Shown here: positions 1 to 23,332 of the stretch, piece by piece | Layout of the letters: each line of letters opens with the position of its first letter | Numbering within the stretch: the stretch's first letter is position 1 | From: an uncultured Chloroflexia bacterium | GTDB taxonomy: Bacteria; Chloroflexota; Dehalococcoidia; DSTF01; JALHUB01 | Reading direction: 5' to 3' | DNA: 23,332 nucleotides | Assembly (NCBI GenBank): GCA_963726245.1 | Contig: CAVSBT010000006.1 | Span: 1-23,332, forward strand | Notes under the pieces: generated by a model | Told to the model about the DNA's origin: nothing | The model's database searches: none | Seen by the model: the letters and a program-made list of their open reading frames with translations, nothing else | Program-made: the position numbers and the translations under genes

Positions 1-1694
1 CGCTCCTTGGTGCGCGCCCAGTCGCCGCTGCCGAGGCGGGTCAGGGCAGGGGTGAAGTCGCCGGGGCCCACGTAGCGGCTCACCCGGTCCACCTGGTCCG
101 TCGGCACGAAGAGGCGGTCGCCCTGGGCGTAGTGCAACTCCAGGTACTCGCGCTCGTGGTCATCTAGCGTCTTGCGCGTCAGGCCGGCGAAGCGGGCGAT
201 GCCGTGCTCGATGTGCACCACGTAGTCGTCCGGCGAGAGCTCGGCCAGGAAGGCCTCGCGGTTGGCGAACCGTCGAGGTGCCAGGCGCCGCTGCTTGGCG
301 AAGCCGAACACCTCGCTGTCCGTCAGAAGGGTGAGCGACGCTCCGCCGTCTTGGAGGACCCAGCCCTGGGGCAGAGAGCCCTGGACCAGGGCGAGCGCCC
401 CGTCGGGCAGCGGCGCCTCGATGGCGGAGACCACGCCGGAGGCGAGCCCCTGCTCGCCCAGGACTTCCGAGAGGCGCGCCGCCTGTTGCGAAACGAGGGC
501 GACCCGCTCGCGGCGGGCGACGGCGGCGGACAGCTCGCCGGCGAGGACGCGCAGGCGGCCACCGTAGGCGGGTGCGGCGGCGAAGGGCAGGCGGAGGACG
601 CTACCTCCCCCCTCGCCGCCGGCCCAGCGCGAGAGGTCGATGCGCCGCCGGCGGGACTCGAACGCCGCCCTCAAATCGGGCCAGGGCAGGTGCGGCGGGG
701 GAAGGCCGGCGGGCAGCTCGCCGCGGCCGACCATCTCCTCGCGGACGGCTGCCACCTCGCGGTCATGCTCTTCGAGCACGGAGGCCAGGTCGGCGGGCTC
801 GTTCCAGACCAGGAGGCCGTCGGGCGGCAAATGGTCGAGCAGGGTGCCCCGGGCCAGGAAGGGCGTGTAGAAGTAGTCGTCGTCGAAGCCCTCACCGGCC
901 GCCAGGAGCTCCGTCTCGCGTTCGAAGCGGCCGCGGACGGCGGCGCTGCAGGCCGAGAGGTCCAGCCGCGAGAGGAAGGCGTCTGTCGTCGGGGAAGGCA
1001 GGAGCATCTCGCGTGCCGGCCCGACCACCGCCTCCTTCAGTCGCCCGGTCGAGCGCTGGGTGTCAGGCCGGAACGAGCGTATGCTCTCCACCCGGTCCCC
1101 CAGCAGCTCGATGCGGAGGGGCAGCTCCTCGGCGGTCGGGAAGACGTCGATGATGCCGCCGCGACGGCTGGCCTGTCCCGGCATGTCGACCAGGCTGGTC
1201 AGCCGGTAGCCCCTCTGGACGAGCCGCCGCAGGAAGGCGTCAGGCGCCAGGCGGTCACCTGGCGACAGCCGCTCGCTGCCTCCGGCCAGCTCCTCGGGGG
1301 CGAGGGTGCGCTGCGCCACCGCCTGCCCGGAGGCGACGACCACCAGCGGCCCTCGGGCATCCTGGAGGGCGTACAGTGTGCGCAGGCGGTCGCGGAGGGT
1401 GAGGGGGTCAGGGGCCAGGCGCTCGTAGGGGAGGGACTCGCGCTCCGGGAAGAGGTGGACGCGCTCGGGGTCGCCGAGCCAGGAGGCGACCTCCTCCGCC
1501 AGGGCGGCCGCCCGGTCGGGGCGCGGCGAGACGACCAGCACGGGTCGGCCCGAGGCGGCCAGGGCGGCTACGACGGCGGCCTTGGCGCCGTCGGGCAAGC
1601 CGAGGAGGAGGGGGGTGCCGCCGTCGAGGCGCGCGGCGAGCCCCTGCTCTTCCAGGGCCGATCGCAGGTCAGGCAGGAGTCCGGAGAGGTTCAT
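1..1694 (-). CDS. mfd: Transcription-repair coupling factor Mfd, N-terminal part (runs off the window start)
   Basis: Manual minus-strand translation from ATG 1694: MNLSGLLPDL...HLFPERESLPYE...RRGGIIDVFP...GDYVVHIEHGIARFAGL...EYLELHYAQGDRLFVPTDQVDRVSRY (UvrB-like then CarD/RID domain). Start and end are in the same frame. Absent from the ORF track because it has no stop inside the window. Confidence 0.95.
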   Translation of the reverse strand, partial: MNLSGLLPDLRSALEEQGLAARLDGGTPLLLGLPDGAKAAVVAALAASGRPVLVVSPRPDRAAALAEEVASWLGDPERVHLFPERESLPYERLAPDPLTLRDRLRTLYALQDARGPLVVVASGQAVAQRTLAPEELAGGSERLSPGDRLAPDAFLRRLVQRGYRLTSLVDMPGQASRRGGIIDVFPTAEELPLRIELLGDRVESIRSFRPDTQRSTGRLKEAVVGPAREMLLPSPTTDAFLSRLDLSACSAAVRGRFERETELLAAGEGFDDDYFYTPFLARGTLLDHLPPDGLLVWNEPADLASVLEEHDREVAAVREEMVGRGELPAGLPPPHLPWPDLRAAFESRRRRIDLSRWAGGEGGGSVLRLPFAAAPAYGGRLRVLAGELSAAVARRERVALVSQQAARLSEVLGEQGLASGVVSAIEAPLPDGALALVQGSLPQGWVLQDGGASLTLLTDSEVFGFAKQRRLAPRRFANREAFLAELSPDDYVVHIEHGIARFAGLTRKTLDDHEREYLELHYAQGDRLFVPTDQVDRVSRYVGPGDFTPALTRLGSGDWARTKE

Positions 1695-1745
1695 CTCGAC
1701 ATAACACCAACAGGGGCTGGCCCCGGGACCAGCCCCATCGAAGTC

Positions 1746-1775
1746 ATTGTAGCAGGGCGGGCCTGACACAGGCAA
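1746..1775 (-). promoter_or_regulatory. Putative sigma70 promoter for mfd
   Basis: Minus strand TTGCCT-18 nt-TACAAT with an extended -10 TGn, ~50 nt upstream of the mfd ATG. A GGGGCTGG/CCAGCCCC hairpin (1713-1736) lies in the leader. Confidence 0.55.
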
Positions 1776-1787
1776 AGGCGCGGGTCA

Positions 1788-1817
1788 TTGACGGCGGGCC
1801 CCCGACGAAACTAGAGT
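1788..1817 (+). promoter_or_regulatory. Putative sigma70 promoter for the HEPN-DGQHR cassette
   Basis: TTGACG-18 nt-TAGAGT, 50 nt upstream of ATG 1868, divergent from the mfd promoter. Confidence 0.45.
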
Positions 1818-1867
1818 GGGAAGGCTATCTCGCTGTCACAGGGATGCTTCCAAGTCGGTGGTGAGCT

Positions 1868-2746
1868 ATGCGCAAAGTGGCGATCCCGCTGGTGATTCCA
1901 GAGGCGGACGCGGAGCCGCTGCAGGGCATGACCGTTGCTCTTCCTGAAGGTTCAGGCATCGGCGAGCTCCCATGGGACTTCCACGAGGTGTCGCGTGATC
2001 AAGAGCTCGAGCTGTTGCGTTCCGAGGAGCCGCCACCGGCCGTCTGGTTCCGTCTCGACCGCATTGACGATGAGGAAATCCGTCGCAAGGCAATCTCGCT
2101 CTTGGCAACTGTGCATCTTCTCGGGTCGGGGGTGGCACGGGTGTCCCAAGCGTGGATTTACCGGGACAGTCCGCTTGCGTTCACGGAAGCGAGGGCACTT
2201 CGACTTCAGTTGGTTGGTGGGGGTGCACCCCTCCTTCTGCCAGCCGGGATCAACCAGGATGCGGTCGAAAGCGCGTACGACAGGGTGACAGCCGCGCTTG
2301 CGTCGACCCCATGGCTCAGAATCAGCCTAGAGCACATGCTCCTCGCGCTGGACAGGACAGGACTGAGCAACGGCATTCTCGATTTGACCATCTGTCTAGA
2401 GAGCCTCATCAGAGTAAACACGGAGGTGTCGTTCCGTTTCTCGCATCAGATTGCCCGGCTAGTGACCAGCAGCCCATCTGAGATCGAGGACTACCAGGGC
2501 CTGCTGCACCATCTCTACACCGTAAGAAGCGGCCATGTTCACGGAACACAGCCCCAACCGAAGGCCTTGAGGCACGTGCAGCAGCGTGCTGAGGAATTGG
2601 AGGGAATCATGCGAGACGCTATCATGTACGCACTAGAGTTTCATGCCCAGCCCGGCCTTACGAAGGAGGCCTGGACTCAGCATCTGGGTCAACTGCTACA
2701 TGGCACGGCGCGGCGAATACGCGTCGATTGGGGGACGACACCATGA
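1868..2746 (+). CDS. ApeA-like HEPN-domain protein (putative RNase effector)
   Basis: C-terminal pattern LDLTICLESL...EVSFRF...LHHLYTVRSGHVHG, with an intact RxxxxH motif starting at 2525, typical of ApeA-type HEPN domains. The N-terminal ~100 aa is unrecognised. GC is lower than the flanks. Confidence 0.75.
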   Translation: MRKVAIPLVIPEADAEPLQGMTVALPEGSGIGELPWDFHEVSRDQELELLRSEEPPPAVWFRLDRIDDEEIRRKAISLLATVHLLGSGVARVSQAWIYRDSPLAFTEARALRLQLVGGGAPLLLPAGINQDAVESAYDRVTAALASTPWLRISLEHMLLALDRTGLSNGILDLTICLESLIRVNTEVSFRFSHQIARLVTSSPSEIEDYQGLLHHLYTVRSGHVHGTQPQPKALRHVQQRAEELEGIMRDAIMYALEFHAQPGLTKEAWTQHLGQLLHGTARRIRVDWGTTP

Positions 2747-3842
2747 AAGGGACTTCGAGGTCGAGGCAATTCGAGGCGAAGTGCTAGGAATACGCGTCTA
2801 CCGGGGGTTTGCCAAGCTGAGCGACTTGGCCCGGATCTCGCAGCCCGATGTCTACGACCAAGCCAACAACCCGACAGGCACTCAGCGCGATCTCAACCGC
2901 CGGCATGCCCGCGAGGCCTACCAGTACGTCAAGACCCGTAGTCTTGCCTTCTACCCAGAGATCGTGCTGCATGCGCGGGACGCATCGGTGCTAGAGTTCA
3001 GTCCAGCCGGTAGTTCCTTGCCAAACGTGGGCAAGCTGAAGGTCAACCTGGACCGCATCGTCGAACTCGGCGGAGTAGTGCTGTCGCGTGTTGACGGCAA
3101 CCACAGGTTGCACTACGCGGCCGGGCATGAGCCCGGCTTCCCTCCCTTGGACGAGATGGTGGGTTTTTGCATCATGTACGATCTTCCCCCTTTGGAGGTC
3201 GGTGCTGGCGGCGGAGAGTTGGTTCTGTTCAGGGATATCAATGCGAACCAACAAGGGATGAACACGAGTCACCTTGACAGCATCGCTCTTCGAACCGCCG
3301 AGAGGGGCCTGGAGACGCGCGACCCAATCCTCTATATAGCGGAGAGGCTCATGGATGACGACGACAGTCCATTCCACGGCCGGGTCTATCGTGGAGGCGT
3401 TAGACCTGCTGACTTCATGATCCCTTTGAGGAACGTAAAGACATCGGTTCAGTACATGCACCAGCGCTCGAAGAAGCTGGAGCAGTTCAGCGCCGACGTT
3501 CAAGCCACATTGATCAAGCGGTACTGGCAGGCGGTGAGGCAGTGGGTGCCAGACGCGTGGGAGAATCCTGGAAGATACATCGCTCTGCGGGCGACTGGGT
3601 TCTGGGCGATGTCCTTTGTTGGGTCCGCCGTCATCGATAATGCCGTCACGTCCGGCAAGATTGAGATAGGAGACATGCTGGCCGTTCTTCAATCGGGCAG
3701 GGAATGGGATTGGAGCAATTCCGGCGACTTTCGAGGATACGGCGGACGAAAGGGGGCCGTTGAGATAGCGAACATGGTTACCAAGGAGTTTGTATCCGAG
3801 GGGCTGTCGATCTCCGAGATCGAAGCCAAGCTTCGCGGATAG
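2743..3842 (+). CDS. DGQHR-domain (DndB/ParB-like superfamily) protein, DGNHR variant
   Basis: Motif series GTQRDL...YQYV...FYPEIVL...RVDGNHR (3093-3107)...ELVLFRDINANQ...YWQAVRQWVPDAW. The likely start is the ATGA overlap at 2743, one base out of frame in an AAA/GGG run. An in-frame GTG at 2781 is the alternative. Confidence 0.8.
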
Positions 3843-3859
3843 TCGCGCAGCCTCCTGGC

Positions 3860-4468
3860 TTAGCGGTTGTAGCGGTTCATCGCCGTCTCGACGCCCTCCG
3901 ACAGCAGGCAGAGGATGGCCTCGCCCGCCGTTGCGGCGGCCTCGTCAAGGATGCGGCGCTCGTCGGCCGTCATCGGCGACAGCACGTAGTCGACGATGTG
4001 CTCCGGCTCCCAGGTCGGCTCGCCCGCCACCTGCGGCCGCCCGATGCCGATGCGGATGCGCGGGAACTCCTGGCTGCCTATCGCCTCGACGATGGAGCGC
4101 ATGCCGCGATGGCCGCCGTGGCTGCCCCTGGCGCGCACCCGGACGCGGCCCAGGGGCAGGTCCAGGTCGTCGCAGACCACCAGCAGTTGCGGCGGCGAGA
4201 GGTGGTAGCGCTGGAGCAGGTGGCTCACAGCGCGACCGCTCAGGTTGACGAAGGTGCGGGGCTTGGCCAGGATCACCGGCCGCTCGGCCAGCCGGCCCTC
4301 GCCGACGGCCGCCAGCCGGCCCCGGCTGCTGAAGGCGATGCCGTTGCGGCGGGCCAGCCGGTTCAGGCACCAGAAGCCCACGTTGTGGCGGCTGTGGGCA
4401 TACTCGCGGCCGGGGTTGCCCAGCCCCACGATGAGCCTCACGCCATCCGGTTCGCTCACTGGGTTCAC
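3860..4468 (-). CDS. pth: Peptidyl-tRNA hydrolase
   Basis: LIVGLGNPGREYAHSRHNVGF, KPRTFVNLSG, DDLDLPLG, GGHRG, RIRIGIGRP motifs. Confidence 0.97.
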   Translation of the reverse strand: MNPVSEPDGVRLIVGLGNPGREYAHSRHNVGFWCLNRLARRNGIAFSSRGRLAAVGEGRLAERPVILAKPRTFVNLSGRAVSHLLQRYHLSPPQLLVVCDDLDLPLGRVRVRARGSHGGHRGMRSIVEAIGSQEFPRIRIGIGRPQVAGEPTWEPEHIVDYVLSPMTADERRILDEAAATAGEAILCLLSEGVETAMNRYNR

Positions 4469-4480
4469 GAGGGCCCTGGC

Positions 4481-5872
4481 TCATCGCCGGGCCCCTGCCG
4501 GCCGGATGGGCTGGCCTGCCTGACCGGCAGGCAGGTCCAGGCGCACCACGGGCGTGTGGTCCGGCCGCGCCCGCCGCTGCTCGCTGAGGGTCTGCTGCAG
4601 GAGGCGCCTGAACACCTCCGTCGCCGCCTCCACCTCGCCTTCGCTGACCACGGGGAAGGCGCGGCGCAGCCTTTCGAGGATGGGCGGCTGCGCGGGCCCG
4701 CGCTGGCCGGCCGCTGTGGGCTCACCGGCCAGCAGGTCGCGCAGGAACTCCAACAGCTCGTCGTCCAGGACGGAAGCGAGGCCGGCCAGGTCGCTGGCCT
4801 GAACGACTTCGAGGAACTGTTCCATGCGCTCGCCGCGGGCGCGGGCCAGGATGCGGCGCACCGCCTCGCTGGAGAGGCGCGTCATCTGCTGGCTGAGGGC
4901 GCGCGATAGGCGCCGCAGCATGGCGTCAACCTCGCCCGAGGGCGGCTGATCGGCCAGGGTGAGGCCGCAGGCAGGGCAGGAGGCGGCGGTTCCCAGCGCC
5001 TGCTCGAGCCGCTCGGCGAGGGGGCAGCCCTGTACGGCGGCCAGCAGACGCCCCTGCTGAGCGAGGGCATCCTCTCCCAGCGGCCTCCCCAACTGTTCGA
5101 GGCTGTTGAGGCGGGCCAGGGCGCGAACGGTGGCCTCGCTGTCCTCGAGCGAGACGCGCAGGCGGCCCATGTCCCGCCAGTAGCCGGCGTGGTGGGCCAG
5201 GAGGGCGGCGCGGAAGCGCCCGCGAAAGTAGTCGAAGGTGGCGCGCATGCTGTCCAGGCGGTGCGGCTCCGCCCAGAGGGTGGCGAAGGAGATCTGCTCC
5301 AGGCTGACCGTGCGGTCCATCGCCAGGTCGGAGAGGCGCTCCGGCACCACGGCGCGGGCCAGGAAGTCGCGCATCGCGGCCAGCTCGAGGGCGGCTGGCG
5401 GGTCGCGCAGCAGGCAGCGGGCGAAGAAGATGTCCTCGGCCAGCGGCATGGGGCCGGGGTACAGGTCGGCGACGGCGCCCAGCGCCGGCGAGCGGGCCAC
5501 CGCCGTCAGTCGCTCCAGGGCGCGGCGTGCCGGCGCCAGCCCCGGCCTCTCGATGGGTTCCACCAGTGGGGCCGGCCCTGGCTCCGCGACGCGGCGTGCC
5601 GGCGCGCCGACCGGCGGACCACCAGGAGCGACGATCCCCAGCGCTTCGCCGGCGTTCTGGAGCAAGGAGCGGAGGGCGTCGACGATCGGGCGCCCCGTCT
5701 CCGCCGGGCTGCGGCCGAGCGCGGAGGCGAGGGCCCTGAGGTAGGACTGGGGCGCCGCTGCTGCCTGCGCGGGCCTCGACGGGCCCCCGCGATCGGGCGG
5801 CCGTCCGGACGCCTCTGCCCGGCCTGGCGGCGCCTTTCCCAAGTCCCCGTTAGGCGGGTGTCGTGGGCTCAT
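4481..5872 (-). CDS. Hypothetical helical protein with a C...CPAC putative metal-binding motif
   Basis: 463-aa ORF with host-like codon bias between iscS and pth. Low-complexity Pro/Gly/Ala N-terminus, so the true start is uncertain. Confidence 0.7.
   Translation of the reverse strand: MSPRHPPNGDLGKAPPGRAEASGRPPDRGGPSRPAQAAAAPQSYLRALASALGRSPAETGRPIVDALRSLLQNAGEALGIVAPGGPPVGAPARRVAEPGPAPLVEPIERPGLAPARRALERLTAVARSPALGAVADLYPGPMPLAEDIFFARCLLRDPPAALELAAMRDFLARAVVPERLSDLAMDRTVSLEQISFATLWAEPHRLDSMRATFDYFRGRFRAALLAHHAGYWRDMGRLRVSLEDSEATVRALARLNSLEQLGRPLGEDALAQQGRLLAAVQGCPLAERLEQALGTAASCPACGLTLADQPPSGEVDAMLRRLSRALSQQMTRLSSEAVRRILARARGERMEQFLEVVQASDLAGLASVLDDELLEFLRDLLAGEPTAAGQRGPAQPPILERLRRAFPVVSEGEVEAATEVFRRLLQQTLSEQRRARPDHTPVVRLDLPAGQAGQPIRPAGARR
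4515..4535. repeat. 21-bp palindromic element CCTGCCTG-N5-CAGGCAGG, in frame within a CDS
   Basis: Perfect 8-bp arms. Encodes LPAGQAG on the minus strand. Related copies at 5924-5941 and 22901-22921. Confidence 0.6.
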
Positions 5873-5985
5873 GCGGGTTGGGCCCTCTTGGTAACGGCTC
5901 AGCGGGATGAGAGTTGAACCGCGCCTGCCTGCGGCAGGCGGCCCTCATGATACCACGGCGGGCGGACGATCAGGGAACGGGAGGC

Positions 5986-7161
5986 TCAGGCGGCGGACTC
6001 CCGGAGGGAGCGTACCAGGTCCGGGAGGACGCTTAGAAGGTAGTCCACCTCCTCCTCGGTGTTGGAGGGGCCGAGGGTGAGGCGGAGGCTGCCCACCGCC
6101 ATCTCCAGGGGGAGCCCCATGGCGATCAGCACGTGGGAGGGCTCCCACGTGGAGGAGCCGCAGGCGGCGCCGGAGCTGGCGGCGATGCCCGCCCCGTTCA
6201 GGCGGTCCAGCAGCGCCTCGCCCTCCACGCCGCGAATGCTGACGTTGACGTTGTTGGCCAGACGCCGCTCCGGGTGGCCGTTGAGCTGCGAGCGCGGGAT
6301 GCGCGCCAGGATTCCCTCCGACAGACGGTCGCGCAGTACGCGGCAGGCGCGGCTGTTCGCCTCGCGGCCCTCTTCGGCGAGGCGCAGGGCGACGCCCGCG
6401 CCCACGATGCCGGCCACGTCCTCGGTGCCCGCCCTGCGCTGTCGCTCCTGGCCGCCGCCCGATTGCTGAGGCAGGAAGGGGGTGCCCCGTCGCAGGTAGA
6501 GGACGCCGGCGCCCTTTGGGCCGTAGAACTTGTGGGCCGACAGGCTCAGGACGTCCACCCCGAGCGCCTCGACATCGAGGTCGAGCATCCCCGGCGCCTG
6601 CACGGCATCGGTGTGAAGGGGAATGCGCCGCCCTAAGGCACGGCCGCGCTCGCGCAGGGCGTCCGCTATCTGTGCCACGGGCTCGATGGTGCCGACTTCG
6701 TTGTTGGCGGTCATGACGCTGACCAGCACCGTGCGCTCGTTCACCGCCGCGACCACCTCGTCGGGGTCAACCAGGCCGTGGCGGTCCACCGGGAGGTAGG
6801 TGACCTCGAAGCCGAACTTCTCCAGGTACTCGCAGGTGTGGAGGACGGCGTGGTGTTCGACGGCGGTGGTGATGACGTGGTTGCCGACGCGCGCCTTCTC
6901 CTGAGCGAAGGCGACGCCCTTGAGCGCCGCGTTGATGGACTCGGAGCCGCCGCTGGTGAAGAGGACCTCTGTGGTCCGGCAGCCCAGCACGTCGGCCACC
7001 GAGCGGCGGGCCTGGTCCAGGGCCCGCTGCGCCTCGCGGGCCAGCGTATAGGAGCCCGACGGGTTTCCGAAGCGCTCCTTCAGGTAGGGCAGCATGGCCT
7101 CCAGCACCCGCGGGTGCAGCGGCGTGGTGGCGGCGTGGTCGAAGTAGACGAGTTTGCTCAT
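5986..7161 (-). CDS. iscS: Cysteine desulfurase, IscS/NifS group I
   Basis: YFDHAATTP, FTSGGSES, NNEVGTI, HTDAVQA, SAHKFYGPKG (PLP lysine), GGGQE, RAGT, SSGAAC (catalytic Cys). Confidence 0.95.
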   Translation of the reverse strand: MSKLVYFDHAATTPLHPRVLEAMLPYLKERFGNPSGSYTLAREAQRALDQARRSVADVLGCRTTEVLFTSGGSESINAALKGVAFAQEKARVGNHVITTAVEHHAVLHTCEYLEKFGFEVTYLPVDRHGLVDPDEVVAAVNERTVLVSVMTANNEVGTIEPVAQIADALRERGRALGRRIPLHTDAVQAPGMLDLDVEALGVDVLSLSAHKFYGPKGAGVLYLRRGTPFLPQQSGGGQERQRRAGTEDVAGIVGAGVALRLAEEGREANSRACRVLRDRLSEGILARIPRSQLNGHPERRLANNVNVSIRGVEGEALLDRLNGAGIAASSGAACGSSTWEPSHVLIAMGLPLEMAVGSLRLTLGPSNTEEEVDYLLSVLPDLVRSLRESAA

Positions 7162-7175
7162 TGGCTAGGGGACTG

Positions 7176-7202
7176 AGGGCAGGGACGGGGCCCTGCCCCT
7201 AC
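7176..7202 (-). repeat. GTAG-type REP element
   Basis: Reverse complement GTAGGGGCAGGGCCCCGTCCCTGCCCT matches 20753-20779 at 25 of 27 positions. Intergenic hairpin. Confidence 0.75.
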
Positions 7203-7262
7203 GGCTTCTGCCCAGGGCGAGCAGGGGAAGCAAGCTTATCGTGCCCCTCAGGGGTATGGTTG

Positions 7263-8711
7263 TCAACCGAAGTGACCGCCCGCGTCCGCGCGGAAGCGAT
7301 GGTAGTCGGCGAAGCGGCGCAGCGCCCGTGCCGCCCTCTCGAAGCTGGCGAAGCAGGCGATGCCCCGCGCCGTCACCCGCTCCCGCAGCTCGGCGACTAC
7401 CGCGTCCACGTGGCCCGGGTGAATGATGGTCAGGAACGGCTTTGGCGAGCGCTCCTGGTAGGCCGCCAGCGCCTCCAGGGCTTCCTCCAGCGCCTTGGGG
7501 TCGGCCTGCCAGCGACGCGCTATCAAGCCCGACCCCATCTCCAGGGCCACGGCGTCGATGCGCTCGTCCTCGTTGAGGATGTCGAGCACGCGCACCAGGT
7601 TGTCCAGTCGCGCCGCCCCAGCCGATCGTGCCGCCGATGTCCAGCGGGTTGCGGTAGCTCCCGCCGATGATGTTGAAGAACGAGGCCAGCTTCTCGTAGG
7701 ACGAGGCGCTGAGCAGCGGCACCTCCAGCCCCTCGCGGGCGAAGGCGTCGGCGATGACCACCGACTGGCCGCCGGTCATGGCCATCAGCCCCACCCGCCG
7801 GCCGGTGCCGGGCTTCAGGTAGAGCAGCGCCTTCACGACGTCGACGGTCTCATCAAGGCTGTCCGCGCTAACGACGCCGCTCTGGCGCACCACGGCCTCC
7901 CAGACGTTCGACGCCGCGGCCAGCGCCGCCGTGTGGGAGGCGGCGCCCCGCTGGCCGGCCTCCGTCTGTCCGCCCTTCCAGATGACCACCGGCTTGCGCC
8001 GCGTCGTCTCGCGCAGGAGGCGAAAGAAGCGGCGGCCATCGCCAACCCCCTCCAGGTAGAGGGCGATGATGCCGGTCTCCGCGTCCTCCGCCAGGTACTC
8101 CAGGTAGTCGCAGGCATCGACCACCGCGGCGTTGCCCATGCTGACCGACTTGCTGATGCGCACGCCGTGAGCCGCGGCCGAGGAGGCTGAAGTTGATGGC
8201 ATGGGTGCCGCTCTGGGAGATGAAGCCTACGGACCCGCTCTCGCCGGCTGGCTGTTCAGCGGCTTGGCGCACGCCGAGGGCCGGGTTGTAGATGCCCATG
8301 CAGTTGGGCCCCATCAGCACGAGGCCGCTCTCGCGGGCCAGCCGCGCGATCTCCTCCTGGAGGCGGATGCCCTCCTCCTCGCCCGTCTCGGCGAAGCCGG
8401 AGGTGAACAGGGTGACGCCGCCCACGCCCTTCGTGACGCAGTCGGCGACGACGCGCGGCGCCACGGCGCGGGGCACGGCGCAGACCACGTAGTCGATCTC
8501 GCCGGGGACGTCGAGGAGGCTGTGGTAGTTGGGGATGCCCAGGGCCTCGATGCCGGGGATCTCGTCTTGGGTCGATCTGGACGGAGTAGACATTGCCCTG
8601 GAAGGTGCGCATGTTGCGCAGCCACATGTAGCCCAGGGCCTGCTTGTCGCCGACGACGGCCACGGTGCGCGGGCTGAAGACGCGCCGCAGCCGCTCGGCG
8701 TCGACGTTCAA
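7263..8711 (-). CDS. ADP-forming acetate/acyl-CoA ligase alpha-type (CoA-binding) subunit, broken by three frameshifts
   Basis: Consecutive ORF pieces join into one protein: FSPRTVAVVG | IDYVVCAVP...FTSGFAE...MGPNCMG...ISQSG | VSMGN...LYLEG...KGGQT...ASHTA (phospho-His)...NPLD | LNEDERIDAV. Shifts near 8570, 8178 and 7608. Confidence 0.85.
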
Positions 8712-8712
8712 C

Positions 8713-9405
8713 TTAGGAAAGGACGATGCGCGCGTCCACCGCCAGGGCGCCGTCCTTGTAGGCGAAGATGGGGTTGAGGTCCAGCTCGGAGATCTCCGGC
8801 TGCTGCTCCACGAACTCGGAGAGGCGCAGGAGAAGGCTCTCCAGGGCGGCCAGGTCGGCGGGGTCCTGGCCGCGGTAGCCCTCCAGCAGCGGGAAGCCCT
8901 TGATCTCGTGGATCATCTGGCGGGCGTCGCGCTGGGCGATGGGTACGATGCGGAAGGAGACGTCCTTCAGCACCTCCACCAGGACGCCGCCCAGGCCGAA
9001 CATGATGACCGGCCCGAACTGGGGGTCCGTGCTCATGCCCACGATGACCTCGATGCCCGGCCGCGCCATCTGCTGCACCGAGACGCCGTCGATGGTGGCA
9101 TCGGGCGCGGCGCGGCGGGCGGCGGCCGTGATCTCGTCGAAGGCGGCGGCCACCTCCTCCGGCGACTTGAGGTCCAGCTTGACGCCGCCGACGTCGCTCT
9201 TGTGGCTGATCTGGGGAGACACGACCTTGAGGACCACCGGGAAGCCGATGTCGCGGGCGGCCTGCACAGCGGCGTCGCGGCTGGTCGCCAGGCGCGCGCG
9301 GGCGGTAGGGATGCCCGCCTCCTCCAGTAGCTGCTTGGACTCGACTTCGGTGAGGATCTTGCGGCCCTGGGTGCGGGCTCGGTCGATGATGGCGGCGGTC
9401 GACAT
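8713..9405 (-). CDS. ADP-forming acetate/acyl-CoA ligase beta (ATP-grasp) subunit
   Basis: LTEVESKQLL, IGFPVVLKVVSPQISHKSDVGGV, DPQFGPVIMFGLGG, ELDLNP, AVDARI. Lies immediately upstream of the alpha subunit. Confidence 0.92.
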   Translation of the reverse strand: MSTAAIIDRARTQGRKILTEVESKQLLEEAGIPTARARLATSRDAAVQAARDIGFPVVLKVVSPQISHKSDVGGVKLDLKSPEEVAAAFDEITAAARRAAPDATIDGVSVQQMARPGIEVIVGMSTDPQFGPVIMFGLGGVLVEVLKDVSFRIVPIAQRDARQMIHEIKGFPLLEGYRGQDPADLAALESLLLRLSEFVEQQPEISELDLNPIFAYKDGALAVDARIVLS

Positions 9406-9550
9406 GCTACTGTGCTCCCTGGGTGAGGGTGTTCGCGCGGACGCCGGCGGCAGAGGCCTGCGGCGGAAAGCGAGCCTAATGATAGGGGACAGGTGCGGCG
9501 CGGGTCAACGAAGCGTTGCGGCCGGTTCGCGGTGGTGGGAGAACCCTCCA

Positions 9551-9610
9551 CCCCCGCCTGAAGGCGGGGGCATGCGTTCGCCTCTTGATGCCCCAGCCTT
9601 GAGGCTGGGG
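9551..9610. repeat. Inverted doublet of 20-bp hairpins (REP/IS200-IS605-end-like)
   Basis: CCCCCGCC-TGAA-GGCGGGGG (9551-9570) and CCCCAGCC-TTGA-GGCTGGGG (9591-9610). The second is an inverted copy of the first with a compensatory stem change. Confidence 0.65.
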
Positions 9611-9730
9611 TCGCGCCCGGATTTGGTGCGTGCGCTGCCCCGGCCTGGCCCGCAGAATTGACTTCCCGCCCTACGAGTAGCACTATCGCCGGAGGTAGGC
9701 GTCTCCTGCGTTGCGAATTGGAGGGGTCAC

Positions 9731-10501
9731 ATGGGGCTGGAAGGCAAGGTGGCCATCGTCACGGGCAGCAGCCGCGGTGTCGGCAAGAACATCGCCCTTG
9801 AGCTGGCGAGGGCCGGCGCCGACATCGTTGTCGCCGCCCGCAGCGAGCAGGTCAGGGACCCCAAGCTCCCCGGCACTATCTTCGACACGGCGGAGGAGAT
9901 CAGGGCCCTCGGTCGCCGCGCCCTTGCCGTGCGCACCGACGTGACTGACGAGGAATCGATCGAGGCCATGGTGGGCCGTAGCCTGGAGGAGTTCGGGCGC
10001 ATAGACATCCTGGTCAACAACGCCGGCATCATGGCCCCTGGTCCCCTGGTGGACGTGGCTCTCAAGCGCTGGGACGTGGTGATGCGCGTCAACGTGCGCG
10101 GTCCCGTCGCCTGCAGCCGGGCCGTGTGGCCCCACATGATGGAGCGTCGGGACGGCGTCATCATCAACATCTCCTCCATCGCCGCCGACCGGCCTGGGGG
10201 CGGGAACATCTCCTACAGCGTCAGCAAGCAGGCCCTGCGCAAGTTCAGCGAGGGCCTGGCCGAGGAGGGCAAGCCGTACAACATCCGCGTCTTCGCCCTC
10301 TCGCCCGAGGGCCTGGTGATCACGCCCGGCACGATGTACCATCGCCTGGCCGATCAGGTGCCGAGCGGACCCGCCGTGGAGGACCCGGAGGTAATGGGGC
10401 AGGCTGCTGTCTTCCTCTGCGGCGACGCCGCCCGCGAGCTGACGGGCCGCCACTTCTACAGCCGCGCCCTCCTCCGAGAGCGAGGCCTGCTCAAGACATA
10501 A
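9731..10501 (+). CDS. Short-chain dehydrogenase/reductase (classical SDR)
   Basis: TGSSRGVG, IDILVNNAG, INISS and YSVSK catalytic motifs. GGAGG ribosome-binding site upstream. Confidence 0.93.
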   Translation: MGLEGKVAIVTGSSRGVGKNIALELARAGADIVVAARSEQVRDPKLPGTIFDTAEEIRALGRRALAVRTDVTDEESIEAMVGRSLEEFGRIDILVNNAGIMAPGPLVDVALKRWDVVMRVNVRGPVACSRAVWPHMMERRDGVIINISSIAADRPGGGNISYSVSKQALRKFSEGLAEEGKPYNIRVFALSPEGLVITPGTMYHRLADQVPSGPAVEDPEVMGQAAVFLCGDAARELTGRHFYSRALLRERGLLKT

Positions 10502-10642
10502 CGGCGGGCGGCGAGGACGCGTGCCAGCCGAAGGGATTCGCGGCCGGCGGGACTCAGCTTTGACCACCCCGTATCCGCTATACTGTTCTTAGAGGGGTTC
10601 GAGTCCCGCAGCTAGCCTGAGGAAAGGGATGTCTACCCCCGA

Positions 10643-11761
10643 ATGTCGTTCTTTGCACTGATCGCGCGCAACGTCTTCACCCGCAAGCTGCGCTCGTCGC
10701 TGACCGGCGTCGCCGTGGCGATCGGCATCATGACGGTGGTAGCGCTGGGCGTGCTCACCCACAGCCTCCGCCTGACGGCAGTCTCGGTTCTGCAAACCGG
10801 CAAAGCCGACTTCACGGTCGCCCAGAAGGGCGTCTCGGATGTCGTGTACAGCGCGATGGATGAGCCGCAGGTGGAACGCATCAAGTCGTACCCCCAAGTG
10901 GACAACGTCGTCGGCGTCCTCGTCGCGGCGGTGAAGCTGGACTCGGGCCATCCCTTCTTCCTTGAGCTCGGCATACCGCCCGACCAACTGGCGAACTTCG
11001 GCGTGCAGGTGGTGAGCGGGACGGCGTACCAGCCCGATGCGACTGACCAGGTGATGCTCGGCTATCGCGCCGCCGAGGACCTGCACAAGACAATCGGCGA
11101 CATGATCACGATAGATATGAACGACTACCGCGTCGTGGGCATCTACTCGATTGGAAACGTCTTCGGCGACTCGGCGTCGATGCTGCCGCTCACGCAGCTC
11201 CAGGGGGCCGAGCGCAAGCCGGGCAGCGTCACGCTCGCCTTCGTGAAGGTGAAGCCGGGGACCGACATCCCTGCCCTGCGCGCAATGATTGAGAAAGACA
11301 ACCCTGCGATCGCGACGGTGCGCACCGAATCGGAGTTCGGCCGCGTGGATCGGAACCTGAGTCTGATCAGCGCCGCCAACGTGGCCACATCGATCCTGGC
11401 TCTCGTCATCGGCGCCATCGGCGTCATGAACACGATGATGATGTCCGTGTTCGAGCGCACGCGAGAGTTCGGCGTGCTGCGGGCGGTAGGCTGGACACGG
11501 GCGCGCGTGCTCGGACTGGTGATGGGCGAGGCGGTCCTCATCAGCCTGGCGGGAGCGGCCGTCGGCCTCGCCATGGGCTACGTCGCCATCCGGTTGATCG
11601 AGCACGTGCCGCAGGTGGTGGGCGTCTTTCAGCCGGACTATCCAGCGAGCATCTTCGGGCGCGCCCTCGGCATCGCGATTGGCATGGCGTTCATCGGCGC
11701 CTTCTATCCCGCCGTGCGCGCCGCGCTGCTGGCGCCGATGGAGGCGCTACGGCATGAGTGA
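10643..11761 (+). CDS. ABC transporter permease, MacB/FtsX type
   Basis: N-terminal TM helix, extracytoplasmic domain, IGVMNTMMMSVFERTREFGVLRAVGW, and terminal [18 protein letters not shown]. Confidence 0.93.
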   Translation: MSFFALIARNVFTRKLRSSLTGVAVAIGIMTVVALGVLTHSLRLTAVSVLQTGKADFTVAQKGVSDVVYSAMDEPQVERIKSYPQVDNVVGVLVAAVKLDSGHPFFLELGIPPDQLANFGVQVVSGTAYQPDATDQVMLGYRAAEDLHKTIGDMITIDMNDYRVVGIYSIGNVFGDSASMLPLTQLQGAERKPGSVTLAFVKVKPGTDIPALRAMIEKDNPAIATVRTESEFGRVDRNLSLISAANVATSILALVIGAIGVMNTMMMSVFERTREFGVLRAVGWTRARVLGLVMGEAVLISLAGAAVGLAMGYVAIRLIEHVPQVVGVFQPDYPASIFGRALGIAIGMAFIGAFYPAVRAALLAPMEALRHE

Positions 11762-12493
11762 GGGAACGCGGCCCCCGGCCGCCATCCAGACGTTCGATGT
11801 CGTCAAGGTGTTCGACGGCGGCATCGTCCGCGCGCTCGACGGCGTGACGATGACGGTCGGTCGCGGCGAGTTTGTGGCGGTCATGGGACCGTCGGGCTGC
11901 GGCAAATCGACGCTCCTGCACCTTGTCGCCGCGCTCGACGTGCCTACCTCCGGCACAATCGTCGTCAACGGCCGCGACCTGCGGTCCGCCGGCAACGAGC
12001 GCTTCCGGCGCAGCGAGGTGGGACTGGTCTTCCAGTTGCACAACCTCTTGCCGCATCTCAACGCCTTGGAGAACGTTGTGATGCCGATGTTCAGCAACGG
12101 CAACGGTCACCGTGAGCAGCGCGAACGCGCCCGAGAACTGCTGAAGGCGGTGGACCTCTCGGCGAAGGAGAAGATGACGCCGCCCCGGCTCTCGGGCGGC
12201 GAGCGACAGCGGCTGGCGATCGCGCGCGCCCTCGCCAACCACCCGTCGATCATCCTCGCCGACGAGCCTACCGGCAGCCTCGACTCCGACGCGGCCGACC
12301 GCATCCTCGATCTCTTCCGCCGCATCCGCGAGGAGCAAGGCGTCACGATCTGCTCGTGACGCACGACATGCACGTGGCTCTTACTGCGGACCGCATCATG
12401 TACATGCGCGACGGTCGCATCGTCGGGGGCCCGGCGGCGGGGGCGCATCCGGTGGGCAGTGGTTCGCCCGTGCAAGACGCCGCCGGGGAGTGA
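11754..12493 (+). CDS. ABC transporter ATP-binding protein (LolD/MacB type), one frameshift near 12351
   Basis: [28 protein letters not shown]. The missing LVTHD...[12 protein letters not shown] continues in another frame to TGA 12493. The ATG overlaps the end of the permease. Confidence 0.9.
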
Positions 12494-12504
12494 CGAGGCG
12501 TCGG

Positions 12505-12720
12505 ATGGAGGAATCCGCCGGCGGGCCGGCCCGGCAGGAGCCGGACAAGCCGGCTCAGGAGGAGGAAGGGCAGCCGCCTTCGCGCCCGGAGCGGCGCGAG
12601 GAGCGCCGCGGCGCTGAGAGGCGGCGGATGGCCAAGCATGGGGCGGGCCTGCGTCGCGTCTACGCGGACGCCGTAAGGAAGCGGGCCGCCGCCGCTCGGA
12701 AGAAGCGACGGAAGGCCTGA
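12505..12720 (+). CDS. Small hypothetical protein with an acidic N-half and a basic C-half
   Basis: 71-aa ORF filling the gap between the ABC ATPase and the greA promoter, with GAGG upstream of the ATG. No family recognised. Confidence 0.45.
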
Positions 12721-12748
12721 GGCGTTTGCGGCGGGGCGGGCCAGCAGT

Positions 12749-12778
12749 TTGACAGTCCCCCAGGCGCCTCTCTACAAT
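12749..12778 (+). promoter_or_regulatory. Sigma70 promoter for greA
   Basis: TTGACA-18 nt-TACAAT, followed by a GGAGGAGGAGG RBS and ATG 12804. Confidence 0.8.
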
Positions 12779-12803
12779 CCAGAGATAGAGCGGAGGAGGA
12801 GGC

Positions 12804-13604
12804 ATGGTGTCGTCCGGCGAGGCTGTTCCCACGCTGACAGAGGCTGCGTCTCGTTATCTCGCCGCACTCCAGCCCAAGCAGCGACAGGAAAGCCAGCCAG
12901 AAGTCTACCGCTTCGTGCACTGGTACGGTGCCGAGAGGCGCACAGACGAGCTGCGAGGACACGACGTGTCCGCCTATGCCGAGGCTGTGGGCGCCAGCGC
13001 GGTCGATGGCTCTCAGCGCGTGGACATCCTTCGCGGCTTTCTGGCCTTTGCACGCAAGCAGGGCTTCACGGCCACCAACCTGGCAACGCACCTCCGGTTG
13101 CGCAAGACCGCAGCGCCGGCGGTCGGCGGCGGTGTCATTCGGGAGGTGCAGTTGACGGCCGACGGCCACGCCGCTCTCGTAGCCGAGCTAAAGAACCTGC
13201 GGGCTCAGCGACCTCGGGTGGCCGATGAGTTGCGGCTGGCCATGGCCGACAAGGACTTCCGTGAGAACGCGCCGCTGGATGCCGCGCGCGAGCATCAGGC
13301 GTACCTGGAGGCCCGAATCCGTGAGATCGAGGCTACCCTCAAGAATGCGATCATCGTCACCGGGGTGCCACAGTCCGACGCTCGCGTCGGCGTGGGGAGC
13401 GCGGTTCTGCTTCGCAATCTGAAGTCGGGCGCCGAAGTGCGCTACATCCTGGTTAGCCCTAGCGAGGTGAACCCCGCAGAGGGCAAGATCTCCTTCGCCT
13501 CGCCGGTGGGCAGAGCGCTGATGGAACGGGGCGCAGGCGAGGAAGTGGACGTGAAGGCGCCTGCCGGGACGCTCCGCTTTCGCATCGAGAGTGTCGAAGC
13601 CTGA
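12804..13604 (+). CDS. greA: Transcription elongation factor GreA with a ~110-aa N-terminal extension
   Basis: C-terminal LTADG...EL..L...RP...ADKDFRENA...ARIREIE...[14 protein letters not shown]...VKAPAG. Confidence 0.92.
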
Positions 13605-13648
13605 GGGCTTTCGTTGTCGACGCCCCGCGGGCTATTCAAGGGGAGACC

Positions 13649-14791
13649 ATGGCCACTACTCAGTACGAATACGTGCCAGGGCTGGCTGGAGTGCCGGCTG
13701 CGAAATCGTCCATCAGTGACATTGATGGGAAGCGAGGGATACTGAAGTACCGGGGTTACGCCATCCAGGAACTGGCCAAGAAGAGCAATTTCACGGAAAC
13801 GGCCTGGCTGGTGATCGAGGGTAACCTGCCTACCAATGACGAATACGTTCAGTTCGACGCCGATCTCCGGCATCGCCGGAACATCACGTTCCGGATTCGC
13901 GACATCCTGATGAGCCTGCCGGCGACGGGCCACCCCATGGAGGCCCTCCAGGCCGGTGTCGCCGCCTTCGGGATGTTCTACCCCAAGGACATTCATGACC
14001 CGGAGCTGAACTACCAGTCGGGCGTGCGGCTCATCGCCAAGCTCCCCACGATTGTTGCCGCCAACCACCGCATTCGCAACGGCGACGACCCCATCATTCC
14101 CCGAGACGACTTGGAGCACGGCGCCAACTTCCTCTATATGCTCAGCGGCGAAGAGCCGGACCCAAACATCGCCAAGATCTTCGATGTCTGCCTGGTCCTG
14201 CATGCCGAGCACACCATCAACGCTTCCACTTTCAACGCCATGGTGACGGCCAGCACCCTGGCCGACCCCTACACTGTCATCTCTTCGGCCATCGGCGCGC
14301 TCAGCGGGCCGCTGCACGGCGGCGCCAACGAGCGGGTCCTGGAGATGTTAAAGGAGATAGGCTCCGTCGAGAACGCCCGGCCCTACATCGAGAAGAAGAT
14401 CCGCAACAAAGAGGTCATCATGGGCATGGGGCACCGCGAGTACAAGACCATGGACCCGCGGGCGACCATCCTCAAGGGCCTGTGCAAGAAGCTCTTCGGC
14501 AAGTTTGGCTCGACGCCTCTCTATGACATAGCCGAGGAAGTGGAGAGGGTAATGGCGGAGGCGGTCGGCCCCAAGGGTGTCTGGCCCAACGTCGACTTCT
14601 ACTCCGGCATCCTCTACGACAAGATGGGCATCCCGACGGACCTCTTCACGCCCGTCTTTGCCGTCGCGCGTGTGGCAGGCTGGGTAGCCCACTGGCGCGA
14701 GCAGATCGCCGACAACCGCATCCTGCGACCCACTCAGATCTACGTGGGGGAATCGGACCGCAAGTACCTGCCCATGGAGCAGCGCCGCTAA
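13649..14791 (+). CDS. gltA: Citrate synthase (Si-type, short form)
   Basis: YRGY, LHAEHTINASTF, GPLHGGANE, MGMGHREYK, PNVDFYSG, RILRP motifs. Methylcitrate synthase activity cannot be excluded. Confidence 0.9.
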   Translation: MATTQYEYVPGLAGVPAAKSSISDIDGKRGILKYRGYAIQELAKKSNFTETAWLVIEGNLPTNDEYVQFDADLRHRRNITFRIRDILMSLPATGHPMEALQAGVAAFGMFYPKDIHDPELNYQSGVRLIAKLPTIVAANHRIRNGDDPIIPRDDLEHGANFLYMLSGEEPDPNIAKIFDVCLVLHAEHTINASTFNAMVTASTLADPYTVISSAIGALSGPLHGGANERVLEMLKEIGSVENARPYIEKKIRNKEVIMGMGHREYKTMDPRATILKGLCKKLFGKFGSTPLYDIAEEVERVMAEAVGPKGVWPNVDFYSGILYDKMGIPTDLFTPVFAVARVAGWVAHWREQIADNRILRPTQIYVGESDRKYLPMEQRR

Positions 14792-14811
14792 TCATCCAGT
14801 TGCTCCTGCCG

Positions 14812-14844
14812 AAAGGGGTGGCACCGTTACGTGCCACCCTTTTT
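14812..14844 (+). terminator. Rho-independent terminator after citrate synthase
   Basis: GGGTGGCAC-cgttac-GTGCCACCC stem-loop followed by TTTTT. Confidence 0.85.
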
Positions 14845-15330
14845 GTACGTCCGAGGCATCCGTCGCAGGGCCTGCCGACGTACTAGATAATGAGTACTAG
14901 CCATGATAGGGCATTACTTCCGCAATCACGTGAACGGTCAACTAGATGGAGGCGAGGGTGCCCGTCTGGTAGCCGCATACCGGCCGAGGCCTGCTTGCCA
15001 GGAACCCGCCCCTCGGCCGGGCCGCATTCTCCGCTGTGGGCGGCGCGGGTGGCCGGTCAGGGAGGACCTGGGGCCACCGGCGCCGCTCGCTCCGGCCGCT
15101 GACCACCGCGGGCCCGGTGCGGGCGCCGTGGTTGAACAAACGTGACCTAGAACCTCCCACGGGTCGAATGTGGGGCCGGCTCCACCGGTTGGGAAGAGAG
15201 GACTGGACAGAGGTAGGTGGGGGGTCGGCCCCACACCATGTCTCCCCCTACCTTAGGCGCCTTCCCACTTGCGGTCGACCCCTTCACGTCGGGGTCTCAA
15301 GATCCCGACAGATTCACTCCATCCTAGCCG

Positions 15331-15365
15331 AAAAAGGGGCGGACGGAGCTTGAAGCTCCGTCCTT
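15331..15365 (-). terminator. Probable terminator after the DUF4349 gene
   Basis: GGACGGAGCT/AGCTCCGTCC hairpin (15341-15363), with a T5 run a few bases downstream on the minus strand. Confidence 0.6.
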
Positions 15366-15376
15366 ACGGCCTGGTT

Positions 15377-16273
15377 TCACACGGGGTCGAGGACTATTGT
15401 TTGCTCGCGCCGCTCCGGGCGGGGGCTCAGCTTCCTGCCGATCACTGCCAGCACCACGAGCACGGGCACAAGCCACCACGAGAAGGCCGCCACGGCGACG
15501 ACCGCCGTCGCGATGACCCGCAGCGTCTTGAGCGAGGCATCCCATGCTGCCCGGGCAGCCTCGGCAGGATTCGCGTTTCCGGACCCTGAGGACGAGACGG
15601 CTTCAGGGTGCAGGTGTACCGTGACCGTTGACATATCAGACAGGTTATCTAACAGGTTGATGCGCCCCTGCACGGTCTCAATGTCGGCGCGGACGGAGTT
15701 CAGCCGGTCCTGGACCTGAAGCACCTCAGCGGTGTCCTTGGTCCCCTTCATGAACTCAAGATACTGCGCCTCGGTGGCCTGCAAGTTGCGAAGCCGGGAG
15801 CCCAGGTCGGTGTACTCCTGCGTCACGTCGTTGGCCTGCGACTGCTCGTTCTCCACCTTCACGGCCAGACCGCGAAGGGAAGCCAGCACCTCATCGAATC
15901 GCGCGGCGGGCACGCGGATGGTGATGGAAGCCACCTGCTGCTCGCCCTGGTCTGAAAAGCTTGAACTGGTCACGAAGCCGCCGGCCCCGGCCGCGATGCG
16001 TCCCACCTCCTGGAACGCCTCACCTACTGCCTTAACCTGGAGGCTCACGGAGGCCGTTTGCGTAATCTTGCGGTCAACGGATGCACTGGCCACCTGCGCA
16101 GAGCCGTTGTCGCCGGGTTGCGCGGCTGTCTCGCTGGTCGCGGGCGAGGAACCGGCGAGGTCCGACGATGTCTCTTGGCTGGGGCTACGCGTGACCTCGC
16201 CGCCGCAGCCGGACGCCATCAGGGGCAACAGAGCCGCAGCCAGCAGGAGAACGGTCAGGGCGATTCTCTTCAC
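15377..16273 (-). CDS. DUF4349-domain lipoprotein
   Basis: GTG start after GAGAGGAG, signal peptide with lipobox (MKRIALTVLLL...ASGC), then RKITQTASVSLQV, GGFV, ITIRVPA, DVTQEYTDL and a C-terminal TM segment. Confidence 0.85.
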   Translation of the reverse strand: MKRIALTVLLLAAALLPLMASGCGGEVTRSPSQETSSDLAGSSPATSETAAQPGDNGSAQVASASVDRKITQTASVSLQVKAVGEAFQEVGRIAAGAGGFVTSSSFSDQGEQQVASITIRVPAARFDEVLASLRGLAVKVENEQSQANDVTQEYTDLGSRLRNLQATEAQYLEFMKGTKDTAEVLQVQDRLNSVRADIETVQGRINLLDNLSDMSTVTVHLHPEAVSSSGSGNANPAEAARAAWDASLKTLRVIATAVVAVAAFSWWLVPVLVVLAVIGRKLSPRPERREQTIVLDPV

Positions 16274-16541
16274 AATGGTCTCCTCTCGCGAGCCGCTGCC
16301 TCCGTGTCCTTCCGGGGCAACCACGTGCATTATCAGCCCCGACGCCCCGAATCTTAACCAGTAATCCCCCTATTGTCAGCGGGCGAGCCCCGCAAGTGGG
16401 CGGCCACCCCTTAGGCAATGTCGCGTTTCCGCCGTGGGCGCCTTCCCACTTGCAGCCGACTCTCGCAGAGTACACAATACTTCTATCGCGGAATGGCGCG
16501 CGGCGGTATTGACTGTCCTCCTGAGGGGAGGCCGCTTGTAG

Positions 16542-17291
16542 ATGACCAAGGCCGGCAAGCAACCACTGGAGCTTTGCTTCCTCGGCACCGGCAACGCCTT
16601 CGCGCCTCAGCGCTACTGGAGCTCCTTCCTCCTCAATGACCGCTACCTCTTCGACTGTCCTCCCACCGCCCTAGCCCACCTCAAGAAGGCCGGTAAACCG
16701 CCGGAGGACATCCGGGCGATCTTCATCAGCCACTTCCACGGCGACCACTTCTTCGGCCTGCCCTTCCTGCTTCTCGAGTACGGCGAGCTGACACCCCGGA
16801 GCGAGGACCTCTTCATCGTCGGGCCGCCGCTAATCCAGGAGAAGCTGGAGTGCATGACAGACCTGGGTTTCCCCGGCCTCTTCGACAGGAGCCGCGGTTA
16901 CCGGCGCTTGTACGTGGAGGCGAAAGACGGCGTGTCGGGCGAGGCCGGCGACATACGCTTTCGGGCGCAGCTCGTGGAGCACGTGGGCAACCTGGAGTGC
17001 TTTGGCTATCGGGTGGAGATCGATGGCCGCGCCGTCGCCTACTCGGGTGACACCGTCATGAGCGACGCCTTATACAAGCTTGCCGACGGCGCCGACGTCT
17101 TCGTGGTGGAGTGCTCCTGCTGGGGGCCGTACTGCGGTCCCCACCTGGGCCCCAGCGACATCCGCACTCTGCGCAAGGCGATTCCTCCCAGCACCGTCTT
17201 CGTTCTCACGCACCTGGACGCCGGCGAGGGAAACCTGCAAGACCTGGAAGGCGTCGTTCTCGCCGAGGACTTTGGGGTCTACAGGCTGTAG
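16542..17291 (+). CDS. MBL-fold metallo-hydrolase, RNase Z-like
   Basis: FLGTG, LFDC, ISHFHGDHFFGLP (HxHxDH), YSGDT, ECS, LTH. Confidence 0.88.
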   Translation: MTKAGKQPLELCFLGTGNAFAPQRYWSSFLLNDRYLFDCPPTALAHLKKAGKPPEDIRAIFISHFHGDHFFGLPFLLLEYGELTPRSEDLFIVGPPLIQEKLECMTDLGFPGLFDRSRGYRRLYVEAKDGVSGEAGDIRFRAQLVEHVGNLECFGYRVEIDGRAVAYSGDTVMSDALYKLADGADVFVVECSCWGPYCGPHLGPSDIRTLRKAIPPSTVFVLTHLDAGEGNLQDLEGVVLAEDFGVYRL

Positions 17292-17430
17292 GCCCTGTTG
17301 ATAAGCCCACCTATTCTGTCTGGTTGCATACGGCATCCTGAGCTGGTCGAAGGACAGCCCCAGAGGGCGCCAAGAGGCCCGCTGCATCCTTGCGGCGGGC
17401 CTTGCGATTCTACGTCTGGTCCAGAGTGTG

Positions 17431-17787
17431 CTAGTGGCAGCTCCGCGCCGTGCCGGAATGGTCCGCTGTCTGGAAGCTGCTTCCGCAGGCGCAGGTCTTC
17501 GCGGCATTCGGGTTGAAGATGGTGAACCCGCTCTTCATCACGTCTTCCAGGTAGTCGATCTCCGCCCCTTCCAGGAGTGGCGCGCTCTCGGGGTCCACGA
17601 GCAGCTTCACGCCGCGTTCCTCGAGGACCAAGTCCCCGTCCTCCTCCGTCTGGGCTAGGGCCATGCCGTACTGGTAGCCGGAGCAACCGCCGCCCACTAC
17701 AAAGACCCGCAGAGCGCCCTGAGCCAGCCCCTTCTCTTCGAGGAGGCGCTGGGCCTTCTCTGCAGCCTTCTCGCTTATGCTCAACAT
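17431..17787 (-). CDS. erpA: A-type Fe-S cluster carrier (ErpA/IscA/HesB)
   Basis: GGGCSGYQY, IDY, NPNA..TCACGSSF. AGGAGGAGG RBS. Confidence 0.93.
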   Translation of the reverse strand: MLSISEKAAEKAQRLLEEKGLAQGALRVFVVGGGCSGYQYGMALAQTEEDGDLVLEERGVKLLVDPESAPLLEGAEIDYLEDVMKSGFTIFNPNAAKTCACGSSFQTADHSGTARSCH

Positions 17788-17865
17788 CTCGCCCGTTCCT
17801 CCTCCTGGCGCTCCGGCGGCCCGTCGCGGCTTCGAAAACGTTTGGCTTTTAGGAATTCAACACTT

Positions 17866-17895
17866 ATTATAACTGCCTTACGCCGGCCGTGTCCA
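17866..17895 (-). promoter_or_regulatory. Putative sigma70 promoter for erpA
   Basis: TGGACA-18 nt-TATAAT on the minus strand, ~80 nt upstream of the ATG. Confidence 0.6.
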
Positions 17896-17985
17896 ACAAC
17901 CGAGGGAGATGAAGCTCAAGACTCGCAGTAACAGCCCGGTTTGCCGCTTTGGAGAAGACAGGGCGATGATCGGTCGCCGAGCGCC

Positions 17986-18015
17986 TTGCACGCCCCGGCG
18001 GCCGCCCTCTATAAT
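17986..18015 (+). promoter_or_regulatory. Putative sigma70 promoter upstream of the structured leader and zinc-ribbon operon
   Basis: TTGCAC-18 nt-TATAAT. Confidence 0.7.
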
Positions 18016-18020
18016 CCGCC

Positions 18021-18195
18021 CAGGGTCGGGGGGCGCACGCCCCAAGGCCTCTGGGCCGCGGCCCGATGCACGTGGGCGACCGAATCTTCCCCTGCCCGGT
18101 CTCTCCTTTCGCTTCGGGTTCCAACGGTTCCGGTCCCTCGTTGTTCGACTCCGGGTTGGTGAATCTGCGCCCGGCCTGAGTGCCCGCGCTTGTCC
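18021..18195 (+). ncRNA. Candidate long rod-like structured RNA (6S-like RNA or 5' leader)
   Basis: Starts just after a strong -10. Five nested helices found by eye (see findings). Family not confirmed. Confidence 0.35.
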
Positions 18196-18208
18196 CATTC
18201 ACAAGAGT

Positions 18209-18910
18209 ATGACCACAGTGGCCGACCTCTACCTCCTCCAGGAGATGGACCTCGAAATCCAGGCGAAGCAGACCGCCCTGGAGGACGTGGAGGCGCGCCT
18301 GGGCGAGAGCGAGGAGCTGGAGGAAGCGCGCCAGGAGGTGGAGGAGCAGCGCCGCCGCCTTCGCGAAGCGCAGAAGAAGCAACGTGAGGCGGAGTGGGCG
18401 GTGGAGGAGGTGCGCACGAAGATTCAGCCCGTGGAGGCGAAGCTGTACGGCGGCACCGTCAAGATTCCCAAGGAGCTGGTTGGCCTCCAGCAGGACGTCG
18501 ACGGCCTCAAGGCCCGCCAGCGCGAGATGGAGGACCGCGCGCTGGAGGCGATGTCGGCGGCGGAGGAGGTGGAAAGAGCGCTGGCGGACGCAGAGAAGCG
18601 TCGCGTGGAGCTGGAGGCTCAGTGGCAGGCGGAGCAGGAGAGTCTGCGCCGGCAGCGGGACGCTCTCCAGCTCGAGATCCAGGAGGTGGAGGAGCGCCGA
18701 TCGGAGCAAGGGTCTGCCATCGATGCCGAGATGATGCGGCAGTATGAATCCCTTCGGGCGCAGCACCAGGGGCGGGCCGTGGCCAAGGTCGAGCGCGGCA
18801 TCTGCCAGGGCTGTCGCATCACGTTGCCCATGCACGTGCTCCAGAGAGCGCGGCGGGCCAATCACACGGTGCAGTGCACAAGCTGTGAGCGCATTCTCTA
18901 CTTGAGCTGA
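18209..18910 (+). CDS. Coiled-coil C4-type zinc-ribbon protein (DUF164/CT398-like)
   Basis: MTTVADLYLLQEMDLEI start, long coiled coil, KLYGG, YE.LR, CQGC...CTSCERIL. Confidence 0.9.
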   Translation: MTTVADLYLLQEMDLEIQAKQTALEDVEARLGESEELEEARQEVEEQRRRLREAQKKQREAEWAVEEVRTKIQPVEAKLYGGTVKIPKELVGLQQDVDGLKARQREMEDRALEAMSAAEEVERALADAEKRRVELEAQWQAEQESLRRQRDALQLEIQEVEERRSEQGSAIDAEMMRQYESLRAQHQGRAVAKVERGICQGCRITLPMHVLQRARRANHTVQCTSCERILYLS

Positions 18911-20326
18911 ATGAAAGCGGTCGGCTACTTTCGAGATGCTCCGGCGGGCAAGGGCCAGCCACTAGCGGCCCAAAGCGCCGCCTTCCTCGAATTCTGTGAG
19001 CAGCAGGGCTACGAGGCCATCGCCACCTTCGTCGACTCCGTCGCGGCCGACGACCGAGGGCCCACGGGCTTCCGGCAACTGGCGGAGTTCCTTCGAGAGC
19101 CGGACAAGGGCTTTGTCGTCGTTGTCGTGCCCTGCCTGGAGGGCCTGGGCGAGACCCTGCGCGACGTGGCCCGCCGCTACTTCCAGATCGAGAGCCTGGG
19201 GGCCCAGGTTGCCTTCACGGACGGCACGAAGGACGCCGCCGAGCAACTCCTGGCTGCCTGGTCCAAGCACGCCGACGGCAAGCGCCTCAGCGATCGCGTC
19301 CGCGCCGCCATGCGCCGCAAGGCCGTCAGGGGCGAGGTGCTGGGACGCCCTCCCTACGGCTACAAGGTCGGCGTCCGTCGCCGCCTGGAGCTGGTGCCGG
19401 AGGAGGCCGTAGTCGTCCGCTACATCTTCCGCCTCTACCTCCAGGAGGGCCTGGGCATCCGCCTCATCGCCCGCCGTCTCAACGAGGAAGGGCTGAAGAC
19501 GCGGCGAAACGGCAACTGGAGCATGGTGACCATCCGGGACATCCTGCGCAACCGCGCCTACTTGGGCACCTACACCCGATTCGGCGTGCGCGTGCCGGGC
19601 AGCCACCCGGCCCTCGTCTCCGCCGAGGACTTCCGTCTGGTGCAAGAACGTCTCAGCGCCCGCCGCACCAGCTACTCGCCGCGAAGGGTCTCGCCCTTCC
19701 TCCTTTCCGGACTCCTGCACTGCGGCTACTGCCAGAACAAGATGATCGGCGTCAGCCGCCGTCAGAGCTGGCGGCGCAAGGACGCGGAAGAGGAGAGCCA
19801 GGCCTCCTATCGCTACTACCAGTGCGAGTCCCGGACCAACCAGAGCGTGTGCGACTACCACACGCGGCGGGCCGAGGAGCTGGAGGAGGCCGTGCGGGAG
19901 GCGCTGAGGGACGCCGAATCAGCCGGTCCCGCCCTGCCGGAGGCCGGCGACGAGGCGGGGGTGCTCGCCGAGTGGCAGCGTCAGGCGCAGCGCCTGCATC
20001 GACGGCTGGCGCAGGTCGACAAGCGGCTGGAGGGCTACCTGGACGCGGCGGCCCGTGGGCGCCTGGCCCGCGATAAGCTGCGAAGCCTCAGCATGGCGGC
20101 CGCCACAGACCGCCTCGCCCTGGAGGAGGACCTGGAGGCGACCGAGGTCCGCGCCCGCCAGCACGCCAACGTCGCCGAGCGCCGGCGGCAGCGGGAATGG
20201 GCGCGCCAGCGCCTCTGTGACGAGTGGGACAGTCTCCTTTTTGCCGAGCGGCAAGAGCTCTTGAGGCAGGTGGTGGAGCGAATCGTGGTCACCGACGACG
20301 ATATCCGCACCCTGCTCCGTCCCTGA
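18911..20326 (+). CDS. Large serine recombinase-family protein with a degenerate catalytic domain
   Basis: Resolvase-like N-terminus, PPYGY, EEAVVVRYIF, IARRLNEEG, W....IRDILRNRAYLG, HPALVS, LLSGLLHCGYC...YYQC zinc ribbon, coiled coil, VERIVV. YFRDA replaces YxRxS. Confidence 0.9.
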   Translation: MKAVGYFRDAPAGKGQPLAAQSAAFLEFCEQQGYEAIATFVDSVAADDRGPTGFRQLAEFLREPDKGFVVVVVPCLEGLGETLRDVARRYFQIESLGAQVAFTDGTKDAAEQLLAAWSKHADGKRLSDRVRAAMRRKAVRGEVLGRPPYGYKVGVRRRLELVPEEAVVVRYIFRLYLQEGLGIRLIARRLNEEGLKTRRNGNWSMVTIRDILRNRAYLGTYTRFGVRVPGSHPALVSAEDFRLVQERLSARRTSYSPRRVSPFLLSGLLHCGYCQNKMIGVSRRQSWRRKDAEEESQASYRYYQCESRTNQSVCDYHTRRAEELEEAVREALRDAESAGPALPEAGDEAGVLAEWQRQAQRLHRRLAQVDKRLEGYLDAAARGRLARDKLRSLSMAAATDRLALEEDLEATEVRARQHANVAERRRQREWARQRLCDEWDSLLFAERQELLRQVVERIVVTDDDIRTLLRP

Positions 20327-20333
20327 GAGCGCC

Positions 20334-20750
20334 TTGCCTGCCGCACCTCTCTACCACCTGGCTTACTCGGACGGCGCATCCAAGGGCAACCCCGGGCCCG
20401 CCGCCATCGGCGCCGTCATATTCGACCCGGAGGGCCACGAGCTCTATCGCCTTGGCAAGCGCCTGGGCACAGCCACCAACAACGAGGCCGAGTACCGCGC
20501 CGCCATCGCCGCCCTGGAGGCTGCGCTGGCCCTGGGGGCGCGCCGCCTCGAGTTGCGGATGGACTCGGAGCTCGTGGCGCGACAGATGTCCGGGCGCTAC
20601 CGGGTGCGGAACCCGCGTCTGGCCCGTCTTCACGCTCGAATGCTGGCCCTTCGCCAGCGCTTCGAGGAGGTGGTCGTGCGGCACGTGCCCCGCACAGAGA
20701 ACAAACTGGCCGACGCGATGGCCAACCAGGCCCTCCTGGAGGGGCCGTAG
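20334..20750 (+). CDS. rnhA: Ribonuclease HI (type 1 RNase H, archaeal/actinobacterial-like)
   Basis: SDGASKGNPGPA, TNNEAEY, DSELV, HVPRTENKLAD: all acidic catalytic residues present. Confidence 0.9.
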   Translation: MPAAPLYHLAYSDGASKGNPGPAAIGAVIFDPEGHELYRLGKRLGTATNNEAEYRAAIAALEAALALGARRLELRMDSELVARQMSGRYRVRNPRLARLHARMLALRQRFEEVVVRHVPRTENKLADAMANQALLEGP

Positions 20751-20752
20751 GC

Positions 20753-20808
20753 GTAGGGGCAGGCCCCCGTGCCTGCCCTATTCGGCGACCGCAGGGGGTC
20801 GCCCCTAC
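20753..20808. repeat. GTAG-type REP doublet (REPIN-like)
   Basis: GTAGGGGCAGGCCCCCGTGCCTGCCCT followed by an inverted GGCGACCGCAGGGGGTCGCCCCTAC. Confidence 0.8.
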
Positions 20809-20814
20809 CATTGT

Positions 20815-20842
20815 TTGACTCCGCTTGGGCCCCTTGTAGACT
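20815..20842 (+). promoter_or_regulatory. Sigma70 promoter for rnpB
   Basis: TTGACT-16 nt-TAGACT, ending 7 nt before the P1 helix. Confidence 0.7.
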
Positions 20843-20849
20843 GAATATC

Positions 20850-21211
20850 GCCAGTAGGCCGGGTGGCCGCTCCTCCGGCTCGCCGGAGGGGAGGAAAGTC
20901 CGAGCTCCGCCGGGCAGGGTGCTGGGTAACACCCAGGAGGGGCGACCCTACGGACAGTGCCACAGAAACATACCGCCCGGGGCCGGAACATCGGCCTCGG
21001 GCAAGGGTGAAATGGTGCGGTAAGAGCGCACCAGCGGTCGGGTGACCGACCGGCTGGGCAAACCCACCCGGAGCAAGACCAAATAGGAGGACTTGAGGTG
21101 CCCGGCCTGTCCTCGGGTTGGTCGCTAGAGGCGGTGGGTAACCGCCGTCCCAGACAGATGGCCACCATCCGCCTTGTGCGGATACAGAACTCGGCTTACA
21201 GGCCTACTGGC
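20850..21211 (+). ncRNA. rnpB: RNase P RNA, bacterial type A
   Basis: P1 helix GCCAGTAGGCC/GGCCTACTGGC, GAGGAAAGTCC, CAGTGCCACAGAAA, GGGTGAAA, GGTAAGAGC, GGAGCAAG and ACAGAACTCGGCTTA conserved blocks. Confidence 0.97.
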
Positions 21212-21221
21212 ATTGCAGTTT

Positions 21222-21258
21222 GAGCCTTTCCGCCCCATAGGCGGGGGCTCTCTCTTTC
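21222..21258 (+). terminator. Probable terminator after rnpB
   Basis: GAGCC...CCGCC/GGCGG...GGCTC hairpin followed by a pyrimidine tract. Confidence 0.5.
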
Positions 21259-21323
21259 TAGTTTCCTATCGGTCCGTACCGGTCCCATCGGTTGGCAGAA
21301 GCTATCGGCAAAGGAGGGCTCTG

Positions 21324-21677
21324 ATGGTGAAACGCTGGTTATGGCTTCCTGGACTCGTGGCGGCGATCGTCCTTCTGGCGGCAGTCGTCGCGCCGCGCGT
21401 GGCGAGCGCGCGCACCGTGAATATGGTGGTGGGGTGCAACCCCGTGGCCCTGACCTACAACAACGGCACCGCCACCACGACGGTAGCCGACGGCGTCGCG
21501 CCGACGGGCTCTCTCGACACCATCTGGAAGTATCTGCCCGCGGAGAGTCGCTGGCTGGGGTACCAGGCTGGTGCGCCTGTCGAGGTCAGCGACCTGCAAA
21601 GCGTCCAGCGTCTGGACGCCGTCTTCGTCTGCGTTAATGCTGTCGCTACCATAACCATGCCGGACATTGGAGGCTGA
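21324..21677 (+). CDS. Small secreted hypothetical protein
   Basis: AAGGAGG RBS, signal peptide ending ASA, two Cys (GCNPVAL, VFVCV). 117 aa. Confidence 0.75.
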   Translation: MVKRWLWLPGLVAAIVLLAAVVAPRVASARTVNMVVGCNPVALTYNNGTATTTVADGVAPTGSLDTIWKYLPAESRWLGYQAGAPVEVSDLQSVQRLDAVFVCVNAVATITMPDIGG

Positions 21678-21747
21678 TGCGGCGCAAGCAAGCCTCCCGG
21701 TGGGTAGGAGGAGCTCGCTTCTCTATTGAAGCCCGCTCTGGTAGGGC

Positions 21748-23308
21748 ATGTCTCGTGAGCCCGCCTGGCTGAGGGACGTTGGCGAAGCGGAGGTCCTCGG
21801 TGACCTGCCTGCTTCGCTGACCGCTGTCTGCTACGACTCCCGTCGCGTCGAACCCGGCTGTCTTTTCGTGGCCGTCCCGGGGGCTACTCCACGCTCCCGC
21901 GACGGCCACGAGTTCATCGCCCAGGCGCTGTCGCAGGGCGCGGCAGCGCTGGTGGTGGAGGCGGACCACCGGGCCGACGTGGCAACGGCTGGCCGACAGC
22001 GGCCGCGTGCCCCTTGTCGTGGTCCCGGACAGCCGGCGGGCCCTGGCGTCGCTGGCGGCGGGCTTGCACGGCTGGCCGGCGCGCGTCGACTGCGCACGGT
22101 AGGTGTTACCGGCACCGACGGCAAGACGACCACCGCCCATCTCGTGGCTGCCGTGCTGGACGCGTCCGGCCGGCGCTCCGCCCTCCTCAGCAGCGCCGAG
22201 CTGCGCGCCGGCGGCCGGGCCCAGGTCAACGCCACCCATATGACGACCCTCGAGGCGCCCGAAGTGCAGGCCTTCCTGGCCGGGGCGCTGGAGGCCGGCG
22301 ACCACTGGGCCGTCGTCGAGGCGTCCTCCCATGGGCTGGCCCTTCACCGCGTCGACGCGTGCGAGTTCGACGTAGCCGTATTCACTATCCTCGGAAGCGA
22401 CCACCTGGACTTCCACGGCAGCCTAGACGAGTACCGGGCGGCTAAGGGACGCCTCTTCGTCATGCTCGACCAGGCTGTGGACAAGGGCGTGCCCAAGACG
22501 GCTGTCCTCAACGCCGACGACCCGGCGTCAGACTACTTCCGGCGTCTGACGGCGGCGTCCGTCGTCACCTACGGCCTGGACGGGACGCTAACGTGACCGC
22601 CCGCGCGCTCCGCACCGAAGGCCTGTCGACCTCTTTCGAGCTGGCAGGGGCCTTCGGCGCTGTGCCTGTGAGGACGCGACTGGCGGGGCGGTACAACGTA
22701 TACAACTGCCTGGCGGCAGCCGCCGTGGGCCTCTCGCAGGGGCTATCGGCCGAGGAGGTGAAGAGGGGGCTGGAGGGCGTGTCCGGCGTGCCGGGCCGGA
22801 TGGAGGTCATCGACGCCGGGCAGCCGTTCTCGGTGGTCGTCGACATCGCCTCCACGCCGCAGGCGCTGGCGAACGTTCTCGATGTCCTGCGGGCCGCGTG
22901 CCTGCCCGCTGGACAGGCGGGTCCGGGACGGCTCTGGGCCGTCTTCGGCTGCGCCGGGGAGAGGGACCCCGGCCGGCGCGACGGCATGGGGCGAGCCGCC
23001 GGGCGCCTGGCCGACTTCGTGGTGCTCACCAACGAAGACCCGCGCTCCGAAGACCCGGACGCCATCATTGAGGCCACCGCCGTCGGCCTGCGGGAGGCCG
23101 GCCGGCGGGAAGGGGACGACTTCGTGCGCATCCCGGACCGCCGCCAGGCCATCGCCTCGGACAGCTGAGAAGCCAAGGCGCCCGCGACGTGGTCCTCCTG
23201 GCCGGCAAGGGCAGCGAGCAGACCATGGTCTTCGGCGACCAGCATCTCCCCTGGGACGAGCGGTCGGTGGCGCGGGAGCTGCTGCAGGAGCTGGGAGCCA
23301 GGCACTAG
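21748..23308 (+). CDS. murE: UDP-N-acetylmuramoyl-tripeptide synthetase MurE, multiple frameshifts
   Basis: YDSRRV..G.LFVAVPG, DGHEFI, GVTGTDGKTTT, EASSHGL, DHLDFH, GRYNVYN, VPGRME, VFGCAGERD, EDPRSEDP, DRRQAI, VVLLAGKG. Frame changes near 21990-22070, 22590 and 23160-23185. Final frame ends at TAG 23308. Confidence 0.88.
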
Positions 23309-23332
23309 GAACCGGGAGGGTATTGCCAAATG

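What the first reader, a model, noticed from the sequence alone, without database searches (positions are those of the whole stretch)
1868..3842. Candidate novel two-gene defence/TA module: ApeA-like HEPN RNase plus DGQHR (ParB/DndB-like) protein
Seen: two genes coupled by an ATGA overlap, with their own putative promoter, GC clearly lower than the flanks (hand counts of single 60-nt lines gave 55% inside versus 75% in pth), an intact RxxxxH motif (RSGHVH) and a DGNHR motif. No dndACDE or other modification genes lie in the window. Known: ApeA-type HEPN domains are RNase effectors in anti-phage systems, and DGQHR/DndB proteins are ParB-like nucleotide-binding domains usually tied to phosphorothioate or other defence loci. 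Inference: a stand-alone sensor/antitoxin (DGQHR) plus RNase effector (HEPN) pair. I do not recognise it as a named system.
Basis: partly seen in the sequence, partly recalled or inferred. Interest (0 to 1): 0.85.

Follow-up and report, generated by a model that had tools for sequence, protein, structure and literature searches.

The report
HEPN RNase plus ParB-like gene island
A small piece of foreign DNA inserted between two housekeeping genes carries a conserved pair of genes, a likely RNA-cutting HEPN protein and a ParB-like DGQHR protein, that looks like an untested bacterial anti-virus or toxin-antitoxin module, although one gene start is disturbed in this copy.

Summary
The two genes are real. 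They lie on a 2.08-kb low-GC insert (about 1782-3857; GC 0.56-0.61 against 0.71-0.79) between mfd and pth. A same-genus relative has the empty site.

- **Gene B** is a true DGQHR-domain protein (TIGR03187, 88.9 bits). It belongs to a subfamily with an invariant DGNHR motif. It is not DndB or DpdB by their model cut-offs.
- **The ATGA start:** the ATG at 2743 is out of frame with the DGQHR ORF. A 1-nt deletion follows codon 3, relative to an otherwise identical 366-aa form in another assembly.
- **Conservation:** in 50 of 52 testable loci from many phyla, this DGQHR subfamily follows a HEPN-signature gene. In 22 it is gene A's family; in 28 it is an unrelated short DUF4145/MtlR-like HEPN.

HEPN-ParB operons were noted computationally in 2013, but my searches found no tested system of this kind. 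I read it as a new variant of a known kind, of moderate interest.

The parts
1782..3857 (.). Inserted low-GC island (about 2.08 kb) between the pth stop codon and the pth terminator hairpin / mfd start
   Evidence: GC dip. 0 of 30 relatives match the inner part. Same-genus G001 and same-order G019 have mfd and pth abutting. No flanking direct or inverted repeats were found.
1788..1817 (+). Promoter-like site TTGACG-18 nt-TAGAGT, about 50 nt upstream of gene A
   Evidence: Consensus scan: 2 sites found against 0.7 expected in shuffles. This is a consensus match only.
1868..2746 (+). Gene A: 292-aa protein with an N-terminal alpha/beta domain (about 1-125) and a helical HEPN-like domain (about 130-277)
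2399..2401 (+). Codon of E178 (LESL helix), the invariant acidic residue of the HEPN-like domain
   Evidence: Invariant in 11 of 11 and 104 of 104 sequences.
2525..2542 (+). R220-S-G-H-V-H225: Rx4H motif
   Evidence: R220 and H225 are invariant in 104 of 104. The motif Y..RS...HG is present in 21 of 22 long partners from loci.
2743..2787 (+). Ancestral DGQHR start (ATG overlapping the TGA stop of gene A), now opening a 14-codon dead frame that ends at TAG 2785-2787
   Evidence: Intact relatives L066 (ATGA overlap) and L067 (8-nt overlap) read straight into the DGQHR frame.
2752..2754 (+). Site of the one-base deletion relative to the intact 366-aa form
   Evidence: P0013, P0014 and P0015 start MKGIFEVE. 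The window reads MKG in one frame and FEVE in another. Public runs laid did not cover this place.
2754..3842 (+). Gene B: DGQHR-domain (ParB/Srx-fold) protein, residues 5-366 of the intact form. The frame is open upstream to 2643. In-frame starts are ATG 2643, ATG 2700 (used by the public annotation, 380 aa) and GTG 2781.
3093..3107 (+). DGNHR motif (the DGQHR motif with N for Q)
   Evidence: R116, D118, G119, H121 and R122 are invariant in 28 of 28. DGNHR is present in 54 of 54 loci.
1713..1736 (-). Host hairpin (pth terminator-like), now separated from pth by the island
   Evidence: Terminator scan. Conserved in the empty site of G001.
3860..4468 (-). Host flank: pth (peptidyl-tRNA hydrolase)
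   Evidence: PF01195 at E 1.4e-64.
3..1700 (-). Host flank: 5' part of mfd (TRCF). The true start is near 1694-1703.
   Evidence: UvrB_inter and CarD_TRCF_RID domains. Alignment with G001.

Best explanation
A 2.08-kb cassette acquired by horizontal transfer sits between pth and mfd. It encodes a two-protein conflict module.

- **Gene A** joins an uncharacterised alpha/beta N-domain to a HEPN-superfamily domain with the catalytic-type signature E178...R220-x4-H225. It is most likely a metal-independent RNase effector that acts as a dimer.
- **Gene B** is a ParB/Srx-fold DGQHR protein of a distinct 'DGNHR' subfamily. It is most likely an NTP- and DNA-binding switch that binds the HEPN protein and controls it.
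- **Proposed action:** gene B keeps the RNase silent in normal cells. It releases or activates it when invading or damaged DNA, or altered nucleotide pools, are sensed. The outcome is growth arrest, of the abortive-infection or toxin-antitoxin kind.

Shown here: the insertion, the motifs, the domain family of gene B, and the tight, conserved gene pairing across phyla with two interchangeable HEPN partners.

Inferred: RNase activity, physical binding, the direction of control, and the defence role.

In this assembly the coupled start of gene B is cut off by a one-base deletion. The protein could still be made from ATG 2700 or GTG 2781, lacking only its first 4 to 13 native residues. Alternatively, the deletion may be an assembly error.
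For: **Insertion**
- GC is 0.56-0.61 against 0.71-0.79.
- 0 of 30 relatives carry the inner 2 kb. G001 (same genus) and G019 have pth and mfd abutting.

**Gene A as HEPN**
- E178, Y217, R220 and H225 are invariant in 104 of 104 relatives of 17-70% identity.

**Gene B**
- TIGR03187 is above its cut-off.
- ParB, Noc and Srx chains lead the Foldseek and VIA lists.

**Pairing**
- Of 54 genome loci found with the DGQHR profile, 22 have gene A's family immediately upstream on the same strand (hmmsearch E 1e-11 to 1e-28).
- 28 have a 180-200-aa protein with an RNxxAH motif there.
- 2 are cut by a contig end and 2 (L051, L052) have unrelated upstream genes.
- Estimated gaps have medians of +4.5 nt (long type, n=20, 8 overlapping) and 14 nt (short type, n=28).
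- Both metagenome loci found with gene A's profile have the DGQHR gene overlapping its stop.
- Four further close pairs are inferred from equal contig lengths and sources.

**Partner swap**
- All 24 short-partner DGQHRs fall in one clade of 26 rows (SH-aLRT 99) on a quick tree of 57 rows.
- The two partner families are unrelated by hhalign (probability 0.5%).

**Defence-type neighbours**
- 22 of 150 neighbouring ORFs, in 17 of 50 loci, hit PADLOC models at E<=1e-8. These were R-M methylases and nucleases, Drt4, SIR2, AriA/NsnB-like ATPase, mad3/mad8 and PbeA-like.

**Binding**
- Complex prediction gave weak support: score 0.46 (runs 0.54, 0.46, 0.31) against a best control of 0.00.
- Partner pLDDT was at least 75, and the runs agreed in at least 55% of contacts.
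- Only 7 of 80 solved complexes, and both mismatched pairs that passed, scored 0.60 or under.
Against: - No HEPN Pfam model hits gene A, any of 41 relatives, or any of 7 partners from loci.
- Foldseek found nothing in the PDB at E<=0.001.
- The complex prediction is only 'weak support'.
- No background control was run for the PADLOC neighbour count, and methylases make up much of it.
- The module was not found in the phage collection. In the plasmid collection gene A had no match, and gene B matched only 23-27% relatives in another context.
- The broader HEPN-like family also occurs without a DGQHR gene within 1.5 kb (0 of 25 loci).
- If gene B were an essential antitoxin, a real frameshift at its start would be hard to tolerate.
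- No functional data exist for any member.
Confidence: 0.6

Rival explanations
1. It is a plain toxin-antitoxin or addiction cassette that stabilises itself or a mobile element. The HEPN protein is the toxin and the DGQHR protein the antitoxin, by binding or by nucleotide-dependent modification as in HEPN-MNT pairs. It has no dedicated anti-phage role.
For: It is a compact two-gene operon with overlapping or near-abutting genes. It has patchy, transfer-like distribution across phyla. It sits here as a lone insert with no other defence genes beside it. The HEPN toxins of HEPN-MNT systems are among the best structural matches (5yep, 8xdj, 7ae2). Interaction support is weak.
Against: 17 of 50 loci have defence-type neighbours. 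It was not found on plasmids or phages, where addiction modules are common. Gene B, at 366 aa with a conserved NTP-binding-type motif, is far larger than usual antitoxins. If the frameshift is real, a toxin without its antitoxin should not persist.
Confidence: 0.15
2. It is an accessory or regulatory pair belonging to a DNA-modification or restriction-modification system, as DndB is to dnd and DpdB to dpd. Here it would be an orphan remnant without its modification partner.
For: DGQHR proteins are best known from dnd and dpd loci (passages of PMC10853773 and PMC12839542 seen). In 3 loci (L005, L048, L016) a methylase matching one and the same PADLOC model (PDLC03221) lies directly beside the pair, and R-M genes lie beside it in others. 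[quoted passage not shown]
Against: Most loci (33 of 50) have no PADLOC-detectable neighbour among the ORFs tested. The window island holds only the two genes. DndB- and DpdB-specific models score far below cut-off: 18.1 against 450, and 29.7 against 300. dndC, dndD and dndE were not found in the 82.8%-complete genome.
Confidence: 0.1
3. In this genome the cassette is decaying. The one-base deletion is real, the DGQHR protein is not made properly, and the pair is non-functional here, whatever the family does elsewhere.
For: The ATG at 2743 reads into a stop after 14 codons. The homologous frame starts at 2754. No Shine-Dalgarno-like sequence precedes ATG 2700 (read by eye).
Against: Only the first 4 residues are affected. 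The frame stays open upstream with two ATGs, and a GTG (2781) with GAGG 4 nt upstream overlaps the stop of the dead frame. The rest of the protein is 100% identical to the intact form and gene A is intact. The genome is a draft of 46 contigs with 6.28% contamination, so a consensus error is plausible. An independent assembly has the intact form.
Confidence: 0.25
4. Gene A is not an active nuclease. It is a HEPN-like RNA- or ligand-binding regulator, as proposed for MtlR-type HEPN domains, and the pair regulates gene expression.
For: Fold matches are weak and no HEPN sequence model matches. The 2013 survey notes non-catalytic HEPN domains (PMC3710099).
Against: Non-catalytic HEPN domains typically lose the Rx4-6H motif (same paper). 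Here R and H are invariant in 104 of 104. The alternative short partner keeps RNxxAH in 26 of 26.
Confidence: 0.08

Closest known systems
[quoted passage not shown] Saro_3948). Source: PMC3710099, passages seen.
   Same: A HEPN-signature gene is tightly linked to a ParB-superfamily gene, sometimes with a DNA methylase alongside (L005, L048 and L016). A conflict or defence role is predicted from context only.
   Different: Gene A is not matched by the Pfam models of those families: no hit at E<=1 for P0001, and none at E<=0.1 for 7 long partners. It has its own N-domain and a Y-x-x-R-S-x-x-x-H-G motif. The ParB partner is specifically the DGNHR subfamily of DGQHR proteins. That paper's supplementary lists could not be seen, so overlap with its gene lists cannot be excluded.
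ApeA (single-protein HEPN anti-phage tRNase; bioRxiv 10.64898/2026.01.26.701840: abstract, outline and passages seen)
   Different: Gene A is 292 aa, against roughly 440-660 aa for ApeA. There is no PF18739 hit, and no profile similarity to 8 PF18739 proteins, whose motif is RNYxTHY. ApeA works alone as decamers or dodecamers, whereas gene A is obligately paired with a DGQHR gene. The hit to 9hxj is not statistically secure.
DndB (dnd phosphorothioation) and DpdB (dpd 7-deazaguanine system), the studied DGQHR proteins
   Same: The DGQHR domain (TIGR03187) is above its cut-off. There are weak local matches to DpdB models over residues 231-355. The N-domain is ParB/Srx-like.
   Different: It scores far below the DndB- and DpdB-specific cut-offs. 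The motif is DGNHR rather than DGQHR. No dnd genes are nearby, and none were found in the genome searched. The partner is a HEPN-signature protein instead of modification enzymes.
SspE / GmrSD / BrxU (DUF262 ParB-like NTPase fused to an HNH nuclease)
   Different: The effector is a separate HEPN (RNase-type) protein, not a fused HNH DNase. The ParB-like domain is a different family (DGQHR, not DUF262). The structural match is weak.
HEPN-MNT type VII toxin-antitoxin pairs
   Same: A two-gene operon with a HEPN Rx4H toxin. Its HEPN toxins (5yep, 8xdj, 7ae2) are among the best structural matches.
   Different: The partner is a ParB-fold DGQHR protein, not a MNT nucleotidyltransferase. Gene A carries an extra N-domain.

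Membership tests
HEPN superfamily | Conserved Rx4-6H motif with a polar residue after R | tested here: met
   R220-S-G-H-V-H225. R and H are invariant in 104 of 104, and S221 is conserved in at least 90%. The motif definition comes from PMC3710099.
HEPN superfamily | Second conserved acidic residue upstream of the motif | tested here: met
   E178 is invariant in 104 of 104. I did not check that it lies in the Ex3[KR] context.
HEPN superfamily | Four-helix up-and-down bundle superposable on solved HEPN domains | tested here: inconclusive
HEPN superfamily | Match to a curated HEPN sequence model | tested here: not met
   There is no Pfam HEPN hit for P0001 (E<=1), for 41 of 41 relatives, or for 7 of 7 long partners. 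The short alternative partner does give weak DUF4145/MtlR hits, 1 of 8 above cut-off.
HEPN superfamily | Metal-independent endoRNase activity | not testable with these tools
   This needs biochemistry.
ApeA (Gao_Ape; Pfam HEPN_Apea PF18739 with ApeA N-terminal domains) | PF18739 match | tested here: not met
   No hit. hhalign and hmmsearch against 8 PF18739 proteins found nothing. The protein atlas lists a cluster with 11% PF18739 members only at score 0.86.
ApeA (Gao_Ape; Pfam HEPN_Apea PF18739 with ApeA N-terminal domains) | Sequence or profile similarity to a solved ApeA | tested here: inconclusive
   The A3 profile against PDB sequences gave a sole hit, 9hxj (Ec3ApeA), at E 0.013 and 18.2 bits. 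ApeA chains did not appear in the fold searches, and I do not know whether the fold libraries hold them.
ApeA (Gao_Ape; Pfam HEPN_Apea PF18739 with ApeA N-terminal domains) | Large single-gene system (N-terminal, Mid and HEPN domains) | tested here: not met
   Gene A is 292 aa and is paired with a DGQHR gene. ApeA architecture is taken from the preprint passages.
DGQHR domain family (TIGR03187 / PF14072) | HMM score above the curated cut-off | tested here: met
   TIGR03187 scores 88.9 against 58.85. PF14072 scores 35.6 against 29.1.
DGQHR domain family (TIGR03187 / PF14072) | DGQHR motif | tested here: met
   It is present as DGNHR. D, G, H and R are invariant in 28 of 28, and DGNHR is present in 54 of 54 loci. 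Q is replaced by N throughout this subfamily.
DndB (dnd system) | DndB-specific model and linkage to dndCDE | tested here: not met
   TIGR04172 scores 18.1 against a cut-off of 450. dndC, dndD and dndE were not found in the own genome, which is 82.8% complete; the DndE search rang in no control genome.
DpdB (dpd system) | DpdB equivalog model | tested here: not met
   NF041060 scores 29.7 against a cut-off of 300, a partial match over residues 231-355. I did not search for dpdA.
Type II / VII toxin-antitoxin pair | Toxin neutralised by its operon partner | not testable with these tools
   There is only a weak interaction prediction: 0.46 against controls of 0.00.
Named anti-phage systems in PADLOC-DB v2.0.0 | Match of both proteins to the models of one system | tested here: not met
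   Gene A has 0 hits and gene B only DpdB at 32.5 bits. 15 partner proteins gave only scattered hits at E>=9e-4.

The most novel reading that the evidence does not exclude
The DGNHR subfamily of ParB-like proteins is the constant sensing core of an undescribed two-component immune system. It reads out DNA or nucleotide signals and licenses an interchangeable HEPN RNase. Evolution has swapped one HEPN effector (alpha/beta N-domain plus HEPN, distantly ApeA-like) for an unrelated short DUF4145/MtlR-type HEPN while keeping the same sensor. That would be a ParB-type NTP switch controlling an RNase rather than a DNase or a DNA clamp.
Probability: 0.35. Interest if true: 0.7.

Novelty: new variant of a known kind. 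Interest (0 to 1): 0.55.

Why it matters
ParB/Srx-fold proteins are known as CTP- or ATP-dependent DNA clamps, as regulators of DNA modification (DndB, DpdB), and as NTPase modules of modification-dependent DNases (SspE, GmrSD, BrxU). A ParB-like protein coupled to RNases would add a different output to this switch.

The family offers clean natural experiments:
- The same DGQHR clade occurs with two unrelated HEPN partners.
- There are cultured carriers: Bradyrhizobium, Aurantimonas and Paraflavitalea isolates.
- There is a precise presence/absence polymorphism at a housekeeping site.

The family is also a gap in annotation. Gene A's HEPN-like domain has at least 1146 cluster representatives at E<=0.001. 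None of the 41 relatives, 7 locus partners and 24 larger proteins tested has a HEPN Pfam hit.

Tried and rejected
- **Foldseek against the PDB.** Gene A gave no match at E<=0.001, and the top rows were unrelated kinases and halogenases. Gene B gave only weak ParB/Noc/Srx rows at E 0.08-0.6.
- **PDB sequence search.** The A1 and A2 profiles found nothing meaningful.
- **Testing the frameshift with public runs.** Eight runs hold at most 0.10 of the sampled words. The four laid (Logan contigs) cover only parts of 2044-3605 and none covers 2743-2760, so nothing can be said about the deletion.
- **Long partner against short partner.** hhalign found no relation (probability 0.5%).
- **A3 against PF18739 proteins.** hhalign and hmmsearch against 8 PF18739 proteins of the phylum found no relation.
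- **Protein atlas.** The nearest clusters are unnamed. The named ones (MauJ at 0.87, HEPN_Apea at 0.86) fall below the tool's lead threshold.
- **Phages and plasmids.** Gene A has no match in either. Gene B has no phage match. On plasmids it has only 23-27% relatives, in a different PIN / ATPase / DGQHR / radical-SAM context.
- **Flanking repeats.** No target-site duplication or terminal inverted repeats were found. No tRNA is in the window.
- **A hot spot at pth-mfd.** G024 has about 1.5 kb of extra DNA at the same site, but its ORFs have no Pfam hit.
- **Earlier scan notes.** They describe DGQHR plus HEPN-like pairs in other genomes, but sequence look-ups with both proteins matched none.
- **Literature.** Searches were 'DGQHR'+'HEPN', 'DndB'+'HEPN', 'HEPN superfamily'+'ParB', 'DGQHR' and 'ParB-like'+'HEPN'+'anti-phage'. 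They turned up no paper that tests a HEPN plus DGQHR pair. Supplementary tables of the 2013 and 2024 comparative papers could not be seen and may list these genes.
Full report
**What is in the sequence**

The window comes from a high-GC draft genome: 2.68 Mb, 46 contigs, 82.8% complete and 6.28% contamination. On the minus strand lie the 5' part of mfd (3 to about 1700) and pth (3860-4468). Between them, on the plus strand, are two ORFs. One is 1868-2746 (292 aa, P0001). The other is a frame open from 2643 to 3842. GC falls to 0.557-0.613 across 1801-3800, against 0.71-0.79 on both sides. A sigma-70-like site (1788-1817) precedes gene A. No tRNA gene is in the window.

**It is an insertion**

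I searched window 1300-4500 in 30 relatives. Only the mfd part (query 1-482) and the pth part (query 2562 onward) matched in any of them. None matched the 2 kb between.
- In the same-genus genome G001, the two parts abut on one contig (C83:54-532 and C83:1-53).
- In G019 they lie 25 nt apart.
- Alignment of the G001 empty site with both junctions puts the insert at about 1782-3857. This lies between the pth stop codon and the hairpin at 1713-1736 that looks like the pth terminator.
- I found no flanking direct or inverted repeats.
- Both flanks are syntenic with relatives on one contig, so a chimeric assembly is unlikely.

**Gene A**

No Pfam, NCBIfam or PADLOC model matches gene A. The word-based search found only 10 relatives of 39-73% identity, all from metagenome assemblies. 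A profile of these, run over 1.84 billion representatives, found 1146 proteins at E<=0.001 and 178 at E<=1e-10, but only 6 at E<=1e-30. Most match only positions of about 118-285.

In an alignment of 104 of these (17-70% identity), the invariant columns are E178, Y217, R220 and H225. D172, E186, S221, V224, G226 and W269 are conserved in at least 90%. This is the HEPN pattern described in the 2013 survey: an Rx4-6H motif with a polar residue after R, plus an upstream acidic residue (PMC3710099, passage).

The AlphaFold model (pLDDT 88) has an alpha/beta N-domain (about 1-125) and a helical C-domain (130-277). Structural searches gave the following:
- Foldseek found nothing in the PDB.

I therefore call the domain HEPN-like on the joint strength of motif, conservation and fold ranking, not on any single test. 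None of 41 relatives, 7 locus partners or 24 larger proteins of the phylum carrying the same motif has a HEPN Pfam hit (one relative hit only IF2_N). So the family is unannotated.

**Is it ApeA-like?**

- PF18739 does not match.
- Eight PF18739 proteins fetched from the phylum show no profile similarity to the family. They carry a different motif, RNYxTHY.
- The broad profile's single PDB sequence hit is 9hxj (E 0.013, 18.2 bits). It is colinear over the region before the HEPN domain and the first HEPN helix, with a second, insignificant stretch over the Rx4H motif.
- The ApeA preprint identifies 9HXJ as Ec3ApeA. It describes ApeA as N-terminal, Mid and HEPN domains, with the Mid domain resembling PafA 4BJR (bioRxiv 10.64898/2026.01.26.701840, passages).

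These are leads. A 'minimal ApeA-like' reading is possible, but it is not shown.

**Gene B and its start**

The protein is a DGQHR-domain protein: TIGR03187 at 88.9 bits against 58.85, and PF14072 at 35.6 against 29.1. The DndB- and DpdB-specific models lie far below their cut-offs.

- The closest relatives P0013 (100% identical), P0014 and P0015 begin MKGIFEVE.
- Two metagenome loci read from an ATG overlapping the stop of gene A straight into the DGQHR frame.
- In the window, that ATG gives MKGTSRSRQFEAKC and a stop, while FEVEAIRG... lies in another frame.
- Homology to P0013 begins at residue 5, nt 2754. One base is therefore missing after codon 3.

The 90% cluster holds two sequences. One is the intact 366-aa form, from a 1419-nt contig of another assembly. 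The other is a 380-aa form from the 23332-nt contig, that is, a start at ATG 2700. Only the first four residues are lost if ATG 2700 or 2643 is used. A GTG at 2781, with GAGG 4 nt upstream, overlaps the stop of the dead frame and would remove 13 residues (read). Public runs did not cover the site, so error and real mutation cannot be told apart.

**Conservation of the pair**

A DGQHR profile scan of one genome per species returned 54 loci from at least ten phyla. Immediately upstream, on the same strand:
- 22 loci have a member of gene A's family (E 1e-11 to 1e-28).
- 28 loci have a 180-200-aa protein with an RNxxAH motif and an MtlR/DUF4145-like N-terminus. All 26 of the 28 that I checked carry the motif. 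Of 8 scanned against Pfam, all gave only weak DUF4145 or MtlR hits, and 1 was above cut-off.
- 2 loci are cut by the contig end.
- 2 loci, the most divergent (L051 and L052), have unrelated genes upstream.

So 50 of 52 testable loci carry a HEPN-signature gene there.

Estimated gaps range from -20 to +97 nt (median +4.5, 8 of 20 overlapping) for the long type. For the short type they range from +2 to +82 nt (median 14, n=28). The two partner families are unrelated by hhalign.

I built a quick maximum-likelihood tree of 57 DGQHR proteins. Six of the 54 loci were left out because their DGQHR ORF was cut or split, and nine database proteins were added. All 24 short-partner rows, plus the two contig-edge loci, form one clade (SH-aLRT 99). 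Long-partner rows lie outside it, and host phyla are intermixed. This fits one replacement of the effector and frequent horizontal transfer. The rooting is arbitrary and the careful tree search did not finish.

In the reverse direction:
- Both metagenome loci found with gene A's profile carry the DGQHR gene.
- The wider HEPN-like domain also occurs in 330-660-aa proteins of 21 of 400 other genomes of the phylum, with no DGQHR ORF within 1.5 kb (0 of 25 loci). So only the ~290-aa architecture is tied to DGQHR.

**Context**

I tested 150 neighbouring ORFs: 94 first neighbours and 56 of 85 second neighbours, from 50 of the 54 loci. The other four loci were dropped because my crude gene caller found no DGQHR ORF in them. 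Of these, 22 ORFs in 17 loci match PADLOC models at E<=1e-8. The matches were type II methylases and nucleases, Drt4, SIR2, an AriA/NsnB-like ATPase, mad3/mad8-like, PbeA-like and RT_UG24. I ran no background control, so this is suggestive only.

The module was not found in the phage collection. On plasmids there were only distant DGQHR relatives in another context.

In the window itself there is nothing else foreign beside the pair. dndC, dndD and dndE were not found in the incomplete genome. A NifS/IscS-type cysteine desulfurase 2 kb away is host-like in GC and below the DndA cut-off.

**Mechanism**

I commit to a two-component conflict module (confidence 0.6). Gene A would be a HEPN RNase effector. 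The DGNHR-type ParB-like protein would be its NTP/DNA-dependent partner, holding the RNase in check and releasing or activating it on an invasion signal. The outcome would be growth arrest.

The interaction test gave weak support only: score 0.46 (runs 0.54, 0.46, 0.31) against a best control of 0.00. Partner pLDDT was at least 75, and the runs agreed in at least 55% of contacts. In the tool's calibration, only 7 of 80 solved complexes, and both mismatched pairs that passed, scored 0.60 or under.

The rivals are:
- a plain addiction or toxin-antitoxin cassette;
- an orphaned accessory of a DNA-modification system;
- a copy that is decaying in this genome;
- a non-catalytic HEPN-like regulator.

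The invariance of R and H argues against the last. The frameshift, if real, argues against an essential-antitoxin role for gene B.

**Novelty**

The 2013 HEPN survey already lists HEPN families in operons with ParB genes, with or without methylases, and HEPN-ParB fusions (PMC3710099). Makarova et al. 2013 say that DGQHR/COG1479 domains are often fused to HEPN (PMC3632139). Later comparative papers on Dnd and BREX discuss DndB and DpdB, but in the passages I saw they do not discuss this pair.

My five literature searches found no experimental study of a HEPN plus DGQHR pair. PADLOC-DB 2.0.0 has no model for it. Supplementary tables could not be read.

Earlier notes of this scan report DGQHR plus HEPN-like pairs in other genomes, mostly in the opposite gene order. 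None matches these proteins by sequence.

I therefore rate this a new variant of a known, computationally predicted kind. It is a good but not singular candidate, and this particular copy has a disturbed start.

Noticed in passing
window 18911-20326 (+): A large serine recombinase (Resolvase, Recombinase and Zn_ribbon_recom domains, with weak XisF/Ccr-like NCBIfam hits) sits among housekeeping genes. It may mark another mobile element in the window.
   Followed up: no
window 5986-7161 (-): A NifS/IscS-type cysteine desulfurase (TIGR03402 at 497.6 bits, just under its cut-off of 530.75; DndA model at 358 against 480) lies in host-GC DNA 2 kb from the island. It is probably housekeeping.
   Followed up: partly
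L077 (NC_009426 pNL1) and L078 (Bradyrhizobium p187_1): Distant DGQHR proteins (23-27% identity) lie in a conserved plasmid cluster: PIN-like protein, ATP-binding protein, DGQHR, radical SAM protein, ATP-binding protein. This is a different and apparently uncharacterised DGQHR context.
   Followed up: no
L080-L104 (genomes of the window's phylum): The same HEPN-like domain (motif Y-x-x-R-S/N-x-x-x-H-G) ends proteins of 330-660 aa with varied N-terminal parts in 21 of 400 other genomes. 0 of 24 have any Pfam hit, and no DGQHR gene lies within 1.5 kb.
   Followed up: partly
L105 (G024:C123:36500-39300): A same-order relative has about 1.5 kb of extra DNA with slightly lower GC (0.65-0.68) at the same pth-mfd site. 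Its ORFs have no Pfam hit, so the site may accept insertions repeatedly.
   Followed up: partly
L032, L042, L019; L037, L041, L043: In several alphaproteobacterial loci with the long partner, very large genes flank the pair: 840-1015 aa with mad3/mad8-like C-termini, or 713-1158 aa with weak PbeA-like hits. They may be further components or neighbouring defence genes.
   Followed up: no
window 4481-5872 (-): A 463-aa ORF next to pth has no Pfam or NCBIfam hit.
   Followed up: no

Follow-up and report, generated by a model that had tools for sequence, protein, structure and literature searches.

The roles and the numbering of the active-site serine and arginine residues of serine recombinases are established in the gamma-delta/Tn3 resolvase literature. 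Two of these enzymes, XisF and SpoIVCA, are host-recruited developmental excisionases, which have kept catalysis and act at defined recombination sites. Likewise, in parts of a review of recruited mobile-element genes, serine recombinases figure as active invertases and as integration/excision enzymes with defined recombination sites (PMC8987985). Regarding large serine recombinases (LSRs), a Ser-to-Ala mutant is described, in excerpts of one study, as catalytically dead with attP binding retained (PMC9638900). No serine recombinase that is inactive by nature, or domesticated without catalysis, was described in the main texts of the open-access literature searched. For the zinc-ribbon proteins of the CT398/CdsZ/DUF164 family, part of an earlier report gives a frequent position of DUF164 homologues beside rnhA and rnpB, in a cluster known from other phyla (PMC3372290).

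The stretch of DNA analysed here (23,332 nt, hereafter referred to in its entirety as the window) belongs to a genome bin of the Dehalococcoidia and carries an LSR-like gene within such a cluster. The initial annotation, which was made from the letters of the sequence and their open reading frames, had proposed a catalytically dead LSR domesticated inside a core operon. The features of the locus are listed below in the coordinates of the window.

17984..18017, + strand: promoter-like site TTGCAC-N18-TATAAT, ~190 nt ahead of the zinc-ribbon gene, conserved in close relatives
18209..18910, + strand: gene for a CT398/CdsZ/DUF164-type coiled-coil and C4 zinc-ribbon protein of 233 aa; CT398_CC (PF24481) at 54 bits and Zn_ribbon_9 (PF02591) at 31.5 bits, above cut-off
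18911..20326, + strand: LSR-like pseudo-recombinase gene, 471 codons plus stop, ATG start, one uninterrupted open reading frame
18911..19234 (aa 1-108), + strand: resolvase-fold N-terminal domain with degenerate active site (A10, P51-T52 in place of R-P, G78, E81; C29 is family-specific)
19235..19396 (aa 109-162), + strand: helix E and linker with the strongly conserved basic stretch RVRAAMRRKAVRGEVLGRPPYGY; helix 109-139 in the model
19397..19690 (aa 163-260), + strand: Recombinase (DNA-binding) domain, PF07508, with the highest conservation in the protein
19691..19915 (aa 261-335), + strand: zinc beta-ribbon domain, PF13408, with Cys columns invariant or nearly so
19916..20323 (aa 336-471), + strand: coiled-coil hairpin (helices 348-381 and 387-437) and C-terminal strands returning to the zinc ribbon, from the AlphaFold2 model
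20334..20750, + strand: RNase H gene (RVT_3/RNase_H fold, 138 aa; RVT_3 at 89.1 bits), 7 nt 3' of the LSR-like gene
20753..20808, no strand assigned: composite REP-like palindrome (GTAGGGGC...GCCCCTAC) between rnhA and rnpB
20851..21214, + strand: RNase P RNA (rnpB, class A), 307.6 bits, with a promoter-like site of its own at 20815-20842

Three Pfam domains were detected above their cut-offs in the LSR-like protein, i.e., Resolvase (PF00239, residues 3-142, 41.2 bits against a cut-off of 23.3), Recombinase (PF07508, residues 163-251, 83 bits), and Zn_ribbon_recom (PF13408, residues 264-333, 51.6 bits), with C271, C274, C305, and C314 as the zinc-ribbon cysteines. Residues 124-466 were matched by the “integrase” family PHROG 95 (E-value 1.4e-74). 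Modelling with AlphaFold2 on the basis of 108 relatives gave a confident structure (mean pLDDT 91.4), whose N-terminal domain is of the resolvase type and has its strands and helices ordered as in resolvases. It is followed by helix E (109-139), the recombinase domain, the zinc ribbon, and a helical hairpin (348-437), and the hairpin region aligned with the region that forms the coiled coil in the A118 and SPbeta integrases. The top Foldseek matches of the model were the SPbeta, Bxb1, A118, and PhiC31 integrases, and the N-terminal domain reached a TM score of 0.72 against the N-terminal domain of TP901-1 and of 0.70 against gamma-delta resolvase. The protein thus has the make-up of an LSR, i.e., a resolvase fold with helix E, followed by a recombinase domain and a zinc beta-ribbon into which a coiled coil is inserted. 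NCBIfam 20.0 held no model for the family (top match XisF, 72.7 bits against a 375-bit cut-off), and matches in the ESM Atlas were exclusively Chloroflexota clusters named “recombinase family protein.” With three Pfam domains, a single open reading frame, and the LSR architecture intact in the AlphaFold2 model (a check which had been suggested beforehand), the initial reading of intact domains over 471 codons without frameshift was upheld.

The active site of this protein is degenerate. The nucleophile motif YxRxS reads YFRDA (Y6-F7-R8-D9-A10), placing Ala10 at the position of the serine, the stretch from D42 to F54 (DSVAADDRGPTGF) contains neither SG nor RP, and DRLxR is replaced by EGLGE (E77-G78-L79-G80-E81), with Gly78 and Glu81 standing in for its two arginines. 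Among the four active-site arginines, R8 is kept and the others are represented by P51, G78, and E81. The equivalence of these residues was checked in two ways. When the profile of the family (108 members) was aligned to LSRs of solved structure, family column 10 corresponded to the catalytic serine of SPbeta integrase (GYLRRS) and of 3guv (LYTRVS), and the xxLGx columns corresponded to the R..R of RLSR/SRFAR. The second comparison, with a canonical LSR paralogue from contig C11 of the same genome (IYARVSS...VSG...RPEG...VDRLSR), which has all arginines present, gave the same correspondence. Both alignments therefore indicate that the window protein is devoid of the nucleophile and of three of the four active-site arginines, and the loss of serine and arginines previously read from the three motifs was borne out by the profile alignment.

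The best 120 of 1496 matches retrieved by a word-indexed search (8000 candidates scored) were all 464-481 aa in length, 59-91% identical to the window protein and, where named, Dehalococcoidia “recombinase family protein” entries. An exhaustive search against representatives at 50% identity yielded 176 clusters at an E-value of <=1e-30 compared to 5187 at <=1e-10, and the LSR-like family is hence regarded as a discrete subfamily of the LSRs. The active site was compared across 205 aligned near-full-length members, counts across relatives being non-independent observations. Tyr6 was present in 179 and Arg8 in 159 of them, position 10 was occupied by Ser in 43, Pro in 36, Ala in 30, and a gap in 50, Arg was outside the eight commonest residues at position 78, and it was found in 35 members at position 81. 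In the 44 genome orthologues, position 10 was Ala (11), Gly (10), Ser (5), Pro (4), Asp (4), Val (3), Thr (3), or, once each, Leu, Met, Ile, and Arg, and 14 of them had V, K, S, or L in place of R8. For one clade, the Resolvase domain was undetected by Pfam, with Recombinase and Zn_ribbon_recom still found. The cysteine columns of the zinc ribbon were invariant or nearly so across the family, and Cys29 (199/205) was the sole nearly invariant residue of the N-terminal domain; it is family-specific, the canonical paralogue having Ala at this position. A conserved alternative serine was not found in the alignment of the 205 members. Restoration of the motifs in orthologues, which the initial annotation had named as an observation that would speak against its reading, was encountered in part: YFRES occurred in 43/205 members and DRLGR was retained, together with Asp at position 10, in a few clades (L033, L040), leaving the inactivity of every single member unproven. 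The combination of Ser10 with both DRLxR arginines was present in no true family member among the 205 rows; all five residues were found in two rows only (P0258 and P0268), which are canonical outgroup LSRs (YARVST...LDRFGR) with 27-30% identity. Judged from these alignments, active-site loss is a trait of the family and not an error.

One strong orthologue was identified in each of 41 genomes of the same order (41/41; 5 families, 23 genera; 32/32 high-quality genomes), and the other LSR paralogues of these genomes were at most 35% identical to the LSR-like protein. Within a sample of 151 genomes of the class, some LSR match was obtained for 118, with the best E-value at <=1e-40 in 81 and the next best at about 1e-28. 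At the level of the phylum (251 genomes), matches at <=1e-30 were restricted to eight genomes, six of which were Dehalococcoidia; of the remaining two matches, one was a canonical LSR with all motifs and one had an in-frame TGA. In the gene tree, the 13 taxonomic families required 12 changes, i.e., the possible minimum, and the LSR-like family was split from four canonical LSRs by one branch (SH-aLRT 96), although the rooting is approximate due to the long outgroup branches. The branches within the LSR-like family were short, with a median of 0.25 as opposed to 2-6 for canonical LSRs in the same tree (about ten times).

Ratios of dN/dS were calculated according to Nei-Gojobori and pooled over five independent close pairs, which were used in place of all 773 pairs, as the latter were saturated and omega was overestimated. 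The pooled ratio was 0.11 for the whole gene, and 0.13 for the N-terminal domain, 0.12 for helix E, 0.024 for the recombinase domain, 0.088 for the zinc ribbon, and 0.16 for the coiled coil; mean pairwise identity of the recombinase domain was 0.73. The reading frame was open in 44 of 46 orthologous loci, and the other two were cut by contig ends. The orthologue checks that had been called for thus returned a single-copy, syntenic gene with a tree following taxonomy and low dN/dS in each domain, which is the opposite of the sporadic and decaying gene named beforehand as the contrary outcome. Mobile-element homology (PHROG 95), a fixed locus, vertical inheritance, and purifying selection were all found for this gene, as is the case for domesticated genes, and, together with synteny in 45/45 loci and the loss of serine and arginines, they agree with the proposed domestication of an LSR at a core locus. 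Since the residues for cutting were lost and the gene is nonetheless intact at a fixed locus in much of the Dehalococcoidia, its recruitment by the host for a protein that binds DNA without cutting it is most likely.

The ATG of the LSR-like gene directly abuts the TGA of the upstream gene (...GAGCTGAATGAAAGCG..., gap of 0 nt). This upstream zinc-ribbon gene was found immediately upstream and on the same strand in 45/45 orthologue loci, and the distance between its stop and the LSR-like start was <=19 nt in 44 of 49 loci. Cysteines C198, C201, C222, and C225 of its product were invariant in 35 sequences, in line with membership in the CT398/CdsZ/DUF164 family. Pairwise identities of the LSR-like and the zinc-ribbon protein were correlated (r=0.90; 528 pairs from 33 loci), with mean identities of 0.55 and 0.43, respectively. 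Downstream, RNase H was present in 26/45 loci (tblastn) and rnpB in 29/45 (blastn; two loci are cut by contig ends). Five genomes of the class without the LSR-like gene all had the zinc-ribbon gene, directly followed in three of them by RNase H and rnpB, and the LSR-like gene was therefore either inserted into an older cluster or cleanly lost from it. The remaining genes of the window are housekeeping genes (pth, an aminotransferase, acetyl-CoA synthetase-like subunits, an ABC transporter, greA, citrate synthase, erpA, and murE), and no mobile-element genes were detected among the window ORFs scanned with Pfam. The GC content was 0.68-0.70 across the LSR-like gene and 0.59-0.75 in the window. 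In PADLOC, no family was found for the LSR-like protein or the RNase H, and the zinc-ribbon protein had a coiled-coil-type match to JetC (E-value 6e-4). Several statements of the initial annotation on the surroundings of the gene were consequently confirmed, namely the start on the upstream TGA and the 7 nt before rnhA (gaps measured as 0 and 7 nt), the host-like composition, the lack of mobile cargo nearby (for the ORFs scanned), and the zinc-ribbon/RNase H/rnpB cluster as a recurring neighbourhood, as seen in the three class genomes and in the part of PMC3372290 mentioned above.

The promoter-like site at 17984..18017 is the probable promoter of the operon. It was missed by a consensus scan because its -35 hexamer matches at just 3/6 positions. 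In 33 of 46 orthologous loci, the zinc-ribbon start was preceded by TATAATC at a distance of 50-198 nt, and this promoter-like sequence was the sole element common to the operon upstream regions across loci. In the 5' leader, no Rfam match was obtained at a permissive threshold. A candidate binding site for the LSR-like protein was not found near its gene, where the gaps are too short and the inverted repeats comprised coding-region matches and one REP palindrome, and neither repeats nor att-like sites were found flanking the locus. This palindrome (20753..20808) belongs to a genome-wide repeat family with GTAG heads and 47 copies (genome-wide dyad search), which is plausibly explained by the two Y1-transposase genes of the genome and probably lies outside the LSR-like system. 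It was rejected as an LSR target on account of this 47-copy REP-like family and of its 28 bp, which is too short, LSR sites being longer.

The strongest constraint within the LSR-like protein was located in the basic end of helix E with the linker, the recombinase domain, and the zinc ribbon. In LSRs, these same regions are the DNA-reading parts, and the A118-DNA complex was among the structural matches. Based on this constraint, a non-catalytic, dimeric, sequence-specific DNA-binding protein is proposed. Within the Dehalococcoidia, an ancestor would have captured an LSR between its CT398/CdsZ-type zinc-ribbon gene and rnhA-rnpB, and the LSR gene would then have been passed on vertically as a host gene. 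Its product may still dimerise via helix E, the recombinase and zinc-ribbon domains may bind a dyad-symmetric DNA site without cutting it, and the coiled coil may bridge sites or hold a partner, with the catalytic domain presumably retained as a fold and not as an enzyme. The LSR-like protein would probably work together with its zinc-ribbon partner, and the strict pairing with a CT398-type protein suggests, by analogy, a link to transcription. For the mycobacterial family member ML1638, binding to RNAP beta' has been predicted, with the zinc ribbon on shelf and jaw and the coiled coil reaching the sigma site (as stated in part of a preprint on structure prediction in another phylum; bioRxiv 10.64898/2026.07.15.738315). 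As the family of the upstream partner is predicted to dock on RNA polymerase, a transcription-linked regulatory or architectural role is the most likely one. Overall, we consider it likely that the protein is an inactive LSR descendant, which was captured in a Dehalococcoidia ancestor, has been inherited vertically since, and acts in connection with transcription as a regulator or an architectural factor that binds DNA site-specifically. A more specific and rather doubtful version is a two-protein transcription module, in which the LSR-like protein would target chromosomal sites and its coiled coil would position the co-translated CT398-type protein on RNAP beta'. If true, a serine recombinase would have become, throughout the class, a factor for transcription or chromosome architecture.

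Other functions were weighed against this DNA-binding role. Given that RNase H and rnpB are neighbours here and, according to part of PMC3372290, often adjoin DUF164 homologues elsewhere, the protein could act without recognition of a DNA sequence, either by joining RNase H and RNase P RNA in an action on RNA or on RNA-DNA hybrids, or solely as a scaffold for the zinc-ribbon protein. This is improbable, however, as these two neighbours were found in 26/45 and 29/45 loci compared to 45/45 for the zinc-ribbon gene, as the zinc-ribbon/RNase H/rnpB cluster also occurs without the LSR-like gene, and as the most constrained parts of the protein are the two DNA-recognition domains of LSRs. A slightly smaller probability was assigned to immunity against incoming LSR elements, achieved by occupation of attB or by poisoning of the integrase in mixed oligomers. 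Such a function would make use of the retained dimerisation helix, DNA-binding domains, and coiled coil, and canonical LSR paralogues do occur in many of the carrier genomes. Yet defence genes usually turn over, whereas the LSR-like gene is very slow-evolving and strictly vertical, its product had no PADLOC match, and mixed oligomers are unlikely because of the identity of <=35% to the resident LSRs. As the gene is strictly paired in all 45 loci with a CT398 zinc-ribbon gene of housekeeping type, the role as inhibitor of incoming integrases is the least likely of those listed in the initial annotation.

A working recombinase or nuclease with a non-canonical nucleophile (Tyr6, Cys29, or Ser/Thr17 after a loop insertion), serving programmed chromosomal rearrangement, is very improbable. 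It would account for the conservation of Tyr6 (179/205) and Cys29 (199/205), for Ser or Thr at position 17 in 127/205 members, and for purifying selection on the N-terminal domain (dN/dS 0.13), but the window protein itself has Pro at position 17, Ala at position 10, and neither of the DRLxR arginines, and 14/44 orthologues have another residue in place of R8. Cys29 lies in the middle of helix A by alignment and is Ala in the canonical paralogue, suggesting a position in core packing. Moreover, one clade is without a recognisable resolvase domain, and the flanks of the locus are without repeats and att-like sites.

The genome is a bin with an estimated completeness of 82.8% and an estimated contamination of 6.28%, and a second copy of the whole locus is present on a short contig (C24; 98.9% identical, seven substitutions), in which the LSR-like gene has a 1-base insertion causing a frameshift at codon 269. 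Contigs of four other DNA runs, which were short pieces of related strains and, being contigs, drop rare variants, did not have this insertion among their listed indels. We read the C24 copy as a co-assembled or redundant strain contig or as an assembly error rather than as decay. This frameshifted copy and the contamination estimate could be cited in favour of a sequencing artefact or of a gene left over from an integrated element and now decaying, but this explanation has a negligible probability in view of the 471 open codons in the window, the open frames in 44/46 loci (the other two being contig-end cuts), the dN/dS of 0.11, the occurrence in 41/41 genomes of the order, and the absence of the insertion from the indels of these four runs.

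The preferred reading, i.e., an inactive LSR descendant serving as a DNA-binding host factor, sets this family apart from each of the described systems. The LSRs or serine integrases (A118/LI, SPbeta SprA, Bxb1, PhiC31, TP901-1; PHROG 95) share its four-part architecture; in contrast to them, the window protein is without the nucleophilic serine, the DRLxR arginines, and the RP motif, and its gene is single-copy, syntenic, and vertically inherited, without a mobile element and without att sites. An annotation as “recombinase family protein” in Dehalococcoidia genomes should hence not be taken as a marker of mobile elements. Similar to Hin-type invertases and to the developmental excisionases XisF and SpoIVCA, it would be a serine recombinase serving the host and not an element, but these retain catalysis, whereas the LSR-like family appears from its residues to have lost the chemistry. 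The upstream gene resembles CT398, CdsZ, HP0958 (FlgZ), and MSMEG_4306 in its coiled-coil hairpin, its C4 zinc ribbon, and its usual rnhA and rnpB neighbourhood, while a recombinase-like partner of the CT398 family elsewhere is not mentioned in parts of two sources (PMC3372290; bioRxiv 10.64898/2026.07.15.738315), the word “recombinase” being absent from that of PMC3372290. The pairing of the zinc-ribbon and LSR-like proteins appears to be specific to part of the Dehalococcoidia, and the latter is a candidate partner for the poorly understood CT398/DUF164 proteins, which are possible RNA-polymerase factors. Finally, the engineered PLE Int S12A and PhiC31 Int S12A are dead LSR mutants that still bind att DNA, according to part of PMC9638900 and to PDB titles, and appear, by analogy, to be the laboratory counterpart of this natural family. 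The family would be a natural LSR kept purely as a scaffold for DNA recognition and assembly across much of a bacterial class, and such a “binding-only” LSR could serve in studies of DNA reading and bridging by the recombinase, zinc-ribbon, and coiled-coil domains. The S12A mutants differ from it in that they carry single-residue changes made in the laboratory, whereas the LSR-like family was eroded naturally at several residues and was kept across the divergence of the class.

Within the genome bin itself, the locus was found a second time on contig C24 (98.9% identical), with the genes for the zinc-ribbon protein, the large-serine-recombinase (LSR)-like protein and RNase H, rnpB and murE. 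In this redundant copy, a single base inserted at codon 269 splits the LSR-like gene. The copy probably derives from a strain binned together with this genome, or else from faulty assembly. Two loci of relatives deviated from the arrangement. At L053 (genome G044, belonging to another family of the class), the LSR-like protein is derived and 419 aa long, its resolvase domain was not detectable by Pfam, and a zinc-ribbon gene was not detected in the approximately 1.4 kb examined on each side of the LSR-like gene. At L009 (genome G023), the rnpB match lies upstream of the zinc-ribbon gene on the opposite strand instead of downstream of RNase H, which is a local rearrangement of the zinc-ribbon/RNase H/rnpB cluster.

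Non-coding features noted in the window include:

Within 17984–18208, ahead of the zinc-ribbon gene: promoter-like TTGCAC-N18-TATAAT, then a leader some 190 nt long
20753–20808, between rnhA and rnpB: composite REP-like copy of 56 bp

Conservation of the leader was limited to close relatives and a search of it against Rfam gave no match. TATAATC was located 50–198 nt upstream in 33 of the 46 orthologous loci. The REP-like family (GTAGGGGC...GCCCCTAC) comprises 47 copies in the genome, i.e., the composite one and those at 46 other places. Copies of 28 bp account for 36 of the 47, nearly all of them being perfect palindromes; these fall into three main subtypes, whose inner stems vary yet remain complementary. 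The genome also carries two Y1-transposase (RAYT-type) genes.

Elsewhere in the window, GC content drops to about 0.59 between 1868 and 3842, compared to about 0.70 in the surroundings. A DndB/DpdB-like protein is encoded within this stretch (Pfam DndB, 35.6 bits; PADLOC DpdB, E-value 9.6e-9), next to an ORF without a family match; possibly, the stretch constitutes a small islet devoted to DNA modification or defence.

Within the N-terminal domain of the LSR-like protein, conservation is highest at Cys29 (codon 29, window 18995–18997), which is kept in 199 of the 205 aligned family members, whereas the canonical paralogue, an LSR of the same genome with full catalytic motifs, has Ala at this position.
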